The translations under genes were made by a program, and so were the position numbers. 64,000 nucleotides of DNA from the NCBI GenBank assembly GCA_965240325.2, contig OZ251222.1:372001-436000 (forward strand). Direction: 5' to 3'. This DNA comes from Rebecca billardiae RCC1528. Its lineage: Eukaryota; Protista; Haptophyta. This document shows positions 1 through 64,000 of the stretch, piece by piece (position 1 is the stretch's first letter; every line of letters begins with the position of its first letter). The notes beneath the pieces were generated by a model. It saw nothing but the letters and a program-made list of their open reading frames with translations. It was not told the origin of the DNA and searched no databases.

Positions 1-273
1 AGCCAGGGGAAGCTATGCGGGAACCAAGTCGTGCTGCACAGGTGACGCCACACCGCACGCGAGGACTCGCCGGCTGCGGGCTGGTCACTCCGTCACTCGC
101 ATGGGCCACACCTCCGACCTCGACTGTCTCCTATGCTGGAAGCAGAGATCGTCGTCTAGAAGGTGAGGGAACCTTGCGGGATGGTCACGGCGCTGGATGG
201 ACAGAGGGAGCGCTGCTGAGTGCTGGCGAGGACATCGTTTGCGCAGCACGGCCGGACGGCCGTGCTGCGCAAA
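1..273. repeat. Partial copy of the 3' part of the 1.9-kb element, ending in a perfect 17-bp hairpin
   Basis: 1-262 is nearly identical to ~9323-9583 and ~7345-7613. 238-273 reads tttgcgcagcacggccg-ga-cggccgtgctgcgcaaa. Confidence 0.9.
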
Positions 274-516
274 CCCCGCCGGCGCTAGTCTGTCGCACCC
301 CTTTTGTTCCGAGTCGCTGAGACCGCGCCGATCGTCAGATAGTTTTGAATTTCTGTTCCGCCAGTGGGACCAGCCCACTGTAGTACGTGCCCAACTGTGT
401 CCATGTTGGAGAATATGTAGTCAATCACAGAGCGATCCGCCCCACTGTAACGCCGGTCTGTGGCCGATTGGGAGTACTGACGTGCTCCTGCGTCTGAGGT
501 CATGGGTTCAAACTGT

Positions 517-617
517 CAGTTTCCAGGCGGTCTCTCTTCGGATAGCGTGCGATGAAGGATGGCGCGGCAACCTGCCACCGTGAGCCTTACGCACGTTACT
601 AAAACAAATAAACTGTA
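517..617 (-). mobile_element. Tc1/pogo-like transposon end (TA-CAGTTTATTTGTTTTAACGTGC family A)
   Basis: Reverse complement of 19134-19228; also matches 26656-26708; TA|CAGT terminus. Confidence 0.65.
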
Positions 618-632
618 CTACGGGCATGAGAT

Positions 633-729
633 CGTCATCGCGCGCTCAAGCCATTCGATCGCGGTTCAGGCTATGCTCTGCCACCAGCGCCGACTTCGTG
701 TCGACGATCGGGCATTGCCGACGACGAAC
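633..729. repeat. Dispersed ~95-bp repeat
   Basis: Near-identical to 22680-22770 (ggctatgctctgccacca.cgccgacttcgtgtcgacgatcg). Confidence 0.8.
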
Positions 730-746
730 GAGTGCCGGCGCAAACG

Positions 747-1685
747 ATGCAGGCCGATTTGAGTGGCGGCGCTGGCGGCCGTAGCAGCAGCGCCGCGCGG
801 CAGCGCGGCGAGGCGGGCGCGGCGCCACGCCGGTACCTGCCTCACGCGCTCTCGAGCCACCGCGTCTCCGCGCGCGATCGGGCGCACGGCAAGGCGCCGC
901 TGCGCCCGACGCCGCTTGCGAGCGACATGCCTGACGGCCTGCCGTTCGCCGAGGACAGCCGCCGGCGGCTGCGGCGCATGCAGAACATGCACGTGCTGTA
1001 CCGCTCGGCGGAGCGGCGTGAGTGCCTGCAGCCGCTCACGAATGACCTCCTCCTCACACGCGACCGAGACGCCGCGTCCGACGACGCCCAACTCAACAAG
1101 CTCGCCGCGCTCTCGCTCGCGCTCGACGCGGCTGAGGTGACGCCTGAGGATGCGTTCGAGGTCGTGCTCTCGCTCCGCCCGTTCTCGCGCTCGCCCAACG
1201 CGTGGGTGGAGATGCAAGCGCGGCTCGCCGCGCGCCCAGACCTCTCCACCTCGATCTTCGACCTGCTCTGGTTCGCCCGCGCCCAGGAGGAGTTCGACGC
1301 TCCAGACTTCACGGCGCACGAGGGCGCGTGGGGCCGTGTGTACGCAGAGCTGCTGCTGCGCCGCTACCTGCTCGACGGCGCGGGCGAGGTGGACGCGGTG
1401 CAGCGGCTGTCACACTGCCACGAGCTCATCCGCGAGGCGATCACCTCGATCTCGGTCTCCGGCGCGCCGGTCACCACCGAGCAGGTCCGCCGGCTCGCGT
1501 GGCTCTGCCCCAACCTCGTCGAGCTCGACGTGAGCGCGACGCCGGTCGGCGAGGCGGCGATCGCGCACGTGATGAAGGCGTGCCGGCGGCTCGAGCGCAT
1601 CAACATCGCGGAGACGCGCTTGCAGGGCGACACGGTGAGCGCGCTGCTGAGCACTTACGGGCCGCAACTCGAGCTCATAGTCTGA
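747..1685 (+). CDS. Hypothetical protein with C-terminal leucine-rich repeats (FBXL/AMN1-like)
   Basis: Coding-like ORF with LRR segments CPNLVELDVSATPV and CRRLERINIAETRL; start uncertain. Confidence 0.65.
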   Translation: MQADLSGGAGGRSSSAARQRGEAGAAPRRYLPHALSSHRVSARDRAHGKAPLRPTPLASDMPDGLPFAEDSRRRLRRMQNMHVLYRSAERRECLQPLTNDLLLTRDRDAASDDAQLNKLAALSLALDAAEVTPEDAFEVVLSLRPFSRSPNAWVEMQARLAARPDLSTSIFDLLWFARAQEEFDAPDFTAHEGAWGRVYAELLLRRYLLDGAGEVDAVQRLSHCHELIREAITSISVSGAPVTTEQVRRLAWLCPNLVELDVSATPVGEAAIAHVMKACRRLERINIAETRLQGDTVSALLSTYGPQLELIV

Positions 1686-1794
1686 GTAGTAGTACCGTGT
1701 TGTTTCGTGGCCGTGGTCGCCCGTGGTGGATTTATTTGATTTGGAGGCAAAACTGAAAACTCAAATAAAGTAGGAACTAATTGTCAGTACAACG

Positions 1795-3891
1795 ATGGCG
1801 GACGTCGACGAGGCCGACGAGTTCACGCCTCTCACAGGCCGTGCTGACGCCCATTCACGACGAAAGCAGCGCGGCATCGGGCGGTGGGCTATCGGCACAT
1901 GCGGGGTCTTGTCCCTGACCGCCGCGCTCCTGGCCATCGTCGATCCCTGGGCCACCGTGTGGCGCGCGGGCGGCCGTGCGGTGCGGGAGGCGGTCACGCC
2001 AACCGCGGCGGCAGTGCTGCCTGCCGAGCGTGCCGCGTCGGCGCAGCCGTGCGACCTCGGCCTGGAGACGTTGTTAGACGAGGCTGAACGCGCCCGCGGC
2101 GGCTGCGCCTGGCGCTACCCCCGCGCGTGGCCCTCGCCCACGGGCCGGTCGTGCAAGCAGTCGTTCGTCAAGTGGCAGCAGCGCGACGCAGCGCGGCGCG
2201 CGCGCGTCGCCTTCGACGCGGAGCGCTGGGTCGTGTACACAGGCAACTGCACGTTCCCTCCGCTCACCACCGTGTGGCCGGCGTGCACGGACCCGCGGTA
2301 CGCCGCGCTCCGCGCGCCCGCCGACGAGGAGGCGCTCTCTGCCGTGGAGCAATGGCGCGTGCGGCGCTACCTCGGCGCCCTCGGCACACTCCTCGAGCCG
2401 CCTCGGACGAACGGCACGCGGGGCGGCACGGGGCTGAGGCTGCCCGTCCGCGTGGCGGTCCCCCGCTCCATGCGCCGCTGTGCCTCCGCGCCGGGCGTCG
2501 TGTGCGAGTCAGACATGCTGCTGGCGCACTCGCTCGCGGACGCGCGCGCGTGCGCCGCGCGCGCGGCGAACCGCGCGGTGAGGCTGCGGTATGCGCGCGA
2601 CCTGGCGTGCCTGCTCGAGGAGCAGCACGCGCGGCGCTCGGGCTCGGCGGGCTCGCGGCGGTGGATGTGGATGGCCGGGGACCGGACGGCCGGCGCCACC
2701 GTCCCGCTCCTCTGCAAGACGCGCGACATCGCCGCGCCCGGCCTCACCGTGCTCGCGCCCGTGATGCACGCGCGCCACGCGACTGAGCTGAGGCGCGTCG
2801 TGCAGCTCGAGCGGCTGCGCGCGCGCCCGTTCCTCGAGCGCGAGCGGTGCGCGGTGTGGCGCGGGGCGACGACGGGAAGCGTGCGCGGCTGGGACGACCG
2901 CGGGCCCCCGAACCCACGCCGCGCGCTCGTCGAGCGCTGGGCCGCCGCCTCTGCGCCGGACACCGCCGCCGGCTCGAGCACCAACCGCACGGCGCGCCCC
3001 GGCGCCGCGAGCGCGCCGCGCGAGTCCGACGACACCGGCGGCGTGCGCGTGGATGTGGGCTACTCGAAGCTGGTGCTGCCGCCCAGCGTGGGCGCGGAGC
3101 TGCGCGCGGCGCACGCGCGGCACGTGCGCGCGCCGCGCTCGCTCGAGTCGATGAGCGCGTGCCGCTACCTCCTCTCCGTCGAGGGGAACGACGTGGCGAC
3201 CAACCTCAAGTGGACCCTCTTCACGGAGAGCGCCGTGCTGATGGCGCCGCCGCGGAAGGAGTCGTGGCTGCTCGAGGCGGCGCTGGCGCCGTGGGTGCAC
3301 TACGTGCCGATCAGGCGCGACGCCGCCGACCTGGGCGCGAAGCTGCGCTGGTGCGAGGCCCACCCGCGCCACGCGCGCCAGATCGCGCGCGCCGGCCGCA
3401 CGCACGTCCTCCGCGTGCTCGGAGGCGGCCTCGAGTCGGAGCGGCGCGTGCGGCGCGCGGTGCTCGCGGCCGTCGCGCGCGCGGTCGAGTACGTCGCGGA
3501 GGAGGGGGGCGGCGCGGCGGGCGGCGAGGATGGCGTTCCGCCCGACGGCGCGTGCGCGTGGACAGCCGCCGATCGCGAGCAGTACCGCGCGGACCTCGAC
3601 CGGCTGCTCCGCAGCGCCGATCCAGCGCTCCAGCGGCACGTGGACGAGCACGCGGCGCGCGCGACGCGAGAGTTGTCCGCGGCGCGCCGGCAGGCGTTCG
3701 GCGCACCGTCGCCGCTCGGCGCGCGCGACAGCCGGTCGGCCGCGCCCGCGGGCGAGGAGGGCACCCGGCCAAGCGCCATCAGCACGTCGTCGTCGTCGCA
3801 GGCAGCAGCAGCAGCGGCCTTCGAACGCCTGGCCCACGCCCACTTTGCCGCCTCCGCCCGGGAGGCCTTCCTCGCAGGGAACGACTATTAA
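1795..3891 (+). CDS. Glycosyltransferase family 90 (CAP10-like), type II membrane protein
   Basis: N-terminal TM; motifs AVWRGATTG, RYLLSVEGNDVATNLKW, LAPWVHYVPI, DLGAKLRWC. Confidence 0.9.
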   Translation: MADVDEADEFTPLTGRADAHSRRKQRGIGRWAIGTCGVLSLTAALLAIVDPWATVWRAGGRAVREAVTPTAAAVLPAERAASAQPCDLGLETLLDEAERARGGCAWRYPRAWPSPTGRSCKQSFVKWQQRDAARRARVAFDAERWVVYTGNCTFPPLTTVWPACTDPRYAALRAPADEEALSAVEQWRVRRYLGALGTLLEPPRTNGTRGGTGLRLPVRVAVPRSMRRCASAPGVVCESDMLLAHSLADARACAARAANRAVRLRYARDLACLLEEQHARRSGSAGSRRWMWMAGDRTAGATVPLLCKTRDIAAPGLTVLAPVMHARHATELRRVVQLERLRARPFLERERCAVWRGATTGSVRGWDDRGPPNPRRALVERWAAASAPDTAAGSSTNRTARPGAASAPRESDDTGGVRVDVGYSKLVLPPSVGAELRAAHARHVRAPRSLESMSACRYLLSVEGNDVATNLKWTLFTESAVLMAPPRKESWLLEAALAPWVHYVPIRRDAADLGAKLRWCEAHPRHARQIARAGRTHVLRVLGGGLESERRVRRAVLAAVARAVEYVAEEGGGAAGGEDGVPPDGACAWTAADREQYRADLDRLLRSADPALQRHVDEHAARATRELSAARRQAFGAPSPLGARDSRSAAPAGEEGTRPSAISTSSSSQAAAAAAFERLAHAHFAASAREAFLAGNDY

Positions 3892-4047
3892 TGGTTTAAG
3901 ATGACGCCGCCGCCGATCATCATGATTGATATATATGACTATACGACAGCATGCGCATTTGCGCTGCTGACGGCGTCGATGGCAGGCGGCATGTTATTAC
4001 ACTAAACTACGACTCGCTACAGGCATGCTGCATGCAGCCACTGCAGC

Positions 4048-5661
4048 TTACGGTGGCGATGACAATGCCGATGCGGCTGTGATGGGGCGGCCCGTCACGT
4101 CTGCTGCGCTCGTCTTGGCCTTGTCCGTGAGGGCGAGCGTAAGCGGCGTACTGGGTCCGCCTGTCACTCCCACGGCTGCGGCTGCCCTCGCCTTGGCCGC
4201 GGCCTTGGCTGCTGTCTTGCTATCGGCTTTGCCCGTGGCTGCGTGCGGCAGCGAGGGCACGGCAGCCGCTCCGCCCGCGCCGCGTGCCGCCGCGTGGCGA
4301 GTCTGCTGTTTCGGATGGGCGTGGCAGCGGAACTCGTCAATCAGCTGCGGCGTGCGCTTGTAGCCGTCCGTCAGGAGCTTGGTCGTGGCCAGATCGCGCG
4401 CGCGGGTTTTCGCCGGATCGACCGCCGCCAGCGCCCTCGCCGACGCGCGCGTGCTGCGCGTGACGCCGCACCCCCCACGGGCGGCCCGAGCGGATGGGAG
4501 CGCGCGGCCGCGCGCCGAGCTGAGCGCCGAGCCGTTGCGCGGCGTGCACGCGGCCAGCGCACGCGCCTCGCGATCCATGCGGCGGAGGCGTCGCTCCCAG
4601 CTCAGCCTGGCGAGCAGCTCCCTCTCCTCGAGCATCTGCCGCCCGCGCGGCTTCGTCACGTTCCGCTTGGCGAAGAGGGCCGGCGCCTCGCCGCGCCGCA
4701 CCGCCGTGCTGTAGCACGCGTGCATCGGCCCAAAGTCGTGGTGGAAGACGGCGAAGATCTTGTCCGGCCTGAGTGCGTTGTACGCGAGCTTGGGCACGCC
4801 GCTGCGCATGTCGATGGGCTTGAAGAGCGTCGAGCGGTAGTGGAAGTGCAGCGCCTTGCCCAGCCCCTTGCGCCACGGCCAGTTGGCCGAGCCGAGCATC
4901 GCCAGGTAGTTGTACTCGCGTGGCAGCAGGCTGACGCACTCGGCAAAGAAGGTGGTGAAGAAGGCCTGCGCCGCGCGCCGCGCGGGCGGTGAGCCGGGCG
5001 CGCGCCGACGCGCGCGCGCGCACGCCCAGCGGCGCGCGGCGCGCATGCGGCCGCGCGCGCGTGCCGCCAGCCACACCTGGTCGCTGATCAGCAGCACGTC
5101 TGAGCCCTCGAGCCGCTTGAGCGCGCCCGTGATCCGCGCGTACATCTGCTCGCTGGGGTGGACGACGAGCACGCCCGTGTTGCACGTGTCCACCGCCTCG
5201 ATGCGCACGCAGTGCACGTGCGGCTGGCTGAGCGCGCCCGGCCTCACAGCGAAGCGCGGGTGCGCAAAGTCGAGCGGCCGCAGCGCGATGATGTCCACGT
5301 CCAGGAAGAGGATGCGCTCGTACTGCGTGAGGCCCCACAGCCGGTAGATGCCGAACGTGCGGAGGTAGCGCATCAGGATCGCGTCGTTCTCGGCGATCGC
5401 CTCGCGGAAGCGCGGGTGCCCCCGGCTGGGGTGCTCGATGCAGCTGGGCACGAGCGTGATGTTGGACGTGAAATTGGACGCCGCGCACGCCTGCAGCTGC
5501 GTGATCACTGACACGTCCACCTCGCAGTGGATGATGACGATGTCGACATTGGGGCTCTTCTCGTACACGCGCGCCACGCTGTGCAGCCACGCGAGCAGCA
5601 ATGGCAGGTACTTGACGCCCGAGATGTACGTCGCAACGGCGAAGAGCTTGCCGCCCGCCAT
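4048..5661 (-). CDS. Glycosyltransferase family 8 (glycogenin/galactinol synthase-like); probable 111-bp in-frame intron 4966-5076
   Basis: Motifs LWGLTQYERILFLDVD, NTGVLVVHPS, SDQ|AFF, LPREYN; a GT..AG segment interrupts the DQxF motif. Confidence 0.8.
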   Translation of the reverse strand: MAGGKLFAVATYISGVKYLPLLLAWLHSVARVYEKSPNVDIVIIHCEVDVSVITQLQACAASNFTSNITLVPSCIEHPSRGHPRFREAIAENDAILMRYLRTFGIYRLWGLTQYERILFLDVDIIALRPLDFAHPRFAVRPGALSQPHVHCVRIEAVDTCNTGVLVVHPSEQMYARITGALKRLEGSDVLLISDQVWLAARARGRMRAARRWACARARRRAPGSPPARRAAQAFFTTFFAECVSLLPREYNYLAMLGSANWPWRKGLGKALHFHYRSTLFKPIDMRSGVPKLAYNALRPDKIFAVFHHDFGPMHACYSTAVRRGEAPALFAKRNVTKPRGRQMLEERELLARLSWERRLRRMDREARALAACTPRNGSALSSARGRALPSARAARGGCGVTRSTRASARALAAVDPAKTRARDLATTKLLTDGYKRTPQLIDEFRCHAHPKQQTRHAAARGAGGAAAVPSLPHAATGKADSKTAAKAAAKARAAAAVGVTGGPSTPLTLALTDKAKTSAADVTGRPITAASALSSPP

Positions 5662-5728
5662 CCCCGCGGCGGCACACCAGTCGGAGTGGGCAGTTGTCCG
5701 GTTCGGTCAGTCATCGTCCCGATTTATT

Positions 5729-7634
5729 CCGCGGGGGGGGCACGCCCGGATTTTAACCGTGCCGCCCCCGCGGCTTTGTGCAACATCAAGGAGAGTCCGG
5801 ACGCTTCTCGTCGCCGCCAAGCGCGGGGACCCCTCGCGACGGCCGCGCCGCCGCACCCGAGCGTGCCGACCCGCACCTCACGCCGGCCCGCGCATTCGGC
5901 GGGGCGCGCGCGGAGCGCGCCGCGCGTGGGCGCGTCGGCCCGTACGCTCGGAGCCCCGGGGGAGTTCACTCCGAGCGCGCCGCGCCGCGCCCGTCGCGCC
6001 GCGCTGCGGCGTGCGCCGTGCACGCGTTCAGTGCGGCTCGGGTGCCGCGCGCCGCCGCGGAGCGGAAAGAGAGCCGGGAGCGGGTGCGCTGGCGCGGGCG
6101 GGGTGTGGAGGCACGCTACGGGAGTCTACCTCTCGTGCCGCGCGCGCGCGCCCGCTCGGCGCCGTCGCTTGGCTCGGCCGTAGGCGTCCAAGCGTCGATG
6201 GTTGGCCTCGCTGTCGAGAACCGCGCTAAAGGGGGCCGCCTGAGCTGGGGGCCGTAACGCTTGACGAGACCGAGCACGGTGCTGGCGAAATCGAATACGC
6301 ACCGGCACCGGCCCATGGAAGCCCGCCGCGCGCTGTGGCCGCGCGCCGCGCGCACATCAGGCGGGGCGCGCGCGGAGTCCGCCGCGCATGGGGGCCTCAG
6401 CCAGTACGCTCAGGCCCCCGGGGGAAGCACATGCGACCTCGCCGCGCCGCGCCCGTCGCGCCGCGCCACGGCGTGAGCAGTGCGTCCCGGTTCGACCAGG
6501 GTCGCGGCGCGTGCCGCTGCGCGCTACCACTGTCCACTGGGGCGGATGGTGCGCGCCGCGCGGGCGGGCCGGCGGGGGCGGCTTGTGGAGGCGGGCGGTG
6601 ACGGCCCGGCTCGTCTGCCGCGCGCGCGCCGCCCTGCGTTGCGTCCTGAACTCTCCGTGCTCGCAGGGTGCGTGCACGAGAGCCAGTGCTGTGACTCTCT
6701 GTGACGGGCTGGGCTGGGCTGCTAGGCGGCTGCGGGCCTCCCGTGTGGGTTGGATGGATGCCCGCTGCGACGCTGGCCGCACGATTGCGTCCTTCCGCTT
6801 TGCCTTGCCCTTGGCAGCTGCGCCACCGTTGTGCGGCATGTGCTGCCAGGTGAGCGAGGCTCGCTCCTCGGGCGGCTAGATGACCACAATCGCGGATGGC
6901 TTGGTGCGGACGGGGTGGTCTTGGTCCCCTGTCTCATCGCCAGCACCTTGCGGCTGCAGCAGCCGCAGGCGTGTCTGCTTGATGGGCTCCGGCCGGCAGC
7001 CCAGACTCCATTTTACCTCTCACATCAGTGGGCCTTGGGGCAGTGAGCTGGTGTCAGGTGTGACGCCGGGCATCAAGCCTGAATCGGCAGGGAGGCGGAG
7101 GGAGCGCACCACGTTAATTAACTTGCGACTCGTGCGACAGGTGCCTGGTGACGTCTCGCCGTATGGCCACTTGTGGGCCAACCGGCCAGTGCACGGCGCG
7201 GTTGGCTCGCTCGCACTGCGTCTGCGGCGCCTGGCCGGCACCAGGGTGCGTTCGTAATCGATTCTAGATAGTTTACCGCGGATCGTGTCAGACGTCACAG
7301 CCCATTGATGCGCGTCACGGTCCGAGGTTAGCCAGCACGAGCACAGCCAGGGGGAAGCTATGCCGGAACCAAGTCGTGCTGCACAGGTGGCGGCCACACC
7401 GCACACGAGGACTCGCCGGCTGCGGGCTGGTCACTCCGTCACTCGCATGGGCCACACCACCGACCTCGACTGTCTCCTGTGCTGGAACCAGAGATCGTCG
7501 TCCTAGAAGGTGAGGCGGAACCTTGCGGGATGGTCACGGCGCTGGATGGACAGAGGGAGCGCTGCTGAGTGCTGGCCGGAGGACATCGTTTGCGCAGCAC
7601 GGCCGGACGGCCGCGGACCATTTCTTCTTTACGG
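5729..7634. mobile_element. 1.9-kb repeat unit 1 of a head-to-tail dimer
   Basis: Starts CCGCGGGGGGG, ends TTTACGG, flanked by TTATT (5724-5728, 7635-7639); highly similar to unit 2. Confidence 0.85.
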
Positions 7635-7639
7635 TTATT

Positions 7640-9606
7640 CCGCGGGGGGGGCACGCCCGGATTTAACCGTGCCGCCCCCGCGGCTTTGTGCAACATCAAG
7701 GAGAGTCCGGACGCTTCTCGTCGCCGCCAAGTGCGGGGACCCCTCGCGACGGCCGCGCCGCCGCGCGTAAGGGTGCCGACCCGCGCCTCGCGTGCACAAA
7801 CGCATTTGGCGGGGCGCGCGCGGAGCGCGCCGCGCGCGGGCGCGTCGGCCCGTACGCTCGGAGCCCTCTTTCGGAAAAGTCCGAGCGCGCCGCGCCGCGC
7901 CCGTCGCGCCGCGCTGCGCCGTGCGCCGTGCACGCGTTCCGTTCGGCTCAGGTGCCGCACGCCGCCGCGGTGCGGGAAGAGAGCAGGGGGCGGGTGCGCT
8001 GGCGCGGGCGGGGTGTGGAGGCACGCTGCTGGAGTCTACCTCTCGTGCCGCGCGCGCGCGCCCGCTCGGCGCCGTCGCTTGGCGCGGCCGTAGGCGTCCA
8101 AGCGTCGATGGTTGGCCTCGAGCAAAGGACCATCAACCTCGAGGACCGCTAAAAGGGGGGTGGCTGCCGACGACGCGGGTGACGATTGACGAGACGCTTG
8201 ACGAGACCGAGCACGGTTCTGTCTGACGAGACCGAACACCGTCAACGGCCCACGGGCATGGAGGCCCGCAGCGCGCTGCGGCCGCGCGCCGCGCGCACAC
8301 CAGGCGGGGCGCGCGCGGAGTCCGCCGCGCGTGGGGGGGCTCAGCCAGTACGCTCAGGCCCCCGGGGAAAGCACATGCGACCTCGCCGCGCCGCGCATGT
8401 CGCGCCGCGCCATGGCGTGAGCAGTGCGTCCCGGTTCGACCAGGGTCGCGGCGCGCGCCGCTGCGCGCTACCACTGGGGCGGATGGTGCGCACCGCGCGC
8501 GGGGGGGCGGCTTGTGGAGGCGGGCGGTGACGGCCTGGCTCGTCTGCCGCGCGCGCGCCGCCCTGCGTTGCGTCCTGAACTCTCCGTGCTCGCAGGGTGC
8601 GGATGCTGCACGAGAGCCAGTGCTGCCGTGACTGTCTGTGACGGGCTGGGCTGGGCTGCTAGGCGGCTGCGGGCCTCCCGTGTGGGTTGGATGCATGCCC
8701 GCTGCGACGCTGGCCGCAGGATTGCGTCCTTCCGCTTTGCCTTGCCCTTGGCAGCTGCGCCACCGCTGTGTGGCATGTGCTGCCAGGTGCCGCGCTCAGG
8801 TGGTCGGGCGGCAGCTGTCTGCCGCCTGCTCGCGCGAGGCTGGCTCCTCGGGCGGCTGGATGACCACAAGCGCGGATGGCTTGGTGCGGACGGGGTGGTA
8901 TTGGTCCCCTGTCTCAGCGCCAGCACGTTGCGGCTGCAGCAGCCGCAGGCGTGTCTGCTTGATGGGCTCCGGCCGGCAGCCCAGACTCCATTTTACCTCT
9001 CACATCTGGGCCTTGGGGCAGTGAGCTGGTGTCAGGTGTGACGCCGGGCATCAAGTCTGAATGGGCAGGGAGGCGGAGGGAGCGCACCACGTGAATTAAC
9101 GTGCGACTCGTGCGACAGGTGCCTGGTGACGTCTCGCCGTATGGCCACTTGTGGGCCAACCGGCCAGTGCCCAGTGCACGGCGCTGTTGGCTCGCTCGCA
9201 CTGCGTCTGCGGCGCCTGGCCAGCACCAGGACGCGTTCGTAAGATTCGTATAGTTTACCGCGGATCGTGTCGGACGTCACAGCCGATTGATGCGCGTCAG
9301 TCAGGTTAGCCAGCACGAGCACAGCCAGGGGGAAGCTATGCAGGAACCAAGTCGTGCTGCACAGGTGGCGCCACACCGCACACGAGGACTCGCCGGCTGC
9401 GGGCTGGTCACTCCGTCACTCGCATGGGCCACACCTCCGACCTCGACTGTCTCCTATGCTGGAAGCAGAGATCGTCGTCTAGAATGTGAGGGAACCTTGC
9501 GGGATGGTCACGGCGCTGGATGGACAGAGGGAGCGCTGCTGAGTGCTGGCGAGGACATCGTTTGCGCAGCACGGCCGGACGGCCGCGGACCATTTCTTCT
9601 TTACGG
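7640..9606. mobile_element. 1.9-kb repeat unit 2 of a head-to-tail dimer
   Basis: Same termini as unit 1, followed by TTATT (9607-9611); differs by substitutions and indels. Confidence 0.85.
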
Positions 9607-9744
9607 TTATTATCGATTCATTTTATTCGTCGAAATACGGATCCAGAGTAATTGCTGGTGATGATTTTTGACAGAGGTGCTGCGCACTCGTGAGCAGGAC
9701 GATGTCTGGACGACACAAACGCCGGCAGCGGCGACTTTTTTTCC

Positions 9745-12454
9745 CTACTCCGCGGCGGCGTTCACGCGGCGGCACGCCGCGACAATGGCCTCCGCGTCGA
9801 TCCCATGGTGCGCGTAGAGATCGATGATGTCGCCGCTCTGCCCAAAGTCGCACACGCCGAGCGAGTGCACGCGGTGCCCACGCACGCCGCCGATCCACGC
9901 GAGCGTCGACGGGTGGCCGTCGAGCACGGTCACGAGGGTTGCCGGGCGCGGCACGCCGGCGAGCAGCGCGCTGGCAAAGCTCGCGTCACCATCGGCGTGC
10001 CACCCGCGATACAGCGCGTCGTACGACGTCACCTGCAGCAGCGCCGTCTCCGCCCCGGCCGCGCGCTGCGCAGCGACCGCCTCGGGCGCCACCGCCCCTG
10101 CGAAGACGATCACACTCTTGGTCTGGGCGGAGGGCTCGACGTGCCAGTACGCGCCCTTGAGCACGTGCTCGCTGAGGCGGGCGTCGGCGGCGAGATCGCG
10201 CACCGGCTGGTCCACGCCGCGCGTCGTCAGCCGCAGGTACACTGACGAGCCCCCATCCTGCGCCGCCGTCTGCATCAGCTCGAACCCGTGGCGCATGCAC
10301 ACCTTCACCTCGTCCGCATACGCAGGCTCGTATGTGAGCAGGTTGGGCGTGCTCATGCCGATCAGCGGCGTGCCGATCGACTGGTGCGCGCCGCCCTCGG
10401 GCGCGAGGCTGATCCCCGACGGCGTGCCCACCAGCATGAAGCGCGCATCCATGTAGCACGCGTAGTTGAGCGAGTCGAGTGCGCGTGACACGAACGGGTC
10501 GTACAGGGTGCCTGATGCGCACGCACGCGCACGCGCACGCGGAATCGGACACGGAATCCGACGCGGAGCGGGTGAGGTGAGCGCGAGGGGCGGATTAACA
10601 GTGCGCGGCGCGTGCGCGCGGCGCACCGATGGGGAAGAGGCGGTGGCCAAAGAGCTCGGTCGAGAGGCCGAGTGCGCCCAGCAGCAGCAGCATGTTGTTC
10701 TCGGCGATGCCGAGCTCGATGTGCTGGCCCGACGCCTTGGTCGTCCAGTTGGACAGGCTGTGCACGCGCGCCTGCTTGAAGCGGTCGCGCACCGCGGTCG
10801 TCGCGAACACGCCGCGCTTGTTGACGAAGCCGGAGAGGCCGGTGGTGGTCGTCACGTCGGGCGAGGTGGTGACGATCCGGTCGGCGAGCTCAGACTCGCC
10901 GTTCGCCAGCGCCTTGAGCACCGCGCCGAAGGCCGCCTGCGTGCTCACGTGCGCCGGGCCGCCGCCGACGGCGGGCGCGAGGTCCTCGGGGAGCGCGATC
11001 CGCTCGGGCGGGTGCACGCGCGTCGGCACCGAGTTGATGGGCGCGCGCGCCATCATCTCGCGCGCCGCCGTCTCGTCCGCCATCCGCGCAAACGGCGCCC
11101 ACTCCGCCGCGGCGTCGCCGCCGCCCGCCGGCAGGCCGAGCCGCGCGCGCATCGCCTCCATCTGCTCGGGCGAGAGGAAGAGCCCGTGGTTGTCCCGGTG
11201 CCCGGCGAGCGGCAGCCCGTGCCCCTTGGTCGTGTACGCGATGAAGACGGTGCGCCGGTCGGTGCGGGAAGCGAAGTCGAACGCCTCGAGAAGCGTCTCG
11301 AAGCAGTGGCCGCCGAGGTCCGTCATCAGCGCGTGCAGCTGCTCGTCGTCGTGCGACTCGACGAGCGCGCGGAAGTGGTGCACGTCGTCGCCGTACCCGA
11401 GCCGCTCGGCGTCGGCGAGCAGCGCCTCGCGCCACGCCGAGCCGCAGCGGAAGGTGAGCGCGGAGAACTCGCCGTTGCCGCACTCGTTGATCCAGCGGCG
11501 CAGCACCGCGCCGCCCGGCTTGTCGAACGCGCGCAGCAGCCGCTTGCCCCACTTGAGCGTGACGACGTCCCAGCCCGCGAGGCGGAACATGCGCTCGGCG
11601 ACGCGGAACGACGACTCCTCGATGTTCTTGTCGAGCGACTGCCGGTTGTAGTCGATCACCACCCAGTTGTTCGCCACCTCGAGCTTCCACGACTCGCGCA
11701 GCGCCTCGAAGACGTTGCCCTCGTCCAGCTCCGCGTCGCCCAGCAGCGCGATCATGCGGCCGGGGGCGGAGGGGGCGGCGGTGGTGCCCGGCCACGGCTT
11801 GGGGGCGAGCTCGTGCGCGCGGAGGTAGCTCTCCGTCAGCGCGGCGAACGTCGTGATCCCCGCGCCCATCCCCACCGAGCCCGTCGAGAAGTCGACCTCG
11901 GGCAAATCCTTGGTCCGAGACGGGTACGCCTGCATGCCGCCGAGCGCGCGGAACCTCTGCATGTTCTCCGCCGTCTGGCGCCCCATGAGGTACTGGATGG
12001 CGTGGTAGATGGGGCTCGCGTGCGGCTTGACCGCCACGCGGTCCTGCGGCCGCAGCACGCGCGCGTACAGCGCGACGAGCACCGTGGCGAGCGACGCGCT
12101 GCTCGCCTGGTGCCCGCCCACCTTCAGACCGTCGCGCTTCACGCGCACGTTGTTGGCCTCGTGGATGGCGAGGCACGCGAGCCAGTTCGCGCGGGCCTCG
12201 ATCTCCTGCAGAGTGGCCACCTCCTGCGACGTTACGAGCGTCGAGACCGCCGTGCTGCCCTCGTGGTGCTGCCCCGTCAGCCGCCCCTCCTTCTCGCGGC
12301 GCACGGCGACGCCACTCCCGCCCAACGCGCCGACTGGCGCGCGCGCCGGCGGCGCCATCGGTGGGAGTGGCGCGCGCACCTGCGCGGTCATGGCGTGAGC
12401 ATGCTGACGGCGGGCGCCCGTGCGAAGCGCGCCGGCGCTCGCCCGCCACCACAT
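9745..12454 (-). CDS. Bacterial-type homodimeric pyruvate dehydrogenase E1 (AceE-related, transketolase-like); intron 10512-10626; predicted mitochondrial presequence
   Basis: Motifs KVGGHQASSAS, KPHASP, YPSRTKD, DFSTGSVGMG, GDAELDEGN (TPP), NRQSLD, ELGIAENN, PIG|TLYDPF, APEGGAHQS. N-terminus MWWRASAGALRTGARR is Arg-rich and lacks acidic residues. Confidence 0.9.
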
Positions 12455-12717
12455 CCCCACGAGCGGCGGCGCGGCTTGGCGGACGGGCGGATGCACTCCG
12501 ACCGGCGGGTGCGGGCGGTACCAAGGACGGCGGCTGTTGACAAGGCCGGGCGCCCGGCCGGCGCTCACCCGCACGGAGCGCTCTCCCGATCGGGCTTGTT
12601 CCGTCCGAAACATGGGTCCGATCAGGGCTTCGTCATCAATCGACCGGTTTGTCCCGCGACGAAGCCCCGAGCGAGCGCGCGAAAAGCCTCAAAGCAACCC
12701 CACGACGGCCTGCCGCC

Positions 12718-14208
12718 ATGCTGAGATTCGCTGTCCGGGGGTGGCGGCCGCCGCTGGTCGCGCGCCGCGGCCGACGCTGCCGAGCGCTGAGCACGCAGAG
12801 CGGGGTCGTCCATGCTCTCGATGCGCGCATCGCACGCGGTGACATCCTGGACGACGAGGGCCAGCGCGCAGCGGCCGCGGCGCTCGACGCGTACGCGCAT
12901 GCGTCCACACCGCGCGCCGACGCATGCGCGATACGCCCGTGGGCCTACCTTTATGGGCCGGTGGGCTCGGGCAAGACGATGCTCCTCGACGCCTTCTTCG
13001 AGTCGCAGAAGCACGCCGCGCCCGCCGACCGCCCGCCTCTGCGCATGCACTTCCACGACTTTGTGCTCCGCACGCACGAGCAGCTGCACACCGCGCAGCA
13101 GAGCCGGCCCAAGGAGGTGCGCAAGACGCTGTCCGGCCTGGACGTGTACGTGTACGGCGATGCGGAGGACACGAGCGGGCGGAGCGCCTCCGTCGACACG
13201 CTCGCGCACGTCGCGCACTCGCTCGCGCGCGCGCACGGGCTGATCTGCCTCGACGAGCTGTGTGTGACCGACCTGGCCGACGCGCTCATCGTGGGCCGGC
13301 TGCTCAACCGGCTGCTGCACGAGGGCGTGCGGCTGGCGTTCACGTCGAACCAGCCGCCGGCGAAGCTCTTCGAGTCGGGGCGCAACAGGCGCCACTTCGT
13401 CGGCCCGCTCGCCGCGCTGCTCCGCCGGCGGTGCGTGCCCATTCGCGTGGGCGCGGGCGGCGTCGATTATCGCGAGGTGCTCGCCCAGGCTGCCGCCGCG
13501 CGCGCGCGCGCGGCCGGGGCAGAGGGCGCGAGCTCCGCGCCCGTGGCCCCGCCGCGCGCGACGAGCCGCGCGCCCGCGAGCGAGGCCAACGAGCGCTCCG
13601 CCCGAGCCCGCCGCGCGGGCCAGCTGCTGTGCGGGCCGCTGGGTGAGCGCGCGTTCGAGTCGGAGTGGCGACGGAGCGTGGCGCTGGCGGGCGGCGAGGC
13701 GGCGGTGGCGGTGCCGGTGGCGTTCGGCCGGTCGATCGAGGCGGAGCGCGCGGCGGGCGGCGCGATGCGCGCCCCCTTCGACCAGCTCTGCGACACGGGC
13801 CGCGGCACGCCCGACTACTACGCGCTCGCGCGCCGCTTCGACTCGCTCTTTGTCGAGGCCGTGCCGCAGCTCGGGCGGAAGAGGGAGGAGGCGGCGCGCC
13901 GGCTGATCTCGCTCGTCGATGTGGCGTACGACGAGCGCGTGCGGCTCGTGATGTGCGGCAGCGCGTGCGCGGAGCCGAGCGACATCTTCGCGCCCCTGCT
14001 GCACGGAGAGAATCCCGCCGGTGCCGGAGCAGGCGGGGGTGCTGGCAGCGCGGCCGTGGGCGTGGCCGCTGGCACCGTGGATGCGACCGCGCCGACGACG
14101 GCCGCCACCGGCGAGCTGCGCTGGATGATCCTGCGGTGCACGAGCCGGCTGCGCGAGATGACGGCAGCGGGGATGCCAGTGCCACCCGAAAGCACGCAGG
14201 GGTCGTGA
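12718..14208 (+). CDS. AFG1: AFG1/ZapE (LACE1)-family ATPase, predicted mitochondrial
   Basis: Walker A YLYGPVGSGKTMLLD, MHFHDF, Walker B LCLDELCVTDLADA-like, TSN.PP; presequence-like MLRFAVRGWR. Confidence 0.88.
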   Translation: MLRFAVRGWRPPLVARRGRRCRALSTQSGVVHALDARIARGDILDDEGQRAAAAALDAYAHASTPRADACAIRPWAYLYGPVGSGKTMLLDAFFESQKHAAPADRPPLRMHFHDFVLRTHEQLHTAQQSRPKEVRKTLSGLDVYVYGDAEDTSGRSASVDTLAHVAHSLARAHGLICLDELCVTDLADALIVGRLLNRLLHEGVRLAFTSNQPPAKLFESGRNRRHFVGPLAALLRRRCVPIRVGAGGVDYREVLAQAAAARARAAGAEGASSAPVAPPRATSRAPASEANERSARARRAGQLLCGPLGERAFESEWRRSVALAGGEAAVAVPVAFGRSIEAERAAGGAMRAPFDQLCDTGRGTPDYYALARRFDSLFVEAVPQLGRKREEAARRLISLVDVAYDERVRLVMCGSACAEPSDIFAPLLHGENPAGAGAGGGAGSAAVGVAAGTVDATAPTTAATGELRWMILRCTSRLREMTAAGMPVPPESTQGS

Positions 14209-14394
14209 ATTCAAAGTGCGTCATCATTCACCGGCGTGTGTATCGCGCCGGACAACACGCCAGTCACGCTCGCGGTGATGGAAAAGATCGTTCGCGGAAT
14301 AAATTGGGAGTGGGCAGCCGGCCACGGTGCGGACCCGGATTTGCCGCCGTCGGCCGTCCAAGAAACTCACCGCACTCGCGAACACGCGTCAGCC

Positions 14395-15570
14395 ATGGCG
14401 GACGCCGACGATCGTGGCGCCGAGCGGCACATCGTCATTGTCGGTGCGGGGTCTATCGGAACGTGGGTCGGTGGCGAGCTGGCCCTGCGCGGCGTCGCGC
14501 GCGTCACCTTCCTGCAGCGCCCGTCGGTGACGGGCAAAGAGCTGCGCGCCGCCGTCACGACGCGAGGCCTCACGCTGGAGGAGGGGGCGGGCGCGGTTCG
14601 GCGCACGCTGCCGCCGAGCATTTGTGCGCGCGCGTTCACGTACGACGCGAGCGAGCTGAGCAGCGCGAGCGCGATCATCGTCGCCACCAAGCGCCACTCC
14701 AACGCCGAGGTCGCCACCCACCTCGGCGCGCACGTCACAGCCGGCACGCCGATCGTCCTCCTGCAGAACGGGCTCGGCGCCGTCGAGGAGATGCGCGCGC
14801 TGATCGGCGAGCTCGCGCGTGGCTGGCCGATCCACGCCGCCGTCGTGCGGATCTCGGCGACGATGATCCACGCCGAGGGCCGAGTCGTGCGCTCGGGCGT
14901 CCTCCCGCTCCTGCTCATCGACGGCCAGCCAGAGCTGTGCGCGCTGCTGAGCGCCGCGCACGTGTCGACGCGCTCTGTGCCGCCCGAGCCGTTTGCGCGG
15001 CTGCAGCGCGGCAAGCTGATGCTCAACATGCTGAACGCGCCGAACGCGCTGAGCCGCCTGCCCCTGGGCCGGATGGCCCTCGACCGCGCCTCGTGCCAGC
15101 TCGCCGCCGACTCGATGGCCGAGCTCGCCGCCGTGTACCGCGCGCAGGGCGAGGCCGTGGAGCCGCGCGCCGCGCGCTGGCTGCCCTTCATGGCGCGCGC
15201 GCTCTCGCTGCGCGCGCTCAACTGGGCGCTGCGCGCCGCGTGCGCGGTTCTCACGCCCGTCCTCGGCCGCCACCCGCTCGGGAGCGACACGTTCAAGTCG
15301 TCGATGCTCGAGGACATCGACGCGCGCCGCCAGACCGAGATTGACCATCTAAACGGCGAGGTGGTGAGACGCGGCGCGGCGTCCGGCGTGCCGACGCCGA
15401 CCAACGCCGAGCTCGTGCGGCGCGTGCGCGCGCTGGAGCGCGAGATCGGCGCGGCGCCGTCCAGCTCGTCGGTCGGCGCGCCGCCGCTGGAGGTGCGGCG
15501 CAGCGACTCGACCAGCGTCATTCGCACAGGTGGCCTCGGCCGAGACGTCAGCTTCTCCGTGTACTCCTGA
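14395..15570 (+). CDS. panE: 2-dehydropantoate 2-reductase (ApbA/PanE family)
   Basis: Motifs IVIVGAGSIG, VATK, LLQNGLG, KLMLN, SSMLEDI..RRQTEIDHLNG, PTPTN. Confidence 0.88.
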   Translation: MADADDRGAERHIVIVGAGSIGTWVGGELALRGVARVTFLQRPSVTGKELRAAVTTRGLTLEEGAGAVRRTLPPSICARAFTYDASELSSASAIIVATKRHSNAEVATHLGAHVTAGTPIVLLQNGLGAVEEMRALIGELARGWPIHAAVVRISATMIHAEGRVVRSGVLPLLLIDGQPELCALLSAAHVSTRSVPPEPFARLQRGKLMLNMLNAPNALSRLPLGRMALDRASCQLAADSMAELAAVYRAQGEAVEPRAARWLPFMARALSLRALNWALRAACAVLTPVLGRHPLGSDTFKSSMLEDIDARRQTEIDHLNGEVVRRGAASGVPTPTNAELVRRVRALEREIGAAPSSSSVGAPPLEVRRSDSTSVIRTGGLGRDVSFSVYS

Positions 15571-15931
15571 TTGATGCTGATGCAGATGGTGCCCAGTCAG
15601 ACTGCGCTGAGCCATGCAGCCAGGCGTGAGGTGGCTGTGGAACTTGCGGACTGGCAGTGCCACCCGTGGGGCGTGTCACCAGTAGTAGTAGTGTCGCTTG
15701 CCGGCGCGCTGACGATCAGTCACACGATCGCGCCACCCCGGGGCCGCACGCGGCCCACTACGCCGCACGCGGCCGTACGCAGCAGGCCGGGAGTTGGTAG
15801 AAAGCATCATCATCACGGACCGGGCCATATCACAGTGCTGGAAAACGGCTCAGGGTGACGTTTTAAGTTGTCCGCACCACTAGTCGAATCATCGGACAAT
15901 TTTGAAGCGGTGCGCCTATATATAACGCGCT

Positions 15932-15932
<1 letters not shown>

Positions 15933-15969
<37 letters not shown>

Positions 15970-16003
15970 TCTCTCTCTCTCTCTCTCTCTGTTTCTCTCT
16001 CTC

Positions 16004-16087
<84 letters not shown>
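15933..16087. repeat. (CT)n(GT)n compound microsatellite
   Basis: Read directly from the sequence. Confidence 0.98.
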
Positions 16088-16088
<1 letters not shown>

Positions 16089-16324
16089 CATGCATGACTA
16101 CACGGCGGTACGGCCTACGGGCGACCCGGTGACCGCCGCACACAGGCCCCGGCCGGCGGCGCGACGGGGCGGCCCGGCCGGGAAGCCCGGGATTCGCCGA
16201 CGAGACGTGAGACTCCGGGCCGCTGAGGCGCTTCACACACGGATTACACAGACACAGCCGTAACGCCAGTGTCACAGCGGACGTGCCCGCGTCAGCTGAG
16301 TGGCTGCCAGGCGACCAGCACCCG

Positions 16325-16446
<122 letters not shown>

Positions 16447-16828
16447 TGATGAGACGACGGTATAGCAGCGATACGACTTACGAGTAGTTATGCGCGCCAG
16501 GCGATGCAGGCCCCCTGGAGGGCGTCAGGTCGCGGAGTATGTATGGCTGTATCATGCAAAAATTGCGTAATCCAACTGCATGAGCCTCATTCAGCCCGTT
16601 GAGTGAGGGGACGCGGTATGCGCGCCGCGACAGGCCAGCGGAGGGCGGGTCGCGAAGAATGTCTTGAGTGGGGGGCTGTTGCTGCGAGCCCCCGTTGGCC
16701 CTGCTTGTTTCTTGGCTCGCGGGGCCACTCGGCAGCGATTCCAGCCAGGGGGCCATGAGGCCAACCATGATGCCATTCATAACCGGACCCCTTGTTGTGC
16801 GCTCCGTGCCCGATCCACCAAGCCAACA

Positions 16829-17531
16829 TCATTTCTTGGCGGCAGGGTTCTTCTTCCTGTAAGCCGCCGCGTCCTTCTTCACCAGGGGCAGAACCATGCT
16901 CGCCATGACTTTCCCCAAGAGCCAATCGGAGATGGAAGCCGACACCTCCGTCTCATCAGCGAACTGGGTCCACACCGGGATGCCATCCGCGCCAGCCGTG
17001 ATAGTCGCCACGCGATGGAGCTTGCCTTTGACGGCGGGCGCGTCCTTGGCAACATCCCAGGACAGCCAGGTGACCGCATAGTCGCCAGGCGCAGGGAAGT
17101 CGCGCTGCGTCACCAAGCGCGTGACGAGTTTGGAGCCGCCGAGGCCAAGGCACTTTGCCCACACTGGCATCTTCCCGTTCATGCAGACCACGCTGTCGCG
17201 CACGTTGCCGCGTGTCTCGTCGCGAAGCATTTCGACGGACTCAATCATGTCGTGAAAGGCCGCATGTGCGGGGTCGTGCATGTTGCTTGTCGCATCGTAG
17301 AGGCTAGAGCTCGTCCTTGGTTAGCGAGAACGCCGGAAACATGAACTCGTTACGGAGGTAGCGCACCTTGCCGACGCGGCGCGCTTGGAGCTTCATCGCG
17401 CCCTTGCGCTCGCACAGTGTCTTATCCCACTGGTCTGGGCTAAAGTCCCCGATGACGCTCAAAAGCGGGCCGATGTGCGCTCGCACGGCGTCAGGCAGCT
17501 CTAGCCCGTCACTCGTGGGCGAGGGGGTCAT
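16829..17531 (-). pseudogene. Broken ORF pair of unknown family inside a 1.2-kb block between (AT)n tracts
   Basis: Two natural-looking ORFs (17304-17531, 16829-17281) in adjacent frames; lower GC than host genes. Confidence 0.35.
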
Positions 17532-17611
17532 GCCTGGCGAGGATGCTCAGGCTCGTCTCAGCTCAGGCACCTTGAATCTCGCTCGACGATTACTAGTATC
17601 TCCGCGATCGG

Positions 17612-17946
<335 letters not shown>

Positions 17947-17947
17947 G

Positions 17948-17992
17948 TACAGTTTACTATGTTTTAACGTGCACACTTGGTTAAGGCGTGAT
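17948..17992 (+). mobile_element. pogo/Tc2-like end (TA-CAGTTTACTATGTTTTAACGTGCAC family B)
   Basis: Identical to 47477-47521; similar to 40350-40398. Confidence 0.65.
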
Positions 17993-18057
17993 ATGTTTAT
18001 GATAGTTGATGACTCAAAACCCCGAGAGAAAACCCCGAGTCGAGACCCCGGCCTACA

Positions 18058-19132
18058 GAGGCCACTTCACCGAAATCCAGGTTGGGGAGGATCTCCGCTG
18101 CACTGGTGGGGAGGATGTCATCCTCCCCGCTCGCCGCGGCTGGGGAGGATCTCCGCCGCGCTGTTCGGTCTTTCGCCGCTGACAAAACTTTCGAAAACGA
18201 AAGTCGCGCCATGGCGGACCCGGTGTTCCCGCCCGGCGGCGAAAGGGGCGCGGGGCCGGTGGCTCGCGATCCGAAGGGCAGTAGTTCGCGACCTCGCTTG
18301 GGCGGCGGCAGCGGCGCTGTGGCATGGCGTGTACCATCCGCGCGGCTGTGCGCGATCGCGCGGTTCCGTTCGTCGCCACGCCGCGCGCGACCGTTCACGC
18401 CACAGTCTTTCCGCACCGGCATGCACCCCTTGCAAGCGCATGACGGCGGAGAGCTCAGAGAGCCCGTCACGCGCGTGACGACCGTGTGGGATGGGTTGTA
18501 CAACTTGTCTTCATGTTCAGGGAGGCACGCGCCGGCCCATGAGGCGGGCATGAGGATCATGGACGGCTGCTGTACTGTTCACAACTCCATGGCCGTGTGG
18601 CAGGCGATGACTCATCTTGCAGCAGTTAGGAATGGTCTGAACGTTGGATGGGCTCATCAGAAAGCCTACGAAGGCAGCGTTCACATCGGCACAACCCATC
18701 CCACATGGTCGTCACGCGCGTGACGGGCTCTCTGAGCTCTCCGCCGTCATGCGCTTGCAAGGGGTGCATGCCAGTGCGGAAAGACTGTGGCGTGAACGGT
18801 CGCGCGCGGCGTGGCGACGAACGGGACCGCGCGATCGCGCACAGCCGCGCGGATGGTACACGCCATGCCACAGCGCCGCTGCCGCCGCCCAAGCGAGGTC
18901 GCGAACTACTGCCCTTCGGATCGCAAGCCACCGGCCCCGCGCCCCTTTCGCCGCCGGGCGGGAACACCGGGTCCGCCATGGCGCGACTTTCGTTTTCGAA
19001 AGTTTTGTCAGCGGCGAAAGACCGGACAGCGCGGCGGAGATCCTCCCCAGCCGCGGCGAGCGGGGAGGATGACATCCTCCCCACCAGTGCAGCGGAGATC
19101 CTCCCCAACCTGGATTTCGGTGAAGTGGCCTC
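18058..19132. mobile_element. Foldback-type non-autonomous DNA transposon: 442-bp inverted arms, 191-bp spacer, CTACA TSD
   Basis: Arms 18058-18499 and 18691-19132 are near-perfect inverted repeats with GAG...CTC termini; CTACA at 18053-18057 and 19133-19137. Confidence 0.9.
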
Positions 19133-19133
19133 C

Positions 19134-19228
19134 TACAGTTTATTTGTTTTAACGTGCGTAAGGCTCACGGTGGCAGGTTGCCGCGCCATCCTTCATCGCA
19201 CGCTCTCCGAAGAGAGACCTGGAAACTG
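19134..19228 (+). mobile_element. Tc1/pogo-like end, family A
   Basis: Matches 517-617 (reverse complement) and 26656-26708. Confidence 0.65.
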
Positions 19229-19480
19229 GGGGTTTACAGTATGGGCTACTGTACTTTAGGATAATAATGAATCATGAGCGCCCGCCATTACCGGCTGTAC
19301 GTACAGACTATCTACCGCTAGTAGCAGCTATGGCAAGACGGTTGGTCGAAGCGGCACGCCCAAAAAGTGAAAATTCAATCCGCCCAAATTAATCTCGATC
19401 GTTCATCGTTGGAGGCACGAGTCGCCCGACGACGACGCGGCGGCGCTGACGACTGAGACGACTGCTGCGTGCTGATGATG

Positions 19481-21049
19481 TCATCGCCGCTTATTTCTTG
19501 AGGCCTCGTCGCCGCTGGCGTTGATGCCGGCGTCGCCGTCGGGACACGCCGGGTGCACCGCGTCCGCCGTGTACACGGCCGGCAGGGGCTCGACGCGCTC
19601 GCCCTTGCTGCGCCGGCCGTAGCCCGCGCCGCGGATGGGCCTGCCCGTGAAAGGGTTGGGCAGCGCGCGCGCGGCCGCCTGGTACTCGGTGAGCACTTCG
19701 CGCCAGGGGACGCACCGACCCGTCGCCGCCTCCGCCCCCTCGGCGGGGAACACGCGGCGCAGCAGGCGCAGCAGCTCGTCGGCGTCGATGCTCGCCTCGG
19801 TCGGCGTGCAGTTGCGCCCAAACTCGAGGCGCGCGCGCTGCCCCGGCTCGTGCACCACGCGCGGCGTCGCACCCTCGACGTAGAAGGGCGCGTGCAGCAC
19901 GCCCGCCCCGCGGCATCGGCGGTGGTAGAAGAAGAACGAGGCCCACTGGTCGTACAGCGCGCCGTGCAGCTCGACGACCAGCGCGCCGGGGCGCATGAAC
20001 ACGCAGTTGTGCAGCGCGCTCCCAAACAGCGTGACGACGAGCGCCGAGCGCGCGTACAGGCCGACCTCGTCTGCAAACGAGGGGAGCGCGTGCGGCCGCT
20101 CGCCGACGAAGGTGAGCGACGGGTGCTCGCGTGCCGCCCACTCGCGCAGCCGCGCCTCGAGCCGCGCCTCGCCCAGCACGCGCCGGCTGTTCGAGCCGCC
20201 ATCGCTCCGCGCATACAGGACCGTGTCCATGGCGCGCCGCGCGTCGGTCGGCGGCGGCGCGCTCGCGTTGCCGACATCGCCGAGCCCGAGCAGCTCGTAC
20301 GCGGCCGCACGCAGCGCCTCGTCCTCCGCTGACCACCACGGGCTGCCGGAGACGGGCAGCTTGGTCAGCAGCGTGACCCGGCCGCGGAGCGCGCTCGGCA
20401 GCCCGCCGAACTGCGCGCAGCAGCCGCCGAAGCACATCGGCACCCACGGCGCGCGCTGCAAGCGGACCCCCCGCCTGCGCCGGGTCGGCTTGTTGCCAAA
20501 GAGGCCAACGAGCTCATCGAAGGCGCGCTCGTACTTGTCCACGCCAAGCGGCAGGTAGATGTCAAGCTCAGGCAGCGCACAGATCGGCGCGCCTTCAGAG
20601 CCGCGCGCGCACGCGCGCCCGCGCCCGTCGAGCAGTGCGACGACCGCCCTCAGGAATGGCCACATGTGGCCGTACTGCGTGGGCGCGTGCTGCGCATCCT
20701 CGTACACGAGCGCGAGCGAGGGGTGGCCGCTGCGCGCGGCGAGCGTACCGAGCTGCTCGCCGAACAGCGCCGCCCTCTTCCCGGGGCTGCGCCCGCCGGC
20801 AGTCGGCGCGACGACGGCAGCGTAGTGCGCTCGCACGATGACATCCTCAGCGGAAGCGCCCATCACTGGGAGCGCGCGCGCGTGCGCCGGCGTGAGCGGG
20901 TCGAGCAGCGCAGACGAGCGGTTGGCGCGGCGGACGAGCGCACGCGGGTACTGGCCGAGGCACGCGCGCGGCACGCCGCCGGGAAGCTGCGCTGCTTCTA
21001 GTAGTGCCAAGTGTGTGAGCAGGGCGAGCAGAACCAGCCAGGCCGCCAT
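19481..21049 (-). CDS. Glycosyltransferase family 61 (DUF563)-like secreted/Golgi protein
   Basis: Signal peptide MAAWLVLLALL; FADEVGLY...VVTLFGSALHNCVFMRPGALVVEL matches the GT61 HGAgLtN.lFm motif. Confidence 0.8.
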   Translation of the reverse strand: MAAWLVLLALLTHLALLEAAQLPGGVPRACLGQYPRALVRRANRSSALLDPLTPAHARALPVMGASAEDVIVRAHYAAVVAPTAGGRSPGKRAALFGEQLGTLAARSGHPSLALVYEDAQHAPTQYGHMWPFLRAVVALLDGRGRACARGSEGAPICALPELDIYLPLGVDKYERAFDELVGLFGNKPTRRRRGVRLQRAPWVPMCFGGCCAQFGGLPSALRGRVTLLTKLPVSGSPWWSAEDEALRAAAYELLGLGDVGNASAPPPTDARRAMDTVLYARSDGGSNSRRVLGEARLEARLREWAAREHPSLTFVGERPHALPSFADEVGLYARSALVVTLFGSALHNCVFMRPGALVVELHGALYDQWASFFFYHRRCRGAGVLHAPFYVEGATPRVVHEPGQRARLEFGRNCTPTEASIDADELLRLLRRVFPAEGAEAATGRCVPWREVLTEYQAAARALPNPFTGRPIRGAGYGRRSKGERVEPLPAVYTADAVHPACPDGDAGINASGDEASRNKRR

Positions 21050-21122
21050 CGTGCGCCATCTTGATGTCGTTTGACGAGTGACGACTGACGACACACGGCA
21101 TCTGGGTAGGGGCCTAGGGGGG

Positions 21123-21925
21123 TGAAAATACGGTTTTGGAAAATAATAGCGCTGGGCGATGGCGGCCGGTCGCGACGAGCCGAGCGGATTGGTGCACGGG
21201 GAACCAATTCCCCGTGCACCAATCCAATCCGTTCGTCGCCAGGTGGCGCCGTTGCCGAGATCGAGCGGCAAAACCCTCAGCAGGTGGGCAAGAGAAGGAA
21301 ACAGGGAGGGCTGTCGCAGCGCGCGCGCCGCGGTGGGAAGAGAAGGGCTTGCCTCCCAACTGCAGCTTTGGCAGCGTTCCCTCTCGCGGCAGTGGAAGCC
21401 GACGACGAGGAGGATGAAGACGCAACTGCTGACGACTGCTGCGAAGCAGCAGCGGTGACACTCTGCGGTGCACAGCTGCTACCGCGCGCGCCGCGCGACT
21501 CGGACTCGGGTGATGGCGACAGCAGCACAGCACTGTCAGCAGTCCTCATGAAGACGATGAAGCTGCGTGCACGGGTGCACGAGGTGGCAGGCGAAAGCGC
21601 GCCGACGAGACAGCACTTGACACGCCTGAGCGCACGCCCATGCTCGCCGAGCGCGAGCGCTGCAAGTGCAACTACAGTGCGCGCCGCGCGGCAAGCGGAT
21701 GCCGGCTGTACTGCGGCACTGCGTCCGCGGTCATCGCCACTTCACTTGTCGACTGCTGCTGCGGCGGGCCGGGGGCACCCGGCACGCGCGGCGTAGCGCG
21801 CTAAACGGAAGGTGATGGTAGATGCGCTGTCACGCTCCTCCCGTCGACGCCGCCGCCGGCAGGACTATCGTCACTCTAGGCCGCCGAAAGTGTCGTTTTT
21901 TCGGCGGCGCTCACGCTTGCAACGG

Positions 21926-21928
<3 letters not shown>
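21123..21928. mobile_element. Relic of the GACnnGTTGCA transposon family (right end intact), related to 44773-45630
   Basis: Right end gtgtcgttttttcggcggcgctcacgcttgcaacgggtc; segments 21149-21285 and 21805-21860 align with 44848-44997 and 45493-45537. Confidence 0.7.
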
Positions 21929-21967
<39 letters not shown>

Positions 21968-22070
21968 GAGCTCTCTCTCTAGTTATCTAGAGCTCTCTCT
22001 CTCGATCCGGCTCGTCTCTCTATCTCTCTGCTCGTCTCTCTCGATATCGACTACGATCTCTCTCGTCTCT
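21929..22070. repeat. (CT)n microsatellite decaying into CT-rich low-complexity DNA
   Basis: Read directly from the sequence. Confidence 0.9.
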
Positions 22071-22915
22071 ACATCTGGTTACAACTCTCTCATCTCTGTA
22101 GTCTAGTACTCTACTGCCCACTTATACACAGTCACTCACACTCACACTGAGTCGCCGCTGACGCTCCGTGACTCTGAAGTCACCAGTGATGGTGCGCACG
22201 ACCGCGCTGATGTGCAGTTGGCTCAGTAGCTGACAGCTCGACTCACTGTAATCTCGTCATCCGCGGCGTATTAATTTCAGCGCATGCACTCACTACGACT
22301 CATCACTGCGCTTATTATATTAGCTATAGCTATAGCTGCTAGTACGACCGCTGCACCCACGCCAGTCCCTGCTGCCCCGCTCCACGAGGACCGAGACTCG
22401 CCCCCGGGCGACGACTTGGACGACGAGGAGCTGCCGCAGCAGCGGACGAAGCGCACCCTGGACGACGCCGCAGCACCAGCCGCCACCAGCCAGCCAGCTG
22501 GCTCGAGCGGCAGGCGCGTACGCGACCGCTCGGGGAGCACGGGGCAGGCTCGACCAGCTGCTACCAGCGGCTGAGACTGCCAGCTGACATCCGGACCTGC
22601 ACCATCGCCCTCGCTCGGGGCACAGCAGGGCCATGCGAGCCGCGCAGCGCAGGTGGATCGCGCTCCAGCAGCTCAAGGCCGCGCTCAAGCAATCCGATCG
22701 CGGTGCAGGCTATGCTCTGCCACCAACGCCGACTTCGTGTCGACGATCGTCGGGCACTGCCGCCGACGAATCAGGAGACCTGCGCCGTCCTACCTGTGTC
22801 GTTAAATCATAGAATGAGCATAGTATACCCGATGATTCGGCTAGTTATAGTACGGAGTAGAATCCGAGAGTCTGTACAGCGCATCACCGTCACCGGGTAC
22901 GTCGCCTGCCCGTAC

Positions 22916-24196
22916 TCAGCCGGTCGTGCCTGCCCCGAGCCCATCGCGCGAGATGCGCGCGAGCTCGTCGCACACGGCGTCGACCTCGTCGGCCGTGTTG
23001 TAGTGCGCAAAGCCCACGCGCACGAGCCCGCCGCACGTGTCCCGCCGCAGCCTGCGCATGGTCTCGACGGCGTAGTAGTGGCCGTGCCACACGAAGATAC
23101 CGCGCTCGCCAAGCTCGGCGGCCACCTCGGCGGGTGGCAGCCCGCACACGTGGAGCGCGAACGTCGGCGTGCGCCCGTGCGCGTGCGGCAGCCCGTGCAG
23201 CAGCACGCCCGGGATGGCGGCGACGCGCTCGAGGAAGCGCGAGGAGAGCGCGCGCTCGTGCTCGCCGATGCGTGCGTACGCGCGTGCGAGGCGCGAGCGC
23301 CTGGGGGCGCCGGCGGACACGTCGGCGCCCGCGAGCGACGCGAGGTACTCCACCGTCGCCGTGACGCCCGCGAGCGCCTCGTACGACTGCGTGCCCACCT
23401 CCCAGCTGTACGGCGGCAGCGTGGGCGCGGGCCGCAGCTTGTACGGCGCAACCGCCTCGAGCTGCGCGCGCGTGCCGGTGAGGATGCCGACGTGCGGCCC
23501 GAAGAACTTGTACGCGCTGCAAACGAGCCAGTCGGTGCCCGTCCCCGCGACGTCGACCAGCCCGTGCGGGGCGTAGTGCACCGCGTCCACGTACGTCTTG
23601 GCGCCCACAGCGTGGGCGGCCTCCACGATCCGCGCGACGTCACTCACCGTGCCCGTCGAGTTGGCGGCGTGGGTGAAGGCGACGAGTGCGGTCTTCGCGT
23701 CGAGGGCGGCGTCGAGGGAGCCCATGTCCAGCGTGCACCCGGCGCTCGGGTCGATGTCCACCCAGCGCACCTCCACCTGCTGCTCCGCCGCCGCTTGCAG
23801 CCACGGCGACACGTTGGCATCATGATCTGCACGCGTGAGCACGATGTTGCTCCCCGGCGCCCACGTGCGCGCAAGCGCGCGCGAGCAAGCGTAGGTGAGG
23901 GAGGTCATGTTCTGTCCGAATATGACAAGGTCGGGCGACTCGCAGCCGAGCAAGTCGGCCACGGCCGCGCGCGCGCCGTCGATCACGTCGCCCGTCTCGC
24001 GCGAGGTGACAAACTGGCCGCCCGTGTTGGCCAGCCCGCGGCGCGCGGCGGCCGCGATCGCGTCGATCACCGCGTCGGGCATTTGCGTGCCACCAGGTGC
24101 GTCGAGATACGCCGCAGTTCGCCCCCCGACCGCCCTGCCCAGCGCCGGGAAGAGGCGGCGCACCTCGCGCGCGGCGAGCGGCGCCGCGGACGACAT
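22916..24196 (-). CDS. Cysteine desulfurase-like protein, VC1184 subfamily (aminotransferase class V, PLP)
   Basis: Motifs YLDAPGGTQMP, FGQNMTSL, DHDANVSPW, VDAVHYAPH, SAYKFFGPH (PLP Lys), GHYYA; no introns. Confidence 0.92.
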   Translation of the reverse strand: MSSAAPLAAREVRRLFPALGRAVGGRTAAYLDAPGGTQMPDAVIDAIAAAARRGLANTGGQFVTSRETGDVIDGARAAVADLLGCESPDLVIFGQNMTSLTYACSRALARTWAPGSNIVLTRADHDANVSPWLQAAAEQQVEVRWVDIDPSAGCTLDMGSLDAALDAKTALVAFTHAANSTGTVSDVARIVEAAHAVGAKTYVDAVHYAPHGLVDVAGTGTDWLVCSAYKFFGPHVGILTGTRAQLEAVAPYKLRPAPTLPPYSWEVGTQSYEALAGVTATVEYLASLAGADVSAGAPRRSRLARAYARIGEHERALSSRFLERVAAIPGVLLHGLPHAHGRTPTFALHVCGLPPAEVAAELGERGIFVWHGHYYAVETMRRLRRDTCGGLVRVGFAHYNTADEVDAVCDELARISRDGLGAGTTG

Positions 24197-24306
24197 CCGG
24201 TCCTACCCAGATGCGTCGCGTCCGGTAGCTGCTCGACCGCGGCCGGACCGGCGGAGCTTTGCAGGGCGCGTCGGCAAACACCGTTCCGGTGCAGATCGCG
24301 CGCGAC

Positions 24307-25474
24307 ATGGCGGACAACGCTGCGCCGCCGCCTGAGGGCACGTCGGCTGAGGTGGAGGGGACCGTGCGCGTCGAGGTGGCCGGCACCGTGCACAATCTCG
24401 TGCCGGCGCAGCTCCCGCTGCCCAGCTCCCCGGGCGAGCCTCTCGAGCCTGCGCACGGCGCTGCGCGTGGCGGCGCATCCGGCGAGCACGGCAAGGACGG
24501 CAAAGACACGAAGGAGCTTGCGGCCGCGCAGCGCAGAATCGGCTCGCTGACCGCCGAGCGCGACGCGGCGCGCGCCAAGGAGAAGGAGCTTCACCACCGC
24601 GTGACCTCGCTGGAGAAGGAGCTGCGCGCCGAGCGCTCGCGCGGCCAGCAGCTGGAGCGGCAGCTGCACGCGATGAAGGTGCGCCGCACGCTCGCACAGG
24701 CTCTCGCGCGCGCGTGCGCCGCGTGGCGCCGCGCCACGCGGCCAGCGCCGCGTGAGAGCCGGCGTGCGCGATGCGTGGCTCGCCTCGCTCATCCGCGCCC
24801 GTGCCCGCCCCGCCCAACCCGCCGTGCAGCTGACGAACGCGCAGCTCATGCGCCTCAGGCAGGACGAGCAGAACGCATCCTCGCAGCAGCAGCAGCAGCA
24901 CCACCACCACCAGCAGCATGGCGGGGACGCGCACGGCCGGCAGCGCAACCAGTCGCGCTCACTCGGGCAGCAGGGCTCTGTGGGCGGTGCTGCGTCGCGC
25001 GATGGGCGCACGCCGCCGCCCGCCGGCGGCACGGGCAGCGAGCGCGGCGCGGATGGGCGCGGACGCGGCGGCGCGCGCGGTGCGGGCAGTGGCGCGCACG
25101 CGCAGCGAAGCGGTGGGCGGCATGTGCCGCCGGCCGCGCATGCAGCCGGTGGCGAGCGTGGCGGTGCCGGGGCGGCCAGTGGTGGCCCTGCAGCTGGTGG
25201 CGGCGGTGGCGGCGGCGGTGGCAGGGACGAGGACGCCCGGCAGACTCAGGGGGGGTATGATGGCATGCCGCCTGCAAACGATGGTGCCACCGTGCCGCCA
25301 CTCGATGCGGCAGCGGCGGCGCGCGCTGAGCTGCGCGAGGCGCTGGTCACGGCGGATGCGGCACGGCTGCAGGCGGCAGTTTTGCGTGCCGAGGGTCTCG
25401 GCCTCGAGCGTGAGGCGGCGCACGGCCGGAAGAAAATGGCGACGCTTGGCTCCGCACCGCAGCCATCATCGTGA
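24307..25474 (+). CDS. Hypothetical coiled-coil protein; intron 24679-24829
   Basis: Heptad region ELAAAQRRIGSL...LHAMK|LTNAQL; GT..AG splicing joins the two ORFs in frame. Confidence 0.7.
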
Positions 25475-26657
25475 AGCATGTGCCGCAGCATGCGTTGTCA
25501 TCGCGGATTCGCAGCCGCCGCGCAGATTTGAGATCGGCAGGGCCGCATGCGTGCTAACGGTGGACATCACGGGTGATGGCGGCGTTTCGGACGGGGTGAG
25601 CGGCGGCGGCGAGACTGCCGCACGCGGCGCACGCCTGTCCGTCAGTCCGTCCCGGATGCAGCCCGGCAGTAGTCAGTGTCGCGAGCGTGTGGCAACTGGC
25701 ATGGCGCCCGACTTATCTGTTATCACCAGTCTTGGCAGGCCCTCCTAAGGGGACAGCACTGCTGTGCGGTCTCCGTCTGCCCCGGCTCGGCGGCTCCGCC
25801 ATCGCGGGCATCCGGCATCGTGAGTGACTCGTCCGCGCGGCGCCGCGGCGCGGCCGCGGGCCGCGCAGGCCCGAGGCCTCAGGCCGGGGCGCCGCGGTCC
25901 GATCGGCCGAGTCGCGGGCGCAGGCCGCAGGCGCAGTGCTCATTGGCCGGCCGAGGGCCGAGGGCGGCGGCGGCCCCGGCGCGCGGGTGACGGGGTGGCA
26001 GTGTGGACTGTGTTGGCGTCATCCGCCTAGTGATCAGACTGATCCGAACCCTCGTACTACCGATGTAGAGACTAGAGTACTAGTGAGTGACTCACTCTAA
26101 TCTCTATAAACAGTACGACCGCGTAACTGAGCCGGAGAATTAATATATATATATCAGATATATTTAATTATTTATATAAGTTATAACCGTCTGCGGGCTA
26201 CTTAATAACGCGTCGACTTTGGCCCTCGTTCGACCTGCACGCGAGACGACGAGGGCAGCAATCGCGAATCGGGCGAAAAAAACCCTCGGGAGTCCTCTCA
26301 CGATGTCCGCGCCGCGGCGTTGGATCTGGATTCTGGCGCGCGGCGCCCCCGCACTAGTCACTACTCACTCACTCGAGACTCTCTAAGCCAGGCGCCGGCT
26401 CTGCCGCGCCATGCCCATGCAGCCAACCGTAGGCTCACCTTTTTCGGCCGAGCGTCCCCAGTGGGAGCTGCGACTGTCTGCGAGCAAGTTGCTGCGAGGG
26501 CGCCCGGTAGTGAGCGAAGCGATTTTCTTTTCAGCTTGGCGAGGCGATTTTCTTTTTCTTTTCTTTTTCTTATCTTTTTCCCGGGCTACTAGTCCGGTAC
26601 TACAAGGGGCCGTAGGGGCGGACCTACCGGTAGTCCGGTACTCAGCTCTACGAAATA

Positions 26658-26997
26658 CAGTTTATTTGTTTTAACGTGCGTAAGGCTCACGGTGGCAGGT
26701 TGCCGCGCGCCCGTGCCGGGCGGCCGCGGGCGGCCGGGCAGGTGTTAGTCAACAAGTTCATATGCTTTTCTTGATTGCGATTCCCTACTGAAGAACTCCT
26801 GCACCGCGATCGTAAAGCTTGAGCGGCCCGCCACCCGCCATACATGAGTTACAGTATGACGAAATGCAGGTGAAACAAACACCTGTTGGCGCGTTCAAAA
26901 CCAGTATGTCAGTAGGGAATCGCAATCAAGAAAAGCATATGAACTTGTTGACTAATAACACCTGCCGCCGCCGCCCGCGGCCGCCCGGCACGGACTG
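26658..26997. mobile_element. Composite MITE: family A left end fused to an ~80-bp-arm inverted repeat ending ACTG-TA
   Basis: Arms 26711-26791 and 26909-26993; TA on both outer sides. Confidence 0.75.
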
Positions 26998-27050
26998 TAT
27001 TTCATAGAGCTGAGTAGCTGACAGGTAACCGTTCGTAAGTACGGTAGTAG

Positions 27051-27096
27051 TACAGTTTACTAAGAATAAGAGACGCACACAGCTCAGGCAGGCGAG
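27051..27096 (+). mobile_element. pogo/Tc2-like end (CAGTTTACTAAGAATAAGAGACGCAC family C)
   Basis: Reverse-complement copy at 40278-40328. Confidence 0.6.
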
Positions 27097-27417
27097 ATAG
27101 TACTGTATCACAGGTAATAATGCAAGTGTGTGTAAAGGGCGGCTTAAACAGCGCGCGCGCGGTCTGGCGGGGCGTAACATCGTTCCATTTTGGGCGATTG
27201 ATGCCACCGCAATTATTGGAATTGGCAAGTTGCCCAAGTAAACGACGAAGATCCTCGAATCGCGGAGTCGAGAGACGTTCGTGATTGGCCCGCGCCCATT
27301 GATGAGCAGAGGTGCTTGATTGATGCACTCAACCACTTAGTTTTTCGGCACCCGCCTTCGTCCGCACCAGCGCGCCTTCCGCGTTCGCGCCGTGCACACT
27401 CTCATCGAGTGCGTCAG

Positions 27418-30400
27418 ATGAGCCGAGCGTTGAGCGGCATCCGCGTCACGCCTTCGACACCGCAGCGCGCCTCCGCGGTGTGGTCCAGCAGGCTGAAGAA
27501 GCACAGCGCCAGCGATGTTCGCATTGACATCCTGCCTGGCTACGAACGGGCGGGCAGCGCATGCGGAGCGCTGCCCGCGCCGGCGCCGCATGCTGGCGCG
27601 AACGCTGAAAATACGCCGACACCGTCCGCGAGCACCGACTCGGAGGGGCTGTTGCCCGCTCGCCGATCATTGCGGCTGAGCCTCGGAGGGACGTTCAACG
27701 ATCCCGCCACCGAGCGCATGTTCCGCGAGGGCGTGCTGCGCACCGTCCTCGAGCAGCGCGCTCTCGTGCTCACGCTCGCGCTCACGCTCGCCGGCCTGGC
27801 GATAGCCCTCACGCACAAGACTGCCGGGCGCCGCGAGCAGGCGCCCGCGACGTGGGCCCTCGCGAGCATCGCCGCGCTCCTCGCCGCGTACACTGCGTGC
27901 ACGCGCCTCCGGCGGCTGCCGCTCGTGCACACAGAGGCCGTGCTCACGCTCTGCCTGTGCGCCGTCGCCGTGCTCATGCCGTCGTCGGTGGCGCGCGGCG
28001 GGGAGTACCCCGTGCACGCGGTGCGTGACGCCGAGCTCACGACGCTCTGGCTCGCCGAGCACCTCGCGCTTCTGATCGCCACCGCCATCTACGTGCCGAT
28101 TCGCACGCCCGCGTTCGCGCTGCTCGTGCTCTGCGCCGCCTCGACGGCCGGCGCGACGCTCGTCGCCGCGATGCGCGGCATCTCGGACGACGAGGCGGAG
28201 GACGCGTCGGCCGCGCTGATGTACAGCACGGTGTTCGGCGTGTACGCCGCCGCCGCGCTCTCCCTCCTCGGCGCGCGCGCGCGGCTGGGCCACCTCGAGC
28301 GCGCGGGCTTCCACCTGTCGCACACGCTGAACGCGGCGCTGGAGGACCAGCAGTCGATGCAGAGCGCGGAGAGCACGGCGGAGCTGCGGCTGCAGACGGC
28401 GCGCGCGGCGTCGCAGGCGCGCTCGCGGCTGATCCGGATGGTGATGCACGACCTGCGCAGCCCGCTCCTCTCCGTCACCAGCCTCGCGTGCATGCTGCGC
28501 GACGAGGCGGAGGCGGCCGACCAGGCTGAGCCCGCGCCTCGCCTCACGGAGACGCACGTGCTCGAGGCGCTCGAGGGGCTCGAGACGTGCGCGGAGCTGA
28601 TGGAGCACATCGTCTCGGACATGCTCGACTTCGAGCGCATCGAGTCCGGCCGCCTCATCCTCGTCGAGGCGCCCTTCGAGCTCGACGAGCTGCTGCGCTG
28701 GACGCGCGTCACGTTTGGCGCGGTCGCGGCCGGCAAAGGCCTGCAGTTCGAAACGCACCCGCCGCCGCCCGGCCTCGCGTCGGTGCGGCTGGTGGGCGAC
28801 GTGCGCCGGCTGCAGCAGTGCCTGAACAACGGCGTGTCCAACGCGGTGCGCGCGCGCGCGCGCCACCCTCGCCCCACCGCGCGCCGCCCGGCCGCACGCT
28901 CGCGCCGCGCTCCGCTCGCTGGCACCGGCTGCTGACCGCTGCTCCCGCCCGCTCCCGGCGCGCCTCCGCCGCCCCCCGCAGCTCAAGTTCACGGAGAGCG
29001 GCGGCCGCGTGACCGTGCACGCGTTCGAGGGGCACACGCTGGAGGCGGAGGAGGCCCTTCCCGCAGACGGCTCCGCCGACGCGCCCTCGCCCCGAGGCCC
29101 ACTCCGCACGGTGCACGTCTGCGTGGACGACACGGGTGTCGGGCTGGACACGGCGGAGCTGGACACGCTGCGCGGCGGCGCGGAGCCGTTCGCGCAGGTG
29201 GGGAAGGGGCAGCTGCAGGGGAGCGGCGGCACGGGCCTCGGGCTGAGCATCACGCGGCAGCTGCTCGCGCTGCACAACGGCTCGACCATGCGCCTCTCGA
29301 GCACGGGCCACGCGCAGGGCACCCGCTTCGAGATGATCCTGCGGCTGCGCGAGCACACCCCGAGCGGGAGCGCGGCGAGCGGCGCGCTGGCGCCTGAGCT
29401 CGCCAAGCTCGCGCTCGCGCAGGTGCGCGCGGACGGGGCGAGCTCGCGCATGCGCAGCCGGATGGTCTCGTCGCGCCGCTCGACGGAGTACAGCGTCGCG
29501 GGCGACCCAAGCCGCCCGCCCTCCGAGCCCTCCTCGCCGCCGCTGTACTCGCTGCGGCACCGCACGCTCTCGCCGATGGCCGCGCCCCTCGACCTGGCCG
29601 CAGACGCGGACACGGAGACGTCGCCCTCCGAGCCCGAGGCGGAGGAGAGGGCGGAGAGGGCGGCGGAGGGCGAGGAGGCGGCGGCGGTGCAGGAGCGTGA
29701 GGGCCTGCACGCGGCGCCGCACGCGCCCGAGGCGCAGCCGCCGACGACGCCCGACGACGCCGGCTCGGCCTCGGTCGTCCCCTCGCCTCAATTCGCCGAG
29801 CGCACACGCACAATGACACGCAGCCGCGCGCGCTCCGAGCATCTCAAGTCGATCGTGCGCTTCGGCGGGCAGCCGCAGCAGGCGCAGCCGGCGGAGCCTC
29901 CGCCGAGCGCGGCGGGTGGGGCCGGCGGGCACAGGCGCGGCCCCGCCTTCAGGAGCGCCGCCGAGCCGCGCGCGCCCGACACGCGGCCCGTGCTCGACGG
30001 CTCCTTCGGCCAGCGCTCAGAGCGCTCAGAGCGCTCGGAGCCTGGCCACGTGTCCTGGGCAGCCGACGGGCGCGGCGGCGTTGGCGCTGCCGTCGCGGCG
30101 TGGCGCGGGCCGGCCGTCGCGGAGGACGCGGAGCGCCACGGCGCGGAGCCGCGGGCCGCCGCCACGCCCCCGCCGAGCGACGCGCACCTCACCTCCGCGT
30201 CCGGGGTCGCGCGCGCCACCAAGAAGTCCGGCCGGCTCCTCTCGTTCCCACCGGACTTCCGCTGCCTGCACGTGGAGGACGACCGCATCCTGCAGCGCGC
30301 GCTGCCGCTGCGCACGTTCAAGAAGGTGGGCGCGCCGTTCGACACGGCGAGCGACGGCGCGGAGGCGGTGGAGATGGTGCTGCACGGCGCGGCGGAGTAC

Positions 30401-30658
30401 GCGCTCATCGTGATGGACAATCAGATGCCGCGGATGTCGGGCATCCTCGCGACGCGCGCGCTCCGCCGCGGCGGCTTCCGCGGCCTCATCATCGGCATGA
30501 CGGGCGACCCGCAGGGCTCGCCCGACCGCGACGAGTTCGAGGCGGCTGGCCTGGACGCGTGCCTCGACAAGGACGCGCACGGCATCGAGAGCATCCTCAC
30601 CGTGCTGCGCTCGTGCGCGCTCATGCCGGGCGACAACGCCGAGGCGCGGCAGCCGTGA
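27418..30658 (+). CDS. Membrane-bound hybrid sensor histidine kinase (multi-TM, HisKA, HATPase, receiver); intron 28846-28981
   Basis: H-box MHDLRSPL, N-box NNGVSNA|LKFT, DDTGVG, GGTGLGLSI; receiver HVEDD, MDNQMPRMSG, GMTG, LDK. Confidence 0.93.
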
Positions 30659-30830
30659 GGGCGGCTGGCAGGGAGCCAGCCGGTTTCGCCGAGCTGTTTT
30701 CGCGCATTCGCCGTGATGCAGCATGCTCGGAGGCCCGCCAACGGATGACGGGATACTACATGCAAACTGTACAGAAATCAGAATTATAATAATAAATATT
30801 AATTATTTTTCATATATATATATATATATA

Positions 30831-32705
30831 ACAAGCTGATCAACAGGCTCGGCTCGGCGCACAAGCAGGGGCTGTGGGTGCTCACGCACTACTCGACCTC
30901 GACGAAGCTCGACTACTTCCTCCGCCACATCGAGCCCGACGCCACCGCCGAGGCGTGTGAGCGGTTTGACGCTATCATCCTCCGGCAGGCCGGCGTCGCG
31001 CTAGGCTTCCCCACCGACGACCAGCTCGACGACATCATGCTGCAGCGGCTCCGCCTGCCCGTCCGCCTCGGGGGGCTCGCCCTGCGCTCGGCGGCGCAGC
31101 GGGCACCCGCCGCCTTCTGGGCGGGGGCCCACGCCGCTGTTCCCGCGTTCCTCGACCGCCACGCCCCCATGCAGGGCGGCGTCGCCGTGCACGGCGTCCT
31201 CGAGCGCGACTCCATCGTCGCGCGCGTGGGCCGCGACGCGTTCGTGGACATGCGCGCCGCCGGATGGCGCCAGTTTCTGCAGTCGGGCTCGGCGCTCGGG
31301 CGGACGCTCGCGACCATCTGGGAGCGCCTCCAGCTCGCCGAGCAGGAGGCGCCAGCTGTGCCCAACCGGCAGCCTTACTGCGTGCTCCACCTCCCGGCGG
31401 GTCAGGTGGCACCCACTGCACGCCGGGCTGTGGACGGCACCATCTACTACAGCCTCGCCAAGGACATCACGGAGGACGTCGAGAACACCCACGGCTGGCT
31501 CCTGCGGCGGCAGCTCAGCTCTCTCTCGCGGGACGACCGCCGTGTGCACCTCATCCAGAACGTGGACCGTGCCTCACTCGCGTTCGTGGGCGCGCTCCCG
31601 ATCGGCAGCGCGGCGGTCCACCACCAGGGTGAGTGGCTCGAGATCGCGGCGCGCGCGCTCGGGATCCCCAGCCCGGTCTGCGCGCCGCTGGCCCAGGCCG
31701 GGGCGTACGTGCCCACGCGCTCGGGTCCTGGCATCCGGGTGGACGCGTACGGCGACGCGCTCCTCAGCGCGTCCGGCCGCAACGCGCTCCCCGGCGACCA
31801 CGTCGCACGCTACCGGCACGACCCGGTGATCCGCGTGCTGGCGGGGTTCTTCCGCACGTACGCCGGTGTGTACGCCGTGCCGGAGGACACCTGGATCTTC
31901 GGCTCGGTGCACGCCCAGTCCACCGCCCAGGCGCAGGCGGTGCTCGGCACGGACCGCAAGCGCGTGCCGGTGGTGGACCTGAGTGCCGAGGTGCACGGCA
32001 ACTGTACCCTGTTCGAGGTCAAGACCATCTCGCTGAGCCAGTCGCGCTACAGGGTGAGCGACGGCCGCAACGGTGCGGTGCGCCACCGCGCGGAACTCGT
32101 CCCGCGCGAGCGGCGCAAGCAGCTGCAGCTCCTCGACCGCGAGGTCTACGGCACGCTTGAGGGCCAGGTGGGCCCATACGAGGCGCGGCTCGACACCTTC
32201 CCCGCGATCGTCCCGATTGTCGTGGGGGCGTTCGGCGAGTGGAGCGCGGAGGTGGACCTCACCCTCAAGAAGATCGCCAAGATGGGGCGGGACACGTGGC
32301 GCGCGCGCCTCAGCGCGCCCTCGCGCCCCGCCGCCGAGCGCGCGCTGCTCGGCACCATGCGGCGCGAGCTGGGCATGCGCTGCCTGCGTGGCCAGGCCAA
32401 GATGCTCATCGCCCGCGCGCGCATGGCGCACGTGCGCCCGGGGGCACGCGCCCGCGGGGGCGCTGCATACGACGACTACTTCGAGACGACGGCTGACGAC
32501 GCGTGGCACCGCGACCACCGCGGTGGCGCGTGCGCGTCGACGCCAGACGGTGCGTCGAGCTTCCGCTCGGCGATGGAGTGATGGGCGACTATGAGGGGGG
32601 GGGACGACGGCGAGGAGCGCTGATCCTGGTGTTTGTCTCTGCTGCTCGATCTGCTGCTACAGCTTGCTGACTCTGACGCCTGCCCGTTGCATACCACGTC
32701 GTTAA
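30831..32705 (+). mobile_element. 5'-truncated CRE/SLACS-like non-LTR retrotransposon inserted in (TA)n; ORF to 32581 covers the post-RT region and an RLE endonuclease
   Basis: ORF is open from the junction. Motifs QGLWVLTHY..KLDYFLR, LPVRLGGLALRS, DAYGD..PGD..RHD, D..LFEVKT (PD-(D/E)xK), VVGAFGEW. TA repeats on both sides; 3' end GCATACCACGTCGTTAA. Confidence 0.85.
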
Positions 32706-33459
32706 TATATATAACACAGCTGAGCCAGTTTAACGATATCGGGATATGAATCATACTAATATACCCTAGGGTATAAGTATGACATATCGTTAAACTCATT
32801 ATTGGCCGGGCGGTACGACGAATCCGAACGGTAATGGTATATCAGGTATGTAATCCGAATCGTCGGCTGAATATGATACGTGCGCTGACGATGATTAAAT
32901 ATGACGAGTGGTCGTCTCAGCTGTCACGGCAGCCCCGCGGCCGCGGGGGCGCAGTCGTCGATACAGTCGTAACATCAGAGTCAGACAGTCATCAGACTCA
33001 GACAGTGCCGACCCCGAGCAGAGCAGGCACATAATCATCAGTGCTGCTGCCTGCGGCTGCTGACGATATTGATGCTCGTCACATGTAACTGAACTAGTGA
33101 ATTGCGACGACATGGGATAGCGACAGTAGTGCCGTTCACATCACATTGACCGATTAACTCGTCGTCGGACTCAGGAGCAGTACGTCTTAGGATACTTCGT
33201 CATCAGCATTATTGATTCGATCTGCTGATGACTACGAGCATTATATATTACGACGCGAACGACGAACGGCCTTTCAGCGTGGCGCAGTTTAACAGCAGAG
33301 CTGACAGTTCAGTCAGAGATAGTCATGGACGACGAGCAGCAGGCGACTCCGACGGACGCTGTGCGTCGAGGAGTGCTGCTTCGACTGCTGGCGGCTGGCT
33401 GACTGCTGCCATCGCGACCGGGCCAGACGGCACGCACCTCCTAGCTAGTAAGCCGGCCG

Positions 33460-35310
33460 CTAGGACAACGAGCGCCGCCCGACGGTCGGGAGCACCGAGC
33501 CGATGATGTTGCTCAGCCGCTGCTCGACGTCCGTCGGCCGAGCGGTGCCGCCGCCGGCGGGCAGCCCATCCGGCCGAGGGACGCCCGCGCCGCCCGCGCC
33601 GCCGGCGGGCACCGTCCCCACCTCGAGCGCGCCCAGCTCGGCAGTCGCCTTGGACGCCTCGCGCCGCGCGGCGAAGAGCTCGATGCTGCGCGCGAGACGG
33701 CGGCGCACGCCGATCGGCCCGACGCCCATCTCCTTGAGGTCGTCGTACGTGAGGGCGCCGAGCACGTCGAAGCCGACGCCGTGCTCGCGCAGCGTGCGCG
33801 CGCACTCGGCGCAGCCGACGCCCTCGAGCCACGCCTCGAGGCTGCGGCAGTCGGGCGGGGCGTACAGCGCGTCGCGCGCGAGCGACGCGCTCAGCGCATC
33901 TGCCTTCACGCTGAGCGCGAGCGCGCGTGCACGGCGCGCGTCGGTCGGCTTGGCGAGCATCTTGAGCGAGCGCATCGCGTGCTCGTCCAGCTGCTGCAGG
34001 TCGAGCGCCGTCGTGTACCCCGCCTCCTGCGCCGCCTCGCAGTAGTCGCCCAGCCCCCACAGCAGCAGCTGCCGGCCGGCCTCGGAGGCGTTGGCCGCGT
34101 CGCGGATGCGGTCGGCGGGCCGGCTCGCGGCAAAGCGCGAGACAGCGCGCTGCAAGTCGGGCAGCGTGAGCGTGACCAGGTCCGCGCCGCGCGCGCCCAC
34201 CGTCACGCGCGCGTTCAGCTCGTCGCTCGCCCACTGGAAGAGGTTGTCCACCAGCCGGCCGTTGTACCTCGAGCGAAGCTTCTCCGTGGTGCCCTTCTCA
34301 ATCACGTCGCGCGCGCCGCCCTTCGCGTCCGCGTCCAGCTTCCACCCGGCCGAGTTGAGCTTGATCTGCAGGATGCGCACCAGGTCGTCCACGCCGTAGT
34401 CGTCGAAGTGGAAGCGGTACTTGACGCGGGACTCGAGGCCCGGGTTGTACGTCATGAACTGGTCCATCTCCCGGCGGTACCCGGCGAAAATGAAGGTGAC
34501 CGACTTGGGGCCCGAGTCGTTCATCACCTTCATCATCTCGTCGATCGCCTCGCCTGAGAAATCGGACTGGCCGCGCATGAGCGAGGCGGTGAGCTGGTAC
34601 GCCTCGTCGACGAAGAGCACGCCGCCGCGCGCCTCCCTGATGCGCTTGGCCGTCTTGGCGCCCGTCTGGTTCACGTACCCCGCGACGAGGTCGCCCTTCT
34701 GCACCTCGACCACGTGGTCCTTGGACGAGACGCCCAGCCGCTTGTACAGCCGAGCGACCAGCCGCGCGATCGACGTCTTACCCGTGCCCGGGTTGCCGGT
34801 CATGAGGCAGTGGCGGATGGGCGCGAGCACGGTCTGCCCCTCGTTGCGCCGCACGATGTCTAGCGCGAGCTGCTTGCACAGCTTGCGCATCTGCCCCTTC
34901 ACCGTCTCCATCCCGACGAGTCGACTCAGGTCCTCCTCCATCGCGCGCTCGGCCTCGACCAGCTCCGCCTCCGTGAGCGGCTGCCGATCGGCGTCGGCGT
35001 CGTCGTCGTCGTCGTCGCTGTCGTCCGCCGTGCCCTTCCCGCCGCCGCTCCCCGCGCGCGCCGCGCGCGGCATGCCTCCGCCCGCTGTCTGCTTCTTCAG
35101 GTACTCGGCGCGTTGCAAGTACTCAAACACCTTGGCCCGAATCGTCTCGACGACCGAGGGCGCCTTCTCGTACTTGAGCGCGATCTGAAACGTCTCGATG
35201 GCCTGCACATACTTGGCCAGCGCGAGCTCGAACTCACCGCCGTTGTCCGCCGCCACCGCCTCGTTCGCCAGGCCGATGGCCTTCTCGCGCAGGTCGACGC
35301 TGCTCGACAT
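33460..35310 (-). CDS. MIT domain + CbbX/SpoVK-type AAA+ ATPase + two SAM domains
   Basis: Vps4-like MIT (AVAADNGGEF...ALKYEK...YLQRAEYLK); GNPGTGKT, DLVAGYVNQT, GGVLFVDEAYQL, AGY..NPGLESR; SAM (WLEGVG...LTYDDLKEMGVGPIGVRRRL). Confidence 0.9.
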   Translation of the reverse strand: MSSSVDLREKAIGLANEAVAADNGGEFELALAKYVQAIETFQIALKYEKAPSVVETIRAKVFEYLQRAEYLKKQTAGGGMPRAARAGSGGGKGTADDSDDDDDDADADRQPLTEAELVEAERAMEEDLSRLVGMETVKGQMRKLCKQLALDIVRRNEGQTVLAPIRHCLMTGNPGTGKTSIARLVARLYKRLGVSSKDHVVEVQKGDLVAGYVNQTGAKTAKRIREARGGVLFVDEAYQLTASLMRGQSDFSGEAIDEMMKVMNDSGPKSVTFIFAGYRREMDQFMTYNPGLESRVKYRFHFDDYGVDDLVRILQIKLNSAGWKLDADAKGGARDVIEKGTTEKLRSRYNGRLVDNLFQWASDELNARVTVGARGADLVTLTLPDLQRAVSRFAASRPADRIRDAANASEAGRQLLLWGLGDYCEAAQEAGYTTALDLQQLDEHAMRSLKMLAKPTDARRARALALSVKADALSASLARDALYAPPDCRSLEAWLEGVGCAECARTLREHGVGFDVLGALTYDDLKEMGVGPIGVRRRLARSIELFAARREASKATAELGALEVGTVPAGGAGGAGVPRPDGLPAGGGTARPTDVEQRLSNIIGSVLPTVGRRSLS

Positions 35311-35499
35311 CGCGCCGACGTCCGCCGCGGCTCACGCCCGCTGGGGGACCAGGCCGGTCAGCGCGCGCGGTCTTTTCTGCCGCGATCTCGGCATCTCGCG
35401 CGGAAAATCAAGGAATGGAAAGAAATCGCCCCACGAATCGCAGACCGACGCATCGTCATCGGTGCCCCAAGTGCACGTGTCCCGGCTCGTCACGCCGCC

Positions 35500-37698
35500 A
35501 TGCCTGCCGCCGGCCTGTCGGAGGTGCTCGCTCGAGCGCTGGCGGCGCACGCAGCGGCCGAGGAGGAGCACGTCTGCGGCTGGCTCTACGGCGCATACGA
35601 TAGTGACGGTGCGCCCGTGCCGCTCGGCGCCGTCCGCTGCCTCAACTACGCGCGCCGCGGTGCGCGAGCGCAGTCGGCCGCGTGCGCTGTGCCCGATGCG
35701 GGCGCGGAGGGGCGCGCGCTCGCTGCGCTCGTGCCGAGCGGCCTGAGCATCGTCGGCTACTACTCGTCAGCAACACTCGATGCGGCCCCATCCGCTGCGG
35801 CGGTCGGGGCATGCCCCGCGGCGCTTGCGCGCCCTCCACTCCCGGCGTGCGCGGAGCGCACACACCCGTGGCCGTCCGCGGGCCAACCGCAGCTCGCAGT
35901 GGTCGCCGCTCTCGGAGGCGGGTCCGGCCCGGCGGCCGCCGAGATGTTCGTGCAACAGACCGCCGACGCCGCGGCCCCAGCGCCCGGCGCCTGGATCCCG
36001 CTCGCCGACGCGCAGCTCGACGCGCGCGCCGCGCGCTGGCGCGACGCGTCGGCGAGCGTGCGCTGCACACTCAGGCTGCCGCTGCAGATTCAGCCGCGGG
36101 CCGGGGCGGCGGGAGCGGGGGCGGCGTGGTCAGCAGGGCTGGCGGCGGCGCTCGACGAGGCGGACGCGCTGCTGAGGAGCACCTCCGTCCACGCACACGT
36201 CCTGGGCGCGCCTCAGCTCGGCATTCACCCGCTGGCCGCGGTCGCTTCCGACGCGCCGGCCGGCGCCCGCTCGGCGCCGCCGACCGTGCGCGAGGCGGTG
36301 CAGGCGAGCGGGTCTGCGGGGCAGCAGGCGGCAGGCGCGCCTCCGATGCTCGCGCTCGAGCTCATGTGGGAGCAGACCACCTCCTCCGCGCCGCCCGTCC
36401 GACCTCCCGTCCTCGTGAGCGCAGAGGCGGGCGCGGCGGGCCCTGCGACCCAACCGCCCGCGCCCGTGAGCGTGCCCGTGGCCCTTGACGTGCTGCACGT
36501 CGTCCCGGCGTCGGAGGCGGTGGCCGACGCGGCGCGGGGGGTGCAGGCGGCGCTGTGCGCGCAGCTCCGCCGGCTGGGCGCGCTCGTCGGCGCGGACACG
36601 CCCAGCGGCACGCGCGCGCGCGCATGCGTGTTCGAGCCGTGCGCGGCCATGCAGCCGCCCACCGCCATGCACTTTCAGGCCGAGTATGTGCTGCGCCCCA
36701 GCGACGACTCCGCCGAGGCGTCGGCGCTCGAGGCGCGGCGCGCGCTGCACGCGCGGCTTGGGCTGCCCACCGACCGCCCGCTCGTGCGCACGTGCAACGC
36801 GCTGCCGCCACCCGGCGAGCGCCGCGCGCTGTGCGCGACGCGCCTGGTGAATATCCATGAGCAGTGTCCGCCCTCTGGGCTCAAGGGCGGCATGCTCGCG
36901 GCCGTGCGCGGGCAGTACGAGTACTACCACTACATGCAGGTGTGCGCGCGGCGGCGCCGCGCGCCCGCGCGAGCACAGGCTGCGCGCGCGCAGGCGGGCC
37001 CGGGCCCGCTCACCCGCGCCGCCGCGCCGTGCGCGTCGTGCCCCGCGCCCGCCCTGCTTTGCCCACGTCTGCCCAGGACAACTTTGACGACAAGGGCTGG
37101 GGCTGCGCCTACCGCTCGCTGATGACGATCGTCTCGTGGTACAGGATGCAGAACTACACGACTGTCGAGGTGCCCGCGCACCCCGTGATCCAGGCGCGGC
37201 TGGTCAACGAGTGCGCGCAGCCCGCCAGCCTGATCAACTCGAAGCGCTGGATCGGCGCGCTTGACGTCTCGATGTTCCTCGAGATCGCGCTCGGCGTCAC
37301 CTGCCGGATCGAGAACTTCTCCTCCGGCGCGGAGCTCGCGTCCAAGGGGCGGCAGCTGCTGCACCACTTCGAGACGCAGGGCACGCCGGTGATGATGGGC
37401 GGCGGCGAGCTCGCGTACACCCTGCTCGGCGTGCACTTCGACGACAAGAGCGGTGCGCGCCGTCGCTGCGCCGTGGCGCGCGCGGCACGCCGCGTCGGCC
37501 TGACCGCGCCCGGCCGCACGCGCGCGCTCCTCGGCTCCAGGTGACATTCGGTTTCTCATCCTCGACCCTCACTACACGGGGCGCGACGACCAGGGCGAGA
37601 TCGTGAGCAAGAAGTGGTGCGGCTGGCACACAGCGGACAAGTTCGTCAAGACGGCCTTCTACAACCTGTGCTTCCCGCTCTGCCCGGACTGCATCTGA
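35500..37698 (+). CDS. UFSP2: Ufm1-specific protease 2 (peptidase C78); introns 36940-37076 and 37453-37540
   Basis: Motifs YEYYHYMQ|DNFDDKGWGCAYRSL, HFETQGTPVMMGGG, FLILDPHYTG, FYNLCFP. Confidence 0.95.
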
Positions 37699-38919
37699 GC
37701 CAGCGCTGGCCGGCCGGCGGGCGTCCACGGGACTGGCGCCTGCAGCCGCGCGTGCCGGCACACTCAAGTGTCGGCCTGCAATCGTGCCTGAAGCGCCGAC
37801 GGTATGGTGCTCGTCCTGGACGCTTCGGCAGGAAATGGCATCCGGCGGTGCCGACCGCCCGATGACGCCCGACGGGCACGCGCGGGGGTCGTCCGGACGG
37901 GCCTGCCGACGACCCTGCCAACCACTGAGAGTTGCATTGCGCGACTGGCACCATGCCAGGATGACAGGCCACGCGCCGACACTCGACACACGATTCGTCA
38001 CTCGACGCCCGTGGACAGACTGGCCAATGATGATGACAGTGCTCGGGGACCGGTTGGTGGCGGCAATGATGGCAGTGAATAGAATTATAGTGATGGCGGC
38101 TGCCGTCTACCGAGTACCGACTGCCAGGGGCAGGGTTGCACCGCGGCACCGCCGACCGCCGCGCCGGCCCGTCGGGACCGAGCCACCGGTGACCGGGAAC
38201 CGGGGCAGTCCGTATGCAGATCTCCTGGCCAGCCGGGCGCATCCCCGCGGCAGACCGCTGCTACTGCGAGTCTCGCGGCCCCACCCGTCGTACCCGAGCA
38301 GTGCGGCAAGCTGCGTGGCCGAGATCATCCAGTTTGCAGCAGGTGGGCGGCGAGATAGCAATCTCTGCAGTCGAGCGCGTCTGCGCCATCGAGTGTCTGC
38401 TGCCAGGCGGTGGTGCGCTCCAGGCCTTCGCTCCAACCTGCCTGTGGCCTTTTGAAGCGGAAACCGAGCCCGTGCGTGCGTTGGAAGTACACGGCATCCT
38501 CCACAGCCCGCGACGTCATCTCGGCGCACAGCTCCTGCATGGACGGCGGCGGCGGCGTCTCCTCCACGATGCACTTGTCGACGGCATGCGCGTACTGGCA
38601 CCAGCCCCTCCGAGATGCAAAGCTCACGCGCCTGTCGCTCAGCTCAATCGTCCGCACCTGGTGCAGCCGGTACGTGCGCGCATCCATCTGGTCGCGTTGT
38701 CGCCGTCCGCGTCGAGCCGGGCGGGCGCGGGGTTGAAGCTGCCAGGTTGCTGGCGTTTCAACCAGGAGTCCGGCTGCCGAGCAGGACACGCTTGCCGCGC
38801 AGCGGCGGCGGCCTCGCGATCGCGACTCGCAGCGGCTGCTGTACCGTAGCGGGCCACCTTTGCGCGCAGCGGCTGCTGACGCACCCTCGTCGGCTGCTCG
38901 GGGACGCGTGGGGGCAGCG

Positions 38920-39234
38920 ATGGCGCAGTCGAACCACACGATCGTGTTGATCCAGTACACGGACAACCCGAACTCTCGCACGTACATGGACTTTGAGACC
39001 CTCGTGCAGGGCATCGACGGAGTCTGCGCGATCTACGAGTCTGAGCTGAAACGATGCAACCCGGGGGTGCGCAACATCACCTACGACGTGTCGGACTTGT
39101 ACAAGTACATCGACCAGTTGACAGACCTAAGTATGCTCATTTACAACGCGCCAGCCACGTCGTACATCCCCCGGGGCAAGGACTGGATCAAAACGCAGGT
39201 CTTCAACCACCTGAAGCGCCAGGCGGCGCAGTGA
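38920..39234 (+). CDS. ERH: Enhancer of rudimentary homolog
   Basis: HTIVLIQ..SRTYMDFE..YE..LKR.NP..NITYDVSDL..YIPRGKDWIK; 104 aa. Confidence 0.97.
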   Translation: MAQSNHTIVLIQYTDNPNSRTYMDFETLVQGIDGVCAIYESELKRCNPGVRNITYDVSDLYKYIDQLTDLSMLIYNAPATSYIPRGKDWIKTQVFNHLKRQAAQ

Positions 39235-40277
39235 GCGACACCGTGTCTTGGAGAGTCGTGCTGATGAGCATGCTGCCGCTTGCTCGATCGGTGACTTCCG
39301 CGCCGATGATGCGAAAGCATGCGCTCAATGCCGCGGTTCGCGCGCCGATGGGCATCCCGCATGGGGCGGGTGCTCATTTGACCTTCCAACCGCTGCCGGC
39401 AGTTGCACGCACCTCATGAGCTGCGCGCGCCTGGCGTGCTTGAGCAAGTCCTTGCGGCAGCAGCAGCTGCCGCCCTTGGCACCTCAAGCGCGGCGTCTGT
39501 CCGCTCCCATCCACTTCTCCGATCCATTCATGCTGGTCTCTGTCGTCCCTGTGAATCCGGTCGTCGGGGGACCTTCGATTCGTGCCCAACCGCCACGGCC
39601 GCGAGCCGGCCTGGCACGGCGGCATTCGGCGCCCGGCTTGCGCCACCGCCGGCTCACCGCTCACACGAGTCCTACACTCCTACTACTAAGGTGTTGCGAC
39701 GACCGACGCTGAAATCGCAACGTAGGCGCTCCCGTCGCCCGCCCGCGTCGCCGCTCCTGATTAGTGAACATTGGCGGTAATCGGTCTGAATTCACACGAC
39801 CCGAGTGGCAGCGGTGCCACTCGGCCGTCTCGGGCCCCGGGCCCGATTGAGTGTGACCGGACCAGGTAATATTGTCAATGATAGTAGTTTGAAATAAAAT
39901 TATATACTTTGTAACAAACTCTCTCTCTCTCTATATATAAGAATAATGCATTTTTCTGTAGCTCACTAGCCTAACAGTTAGTCATGCCGCTTGATACACG
40001 CCTTCCCCAACCGACAGTGGGGCTCCACGTTCCTTACTACTCATCCTCATCCTGTCGGCGCGCTGTTGCATCGGCGTCCAGTCGGCGAGTTCGGACGACG
40101 ACGTTTTGTGGACGACGGTGGGGCGAGGACGACTCCGGGCGCTGGCGCGCCGCGAGGCGGCCGCAGCCCTCATCCAGGCCTCGCAGGCGGACGGCTGAAC
40201 GAATTTTTCCGGCGGCGCTACCATCGATCGGCGACGGCTTCATGGGGCGGTGACAGTTGGCGGGGCCGCGTCAACTC

Positions 40278-40398
40278 TCGCCTGCCTAGTGCCTGAGCTG
40301 TGTGCGTCTCTTATTCCTAGTAAACTGGAAGTGACAGACGAGTGCCAGTTACAGTTTACTAGCTATGATTTAACGTGCACACTTGGTTAAGGCGTGAT
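40278..40398. mobile_element. Back-to-back pogo/Tc2-like ends (family C reverse complement, then family B)
   Basis: Match 27051-27096 and 47477-47521, with small insertions. Confidence 0.6.
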
Positions 40399-41186
40399 TA
40401 ACGCCATCCAACACTGCACAAAGACACCGCAACAAACTACAGACCGGCGCAGGCAGGTGAGGGGCGCGTTGCCGCACCTCATCGAGGCGGCCATTGCAGC
40501 AAGCGGCCGCCCCGCGCTCGAAGGCACGCGCTCGAGAGCGCGCTCTGACACCACACGGTAATAAGTGTCACTCATGTTATTATTATTCGTCATCAACGCC
40601 GCTATTCCCGCTAGGGAGTAGCCAGTAGCCGTAGGGGCACCACTCTAATTTAGACTTAGAGTCTAAAGAGTAAAGTCTCGCATCAAGTCTGTCTTAGCAA
40701 CCGTACCCGGGTCCGCGCGAATTGTCTACCGTGTACGGTCCGCCGCAATTAGTCATAGTGGCAAACTTGAGTAGTTGAGTTGAGGTTTAGACTTAAGACT
40801 TTAGAGCCGCGCCGCAGGTCCCAGACCGCCAGCCGGTCGGCAGTCGGCAGTCGCCGTCGGGCTCGGCAGAAAGTCCCGGTGTCGCACTCGCAGGGCCGCC
40901 TCATCTCAAAGCTGTCATCAGCCCGTGACACAGCCGCCAGACCTGCCTCGCACTGCTCGGCAATAGTAGCCCAAATGCTTGAGTACAGAGTAGCCAATAG
41001 CCTGCCGGCACGCTGCTGGTGAGCTGTCTCGCCACGCGACGCGTGCCAGGTTGCACGCTCCTCCGCCGTCGCCGCCGCCCGCCAGCGCCTCGGCGCAGGC
41101 CACGACAGAGGAAGCAGCTGCGCCATCGCAGGGTGCCGCGCTCGCCGCCCTATTTCGGCGAGGGCCGGGGTGGACGCACCGGCTCG

Positions 41187-43019
41187 TCAGAGCTGCTTGG
41201 TGCGCTCGTCCTCCTCCGGTGTCCTCTGCACTCGGCCGAAGATCGCCGTGAAGAAGACGAGGAGCCAGAAGATGAGCATCAGCGTGCCGCCAATCGTCCA
41301 GTAGATGATGTCGATGGTCGAGCCGCTCTCTTCGGCGAGGTTCTCGATGAGCGTCTGGTACGAGTTCTTCACCGCCCAGCCGAGCTGGATGGCGACTGTG
41401 GCGAAGTAGAGCAGCTCGGCGTTGGCCAGGCACAAGATCTTGTCGACGCAGACCGGCCGCGACGAGCCGCCCCGCCGCACGGCGAGGAAGATCGCGAAGC
41501 CAATGTACCAGCCGATGAAGACCGTCCACACGATGTACTCGCCCCAGCAGATGCTCTTGGCGTCGCACACGTCCCCGGTCGCCACGTTGGCGAGCGCCTC
41601 GACGATCGACCACCACGCAAACGCGCTGACGAAGATGAGCGACTTGTTCCCGACGAAGCGCGAGCGGTCGACGAACGAGGTCACGACCGTGTCGTCCTTC
41701 TTCGGCGGCTTCGCCACCTTGGACGCGTTCGCGAGCGGCTTGAGAGTGCGGAACCACGCGGCGAGCGCGGAGATGCCGACCGCGCGGAAGATGGCAATCA
41801 GCAGGAGCAGCGAGAGAACGCGCCGCCGCTCCTGCCGGTCCTGGATCGCGAACGGGTCGTCCTCGTCGTTCGGGTCGGGCGTCGCGACCGAGTCGTACGC
41901 GGCCGCTTGCGTGAAGTGTTGCTGCGCCACGGTCGCGTGCGAGGTCGGCGCGCATCGCGTGAGCGCGGATGAGCGCGCGCTGCCCGCGCGGCGCGCGCGC
42001 GCACACCGCCGCGCGCTCGCCGCCGCGCGGCTTTGCGGCGCACCAGTGCGAGGTGCCACGAGAAGCCGATCACCAGCGCGCTCGCGCCGAGGAGCAACGC
42101 GCCAAAGTTGGCGACGAAGTTGAGGCACGGGTTGCCCCGCGTGCCCATCCGCGTCGGGTGGATGAAGAGCGTGGTGGTGAACGTGAAGAGAGGGCCGAGC
42201 AGAAGCGCAATGCCTGCGGCGCGGCGTGGCGCGGGCGCGGCGGCGGCGGCACGGGCGAGCACGCCATCAGACTGGCGCGCGGCGTGAGCGGGCGGGCAGG
42301 TCGGGCGGGCGCGCACAGAGCAGGATTCCGAAGCGCGCCCAGAGCTGCTCCTGGCTCGACAGGTGGGTCAGGTCGTCCTTCCCCGGCGCGCTGTCGTTCG
42401 TGTCGATGTTCTTGTCGATCTCGGCGACGATGCCCTTCCACTGCCAGCCGACCAAGATCTGCAGCGACTGCTTGATCAGGTTGAGGAGGCGCTTGTTGAA
42501 GCGCTCGCTCACGCATGCGAGCACGGCGTAGAGGATGGAGGCGTAGATCGTCGTGCCCACCGCGCTCAAGAACACCCACCACTCCGAGTTCGGATCGTTC
42601 CTGATCGTGCGCTGCACCGCATCGTCCCACTGCACGGCGATCGTGGTCGCGATGGCCGTCGTGATGTACGGCTCGATGTTGGAGCGAAGGTCGTTGACGG
42701 TGATGGGCGCCTTGCGCTTCTCCGCTTCCAAACGCCGCGCTCGCTTTCCGCGCACCGCCGCCTGCAGCCTCGTCGCTGCGCGCACCTTCTTCGCCAGAAG
42801 GTTGGCATCACGCTTCGCCTTGCGCTGCGCCGGCGTCAGACCCGCCGACGACGAGTCGCGCTGCGGCTTCTTACGCCCTCCCGGCGAGACGGCGCGGTCG
42901 GCACCGTCGCGCGCGGTGTTCGCAGCCGATGCCGCCGCGTCAGCAGCGCCACGCGCACGCGCCCTTCGCGTGGAGGTCGTCGCGCCAGGGCTGCGGGGAG
43001 CTGGGCCCGGTGACGACAT
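41187..43019 (-). CDS. Multi-pass membrane protein with an N-terminal IQ calmodulin-binding motif; introns 42214-42316 and 41922-42043
   Basis: AATRLQAAVRGKRARR; many hydrophobic helices; GT..AG splicing keeps the frame. Confidence 0.75.
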
Positions 43020-43181
43020 TTTGGTTTGCTGCTTCAACCGCCGCCCCGCTTACGAGCGGCCGGCCCGGGCGGGTGGGTCAGACACTGGACAGCTGTTCAT
43101 GATATTCACCGGACTCATGAGCTGTCTTGGTACTCTCCTCCGGACTGCGCCGCCAGTTGTCGTCGGTGACTCGGTGCGACG

Positions 43182-44318
43182 ATGGCGGGTTTCCGAGTAG
43201 CTCGCGGCCTGGCCCTGCTGGTGGTCTGCACGCTGACGCGTGCTGGGCGCAGAGTGAACATCCGCCCCGCCTACATCTCCGTCGGTGGGCAGCCGTGCCG
43301 GCCCGTCCCCCACCCGCGCTGGACCGTGCTGCACATCCCCAAGTGCGGCTCTGTCGTGGAGGAGCTCGGCTTTGACTATGCGATGGTGATGCACGGGCTC
43401 GAGCGGCACCGCCCGCTGCTGGGCGCGCGCGCGGCGTGGGCCAAGACGATGACGCTGCTGCGCCAGCCCGAGGAGCGCGTCGTCTCGATGTACATGTACT
43501 TTTTGCGCCACCCCCCGCCGAGCAACTACAACTTCCACAACGGCTTTGGCTTCGTGTCGCGCGAGCAGATGCGGAAGGTGTACGCCGACGTGCGCGCGCT
43601 CCGGCCCGTGGCCGAGGTGTTCGCGCCCTTCCGTGGCTGCCAGACCAACATGATCAACCACCAGTACTGCATGCACCGCACCGGGTACCACGACGCCGCG
43701 CGCACGAGCCCCGCCGCGCGCGAGCGCTGGGTGCGCGAAGCCGTTGGCAAGCTCGCGCAGCTCGGCTTCGTGGGGATCCTCGAGGAGCTGAGGCTGAGCG
43801 TGTGCCTGCTGAACGCGCTGCTCACGGGGGAGCCCTTCTACATGCACCGCCAGCTGCGCACGGCGAACCCGACGATGCCCGATGAGTCCAGCGCGCTCTT
43901 CGAGGCGTCCACATCGCAGGCCGCCGCGGCGCGCGCGCGCGTGAACACGACCCTGGAACGGGACGAGGTGGATGGCGCGCTGTACGACGCGGCGCGCGCG
44001 CTGCTCCGGCGCCGACTCGATGCCGCCAATGTGACGCAGGAGACCTGCCGCAGCCGGCCGGATGACTACGTGAAGCCGTGCGCGTGCTCGGTGGCGGCGA
44101 CGCCGAGGGCACCCGCACCGGCGCGGGCGAGCGCAGCAAGCGCGTCGGAATCGGCATATCACGGTTCTGCCGCCGAATTCGCGCCGCCGTGCTCGGAAGA
44201 GCAAGCGGCCGCGGCGGCTTCAGCGCGCGACGCCGCGGCAGCAGCGCAGGCCATCGCCGGTGCGGGCTGCTGCGCCGTGCTGCCGGCGTCGATGCGCCCT
44301 CGTGCGCTGGCCGCGTGA
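43182..44318 (+). CDS. Sulfotransferase family protein (secreted/Golgi)
   Basis: Signal peptide; HIPKCGS (5'-PSB), TLLRQPEERVVSMY (3'-PB), FVGILEEL..SVCLL. Confidence 0.8.
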   Translation: MAGFRVARGLALLVVCTLTRAGRRVNIRPAYISVGGQPCRPVPHPRWTVLHIPKCGSVVEELGFDYAMVMHGLERHRPLLGARAAWAKTMTLLRQPEERVVSMYMYFLRHPPPSNYNFHNGFGFVSREQMRKVYADVRALRPVAEVFAPFRGCQTNMINHQYCMHRTGYHDAARTSPAARERWVREAVGKLAQLGFVGILEELRLSVCLLNALLTGEPFYMHRQLRTANPTMPDESSALFEASTSQAAAARARVNTTLERDEVDGALYDAARALLRRRLDAANVTQETCRSRPDDYVKPCACSVAATPRAPAPARASAASASESAYHGSAAEFAPPCSEEQAAAAASARDAAAAAQAIAGAGCCAVLPASMRPRALAA

Positions 44319-44772
44319 AACTGTGTGAGCCGGCGAAGACGACTGCGCTCACATGCTCATGCATGGTGCCGCCGCCCAGGCTCAAGGACAACGGGCTGGC
44401 GCCCTGCTGGCGCCAGTGGCGCGGTCCGACAGTCAGCGCCATCCCCTCGAGTCTCGTCCTCTGCTGCGCTAGCTGACGATGCGATTACAATGTTCGTCAG
44501 AGTTGAGCTAGTAGTATATAGGCTTCTGACGACTGAATGTAGCGGCTCTGTACGGTCGGTTCAGTGACAGTCACAGTCACAGTGATCAGTCTCGGTCGTT
44601 ATATTGCTGCTATATTATTATATTAATATAAGTCAGTCATCTAACGATGCCGACGATATGAATTATATATATGCTGATGCATATATACGTATATATGTAT
44701 AAGCTATATATGTACGTATATATATGGTTAACGACCCGCCCATACCGTCGTCGCACATACATTATAGTTTAT

Positions 44773-45630
44773 GACCCGTTGCACGGGTGAGTAACCGTGA
44801 GCGTATGAAAAAACGACAAGCGTATGAAATCTCGCGGTTTTGTCGCTCGCGCTGCCGCATGGCTGACGTCCGCGCCGATCCGAGCGCAATGGTGCATTGC
44901 GAAGCCGATTCGCAATGCACCAATCCAATCCGCATGTCAATCGACCCAACCGTCGCTGAGAACGAACGACAAAACCCAGGGCAGGTGTCCACCACGAAGC
45001 CACGCCGCGCGCGCGCTGGCAGCGTGAGCCGGCGCGGTTGCAAAGGGTTGCCCAAAGGCAGAGAGATCAGCCAATGCGGCTACCTTCGGCAAGCACGCCA
45101 CCTCAGCGTCAGCATCGGGTGGGGCCGTGAGGATACATGCCCTTGGATGCGGCTCCAGCCAAACGGCTCTCGACGCGGGGAGCCGCCATCGGCCGCGAGC
45201 GCGTACACGGATACACGTGCTGTCCTCGTGAACGAGGATTCAGGAGACGAGGCGCGGCCCGCGATGCGCAGGCAAGACCTAGGGAGTGGCTCACGCTTTG
45301 ATCGCGGGTACGGGTACAGAAGGCGTGCGCACGCAACCACACCGCCTTCGTGAAGCGCGTGGGCAAGCTGCTGAAGCTCTCACGATGCGCGCTTACTTCT
45401 CATCTCCGTGCGCTCGCCGACCGCTCACGCTGCCTTCCGCGCGGCGGACCTGGGAAACCTGCCACCTGGCGCGCACGACGCAGCGCGTAACGCGGAAGGT
45501 GGTAGATCTGCTGCCACGCTCCCGCTGCCGCCGCCGGCGGCGGCAGCGGCATGCCCACGATGCGGCGACGGTGCTGATGACTATCACTGCCAAAGTGTCG
45601 TTTTTTCGGCGCTCACGCGTGCAACAGGTC
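44773..45630. mobile_element. Non-autonomous DNA transposon with GACC(C/T)GTTGCAC...GAAAAAACGACA TIRs
   Basis: Imperfect TIRs at both ends; flanks TTAT and TTAA (3/4 match); homologous to 21123-21928. Confidence 0.75.
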
Positions 45631-46397
45631 TTAAATACGCTCTGAAGTCGTACAGTAGTACTCAGTAGACAGTAGTTAGTCACCGCGCCGCGGCCGTTCA
45701 CTACCATGACTACCATCGGATGGCAATGCTGGCATAATGGCACGCACATCATCAGACAGAGTAACTGACTAGTGAGCCAGTCAGCCCCGCGCGCTCGAGC
45801 AATCGCGAGCATCGCCACGAGATCGGGCGCGAGCGCTTGGACATTTAATATTATTTGGTTTATTGCTGCTTCTGAACCGCCGCCCTCGCTTACGAGCCGG
45901 GCCGGCGGGCGCGGCGGGTGGTCAGACAGGTGCGAGGTGCCTTCCTGCTCAACTTGACAGTGCGCTGAAAATGTCCGGGCCACCAGACGCCAGCCGGAGC
46001 GGTAGTGAGCGGACTGCGGAGGCAGCTCCCGGATCGAGCCGGCGGCAAGCCCTGGGCCTGTGGCTGCTGTCTGTGCGTGCTGACGGCGTGACGGCAGCCG
46101 CTACTCGCTTATTCGCTAGACGCTAGTGGCGTGACGGTGTCATCTTTGAAAATAAGTAATAACTTCAATGATGTAGTCGGAGTTTGTGATGCAGTCAAGG
46201 GCGCCGTGGTAGCAGTGTTAGATGGCGTCAATAATCACGCCTGAACCAAGACAGTGTGCTGCACGTTAATCTCAGTCAACTACTGTACAGTACAATCGGG
46301 CAGGCTAGCTATCTAGTCTCAGAGTCCTGCAAACTGGCGGCACCGTGGCCGATCGCCCGGGCCCAGATCGGAGTCGCCACGGGCAGGGCTCGGGCTG

Positions 46398-47288
46398 TCA
46401 TGTCACACGGCCCTCAGCAGGTGGTGCACGGCGGCTCCTCTTCATGGCGCTCGGCTTCTCCGCGCGCTCCTCGGATTTGAAGAAGCGGAACGTCGCGTTG
46501 ATGCGGAGCGTTTCCAGTGGGCGCGTGGGCTCTTCTCCCACGCCACCGTCATTGAGCTCGCTCGGTGGATCCTCCTGGCAGAAGGCAACGTGACCCAGGC
46601 GCTCCGCCTTGAGCGGCTTCATAACCTCGTGCTTGTGCGTGCTCTGGCAGGTGCCCCCCATGACCACGAGATCACCATCGGCGAGCGGGATCATCATCTC
46701 AATACCGCGCGCCGAGCGACAAGAAGTGCGCGGTGTCAACCGGAAGCGGCGCATTTGGCCCCAGCTCAGGCTGAAGATGGGCATGCCCTCCACGAGCCCG
46801 GCCTCGTTGTCCGAGTGCGGACCGATGTAGTGGCCCTCGCTCGCGTCGTAGTAGTTGAGGAGCGCGCCAAGCTCTCCCGTGATACGCGCAACGCCCCCAG
46901 CCTCTTCGCCAATGCCCATGAATCGTGTCGAGAGCTGCTGCATCAGCGGCTCGTCTGCAAATGGCGAGGACTGCGCAACGCTGCCGGAGAAGGCGTAGTC
47001 GACACCAAAGCTTCTCTGGTAGCGCGGCGCGTCGATTCGCTTGCCCATCATAACGATCGTGGGCGGGCGCGCCGGCCGCGTGCCCCACAAGCGCTCAAAT
47101 TCCGCGGGCGCCAGCGGAAACCAGCGCGGCGCGTGGATGAGCCACGAGCGACCGTCTGCGGTGAGATGCCTTAGCTTCGGCCGCGGCGCAGAGGATGGCA
47201 CATGGGAAAGCAAGGCCGCAAGGATGGCCTGGGCGTCGGCAGAGCTCGCCGTCGCCGCCCCGGCGGCTCCCACTCCTCGCTTGCGCAT
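46398..47288 (-). CDS. AlkB-like 2OG-Fe(II) dioxygenase
   Basis: Motifs PRYQRSFG.DY.FSG, LLNYY..HYIGPHSDNE (HxD), SLSWGQMRRF, MGG.CQ..HKHEV, RINATFR. Confidence 0.9.
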   Translation of the reverse strand: MRKRGVGAAGAATASSADAQAILAALLSHVPSSAPRPKLRHLTADGRSWLIHAPRWFPLAPAEFERLWGTRPARPPTIVMMGKRIDAPRYQRSFGVDYAFSGSVAQSSPFADEPLMQQLSTRFMGIGEEAGGVARITGELGALLNYYDASEGHYIGPHSDNEAGLVEGMPIFSLSWGQMRRFRLTPRTSCRSARGIEMMIPLADGDLVVMGGTCQSTHKHEVMKPLKAERLGHVAFCQEDPPSELNDGGVGEEPTRPLETLRINATFRFFKSEERAEKPSAMKRSRRAPPAEGRVT

Positions 47289-47476
47289 GACTTGCTCCGC
47301 GCCACGCGGGTCGCGGGGGCTTCCGACCGGGGGCTCTCGATCGGGCCAACCGCCAGTCGTCTGCCTACAGTACTGAATAGTGAATACATACTGTACAAGT
47401 ACAGTAAAGTAGGGTAGCCGCAATCGTACTTGTACACTGATGAAGGAAAGTTCAAAGTACCGTAGCGTGGGGGTGG

Positions 47477-47521
47477 TACAGTTTACTATGTTTTAACGTG
47501 CACACTTGGTTAAGGCGTGAT
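47477..47521 (+). mobile_element. pogo/Tc2-like end, family B
   Basis: Identical to 17948-17992. Confidence 0.65.
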
Positions 47522-47595
47522 AGTAGTCGTTCGTCGTCACGCGGCAAAGTCTGGAAGCGGACGCGAAAGCGCGCGGCCGCGCACCAAGCATCCGC

Positions 47596-48887
47596 ATGGC
47601 GACGTGGGAGGAGCTGAAGGATTTGGGCAACGCCGCGTTCAAGGAGAAGCGGTTCACGGAGGCGGCTGAGCACTTCTCCGCTGCGATCGCTCTCAACGCG
47701 GACGCCCACGTGCTGTACAGCAATCGCTCGGGCGCGTATGCCTCGCTGGGCAAGTGGCGAGAGGCGCTCACCGACGCAGAGTCGTGCATCAGCCGCAAGG
47801 CTGACTGGGCGAAGGGCTACAGCCGGAAGGGCGCCGCGCTGGAGGGCCTGGGCGACGAGACGGCCGCCAAGAAGGCGTACGAGGAGGGCCTCGCTCTCGA
47901 TCCGGAGAATGCCACGCTCAAGGCGGCGCTCAGTGCCATTGCGTCCCGGGGCCGCTCCGCCAAGCCAGGCGTGCCAGTGCCGGTCGGCAAGATGATGATG
48001 CAGCTCAACTACGTGATCGTCGCATTCACCTTCGTGTACATGTTCCCGTTCACGCCCGCCCGCATCGGCTTCTACCTGTACCGCTTCGTGCTTCTCAGCG
48101 CGGCCGTGAAGCACGGGCGCGCGCTGCTCGCCAAGCATGGCGGCTTCTCTCTCTCACTGCTCAGCAAGGCGAAGGAGCTGCGTGCGGACGAGAACTGGCA
48201 CTACGTCGCGCTGTGCATGATCCTGGTGCTGTGGAAGCCGGTGCCCTTCGTCGTCCTGCCCATCGCGGCGTACGCCGCCGGCACCATCCTGCCCACGCTC
48301 GATCGGTCCGTGGCGGACAAGCTGCCGTCTGCGCTACAGTCGTTTGTCCGGCCCAAGCTCGAGTTCATGCTCACCAACGAGGGCCAGCAGGCCGTCTGCG
48401 CGTTCGCGTCGACGGTGCGCGGCCCGGGCGGCGGCGTGGCGCGCGCGTGCTCGCGGCGATGCCGCCCTTGCCGCCGGCGTGCGCGGCGCTCGACCTCTGC
48501 CCTCCGGAGCGCCCGTCGCTCAGCCTCTGCCCCTGGCGCAGCCACGCCACACCCGGCGCCCAACACGCGGCTGGCTCATCTCTGCGCACCCGCCCCTCTG
48601 CCACCATATGCGCGCGTCGCGTCGTTGTGCTGCAGGCGGAGGTGATGGTCGTGCCGATGCTGCTTGTCGGCCTCCTTCAGGGCCTGCGCAACATCGTCAT
48701 CCTCATGTTCTACTGCCAATTTCTCTCATGGCGGTACAACGCAAACGCTTGGACCAAGCAGGCGGTGTGGCTCGTCTCGGAGAAGCTCAGCTCGGTCGCA
48801 CACCACCGGTACGCACCTAGGCTGCTCGGCCTTCTCTATGACAAGGGCAAGCAACTTCTCGTCACGTTGAATGCGCCTCGGCCGTGA
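47596..48887 (+). CDS. STI1-like TPR domain fused to a TMEM33/Pom33-like membrane domain; intron 48415-48635
   Basis: TPR: ELKDLGNAAF..LYSNRSGAY..WAKGYSRKG. TMEM33-like: DENWHY..LP, AEV, YCQFLSWRY. Confidence 0.8.
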
Positions 48888-49762
48888 TCATGCGGCCCGT
48901 CGTGGCGGGGCGCGTCACTCGTCACCAGCCTACTCGGCGGCTGAGTCGCTGCCTGTCCAGAGCGCGGAGCCTACGACATGACTCAGACGTCGACGTAGAC
49001 CGCGCCCCGATGGCCGATTGCCTGAACGAAAGTGTCTCCATCTCGGCATTTGCGCGCGCGCGGCCGTAGTAGCCGGTCGTCCTGCTATTAATTATATATA
49101 TATATATAATATGATGAGCACCGGACGACGAAAATATTAATAATATATATCTCGTCATAATCTGGCGGCGGACGTGATCGATGCTGACGATCATCAATCA
49201 TCACGACTGCTATAGCTCCGCGCCGCCGCCGATTGATGGAATGATGATGCGCTTCCTTGACGACCACGCCTTGTCTGCCCTAGTGTCACCGAATAATAAT
49301 AATCATCCGATAGCGATGCCGCGCAGATTCATGAGACAGATCGAAGTCATGCGGCCCGCGCGACCGGTGCAGCCCGCTGCCGGGCGGAGCGCGCAGCGTG
49401 GAGCCCGCAGTGCGCGCGGGCCGCCCTAACCACGTTTCAAAAAGATCTTTGATCACAATAAGAAAAAAGGGACGGGGGCGATTTTTATTAGGGCTGGCGG
49501 AGACCGAGTTTTGACAAGAGACCCCGCCTTAACACATGCTGACGATATTATATTATATTGACGAGAAAATAATATATATAGTAGTACGTGAATAATGTAA
49601 TTGATTATGGCGCTGTCACCAGATGCCAATGACTCTCATCTGATGCAGACTATGAGACAGCAGCACATGAGTGACGACGAGTCGACGACTGGCCTGTTTT
49701 TGAGTGACGTCGGAGTGACGGCGACCAGTGCGAGTTCCAATTATGAGCCGCCTGCTGGCAGC

Positions 49763-51896
49763 TTAGCCGCCCCACGACGTGTGGTGCGAGCCTGGCCGGT
49801 CGACGCGCTTGTACGTGTGCCCGCCGAAGAAGTCACGCTGCGCCTGCACCATAGCCGCCGCGGGCAGCCGCGCCTGCCGCATCGAGTCGTAGTAAGCAAG
49901 GCTGGCGCTCAGCGCGGGCGCCGGCACGCCGTGCTCGACCGCGCGCATGACAGTGCGCCGCCAGCCCTCCTGCGCGCGCGCGAGCTTGGCGCCGAGCGAG
50001 CTGTCGAGCAGGATCGAGTCGCCGCCCGCCTCTCGCGCGTTCACCGCGGTGCGGATGTCGTCGAGCAAGTCGGCGCGGATGATGCAGCCGCCCTTCCAGA
50101 TGCGCGCCAGCTCGGCCGGCTCGATCTCCCAGCCCTTCTCCTGTGACGCGGCGTCGATGAGCGCCAGGCCCTGGGCGTACGAGCAGAGCTTGGAGGAGTA
50201 CAGGGCCTGCCGGGGCGCGCAGAGGCGCGCGGGCGCGGCGCGCGGCAGGCGGGGTGTGCACGCCGGTGGGCACGGGCGTCGGGTGCGCGCCACACGGATC
50301 GCTCGTGCCGCCGACGCGGCGCCGCGCCGCGCTGCGCAACGGGCGCGTGGTGCGCAGCCCTCACGTCTTCGAGGTCGGCGACGAGGCACGGGCCTGCCTG
50401 CACGAGCGGCCAGCCGACGAGACGCGCGCCAAGTGCGCCAATCGGCGGTGCCAGCGCGGAGACCGCGGACAGCATGAGCCGGCCGAGGCTGAGGGCCGGG
50501 CTGAGCAGCGGCCGCGTCGCGCGCGCCGGCCTGAACGGCATTCGTGCGGCCGCACGCTGCCGGTGGCTGTGCTGAGCGCTCAGGTAGCGAGCGTCGAGCG
50601 CGGAGGTCATCGTCGCCGCGGGCACGGCGCGCTCGGCTGCCTCCTGCGCCGTCCACTTGCCCGTCCCCTTCGAGCCGCACACGTCCAGGATCTGGTCGAT
50701 CAGCTCGCCGCGGCTGCTCGGAGGCTTGTCGCCCGAGGCCGGCGGCGCGTCATCCGGCGTGCGCAGAATCTGAGCCGTGATCTCGATCAGGTAGCTGGCG
50801 AGCGGGCCGCGCGACCAGCGCTCGAAGACCGCGGCCGCCTGCGCGTTGCTCATGCCACCGACCGTGCGCAGCAGCGTGTACGCCTCGCCGATCAGCTGCA
50901 TGTCGCCGTACTCGATCCCGTTGTGCACCTGCGCGTGCGCGCGCGGACGCCGGCGCGATGGGCGCAGCAGTGTGAAGGCGGGTGATGCGCGGCAGGCCCC
51001 GCGCCGTGCGCGCGCGTCGCAGTCGTGAGAGTGAGCGGGGTCGAGCGAGGCTGAGGCCACCGGCGCGTGCGCAGCGCGCTCGCCGCGCTCCTTGCAGCAC
51101 GCCCAAGGCCGCGCCCGCGCGCGCGGAGCGCGCACCATCTTGACGTAGTTGCCGGCCGCGCCGTTTCCGAGAAACGTCACGCACGGCCCGTCGGCCGTGC
51201 GCGCGGCGATCCGCTCGAGGATGGGCTGCATGAGGGTCCACGCCTCGGGCGCGCCGCTTGGCATGAGGCACGGCCCGGAGCGCGCGCCGGTCTCGCCGCC
51301 AGAGATGCCGCACCTGCGCAGCCGCCGCGCCATCCCATGTGAGGGCTGGCTCTGCACGCGTCGCGCTGCGCGGGCCGAGCGCGCGCGCGCGTGCGCGCGC
51401 GCGCACCCCATGTAGTGCAGCCCACGCGCGGAGACGCGCGCCTGCCGCGCCTCGGTGGTCTCGAACCACTCGTTCCCCATGTCCACGACCACGTCGCCCG
51501 GCGCGAGCAGCTCGGAGAGGTCGGCAAGTGCCGCGTCCACTGGCTTGCCCGCGGGCACGAGCAAGATCACGCGGCGCGGAGTGGAGAGGGCGTTGACGAA
51601 GAGACTGATGTCCGAGTACACGTCGAGCGGGAGATTGCCTTCACGCTTCGCGCGCTCCGATGCCTCCCGCACCTGCGCGCGCGAGTGCGCACGCGCGTGC
51701 GCGCGCGCACAGCGAACATGAGAGTGCGTTCGCTCGCATCCCAATACGATGTGCGCGCACGCGCGCGCCGCGGCACCTTGTCGGTCGAGATGTCGAAGCC
51801 CGCGACGCGGCAGGCGGCGTTCTCGGCGATGTTGAGGCAGAGCGAGCTGCCCATCACGCCGAGGCCGATCACGCCCACGGCCGCGGTGTTCGTCAT
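49763..51896 (-). CDS. gnd: 6-phosphogluconate dehydrogenase, decarboxylating; introns 51673-51776, 51314-51406, 50929-51135, 50207-50364
   Basis: Motifs GVIGLGVMG, ILLVPAGKPVD, DMGNEWF, G|CGISGGE, YVKM|VHNGIEYGDMQLI, KGTGKWT, RIWKGGCIIRA, QAQRDFFGGHTY. Confidence 0.97.
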
Positions 51897-51979
51897 GGCG
51901 AGCGTAGGACCGTCACAACTCACGACGCGAACTCCGCCCGCGCGCGCTGTGGGCTGTGGCCAAACTGTTGGCCACAGCG

Positions 51980-54874
51980 ATGGCTGCCGCCGGCAAGACC
52001 GTCGCATACACAGGCGCCTGTGTATGCGTCGCGGCGCTCGTGCTCACGGCGCTCGCCCTGCGCTCACCGTCCGAGCCGCCCCCGCTGGTGCACCGGCCCT
52101 ACATCCCTCGCGTGCACCGCGCCTGCTGCTCTCGGCCGCGAGAAGACGGCCGCGCAGCCGAGGCGAGCACTCGGCAAGCGTTCGTGGTGGACGCCGGGTG
52201 CGCGGCCTCGGTGGACGCCGCTGCGCACGAGCAGCTGGCGCTCGTGGAGCACCTCGCGGCCTCGGGGGCGCGGCCGGTTGTGCTCGCGCTCGCCCTCGCC
52301 TGCGACGACCTCGGCGGCCCCGCGGCTGTCGAGACGGCCGCGCAGCGCGACGCACGCGATCGGATCGGCTCGATGCGTGGTGCTGACGTGCGCTGGCTGC
52401 GCGCGCAGCGGGCGGAGAGGTCGACGGCGCCGCTCTCGCTGCAGCTCTCGCGGCTCGTGTACTCGCACGCCGCAGAGGCATCCCCTCCGTACGATCGCAT
52501 CGTGTTCGCCGACCGCGGCGGGCTCGCGCAGCTGAGCGGTGCCGGCCAGCTGGCTCACACGGAGGTCGTGGTGCGAGCGCTAGGGCCGTCGCTGTGGCGC
52601 AGGCAGTGGTGCCTCGAGGCGGTGGAGAGCGTGGACGCGCTCGACGAGGCCGATCGTGAGCGGCTGGCCATCGAGGGCGCGGACGAGGTCCACGTCCAGA
52701 CGGCTGAGCTCTGGCGCTGGATGCGCGACCGCCGGTGGCGCGTGGCGGAGATGGTGGCAGATGCGCCGCCGGCGGCCGCCGGCGCCGAGGAGGTGGCAGC
52801 CAGGGATGAGGCCGCAGGTGGCGCCGAGGGCACGCGCCCGCGCGTGCGCTTTGTGCCCGCGCCGCCCACGCTCGCGCGACCCTCCGACCCATCCGCTTCC
52901 GAGCCCGCCCCCGCCGATCCCGCTCCCGCCGGCACAGGCGACGTCGCGCAGCGACCGGCCTCACCCGGGCCGGCCAGCGTGGCGGCCGCGCCTCACTCGG
53001 TGGCTGGTGGCGCCGAGCTGCGCATCGTGGCGCCGGTGGACTGGGGCAGCGCCGCGGAGCTCGGGCTGGTGGGCGCAACGCTGCAGCACGCCGCGAAGCT
53101 CCTGCGCGCCGCTGCCGCGCCGCTGCCGCGCCTCGACCTCGTGCCGCGCGACACGGGCGCGCTGTGCGCCTCAGCGGCTGGCGCCGAGGCTGCTGCGAGC
53201 GCGCGCGCGCAGCTGCTCAGCTGGCTGAGTGGCTCGCACTCGGGCTGGGCCGGGCGGTGGTACGTGGCGGTGGCTGAGGGCGGTGCCGAGCACTCGGCAT
53301 GCGCGCTCGAGTCGACGCCAGCCTCGCGCATCGTCGCGCTCTTCGCGCTCGGCGGCGGGGCGGCGCGCGCGCCAGAGCTACTGCCAGCGTGCGCGGCCGC
53401 GGGCGCGCGCGTCGTGGCTGCTGACGTACCAGAGGCTCGCGCCGCGCTCGCGCCGGAGTCGTGGCCGTTCGTGCTGCACGGCGCGCACGGGCAGGCGCTC
53501 GGGGCCGCGCTCGTGGCCGCCCTGCACTCGAGCGGCCCGCCGAGCGCGCTTCGCCCTGCGCAGACATGGAGCGCACGCCACGGCTGGTGGGCGGAGTGGG
53601 TCTCGTCAGCGCGCGCGGCCGCGCACGGCACGCCCGCCGCGCCTCATCTGTCTGTCAGGCGCGCGTTGGACGCTCCGATCGGGGCCGGCGCTGCCGCCGG
53701 TGCTGAGCCCGAGACGGAGCTCAGCGGCGGGGGCTCGGCCGGGCGCGAGGCGGGCACCACGCGCATCGCGCCCGCCGACCCCGCCGCCGGCGCGCCGCCC
53801 CTCCTCGCGCTGTGTGTGCTCCAATGCTCCGCCACAGCGCCGCAGCTCGAGCGCACGGCGTGCGCGGCCGTCCGAGCGATCCGCGGCGGCGCGCAGGCAG
53901 CGGCGCAGGACGGGAGCGCGTCGGGGCAGGCGCCGGCGCCGCTGGCAGGCACGGCTCTGATCGGCGTGGGCGCGCGCGCGGAGTGGAGCGCGGCGCTTGA
54001 GGCGTGCGGCGTGCCCCGCGCGCCCGCCGACGGCGCCCCAACGGTCGTTACATCCGCAGTCGTCGACGCGGATTCGGCCGGCGCGCGCGCGCGCGCCCGC
54101 GCTGCGCGCGCGCCGTGGTTTCTACTGGACGAGCTCGAGTCCGGGCGCGGGGCGTGTGGCGCGGAGGCGGCGTGGCGCGCGGCGTCGCTCTCGCACGCGC
54201 GCTGGCTCGTCGTGACCGACGGCTCCACCGCGCTGGCGAGCCCGCGTGCGCTCGCCGTGCTCGCGAGGCACGCTCACGCGGCGGCCGCGCGCACGGCCGC
54301 TCTCACGCCCGTCGTGACGGAGTGCGTCACTTCTGCCGGTGGGGCCTCGGGTGGCGGGGCTGGCGGGGCGGCGGGGCTGCCGCCCGGCGAGGGCGGCGAG
54401 GGCGGCGCCGAGTGCACGCTGTGCATCCCAAGCGGCGCAGCCGTCAGCGCGGGCGCGCTCGCCGACGTGCTCAGCTGTGGCGCCATTGTCGTCCGGCGCG
54501 CGGCCCTTCTCCGCGTCCCCGCGGCCCACGCGCGCGCGGCGCGCGCCCCGATGGGCTGGGTGTGGCACGCACTCAGCGCGCTGGCACTGAACGGCACGGA
54601 GGTGGCCATCGCTCCCGAGGTCGGCTTCGAGCGCTCGTGCGCGCGCTGGCGCGACGGCGGGGCGCCAACAGCCGGCGGAGCCGCCAGCAGAGCGCGCTGC
54701 GCCCCGCCTGGGCCAATCCCCACGCCCGCAGCCGGGCCTCTCGGCGAGTTGCCGCCGGCATATGCGCACGTGCGCGAGCCGTGGACGGCGCGCGCGGCGC
54801 AGCTGGCGCAGCTACGCCACGGCGCATCCCAGCTTGAGGCGCTGGCCAGCCGCTCGTGCTCGCTCTTTCGCTAG
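51980..54874 (+). CDS. Large type II membrane protein resembling a degenerate GT4+GT2 fusion
   Basis: YDRIVFADRGGL..GPSLW..ERLAIEGADEV..WMRDRRW resembles the N-terminus of GT4/GT2 fusions; C-terminal AIVVRR..LALNG..APE is GT2-like. Confidence 0.55.
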   Translation: MAAAGKTVAYTGACVCVAALVLTALALRSPSEPPPLVHRPYIPRVHRACCSRPREDGRAAEASTRQAFVVDAGCAASVDAAAHEQLALVEHLAASGARPVVLALALACDDLGGPAAVETAAQRDARDRIGSMRGADVRWLRAQRAERSTAPLSLQLSRLVYSHAAEASPPYDRIVFADRGGLAQLSGAGQLAHTEVVVRALGPSLWRRQWCLEAVESVDALDEADRERLAIEGADEVHVQTAELWRWMRDRRWRVAEMVADAPPAAAGAEEVAARDEAAGGAEGTRPRVRFVPAPPTLARPSDPSASEPAPADPAPAGTGDVAQRPASPGPASVAAAPHSVAGGAELRIVAPVDWGSAAELGLVGATLQHAAKLLRAAAAPLPRLDLVPRDTGALCASAAGAEAAASARAQLLSWLSGSHSGWAGRWYVAVAEGGAEHSACALESTPASRIVALFALGGGAARAPELLPACAAAGARVVAADVPEARAALAPESWPFVLHGAHGQALGAALVAALHSSGPPSALRPAQTWSARHGWWAEWVSSARAAAHGTPAAPHLSVRRALDAPIGAGAAAGAEPETELSGGGSAGREAGTTRIAPADPAAGAPPLLALCVLQCSATAPQLERTACAAVRAIRGGAQAAAQDGSASGQAPAPLAGTALIGVGARAEWSAALEACGVPRAPADGAPTVVTSAVVDADSAGARARARAARAPWFLLDELESGRGACGAEAAWRAASLSHARWLVVTDGSTALASPRALAVLARHAHAAAARTAALTPVVTECVTSAGGASGGGAGGAAGLPPGEGGEGGAECTLCIPSGAAVSAGALADVLSCGAIVVRRAALLRVPAAHARAARAPMGWVWHALSALALNGTEVAIAPEVGFERSCARWRDGGAPTAGGAASRARCAPPGPIPTPAAGPLGELPPAYAHVREPWTARAAQLAQLRHGASQLEALASRSCSLFR

Positions 54875-55705
54875 GTCGGGCACGTTCGACGTTGAGCTTT
54901 GCCCGCTGCTGACAGTGCCAGGGCGGTGGCGGGCCGAGGCCATCTGTCGGTTACATCTACTCACTGGTGAGCACACCCCACCGCTGTGCCAGGCACCCCT
55001 CTGAAATCTTATATATAAGTTTCGCTCTGCACTGTCGATATCATTGACCCAGTATTTATATATGTGGGGTTATTGGCACAATAACTGATTGTCTAAGAGG
55101 ACGGTGGGAGCGCAATGCGCCGTATCAACACCTGCCTGCCATTCAGCCTGAGCCAGGCGGCCGAGCTCAAGTCCGGCTGCCATCTTGGCCACCCTCTTCT
55201 CGTGCCACGAGGGACTTTCGAGCCCGTGCTCTGTGTGCACGCACGACGGCCTAGAACGACCTACTCTCTGCGCTGCTCCTGGGCCATAGGCTCACTAGGC
55301 AAGGTTGGCATGGCGGTCAGGGCGGCCAATTCGTGAACTGGGTTTTCCATCAGGCGCCGAGCCAACCGTTACCGTCGCTGCTGCATGCCTCCTGCTCACT
55401 CGCAGCGAGCGCCCTTCGCAGCCGTTTCCGGCGGCCCGCAGCTTCGAGGCGCCCTATGCACGATGTCCTTCGTGCCTCGCTGTCGTGCGGCTTGGCGGCT
55501 CTCGAGCTGCGTCGTCCAAGCAGCGGCCAGTCCTGCCGCGCGCTCGGCCCGAGCGCTGGCTGCCGCTCGCACTTTGTTTCGAGGAACAAAAATCCCATAC
55601 AATATGTATAAAGTCTGGTCTCTCGCAGCGTGGCTCCGCCCTGCCCGGCGTGTGCCTCGCCTCCTCACTGCATCTGGATGGCGCAGGCGCTTCGAGGACG
55701 GCTAG

Positions 55706-55709
<4 letters not shown>

Positions 55710-55743
<34 letters not shown>
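55710..55743. repeat. (TA)n microsatellite
   Basis: Read directly from the sequence. Confidence 0.95.
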
Positions 55744-55745
<2 letters not shown>

Positions 55746-57069
55746 CCCTTGGCGACGTCGCGATGGTGCCCGCCGACGCGGCCCCCGCCCCGCTCGCTGG
55801 CCCCGGGTGCGAAGCACACGGGGCTGGTGGGGCGGGGGCCGCATGCCTGTGGTGCTCCCCCATGCTTATCTTCGGCAATCTCCTGCGCGCTCGTAGGCCT
55901 CGCGGCACTCCTGCTTGGCTGCAACATGACTACGACTAGTTCTACGACCTCTACGACCACTTCTTCCTCCCTTCGTGCGCACGCGCTGGCCCTCGCAGGG
56001 CCAGTCGGACGCGGCGTGGGTGGCGGCACGAGCGCGGCCAGCGCGCTCGGCCTGCCTGCCTGCGAGCCTCCATGGATGCGTGCGCGTGGGGCCGGGTTCT
56101 GCCACCGTTCATTGCCAACAGCAACTGGGCACGGACCTGCGACGAGGCATGCCGCCTTTCCCCACGCGCCCTTCAGGTTGTCCCGGCTCAGCCGGTCGCT
56201 TCGGCGGCCGATGGGCCCTCGGCCGGCTCGATCCCCCTTCCCGGGGACTCGGTGGGGCACCGCCAGGAGTGTCTCGCGGCGGGCGGGCCGAGCGCGCGGG
56301 TCGCCAGCTGACCCCGCGACGTTCGATTCGACTGCTCTGCGCTGGCACGTGCACGCGGAGATCAACCACACGCAGCGGGTCCGGGATAGGCACTGGCACC
56401 CTCTTTCTCCAGCCGGCCGCCGGCTGCATCGCCTCGGGGGGCGATGCAGCAGGTGGACGCCGCTGCACCCATCTGGCCCTTGGCGCCGGCCTCCACCGTG
56501 CCCCTCGCTCCACCCTAGGTGGGGCAGGGGGTGCGGGGTGTGACGAGCCCAGGGGCCAGGTTCCCCAGCATCAAGCACTGCATCTGCAGCAGCCCGCCGG
56601 CGGGCCGGGCTGCGACATCGACTACCACCTCACATCTGCTTCATCGCCCAGAGCGCGCTAGGCGGCGCGCTCACTCTCCAAGCCCCTCTTCTGCAGCTGC
56701 GCGCCGCTTGGCCGGCGCGCGGCGACGCGCACTACGACCTCATCCTCATCCAGGCGCCCACGCGGGCGCACGGGGGCGACAGCCGCGGCTGCCGCTTGCC
56801 GGGGCTGCTCGCCGCTAGGTCGGCGGGCGGCGACATCGACTACGACCTCACCCTCATCCAAGTGCTCCGGAAGGCGCTCGGCCGCGGCGGCATCTGCCGT
56901 CGCCGCCGTGTGCCCCAGGCCGAGGCGGTGCTCCATCCCGGCCCCGCTCCCGTAGGGGGGCAGGGCTGCGGGTGGCGCACTGTCTGACCTGGTCGGAAGG
57001 CGCGGACGCATTCTATGTGTCCGTTGCACTCTTGAGCCTGACGCTTGTCCGATGCTGCCACGTCGTTAA
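55744..57069 (+). mobile_element. Putative non-autonomous retroelement (~1.3 kb) with a CRE-like 3' tail, between TA tracts
   Basis: Ends ctgacgcttgtccgatgctgccacgtcgttaa, versus ctgacgcctgcccgttgcataccacgtcgttaa in the CRE-like element; a second truncated copy follows; 5' boundary uncertain. Confidence 0.65.
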
Positions 57070-57075
57070 ATATAT

Positions 57076-59135
<2,060 letters not shown>

Positions 59136-59154
59136 ATATATATATATATATATA

Positions 59155-59268
59155 TTAACGACGTGGTATGTATCATATATATATTTTAACGACGTGGTAT
59201 GTATCATATATATATATATGTGTGTATCCATACCACGTCGTTAATATATATATTAACGACGTGGTATG
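59155..59268. repeat. Four 16-nt copies of the retroelement tail (CATACCACGTCGTTAA) in TA repeats, both orientations
   Basis: 59155-59170 (-), 59186-59201 (-), 59229-59244 (+), 59253-59268 (-). Confidence 0.92.
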
Positions 59269-59492
59269 GATGATACACACATATATATATATATACTGCT
59301 ACCGATTTTACCGCTCCAAACAGGAGGTAAACTTGAACTTCCACTCAGATAAATTAACACACCACGCCCAAGAGCTGAGTGAATCAGAGCGATCACAAAG
59401 TCTACATTATTGCACCCGCCACGGTACAATAGATATCGTGCGCCCCCCGCCCGCGCTCCCCCCGCAGTTCTTCAGGCGGCGCCTTCATCACG

Positions 59493-61955
59493 ATGCTCGT
59501 TGGCGAGGCGGACGAGGCTCAGGCTGGATGGCTGACGGTTCGCGATCACCTCGACGCGGCGCGCCGCTCTGCGAGGAAGCGCCGCCTTCTTCTCACCGGG
59601 CCGCCACTCGTGCTTGGCCTCACTTTGGTCGTAGTCGGCATTCTTCTCCTGTGGGCCTCGTCACAGGCCGTCGCGAGCGCAGGATGGGTTGCGGGCACGT
59701 CGATGATTGCAGTCGGGGACCCGCTCGTGCTCTTAGGGCTGCTCCCTTCTGACAGCCGCGCCATCAAGTTCACCGGCATCGTCATCACCCTCGTCACTCT
59801 CGCGCTGGCGCTCTTTGCTTTGACCTTCACGCTTGGGTTCGTGGCCGAGGGATTCCGTGTGCCCGCCTGCAGCGTACTCGACGTGATCTACTCAGACTTT
59901 GCACAGTGGCAGGCGCTTGTAGTCGCATGGGGCCTCGCGGGCGCGTACAGCGCGCACGGCGTTGTGCAGGCGATCCGAGGCCGTCTCTGGCCGAGCGCGC
60001 TGATGCTCCGCCTCCACCACACGCTAGCCTTCGGTTACCTCGCCTTCGGGCTCGTGCTCGTGGCGGGAACCGTGCAAGTCGGCATACGCTCGCCGCCGGT
60101 GTTCCGCACGACGCATTTCGTCGGAAACGTGGTCATGTGCGTGCTTGTCAGCACGATCGGCGCGCTCGAGCTCACGAACGACGTGCGCGCACGCATCCAC
60201 GGCTGGCTGGCCGCGCGCGGCGAGCTGATGTCATCTGCGGTGGGCATCGCAGCCATTCTGCACAGCTCAAGTCTCGACGAGGTGCTGCGGAGCGCGGCGT
60301 CGCGCATGCGCGGCGTACGCGTGGAGAAGCTCACGACGTCCGAAGTCTTCATCTCCACGGATGACCATGCGCGGTACGCACTCACGACGCCCGCGCGCTT
60401 CGCCGAGGTCGACGCGTTCATCTCGCACTCGCACCACGACGACCCTCACACCAGGTGGGCGGCGCTGCAGGCGTGGCGGCATCACTTTGTGCGCACCGTC
60501 GGCCGCGAGCCGACGGTCTGGCTCGACACGTGCTGTATCGGCGTGGCGGACGCGGGGACAGACGTGGGCAATCTGCCCTGCTACATCGCCGGTTGCAACG
60601 AGTTTGTCATCCTCGCAGGCCCATCATTTGCCGGACGGCTGTAGACGACGGTCGAGGTCTTCTGCCGCGCGCGCATGGGCGCGGCCGCGGACACGATCAC
60701 GCTTTACGAGCTTCCCGGTTACAACTCCGAGGCGACGGTCGCGGCGTACGACGTGCGTGAGTGTGCCTGCTCGCGCCACGAGGACTACTTCCGCCTGCTC
60801 GCATGCATCGAGTCTGCGAGCGACGGAGGCCTGGACGCATTCAACGTGGAGATGCGCACGCTGCTCGCCAGCGTGCCCAAGCGCCAGGTGCCGCCGCTCA
60901 CTGAGGCCGAGCTCGAGGTCCTCGCACGGCCGCCCGACATTGAAGCCCCGTCGCGTGGGCCGCACCGTACCATAGGGCTCGTGAGCGGCGGCGACTGGTC
61001 TCTCGGGGCGCGGGCGGGCCCGACGCTCAACCGGCCGGGCCAAGCTGATCCTGCCCCTGCCTCGCCAACGGCAGTGGCCCCTGCCTCGCCAACGGCAGTG
61101 ACGGTGCCGCCCGTCGACGAGCACGCGCGTGAGGTCGGCCCTCGGGCCACCAGTACCACGCCCGATCAGACGGGCACCGAGGAAGCCTCCATGCTGCCGC
61201 TGCACACGCGGATCAGTGGCTTGCTGCTCCACGGCCTGCTCCGTGCGACACGGCGCGTGCCACAGCAGACGCCACAGCGGACGCGGGCGAGCACGGTCGA
61301 GCCCGGCCCGATCAGCCTGGCTCGTGCCCGGCCGCACTCGAGGGGCTTTGCGCGTGCGGTGATCGCCTTTGGAGTGGTGTATCTTGTGGTGATCGTGAGC
61401 GTGATTGCATGGGCGGCTGCTCCCGGCGAGGCCGACTGCCGCGCATGCGAGCGGCTGTTGAAGGAGCAGCTGCCGGCCGGCGGCGTTCCCGCCGGCGAGT
61501 GGTTTGCCCCCGCCTTCGCCAATGCCTCGTCTGAGTACCTCTTCTCGGGGCTGGGCAGCTCGCCGCGCCAAGGCCTCAGCTCGTGGGGCGGCGCGCTCGC
61601 AGCGTGCCGGGCCGATGGCGGCGCCCTCGTCGCCATCGGCAGCGGCGCCGAGGATCGCTTCACGTACTGCATGCAGCGCAACGCGGCGATGGGCACGTGG
61701 ATTGGCTACTCGCAGCGCGCTGGTGGGGCCTGGGCGTGGGCGGGCGGCGCGCCGGTCGGTGGCGGTGGCGGAGGATGGACGGAGTATCGCAATTGGGCGA
61801 AGGGCGAGCCTGTGGCGGACGGCGCCTGTGCATTTACCGGTGGGAGGATCGGGCATGGCTGGTCGGCTGTGGCTTGCAACGCGCCTCAGTCGACGTCCAC
61901 AACGTTGCATGCCTACATTTGCGAGCGTGCTGCCCGTGGCGGTCGCGGACACTGA
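59493..61955 (+). pseudogene. Multi-TM + TIR-like + TM + C-type lectin receptor-like gene with one in-frame TAG (60642-60644)
   Basis: TIR-like: DAFISHS..WLDTCCI..LPCYIAGC..ILAGP..RL*TTVE. C-type lectin: W..A..AC...GG.LV.I..WIG..W.W..YRNWAKGEP..C..W..C..YICE. Both ORFs are in the same frame. Confidence 0.8.
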
Positions 61956-62565
61956 TGAGAAGCATGCACGCGCACTGCATGGTAATATCAATCTGCTCAT
62001 CGACGAGGCGCGCGAGCAGTTCCGGTTATTTTCTTCGGGATCATACATCGTCGTCGTCAGTCTCTCTCTCTCGCTGCGACTCAGTGACTCAGTGACTCAG
62101 ACTCTCGCTCTCGCTTATCGTCCGATTGCCCTGCTTAGTGCTTGCGCCGTCGCGCGGGCTCCCTCGACGAGCTCGCGGCGCAATATATAAGGCGCTGCGC
62201 TGCTGATGATGCCGCCTGCATGATGCCTGATGATTATACATCATCAGCGTGATATGTCTCAGTTATCGACGATCGCGGCGGATGATCGGCGCGAGCGAAT
62301 AATTGCGGCCTGCACGCAGCACTGACACTGCTCAGTGTCATGCTGAGTGACTACGTCTACGGCGTGACGCAGCGAAGCAGAGCTGGAATTTCTCGCGCGG
62401 GCCGCACGCAAGGCGTCAACATCGCGTCCATCGCCAAGCCCACCGGCGACGTCACCAAGCCCACCGGCGACGTCACGTGGTGGGCCAAGCGGCAAGCCCA
62501 CCGCGGACAACCACACTCACCTCCTGCGCCGCCAACCAGCCCCACGCCGAGCCCGATCTTCGATC

Positions 62566-62945
62566 TCAGCTGTTCCGAGGACCGAGGAAGCTGTCCAGGT
62601 GCAGCAGGCACTGCTCGTACAAGATGACGAGCCACGCGCACGAGTCTGCCAAGAAGGCGCGCACGGCGTCGGCTGGCGTGGCACTGGCAACTTTGCGGGC
62701 CACAAGCACGCGCTGACCGGGCACCCAGCGGCACAGCTCGTGGGACCACTTGGCCAGCACGGCTGCCGGTACGATGATTAGCACGCGCTCATGTGGCCGC
62801 TCGGCCAAAACGATCGCCTTCGCGCTCTTCCCGAAGCCCATTTCGTCGGCCAGCACCTGGCCGTCGTACTTGTCCAGGCGCTCTAGCACCATGCGCGCGC
62901 CTTCCCGCTGCTCGGGGCTGAGCTGGAGGCCCTCGACCCCATGCC
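62566..62945 (-). pseudogene. SNF2-family helicase N-terminal fragment
   Basis: L.PEQREG..VLADEMGFGKS (motif I) and LIIVPAAVLAKW..EL.RW (motif Ia); stops before any DExH. Confidence 0.7.
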
Positions 62946-63406
62946 CGAGCTCATCGTCTGCTGCGCGCGCTTGACAGGAGGGCAGCGTGCGCGTAAACAA
63001 AGCGAAGCAGGCAAAGGACGGGGTTGAATGGATACCAACCACCCACACGTGAGCGCGCGAGCGTCATCCACGACGCCTCTCCGCACCACGGCGGCAACGC
63101 ACACGCGCAGCACTGGAAGAAGCCGAGCACGATTCGAACTAGTGTCAGAAGATGCAGGAGCCGTCAGACGCGCGCGCCCGAGCGTGTCTCCCCCGGCGAC
63201 GCCATCGATCTGCCGGCTCACTTGCCTCGACGTGGCCACGCGCGCCGTACACGCCGCCGCCAGCTCGCGCCCGAGCGCGCTGCGCGGCACGCTCTCGACG
63301 GCCACGACCGCCGGCCGGGCCAGTGCAAACTGCAAGTGCCAGTAACACGCGCGATACCGTGATGGCGGAGGCACGCCGAGCCCAACGGCCCAAGACTGGC
63401 TGAGAG

Positions 63407-64000
63407 ATGGGGGCCCTTGCGCGGCTGCTGGCCGTGGGCCTCGCGGTGCCCCCCGCGAGGGCGGAGCGCGCGCGAGCGTGTGGCCCGTCCATGCGCTGCG
63501 TCGTCCCGAACCCTCGCACGCCGGCCGAATGCCTCGCGCGGAACGGCCAGGGTGATGGGTACCTGTACGTGCCGGCGGCCAAGGCGGTGGCCGGCGCGTG
63601 CGCGACGCTGCAGCACTGCACGTGCTTCAAGTGCATCCCGACGGACGCACCCGGCGTCCCCCACCGGCATCGGGCCGCACCGGCGCTCAAGTCCTGGCGT
63701 GAGCCGTGCGGTGCGCGAGGCGAGGCGATGGCCATCCACGAGGCGACAGGGGACTTTGCCTCGCCGCACGCGGCGCGCACGTGCGTCCAGGCGTTCTCGC
63801 GCGCGGCGGCGGCGAACGCGCGGGCGTTCGAGAGGCGCGTCAGTCTGCCGAGCGTCCTCGCCAGCGCGCGCTGCCAGCTCTGCCTCACCACGCTGCTCGG
63901 CGGCGCGCTCTGGTGGTACCTGGAGGCACACGGCGTGTTCATCCGAGCGCTGCAGCGCGTCGAGCCCAAGTTCGACGCGCCCGTCGTGGTGGTGGACGCG
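63407..64000 (+). CDS. Hypothetical secreted Cys-rich protein, runs off the window end
   Basis: Frame from MGALARLLAVGLAVPPARA stays open for 198 codons to the edge. Confidence 0.6.
   Translation, partial: MGALARLLAVGLAVPPARAERARACGPSMRCVVPNPRTPAECLARNGQGDGYLYVPAAKAVAGACATLQHCTCFKCIPTDAPGVPHRHRAAPALKSWREPCGARGEAMAIHEATGDFASPHAARTCVQAFSRAAAANARAFERRVSLPSVLASARCQLCLTTLLGGALWWYLEAHGVFIRALQRVEPKFDAPVVVVDA

What the first reader, a model, noticed from the sequence alone, without database searches (positions are those of the whole stretch)
30831..32705. CRE-like retrotransposon that appears to target (TA)n microsatellites
Seen: a 5'-truncated RLE-type element sits in TA repeats. Its tail (CCACGTCGTTAA) recurs eight more times in the window (17774, ~57058, 57076, ~59124, 59155, 59186, 59229, 59253), always next to TA repeats and in both orientations, as expected for a palindromic target. 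The Cys knuckle normally found before RHD appears to be replaced (DAYGD...PGD). Known: CRE/SLACS-clade elements are often site-specific. Inference: a TA-specific RLE lineage that uses rare AT islands in a very GC-rich genome as a safe haven and may also expand them.
Basis: partly seen in the sequence, partly recalled or inferred. Interest (0 to 1): 0.75.

Follow-up and report, generated by a model that had tools for sequence, protein, structure and literature searches.

The report
TA-repeat-targeting LINE retrotransposon copy
This is a dead, front-truncated copy of a young jumping gene (a LINE with a restriction-enzyme-like nuclease) that inserts almost only into TA microsatellites of a GC-rich haptophyte alga, and its large unnamed family lacks the zinc knuckle such elements normally carry.

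Summary
Window 30831-32705 is the last 1875 nt of a 4.7-kb non-LTR retrotransposon: 583 codons, a 124-nt 3'UTR and the tail CCACGTCGTTAA. It sits between two TA runs.

- **Tail counts.** The tail occurs 9 times in the window (0.12 expected) and 788 times in the 72-Mb genome (control 3). TATAT or ATATA follows it directly in 595 of 788 cases (75%), against about 1% of window positions.
- **Insertion signature.** Copies have random 5' truncation points, and 28 of 36 have TA repeats right at the 5' junction. Where flanks are unique, duplications of 11-13 bp begin with TATAT. This points to active targeting by target-primed reverse transcription.
- **Activity.** Several full-length copies (1518-aa ORF) are 99.9-100% identical, so the family moved recently.
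- **Protein.** Folded models match R2 proteins best. The nuclease domain alone scores Z 14.3 and 12.4; the next hit scores 6.1.
- **Unusual features.** The family has no CCHC zinc knuckle in any of 86 sequences. Its catalytic lysine is in the classical ExK position, and its RT motif is GHDD.
- **Family size.** About 1958 clusters match at E<=1e-30. All ten looked up are unnamed metagenome or metatranscriptome proteins.

"CRE-like" could not be tested. This scan had already found the same family on other DNA of this genome (s1-353078, s1-357922). My checks were run independently and agree.

The parts
30812..30830 (.). (TA)9.5 run: the part of the target microsatellite left upstream of the 5' junction
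30831..32705 (+). 5'-truncated copy of the family-A element. It equals positions 2825-4699 of the 4699-nt reference copy at 99.9% identity.
   Evidence: row L036 is this locus
30830..32581 (+). Remnant ORF covering residues 936-1518 of the 1518-aa protein: end of the RT thumb, linker, nuclease domain and C-terminal helices. There is no start codon or promoter of its own, so this copy is dead.
31700..31810 (+). Degenerate knuckle (residues 1226-1262, ...VDAYGDALLSAS...LPGD). It aligns with the CxCG..VD..G.HGLSC zinc knuckle of neighbouring lineages but has lost all four metal ligands.
   Evidence: hairpin in the model
31592..32464 (+). Restriction-like endonuclease domain (residues 1190-1480). 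Key residues are H1265 and D1266 (RHD, about 31817-31822), D1318 (31976-31978), E1331 (32015-32017) and K1333 (32021-32023).
   Evidence: Model pLDDT 91.8; VIA Z 14.3 to R2Tg and 12.4 to R2Bm; conservation in 86 sequences
32582..32705 (+). 124-nt 3'UTR. Its last 38 nt or so are shared with the non-coding family B, and the terminal 12-mer CCACGTCGTTAA lies at 32694-32705.
32706..32714 (.). TATATATAA: the TA-type sequence that directly follows the tail (target remnant or start of the duplication)
17774..17802 (-). 29-nt extreme 5'-truncated family-A fragment inside a (TA)n(TG)n tract
55747..57070 (+). Family-B element, about 1.32 kb. tblastn finds no similarity to the family-A protein. It has a TA run upstream (55710-55743), ends in ...GCTGCCACGTCGTTAAA and shares only the 3' end with family A.
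57076..57102 (+). 27-nt family-A tail fragment followed by (TA)72
59021..59136 (+). 116-nt family-B 3' module ending in the tail
59155..59272 (.). Cluster of four tail fragments of about 16-20 nt in both orientations, separated by short TA runs (tails at 59155-, 59186-, 59233+, 59253-)

Best explanation
The feature is one dead, 5'-truncated insertion of a recently active, site-specific non-LTR (LINE-type) retrotransposon.

**Anatomy.** The full element is about 4.7 kb. It has one 1518-aa ORF with four parts:
- an orphan N-terminal region with an RGG-rich stretch;
- a reverse transcriptase;
- an alpha-helical linker;
- a C-terminal PD-(D/E)XK restriction-like endonuclease.

The 5'UTR is about 15-19 nt. 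The 124-nt 3'UTR ends in CCACGTCGTTAA.

**Proposed mechanism (inferred from the anatomy).**
1. The protein binds the 3' end of its own RNA. The last 38 nt or so are the only part shared with a non-coding family B of about 1.3 kb that appears to ride on it.
2. The nuclease nicks one strand at a TATAT site.
3. The TA-ended DNA 3'-OH pairs with (UA)n read through at the RNA 3' end and primes reverse transcription.
4. The other strand is cut about 11-13 bp away, which gives a duplication that begins with TATAT.
5. Reverse transcription often stops early, which gives the series of 5'-truncated copies, down to fragments of 12-30 nt.

TA is its own reverse complement, so both orientations occur. Long TA microsatellites offer many sites and collect most copies, but a (TA)3 site is enough.

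**What is shown and what is inferred.**
- Shown: the anatomy, the junction statistics, the duplications, the fold similarity and the youth of the copies.
- Inferred: the nick position, the priming by microhomology and the RNA-binding role of the tail.
For: **Target association**
- The tail occurs 788 times in the genome against 3 for the control.
- 75% of tails are followed at once by TATAT or ATATA, against 1.0% of window positions.
- 55 of 58 distinct tails in the loci held are followed by a TA-type run in a fixed phase. Family A reads TTAA|TATA and family B reads TTAAA|TATA.

**Signature of target-primed reverse transcription**
- 36 copies with an intact 3' end have scattered 5' truncation points.
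- 28 of these 36 have at least 6 nt of TA within 14 nt upstream of the 5' junction.
- Duplications seen at unique flanks are TATATGAGTGAC (L021), TATATGTGTGTGT (L040) and TATATTACGTC (L026).
- Full-length copies have TA on both sides and a few extra bases at the 5' junction.

**Recent activity**
- Five complete copies are 99.9-100% identical and a sixth (L066) is 99.0% identical to the reference; five loci carry the same 1522-codon open frame (1518 aa from the first ATG).

**Protein**
- A family profile hits R2 proteins in the PDB (E 8.6e-4).
- The RT-to-end model matches R2Tg, R2Bm and R2Pm at E 9e-13 to 2e-11 over about 850 columns. LINE-1 ORF2p follows at 4e-7.
- The nuclease-domain model (pLDDT 91.8) matches the R2Tg C-terminus at Z 14.3 (210 residues aligned) and R2Bm at Z 12.4. 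The next hit is Prp8 at Z 6.1, followed by other PD-(D/E)XK nucleases.
- D1318 and K1333 are invariant, H1265 is present in 85 of 86 sequences, and E/D1331 in 85 of 86.
- Pfam finds no APE domain.
Against: - No biochemical data exist. The nick site and the priming are read from junctions only.
- Inside long TA tracts the duplications cannot be seen, so the 11-13 bp figure rests on a few copies.
- About 5-8% of tails are not next to TA (L015, L030 and L046; L054).
- No shared RNA structure was found in the 3' ends of families A and B.
- The single DNA-level relative found in metagenomes (L067) does not end at a TA repeat, so TA targeting may be confined to this host's lineage.
- Pfam support for the RT is below threshold.
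Confidence: 0.85

Rival explanations
1. The TA runs are not the target. They would be a simple-repeat 3' tail made by the element itself (as with the repeat tails of other LINEs), added at random insertion sites.
For: Every intact 3' end is followed by at least a few TA-type bases in a fixed phase. This is also what a templated or slipped (TA)n tail would give. Some copies have only 5-7 nt of TA and then unique DNA.
Against: TA repeats also lie directly upstream of the 5' junction in 28 of 36 copies, whatever the truncation point. The duplications include the TATAT on both sides (L021, L040, L026), so the TA was there before insertion. Long TA runs without any tail exist, for example window 16327-16444.
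Confidence: 0.07
2. Insertion is random. Copies only survive in TA-rich islands because insertions elsewhere in this gene-dense genome are removed by selection (passive accumulation).
For: Earlier notes of this scan say several unrelated TE classes also sit in TA tracts of this genome (not tested here). Intergenic space is short.
Against: The junction is base-precise and phase-fixed. The youngest, 100%-identical copies already show it. Fragments of 12-30 nt, which could hardly be harmful anywhere, are also found inside TA runs. A lone (TA)3 site with a clean 12-bp duplication was used.
Confidence: 0.05
3. The ORF is not a LINE protein but belongs to another retroelement class (Penelope-like, DIRS/Ngaro or retron-like) that happens to carry a PD-(D/E)XK domain.
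For: The Pfam RVT_1 match is weak (E 0.014). The RT active site is GHDD rather than Y/FxDD. The CCHC knuckle that RLE LINEs carry is absent.
Against: The whole RT-linker-nuclease architecture aligns with R2 proteins over about 850 columns, ahead of every other RT class. The nuclease domain matches R2's at Z 14.3. There are no terminal repeats, and there is a 5'-truncation series with short duplications. The nearest CCHC-bearing RT relatives show the RH, PD and K..KY motifs described for R2 (PMC4838377).
Confidence: 0.03

Closest known systems
R2 (R2Bm, R2Tg): RLE-bearing, site-specific non-LTR retrotransposons
   Same: Both have a single ORF with RT, a helical linker and a C-terminal PD-(D/E)XK nuclease. 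R2 gives the best fold matches for the whole protein and for the nuclease domain alone. The RH motif, the PD aspartate and the second acidic residue align. Both show 5' truncation and site-specific insertion by target-primed reverse transcription, and in both the 3'UTR appears to be recognised.
   Different: The target is (TA)n, not the 28S rRNA gene. No N-terminal zinc finger or Myb domain was found: the first 380 residues or so have no relatives among 206 family proteins, and residues 1-260 gave no usable Atlas hit. There is no CCHC knuckle. The lysine sits in the classical ExK position rather than in the K..KY helix described for R2 (PMC4838377). The RT motif is GHDD. No ribozyme or R2 RNA element was found with Rfam.
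Dong (R4 clade; (TAA)n), Togen (NeSL-related; (TG)n) and microsatellite-specific HERO families
   Same: These are RLE-encoding non-LTR retrotransposons that insert specifically into a microsatellite (PMC3812793, PMC4640811).
   Different: The target motif here is (TA)n. I found that target reported only for DNA transposons (Micron, MuTAnT; PMC3812793, PMC4486113). The phylogenetic relation could not be tested. Knuckle loss was not found described for those clades in the papers read.
   Same: Site-specific, RLE-bearing, single ORF, found in protists (general knowledge; PMC4640811 lists CRE among the mostly target-specific RLE clades).
   Different: CRE elements target spliced-leader genes. No reference sequence was available, so kinship is untested. 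The missing CCHC argues against simple membership.
Micron MITEs and MuTAnT Mutator-like elements
   Same: The same target, TA microsatellites (PMC3812793, PMC4486113).
   Different: These are DNA transposons with a wholly different mechanism and are unrelated in sequence.

Membership tests
Non-LTR (LINE) retrotransposon | Reverse transcriptase of the non-LTR type | tested here: met
   Pfam RVT_1 is sub-threshold (E 0.014). A family profile hits R2 RT in the PDB (E 8.6e-4). Foldseek gives R2 at 9e-13 and LINE-1 ORF2p at 4e-7, both ahead of group II, telomerase and retron RTs.
Non-LTR (LINE) retrotransposon | No terminal repeats, a series of 5'-truncated copies with a common 3' end, and short target-site duplications | tested here: met
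   36 copies share the 3' end and have scattered 5' ends. Duplications of 11-13 bp are seen at unique flanks.
RLE-bearing non-LTR group (R2, R4, NeSL, CRE, HERO) | C-terminal PD-(D/E)XK restriction-like endonuclease, and no N-terminal APE nuclease | tested here: met
   The nuclease-domain model (pLDDT 91.8) scores VIA Z 14.3 and 12.4 to the R2 C-termini; the next hit scores 6.1. D1318 and K1333 are invariant and H1265 is present in 85 of 86 sequences. Pfam finds no Exo_endo_phos domain.
RLE-bearing non-LTR group (R2, R4, NeSL, CRE, HERO) | CCHC zinc knuckle between RT and nuclease | tested here: not met
   No conserved Cys or His is present at the four ligand positions in 86 family sequences. 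Neighbouring lineages keep CxCG..VD..G.HGLSC, while this family keeps only VD..G.
RLE-bearing non-LTR group (R2, R4, NeSL, CRE, HERO) | Insertion into one repeated target sequence | tested here: met
   75% of 788 tails abut TATAT or ATATA, against 1% background.
R2 clade | N-terminal zinc finger(s) and Myb DNA-binding motifs | tested here: not met
   Pfam finds none. The first 400 residues have no match among 206 family proteins, and residues 1-260 gave no usable Atlas hit. A very divergent domain cannot be excluded, because this region was not folded.
R2 clade | K..KY catalytic-helix motif of the R2 nuclease (PMC4838377) | tested here: not met
   The CCHC-bearing neighbours have K..KY and D-x-T/A in strand 3. 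This family has E-x-K in strand 3 (K in 86 of 86 sequences) and no K..KY.
CRE clade | RT groups with CRE1, CRE2, SLACS and CZAR in a phylogeny | not testable with these tools
   No named reference sequences of CRE, NeSL, R4 or HERO could be fetched. The ten family relatives looked up are unnamed metagenome proteins.
CRE clade | Insertion into spliced-leader RNA genes | tested here: not met
   The target is (TA)n.
Dong / R4 clade | Insertion into (TAA)n, and RT grouping with R4 | tested here: inconclusive
   The target here is the dinucleotide repeat: of 788 tails, 347 are followed by TATAT and 248 by ATATA. A few flanks read ATAAATAA. The phylogeny is not testable.

The most novel reading that the evidence does not exclude
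The family may be a separate, clade-level lineage of RLE LINEs that is widespread in marine protists. It has lost the zinc knuckle, keeps a classical PD-ExK site and mostly lacks the aromatic RT active-site residue.

In this haptophyte it has specialised on TA microsatellites. Priming would rest on (UA)n/TA microhomology. The TA tract upstream of each full-length copy could serve as a TATA-like promoter, which would explain how an element with a 15-19-nt 5'UTR is transcribed from its own first base.
Probability: 0.3. Interest if true: 0.7.

Novelty: new variant of a known kind. Interest (0 to 1): 0.58.

Why it matters
Site-specific RLE LINEs, above all R2, are now studied both as models of target-primed reverse transcription and as tools for inserting DNA at a defined site. 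This element is a naturally active relative with three points of interest:
- It uses a very simple palindromic target.
- It works without the zinc knuckle and without N-terminal zinc-finger or Myb modules.
- It has a differently placed catalytic lysine.

So it tests which parts of the R2 design are really needed.

It also belongs to a family with about 2000 clusters (at 50% identity) in public metagenomes, and no source I looked at gives it a name. LINE diversity in marine protists therefore seems under-described.

For the host genome, it helps explain why the rare TA islands of a 68%-GC genome are nests of mobile elements. These insertions also keep interrupting TA microsatellites, and sometimes duplicate parts of them.

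Tried and rejected
- **Pfam on the window ORF** gave nothing. On the full protein it gave only a sub-threshold RVT_1 match.
- **phmmer of the single protein against the PDB** hit only low-complexity RGG matches.
- **ESM Atlas** returned uninformative unnamed clusters for the RT-RLE part and nothing for the N-terminus.
- **Rfam scan of a full-length copy** found no ribozyme or R2 RNA element, only TA-repeat noise.
- **Folding of the A, B and hybrid 3' ends** showed no shared structure, so I claim none.
- **The metagenome DNA scan** gave one full relative, L067. It is degenerate and ends at a 274-bp satellite, not at TA. The other loci matched in the RT only.
- **Exact look-up of the element's protein and of a host protein** found that neither is in the collection.
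- **The allowance of genome letters ran out.** Family B and the 321-nt repeat at 58700-59020 could therefore be studied only in loci already held.
- **No RT phylogeny against named clades was made**, because no reference sequences were available.
- **Literature searches** found no (TA)n-specific non-LTR element and nothing on pavlovophyte TEs. The library does not hold most subscription journals or Repbase Reports.

Full report
**1. What is at the coordinates**

The window has 68% G+C. A (TA)9.5 run lies at 30812-30830. It is followed without a gap by an open frame of 583 codons (30830-32578, stop at 32579-32581). A 124-nt untranslated stretch then ends in CCACGTCGTTAA at 32694-32705, followed by TATATATAA.

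The region lies between two convergent host genes. A response-regulator-like ORF ends at 30658, and an AAA+ protein gene on the other strand ends at 33460. The AAA+ protein is 69% identical to a Diacronema lutheri protein and about 52% identical to proteins of other haptophytes. The host is therefore a pavlovophyte haptophyte alga, but not D. lutheri itself.

**2. The tail and its flanks**

- The 12-mer occurs 9 times in the window, against 0.12 expected. All nine lie against TA runs, on both strands.
- In the whole 72-Mb assembly it occurs 788 times (399 forward, 389 reverse), against 3 for the reversed control.
- It is followed by at least 8 A/T bases in 477 cases, by TATAT in 347 and by ATATA in 248.
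- Together, 595 of 788 tails (75%) abut TA-phase sequence. In the window only 1.0% of positions do, and TA runs of 8 nt or more cover 1.1% of it.
- In the loci I held, 55 of 58 distinct tails are followed by TA-type sequence.
- The phase is fixed. Family A reads ...GCATACCACGTCGTTAA|TATA. A second family, B, reads ...GCTGCCACGTCGTTAAA|TATA.

**3. The full element**

- A search of the genome with the window's ORF found 75 scored matches among 312 candidates. Five of them (L031-L034, L038) carry the same 1522-codon open frame at 100% identity.
- In six complete copies (L061-L066), five fully measured and 4668-4671 nt from ATG to tail, the element starts near (T)AATGGCCGACTAGG-ATG. A few variable extra bases precede this start.
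- In four of the five copies where both ends are visible, TA-type sequence flanks both sides. L066 has only a short ATATATAT stretch separated by nine extra bases upstream and TATAT downstream.
- Five of the complete copies are 99.9-100% identical and L066 is 99.0% identical to the reference.
- The window copy corresponds to positions 2825-4699 of the reference at 99.9% identity (row L036).

**4. Signature of target-primed reverse transcription**

- 36 copies with an intact 3' end have 5' ends scattered from position 1 to 4658.
- 28 of them have at least 6 nt of TA within 14 nt upstream of the 5' junction.
- Where the flanks are not pure TA, duplications are visible. They are TATATGAGTGAC (L021, at a lone (TA)3 site), TATATGTGTGTGT (L040) and TATATTACGTC (L026, repeated in a head-to-tail array).

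Every one of these duplications begins with TATAT right after the tail. This fits a first nick that leaves a TA-ended 3'-OH, and a second cut 11-13 bp away.

The TA was present on both sides before insertion. This argues against the idea that the element simply makes its own TA tail. The base-precise junction, seen already in 100%-identical copies and in harmless fragments of 12-30 nt, argues against passive survival in AT islands.

**5. The protein**

- Pfam gives only a sub-threshold RVT_1 match at residues 668-876.
- The word-based search found eight relatives. Two of them carry an RNase H-like domain upstream of the RT.
- A profile of the seven closest sequences hits R2 proteins in the PDB (E 8.6e-4, RT region).
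- The exhaustive profile search found 1958 cluster representatives at E<=1e-30 and 9665 at E<=1e-10.
- The ten representatives I looked up are unnamed metagenome or metatranscriptome proteins on contigs of 4-7 kb.
- An AlphaFold model of residues 560-1518 (mean pLDDT 65, with the RT core and nuclease at 70-90) matches R2Tg, R2Bm and R2Pm at E 9e-13 to 2e-11 over about 850 columns. LINE-1 ORF2p follows at 4e-7, then group II intron RTs.
- A model of residues 1190-1480, built on an 86-sequence alignment, has pLDDT 91.8.
- With Foldseek, the six best PDB hits for this domain are all R2 proteins.
- With the independent aligner it matches the R2Tg C-terminus at Z 14.3 (210 residues aligned) and R2Bm at Z 12.4. 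Prp8 follows at Z 6.1, then other PD-(D/E)XK nucleases.

The reading 'RLE-type' is therefore supported by fold, by architecture and by conserved residues. In the 86-sequence alignment:

| Residue | Conservation |
|---|---|
| H1265 | 85 of 86 |
| D/N1266 | 80 of 86 |
| E1287 | 70 of 84 |
| D1318 | 86 of 86 |
| E/D1331 | 85 of 86 |
| K1333 | 86 of 86 |
| G1401 | 86 of 86 |
| E1405 | 80 of 86 |

**6. How it departs from known RLE LINEs**

*(a) No zinc knuckle.* In the 86 sequences, no Cys or His is conserved at the four ligand positions. RT neighbours from metagenomes (24-28% identical in the RT) do carry CxCG..VD..G.HGLSC followed by RH, PD, D-x-T/A and K..KY. Aligned with them, this family keeps VD..G (D1240 in 81 of 86 sequences, G1243 in 84 of 86) but has other residues at all four ligand positions. 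The model still shows a small hairpin there.

*(b) The catalytic lysine.* Those neighbours, like R2 (PMC4838377), lack a lysine in strand 3 and have K..KY in helix 2. This family has the classical E-x-K, with an invariant K, and no K..KY.

*(c) The RT active site.* The RT motif reads GHDD here. Across the family the position that is normally Y or F is aromatic in only 11 of 63 sequences.

*(d) The N-terminus.* The first 380 residues or so have no relatives among 206 family proteins. Residues 1-260 gave no usable Atlas hit, and Pfam finds no domain there. What reads the target is therefore unknown.

Because a defining feature of the RLE group (CCHC) was tested and not met, I do not file the element in any named clade. 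The 'CRE-like' label could not be tested for lack of reference sequences.

**7. The partner family**

Family B lies at window 55747-57070, with a TA run just upstream at 55710-55743. It is about 1.32 kb and tblastn finds no similarity to the family-A protein. It shares only the last 38 nt or so with family A.

The count of 248 B-phase tails is close to the 347 A-phase tails. Hybrid ends also exist (L014, L018). This fits recognition of the 3' terminal RNA by the family-A protein. I found no shared RNA fold, so the recognition step is inferred.

**8. Comparison with the literature**

- Microsatellite-specific non-LTR elements are a known kind. Examples are Dong (TAA)n, Togen (TG)n, some HERO families, Kibi (TC)n, Koshi (TTC)n, Waldo (ACAY)n and Mino (AC)n (PMC3812793; PMC4640811).
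- I found TA microsatellites reported as targets only for DNA transposons (Micron, MuTAnT).
- I found no (TA)n-specific non-LTR element and no description of a knuckle-less RLE family. The library lacks Repbase Reports and most subscription journals, so this is not proof of absence.

**9. Earlier notes of this scan**

The same family was already followed up on other DNA of this genome (s1-353078, s1-357922), with the same main reading. All figures above come from my own calls. The ExK versus K..KY difference, the alignment of the lost knuckle with CCHC-bearing neighbours, the phase rule for families A and B, and the TATAT-initiated duplications do not appear in the short texts of those notes that I saw. 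Other notes say that tyrosine-recombinase retroelements in this genome also sit in TA tracts. I did not test that.

**10. Verdict**

- The core of the interpretation, a TA-specific RLE LINE with the knuckle replaced, is supported.
- The clade label is untested.
- 'Expands TA tracts' has only weak support. The evidence is the short TATAT-initiated duplications and one possible duplication of about 140 bp at 17615-17944.
- This particular copy is a dead fragment. The family is the finding.

Noticed in passing
L035, L051, L056, L057 (5' junctions of family-A copies): Four family-A copies abut the same foreign repeat end, ...GCGCTATCCTCAGAAAAGTTTAATCATA(TA). This looks like another mobile element family whose terminus lies against TA repeats.
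   Followed up: no
window 58700-59020: An abundant repeat with at least 39 near-identical copies (535 candidates genome-wide). It ends exactly at 59020, where a 116-nt family-B tail module begins without any TA between them.
   Followed up: partly
window 17615-17944: A 29-nt family-A tail fragment (minus strand) is flanked on both sides by TA(CA)17-18(TA)52-62. This may be a target duplication of about 140 bp, or a later duplication of the microsatellite. It is also the subject of note s1-365558.
   Followed up: partly
L023-L026 (G000:C1, about 1713800-1714600): A head-to-tail array of 5'-truncated family-A copies, each separated by the same 11 bp (TATATTACGTC). This suggests repeated insertion at one site or tandem amplification.
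   Followed up: no
window 55747-57070 and 57247 onward: A family-B non-coding element of about 1.32 kb shares only the 3' tail with family A. A second 5'-truncated B-like stretch starts at 57247, right after (TA)72. Hybrid A/B ends occur in L014 and L018. It is also the subject of note s1-365636.
   Followed up: partly
L069-L084 (metagenome contigs): Intact LINE ORFs of about 1000-1650 aa carry an RT and a canonical CCHC knuckle with RH, PD and K..KY motifs, but no APE domain. One of them (L073) has an OTU-like protease match upstream of the RT. These are unnamed RLE lineages that are the nearest CCHC-bearing RT neighbours of this family.
   Followed up: partly
P0005, P0006 (family relatives, about 2000 aa): These relatives carry an RNase H-like domain (Pfam RVT_3) upstream of the RT. 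This is an unusual position for RNase H in a LINE protein.
   Followed up: no

Follow-up and report, generated by a model that had tools for sequence, protein, structure and literature searches.

What does a gene encode when a single in-frame stop divides it inside one of its domains: two separate proteins, one receptor, or nothing that still works? We addressed this question at a locus in a 64,000-nucleotide stretch of the haptophyte Rebecca billardiae RCC1528 (GenBank assembly GCA_965240325.2, contig OZ251222.1, positions 372,001 to 436,000), referred to here as the window. The host alga is very GC-rich; among named organisms, it is most closely related to Diacronema lutheri and Pavlovales sp. 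CCMP2436.

Layout of the locus and its family

Positions 59493-61955 of the window translate as one frame with a single internal stop (GRL-stop-TTVEVF). The two same-frame open reading frames (ORFs), 59493-60641 and 60645-61952, are separated by the TAG at 60642-60644 alone (Table 1). The preliminary description of the locus, made from the letters, had reported two in-frame ORFs joined by GRL-TAG-TTVEVF, and both this junction and the motifs it quoted are found in the translation, the motifs within FISHSHHDD, VWLDTCCI and NLPCYIAGCNEF.

Table 1. Features of the interrupted gene (positions in the window)
Feature	Position	Strand	Basis or remark
Upstream ORF, 383 codons	59493..60641	+	Predicted cytoplasmic N-tail, six membrane helices, TIR/HET-like domain up to its residue 146
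Six-helix membrane bundle, residues 39-227	59607..60173	+	Hydropathy, paralog model
TIR/HET-like domain, 221 positions, stop at position 147	60204..60866	+	Maps 1:1 onto the L003 domain model
In-frame TAG replacing the invariant Trp of R-L-W-x-x-x-E	60642..60644	+	Paralog alignment
GAG, invariant Glu at the putative TIR catalytic Glu position, downstream of the stop	60654..60656	+	Alignment A3
First ATG past the stop; opens the mechanical 426-codon downstream ORF	60675..60677	+	
Pro/Ala/Arg-rich low-complexity linker	60867..61355	+	Gappy alignment; paralog model below pLDDT 50
Seventh membrane helix, residues 622-640	61356..61412	+	Kyte-Doolittle 2.71; helix in the paralog model
C-type lectin-like domain, predicted extracellular	61437..61952	+	Pfam Lectin_C at 61581-61886
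Natural TGA stop of the gene	61953..61955	+	

Four intact single-exon paralogs (L002 to L005; 799 to 865 codons) with the same order of parts are present in the same genome, and the upstream ORF is colinear with them. In the same alignment, the first ATG past the stop (60675) falls inside the TIR/HET-like domain and not at a gene start, and the low-complexity linker (60867 to 61355) varies among the paralogs.

The layout of six helices, TIR/HET-like domain, seventh helix and lectin fold occurs at least 11 times in the genome. Of these seventh-helix and lectin matches, the close five are the window copy and L002 to L005; for each of the six weaker lectin matches, a TIR-like match is no more than about 3 kb away, and the one designated C11 is the L007 gene. 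The same layout was found in metagenome proteins and in an ESM Atlas cluster. The architecture, which the preliminary description had implied to be unrecognized, is thus a recurrent one. The search it had proposed for intact homologs carrying both domains was likewise answered by the same genome and by metagenomes, and because such homologs exist, the objection that there might be none falls away.

More broadly, the Rebecca billardiae genome contains at least 133 family matches, and an exhaustive profile search of a library of 1.84 billion proteins returned 3,840 family representatives at E<=1e-3. Partner domains seen in the family are Lectin_C, HNOB, TPR and MORN. A full-length word-index search gave no match, and a region-restricted one matched only 6 proteins. 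The locus is a single-exon member of a large, unstudied and mainly haptophyte protist family.

Upstream of the stop, five hydrophobic segments reach a Kyte-Doolittle value of at least 1.5, and a sixth, weaker one (residues 143-161) reaches 1.22. An intact paralog, when modeled, has six long helices (pLDDT 85-97) that correspond to these six segments, so that hydropathy and model agree with the count of about six transmembrane helices proposed at the outset. The six-helix module had no family match in Pfam, NCBIfam or Atlas features, and structural comparison with the full paralog model returned only weak GPCR rows for it. The domain order suggested earlier is supported, and so is the predicted topology, with the TIR domain inside the cell and the lectin domain outside; the positive-inside count is 18 Lys/Arg residues inside versus about 5 outside.

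The TIR/HET-like and lectin-like domains

The middle domain was examined through L003, which is 67 to 72% identical to the window copy and equal to it in length. The modeled L003 domain (pLDDT 94) is predicted to have a TIR-type fold, with the core at about positions 65-221 of the 221-position domain. Its top 50 matches in the PDB were all TIR domains, with a Foldseek probability of up to 0.99 and weak Foldseek E-values (8.5e-3). VIA-align superposed the model on RPP1 and SARM1 with an rmsd of 3.0 to 3.5 A over 108 to 127 residues and a Z score of 8.5, which barely exceeds the program's stated background of 7 to 8. The argument for a TIR fold comes from all top rows being TIR domains and from the conserved motif register. 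The possibility that the middle domain lacks a TIR fold had been raised together with the claim of a TIR-like domain; the model of L003 supports the fold.

Sequence profiles point in the same direction at lower scores. Pfam HET was matched weakly by 55 of the 86 family members (best E value, 0.0011) and Pfam TIR_2 by 40 of the 86 (best E value, 1.2e-6), all of these matches falling below the gathering scores. P0098 reached 18.5 bits versus a cut-off of 28 with the Pfam TIR, TIR_2 or HET models. The window pieces and the four close paralogs gave no Pfam TIR, TIR_2 or HET match at thresholds of E<=1 to 10. A family member from Diacronema carries the UniRef title "TIR domain-containing protein."

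The codon opposite the TAG is TGG in all four intact paralogs, and both this Trp (W147) and the Glu four residues later (E151) are invariant in the 86-sequence alignment A3. The RLWC..E motif that the preliminary description had given as usual for such proteins is conserved in A3 minus the four close paralogs (82 of the 86 sequences: R, 100%; L, 93%; W, 100%; C, 98%; E, 100%), and its proposal that TGG had become TAG at a conserved Trp is borne out. The W-C-x-x-E register is that of the TIR alpha-C motif in an alignment with SIGIRR, and the aligned ranges of SARM1 (561-676) and the model (68-221) place E151 near SARM1 E642, at the level of aligned ranges. The window subfamily has lost residues that are near-invariant in the family (W77 to H, the D-Q of C-I-D-Q, and C148), and even its intact copies may therefore differ in activity. 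A homodimer prediction with two copies of the L003 domain scored 0.00, which has no bearing either way.

The C terminus is a true C-type lectin-like domain. On the downstream piece, Pfam Lectin_C (PF00059) scored 33.2 bits against a gathering score of 22.6 (E = 9.2e-8) and covered positions 4-100 of the 107 in the profile; the domain has its core cysteines and a WIG motif. An NxS/T site lies in the ectodomain. Sequence matches in the PDB included FcRY, PLA2R and DC-SIGN (the last at E = 1.7e-8), the best C-type lectin domain match having an E value of 4e-22, and the full paralog model matched CD23, langerin and LOX-1 at a probability of 1.00. Together with the membrane helix at residues 622-640, this agrees with the downstream half as first described.

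EPN or QPD together with WND provides the calcium site 2 ligands of carbohydrate-binding C-type lectins. When these positions were set by the PDB match alignments and the known domain consensus, the window copy read EPV (GEPV) and WSA (GWSA), and the four close paralogs EPV or EPA and WSA or WST. The combination associated with calcium-dependent carbohydrate binding is therefore missing from the window copy. Since the EPN/WND calcium and sugar ligands are replaced here and in all four close paralogs, the glycan recognition suggested in the preliminary description is not supported.

Age and cause of the stop

Apart from the TAG, no second stop or frameshift was found in the 2.46 kb of the gene. 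At alignment columns fixed in the other four copies, the window copy deviates at 10.5%, and L002 and L004 deviate at 13 to 14%. Pairwise dN/dS is 0.47 to 0.56 in comparisons with the window copy versus 0.64 to 0.71 among intact copies, and the pattern is alike on either side of the stop. Both pieces have a GC3 of 0.81, versus 0.45 to 0.60 in the flanks. With nothing else damaged and constraint normal on both sides, the stop appears to be recent. Stops alone bound the neutral divergence since the hit at less than about 0.05 substitutions per site, and an assumed indel rate lowers the bound to about 0.012; the dS from the window copy to its paralogs is about 0.66. That L003 terminates in TAG shows this codon to be a normal stop in this genome.

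No near-identical second copy or alternative haplotype of the locus was found in the assembly. From 60674 onward, the assembly matches a public Logan contig (run ERR14847148) base for base (3,327 of 3,327), and on this contig a public gene call records exactly the 426-aa downstream product. The 383-aa product and a 75-aa partial one (60417-60641) had no match when looked up, which is uninformative. The start of the Logan contig, 31 bases past 60643, was considered as a k = 31 break at a single-nucleotide polymorphism and rejected; the contig breaks there because of a 34-base exact repeat (60670-60703) shared with L003 and L005. Removal of the stop by splicing was also rejected: there are 259 in-frame GT/GC...AG intervals spanning it, any of which deletes invariant residues, and the window copy is colinear with intronless paralogs.

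When an intact paralog was aligned over the window locus, one TAG was flagged in the locus, and stops were also flagged inside five other family matches, four of which (L015 to L018) were aligned. In L016 and L017, the flagged TGA lies in a GTGAG intron donor directly after the Trp codon, and L015 and L018 break at the same Trp or within intron-like gaps. The one other flagged TAG, in L014, is not at a Trp. A pseudogene rate of 7% derived from the flagged stops was withdrawn, as at least the L016 and L017 stops are intron donors. The window locus has a mark of a pseudogene or null allele: a premature stop at a conserved position in an otherwise colinear gene.

Read from the assembly, the gene is no working receptor but a copy that was disabled recently. 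The reading that we favor, with a probability of about 0.75, is a recent G>A null copy of a single-exon gene from a receptor family with the order six helices, TIR/HET domain, helix and lectin domain. The ancestral protein would have had a cytoplasmic N terminus, a six-helix bundle, a cytoplasmic TIR/HET domain, a disordered linker, a seventh helix and an extracellular lectin-like domain. A G>A change would have turned the invariant Trp codon of R-L-W-x-x-x-E into TAG, so that translation would end after 383 residues. The truncated product would lack the invariant Glu, the last TIR strands and helices, the seventh helix and the lectin domain, and it could therefore not function as a full-length receptor. 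In intact members, a ligand may be bound by the outside domain, probably at a site other than the classical calcium-sugar one, and binding may alter how the membrane part packs or clusters; the TIR/HET domains could then self-associate and either cleave NAD+ or signal defense or cell death.

The stop itself is taken as recent, whether fixed or allelic, and an error of assembly or consensus is less likely. Such an error would mean that the organism has TGG at 60642-60644 and an intact, functional gene, and the lesion is indeed a single one, with all signatures of constraint intact on both sides. However, only 2.6% of the possible single-base changes in the gene create a stop, and the exact match of all 3,327 adjacent bases to the Logan contig implies high local consensus accuracy; at per-base error rates of 1e-5 to 1e-4, about 6e-4 to 6e-3 error-made stops are expected in a gene of 2.46 kb. 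We therefore consider an error unlikely. Far less probable is a programmed rescue, in which A-to-I editing (UAG to UIG) lets the UAG be decoded as Trp, or the UAG is read through, to give a conditional full-length receptor. TAG is the sole stop that A-to-I editing turns into Trp, and stop-loss editing of this kind is known from the sexual stages of some ascomycete fungi. The stop is a TAG that falls exactly on a Trp codon in an otherwise fully constrained gene, but a recent mutation accounts for the same facts. Moreover, no evidence of such editing in haptophytes was found, the following base is an A (TAG-A is not a leaky stop context), and, of the other flagged stops, those of L016 and L017, at least, are intron donors and the TAG of L014 is not at a Trp.

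Least probable of all is a pair of genes, one for a six-helix protein with a short cytoplasmic tail and the other for a single-pass lectin-like protein starting at ATG 60675. Both pieces are open reading frames, and the public gene caller recorded the 426-aa product alone. Against this, the split lies inside one compact domain with invariant residues on either side, ATG 60675 aligns with an internal Met of L003 to L005, and no paralog is split at that point; the downstream product would have half a TIR fold at its start and would lack a signal sequence. To return to the null copy, a bolder version, which we hold only tentatively, is that intact members are one-chain surface receptors of marine protists in which a ligand, bound by the outside lectin-fold domain, switches on an inside TIR/HET enzyme (NAD+ use or a nucleotide signal) and that the TAG copy is a segregating null allele. 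A still rarer variant would have the TAG rescued by UAG-to-Trp RNA editing.

Significance and comparison with known systems

In animals, plants, fungi and bacteria, innate immunity and regulated cell death are driven by TIR and HET domains. Little is known about the ways in which single-celled marine algae perceive viruses, grazers or mates. The family described here is present in hundreds of copies per genome and is represented thousands of times in ocean data, and it ties a TIR/HET fold to varied sensor domains. This abundance and variety of sensor partners make it a good candidate for an algal surface-sensing system, a role that can be studied through the intact paralogs. The window locus itself adds little beyond showing that the family undergoes gene loss. 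As a natural null copy, it could mark gene turnover or strain polymorphism, and a segregating null allele, if confirmed, would be of the kind seen in fast-turnover families of immune receptors.

Several known systems share parts of this design. The best structural matches (Z scores of 7 to 8.5, near the background level noted above) are the NAD+-cleaving TIR domains of SARM1, plant RPP1, RUN1 and RPS4, bacterial AbTir, and SPARTA. The algal domain likewise has an invariant Trp followed by an invariant Glu at the W-C-x-x-E spacing, but its identity to them is only 10 to 22%, and it is extended by additional helices at the N terminus and by a helical segment at the C terminus. The TIR domains of TLR10, TLR6, TLR15, IL-18R-beta and MyD88 were also among the structural matches. 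TLR TIR domains serve as scaffolds. Toll-like and IL-1 receptors resemble the predicted algal proteins in that one polypeptide joins a recognition domain outside, a membrane span and a TIR fold inside. They are, however, type I single-pass proteins whose LRR or Ig ectodomains are N-terminal, whereas the algal order is six helices, TIR, helix and C-terminal lectin-like domain, with no HMM-level membership.

In the haptophyte Gephyrocapsa huxleyi, TIR-domain genes are expressed during virus infection and recovery, and some of the proteins have an extracellular region and an intracellular TIR domain that retains the Glu (PMC12489294). No additional domains are reported for these genes, and neither a lectin fusion nor a six-helix module is described (PMC12489294). 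The het-B protein BH of Podospora anserina has an N-terminal HET domain and a C-terminal lectin-fold domain (PMC10890737). As in the algal proteins, a TIR-related HET cell-death domain is fused to a C-terminal recognition domain of lectin fold, and both belong to large, fast-evolving families, the algal one matching Pfam HET weakly (55 of 86 members). BH is fungal, however, lacks membrane helices and has a lectin fold that is not C-type, while the two algal domains are predicted to lie on opposite sides of the membrane.

The type II C-type lectin-like receptors of animals (DC-SIGN, CD23, LOX-1 and the NK receptors), to which there are significant sequence and fold matches, share the order of a helix followed by a C-terminal extracellular domain. 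In having no EPN or WND, the algal lectin domain is like LOX-1 or the NK receptors and unlike DC-SIGN. It differs from all type II receptors in that the signal would pass through a TIR/HET domain in the same chain.

An interrupted lectin-bearing gene and its intact paralogs

The gene reads in a single frame that is interrupted by a TAG (see the table). GC3 is 0.81 in each of the two pieces against 0.45 to 0.60 in the flanks, so both halves have retained a coding-like character. The motifs named in the preliminary description (FISHSHHDD, VWLDTCCI, and NLPCYIAGCNEF) are present in the translation, and the lectin domain that it placed downstream of the stop was matched by Pfam Lectin_C above the gathering score.

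With the 114 residues directly before the stop as the query, a six-frame search of the same genome (72 Mb, 41 contigs) returned at least 133 matches. Four close paralogs (L002 to L005) share 72 to 74% DNA identity and 54 to 57% protein identity with the window copy. Each is one uninterrupted ORF of 799 to 865 codons, with the parts in the same order and a Lectin_C match at the end in all four; intact homologs of the proposed two-domain receptor thus exist. The codon opposite the TAG is TGG in every one of them, and the residue replaced is W147 of the 221-position TIR/HET-like domain. This genome uses TAG as a normal stop codon (L003 terminates with it). In the assembled product, the TIR fold is cut off after strand C, and the invariant Glu, the rest of this fold, the seventh helix, and the lectin domain are all missing. 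Judging by the alignment, the ATG at 60675 is not a plausible gene start because its counterpart in L003 to L005 is an internal Met.

Positions of the features discussed (window coordinates unless a contig is named)
Feature	Position	Strand	Description
Interrupted gene	59493-61955	+	383 codons, TAG, 436 codons up to TGA
In-frame TAG	60642-60644	+	context CGG CTG TAG ACG ACG GTC GAG
Invariant Glu codon	60654-60656		
Exact 34-nt stretch	60670-60703		common to window, L003, and L005
L002	contig 30		close paralog
L003 and L005	contig 14 (C14:197477-205483)	opposite	close intact paralogs, few kb apart
L004	contig 23		close paralog
L014	C7:3803500-3807000		family match with internal TAG
L015	C30:669500-672500		distant family member
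L016	C27:796500-799500		distant family member
L017	C38:690000-693000		distant family member
L018	C3:4077000-4080000		distant family member
Retroelement-like stretch	55744-59135		adjoins palindrome nest
Palindrome nest	59124-59295		~200-370 bp upstream of start codon
Perfect palindrome	59226-59271		23+23 nt, part of nest
Neighbor ORF	62566-63048	-	SNF2-type helicase N-terminal motif

Between L003 and L005, the C-terminal halves differ by a dN of 0.156 and a dS of 0.25 and the N-terminal halves by a dN of 0.30 and a dS of 0.41, an unevenness that points to gene conversion or to a mosaic history. The palindrome nest upstream of the window gene has the form CCACGTCGTTAA-(TA)n-TTAACGACGTGG, and the TTAACGACGTGG unit is present in three direct-repeat copies within a (TA)n/(TG)n microsatellite. 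The public gene call for the neighbor ORF on a Logan contig carries Pfam SNF2-rel_dom.

The TIR/HET-like domain, topology, and lectin-like domain

The residues D70, F72, F95, P103, W106, D108, C111, P125, G139, R145, W147, and E151 are invariant in an alignment of 86 family sequences. Using this alignment, we modeled the domain of intact L003 (same length as the window's and ~70% identical) with AlphaFold2, which gave a mean pLDDT of 94 and a pTM of 0.90. The best 50 Foldseek matches in the PDB were all TIR domains, including RUN1, RPP1, SNC1, TLR10, SARM1, and bacterial TIRs, with probabilities of up to 0.99 and E-values no better than 8.5e-3. VIA-align likewise listed only TIR domains, with a Z score of 8.5 to RPP1 and SARM1 (rmsd of 3.0 to 3.5 A over 108 to 127 residues; model residues 65 to 221). 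The TIR fold initially attributed to the middle domain is thus borne out. Pfam HET matched 55 of the 86 members and TIR_2 matched 40, all under the gathering scores (best E, 1.2e-6), and the profile stretch L-V-V-L-x-G-x-x-Y-L-x-R-L-W-C aligned to the strand-C/helix-C region of the SIGIRR TIR with a nonsignificant E-value. The family motifs F-x-S-H-S-W, W-x-D-K-x-C-I-D-Q, and R-L-W-C-x-x-E presumably resemble the three HET blocks. In the literature, HET is regarded as a remote homolog of TIR (PMC10890737, citing PMC4986451). We conclude that the middle domain lies within the TIR/HET fold superfamily, outside every curated Pfam family. The window's subfamily departs from several near-invariant residues (W77 to H, loss of the D-Q of C-I-D-Q, and C148 to T, A, or Q).

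Hydropathy gave five strong segments and one weaker segment in residues 39 to 227 and one strong segment at 622 to 640. In the full-length L005 model (mean pLDDT, 76), six long helices lead into the TIR domain, and a disordered linker then connects this domain to a long seventh helix and a C-type lectin fold; pLDDT is mostly above 85 to 90 in the helical bundle and TIR, below 50 in the linker, and ~70 to 89 in the lectin. Membrane-near Lys and Arg residues number 18 on the side of the N terminus and TIR versus ~5 on the opposite side, which supports the topology predicted earlier, with the TIR inside and the lectin domain outside. The six-helix module had no known-family match, GPCR matches being weak.

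The lectin-like domain matched solved C-type lectin domains by sequence (FcRY, E of 4e-22 summed over repeats; DC-SIGN, E of 1.7e-8), and the full paralog model matched CD23, langerin, LOX-1, and ASGR by fold with a probability of 1.00. The window copy retains the core cysteines and the W-I-G motif. It reads E-P-V at the E-P-N (or Q-P-D) site and W-S-A at the W-N-D site of sugar-binding C-type lectins, and the paralogs read E-P-V/A and W-S-A/T. The glycan binding put forward in the preliminary description therefore lost ground, as these residues give no support to calcium-dependent sugar binding of the classical type. A protein, lipid, mineral, or nonclassical glycan could be the ligand.

Age and reality of the stop

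At columns where the other four copies agree, the window copy deviates at 10.5%, intact L002 at 13.2%, and intact L004 at 14.0%. Pairwise dN/dS is 0.47 to 0.56 with the window copy and 0.64 to 0.71 among intact copies, alike upstream and downstream of the stop. No second stop or frameshift was found across the 820 codons. Stops result from 2.6% of the possible single-base changes in this gene, and the absence of a second one limits neutral divergence since inactivation to less than ~0.05 per site, or ~0.012 if the indel rate is assumed to be one tenth of substitutions; dS to the nearest paralogs is ~0.66. Given the low divergence, the normal dN/dS, and the single lesion, the gene has been under selection nearly throughout its history, and the stop is either recent or not real.

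We favor a real stop, fixed or allelic (probability of about 0.75). The assembly contains no second near-identical copy or alternative haplotype. That the TAG is an assembly error is unlikely: a public Logan contig (run ERR14847148) matches the assembly base for base along 3,327 positions from 60674, which argues for good local consensus quality. We rejected the start of that contig as a signal on the stop, since the 34-base exact repeat with L003 and L005 would branch a k=31 graph there. RNA-level rescue and two separate genes are improbable even when taken together. Splicing around the TAG was ruled out, as the paralogs, with which the copy is colinear, have no introns, and every interval spanning the stop would delete invariant residues. 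The window locus is a recently disabled, or possibly miscalled, copy, and its broken state alone sets it apart.

Distant members have introns at conserved sites, one directly after the Trp codon of R-L-W and another after F-V-S-H; the window's lectin-bearing subfamily has neither. The post-Trp donor is GTGAG, giving "RLWW*" in a six-frame reading, and this intron explains at least two of the internal TGAs flagged (in L016 and L017). In L015 and L018, too, the alignment is interrupted at the Trp or in gaps that resemble introns. In L014, a TAG lies inside the C-terminal helices (F-N-A-*-L-R), the domain spans two frames, and the F-x-S-H-S motif is missing; this match may represent a degraded copy or else a gene with many introns.

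The wider family and known designs

A profile built from six genomic domains and run against 1.84 billion representative proteins gave 3,840 matches at an E of ≤1e-3 and 853 at ≤1e-30. Most are 450 to 650 residues long, with the domain beginning after ~200 to 300 residues, a layout that corresponds to a membrane module followed by the domain, with no lectin part. Diacronema lutheri and Pavlovales sp. CCMP2436 are the sources of the named members, which are annotated "hypothetical protein"; one member is labeled "TIR domain-containing protein" in UniRef. Lectin_C also ends four metagenome proteins (P0003, P0004, P0010, and P0155). The seventh helix plus lectin domain had 11 matches in this genome. 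Five of them, the window copy and L002 to L005, are close; the weaker six each lie within ~3 kb of a TIR-like match (the one on C11 is the gene of L007, a further family match). Among the ESM Atlas models that share this domain shape, most are haptophyte proteins, with Lectin_C, HNOB (heme NO-binding), MORN, or DUF285 as partners, and TPR partners occur in oomycetes and ascomycetes. The domain is therefore a module combined with many sensor-type domains, and the HNOB, MORN, DUF285, and TPR fusions point to a modular sensor-effector system. One metagenome protein from ENA (P0001, 1,110 aa) carries two tandem membrane-module-plus-TIR/HET units in one polypeptide.

What the analysis shows is the parts list and a predicted topology; every functional step of the sensor-effector design proposed here for the intact members is inferred. 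The outside domain would bind a ligand, altering the packing or clustering of the membrane part; the TIR/HET domains would then self-associate inside the cell and might cleave NAD+ or act as a signaling scaffold. The intact paralogs merit experiments, and the window locus itself is of moderate interest.

In Gephyrocapsa huxleyi, TIR-domain genes respond to virus infection, and one has an extracellular region; added domains were not found in these genes (2025 study, PMC12489294). We found no publication on a protein that has six helices, a TIR/HET domain, a further helix, and a C-type lectin domain in this arrangement. The nearest described analogue is Podospora BH, a fungal protein that joins HET to a lectin fold of another type and lacks membrane helices (PMC10890737). 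Animal TLR/IL-1R proteins likewise have a sensor outside, a helix, and a TIR inside, whereas their domain order is reversed and they pass the membrane once. The algal family is a new form of known TIR/HET sensor-effector designs.
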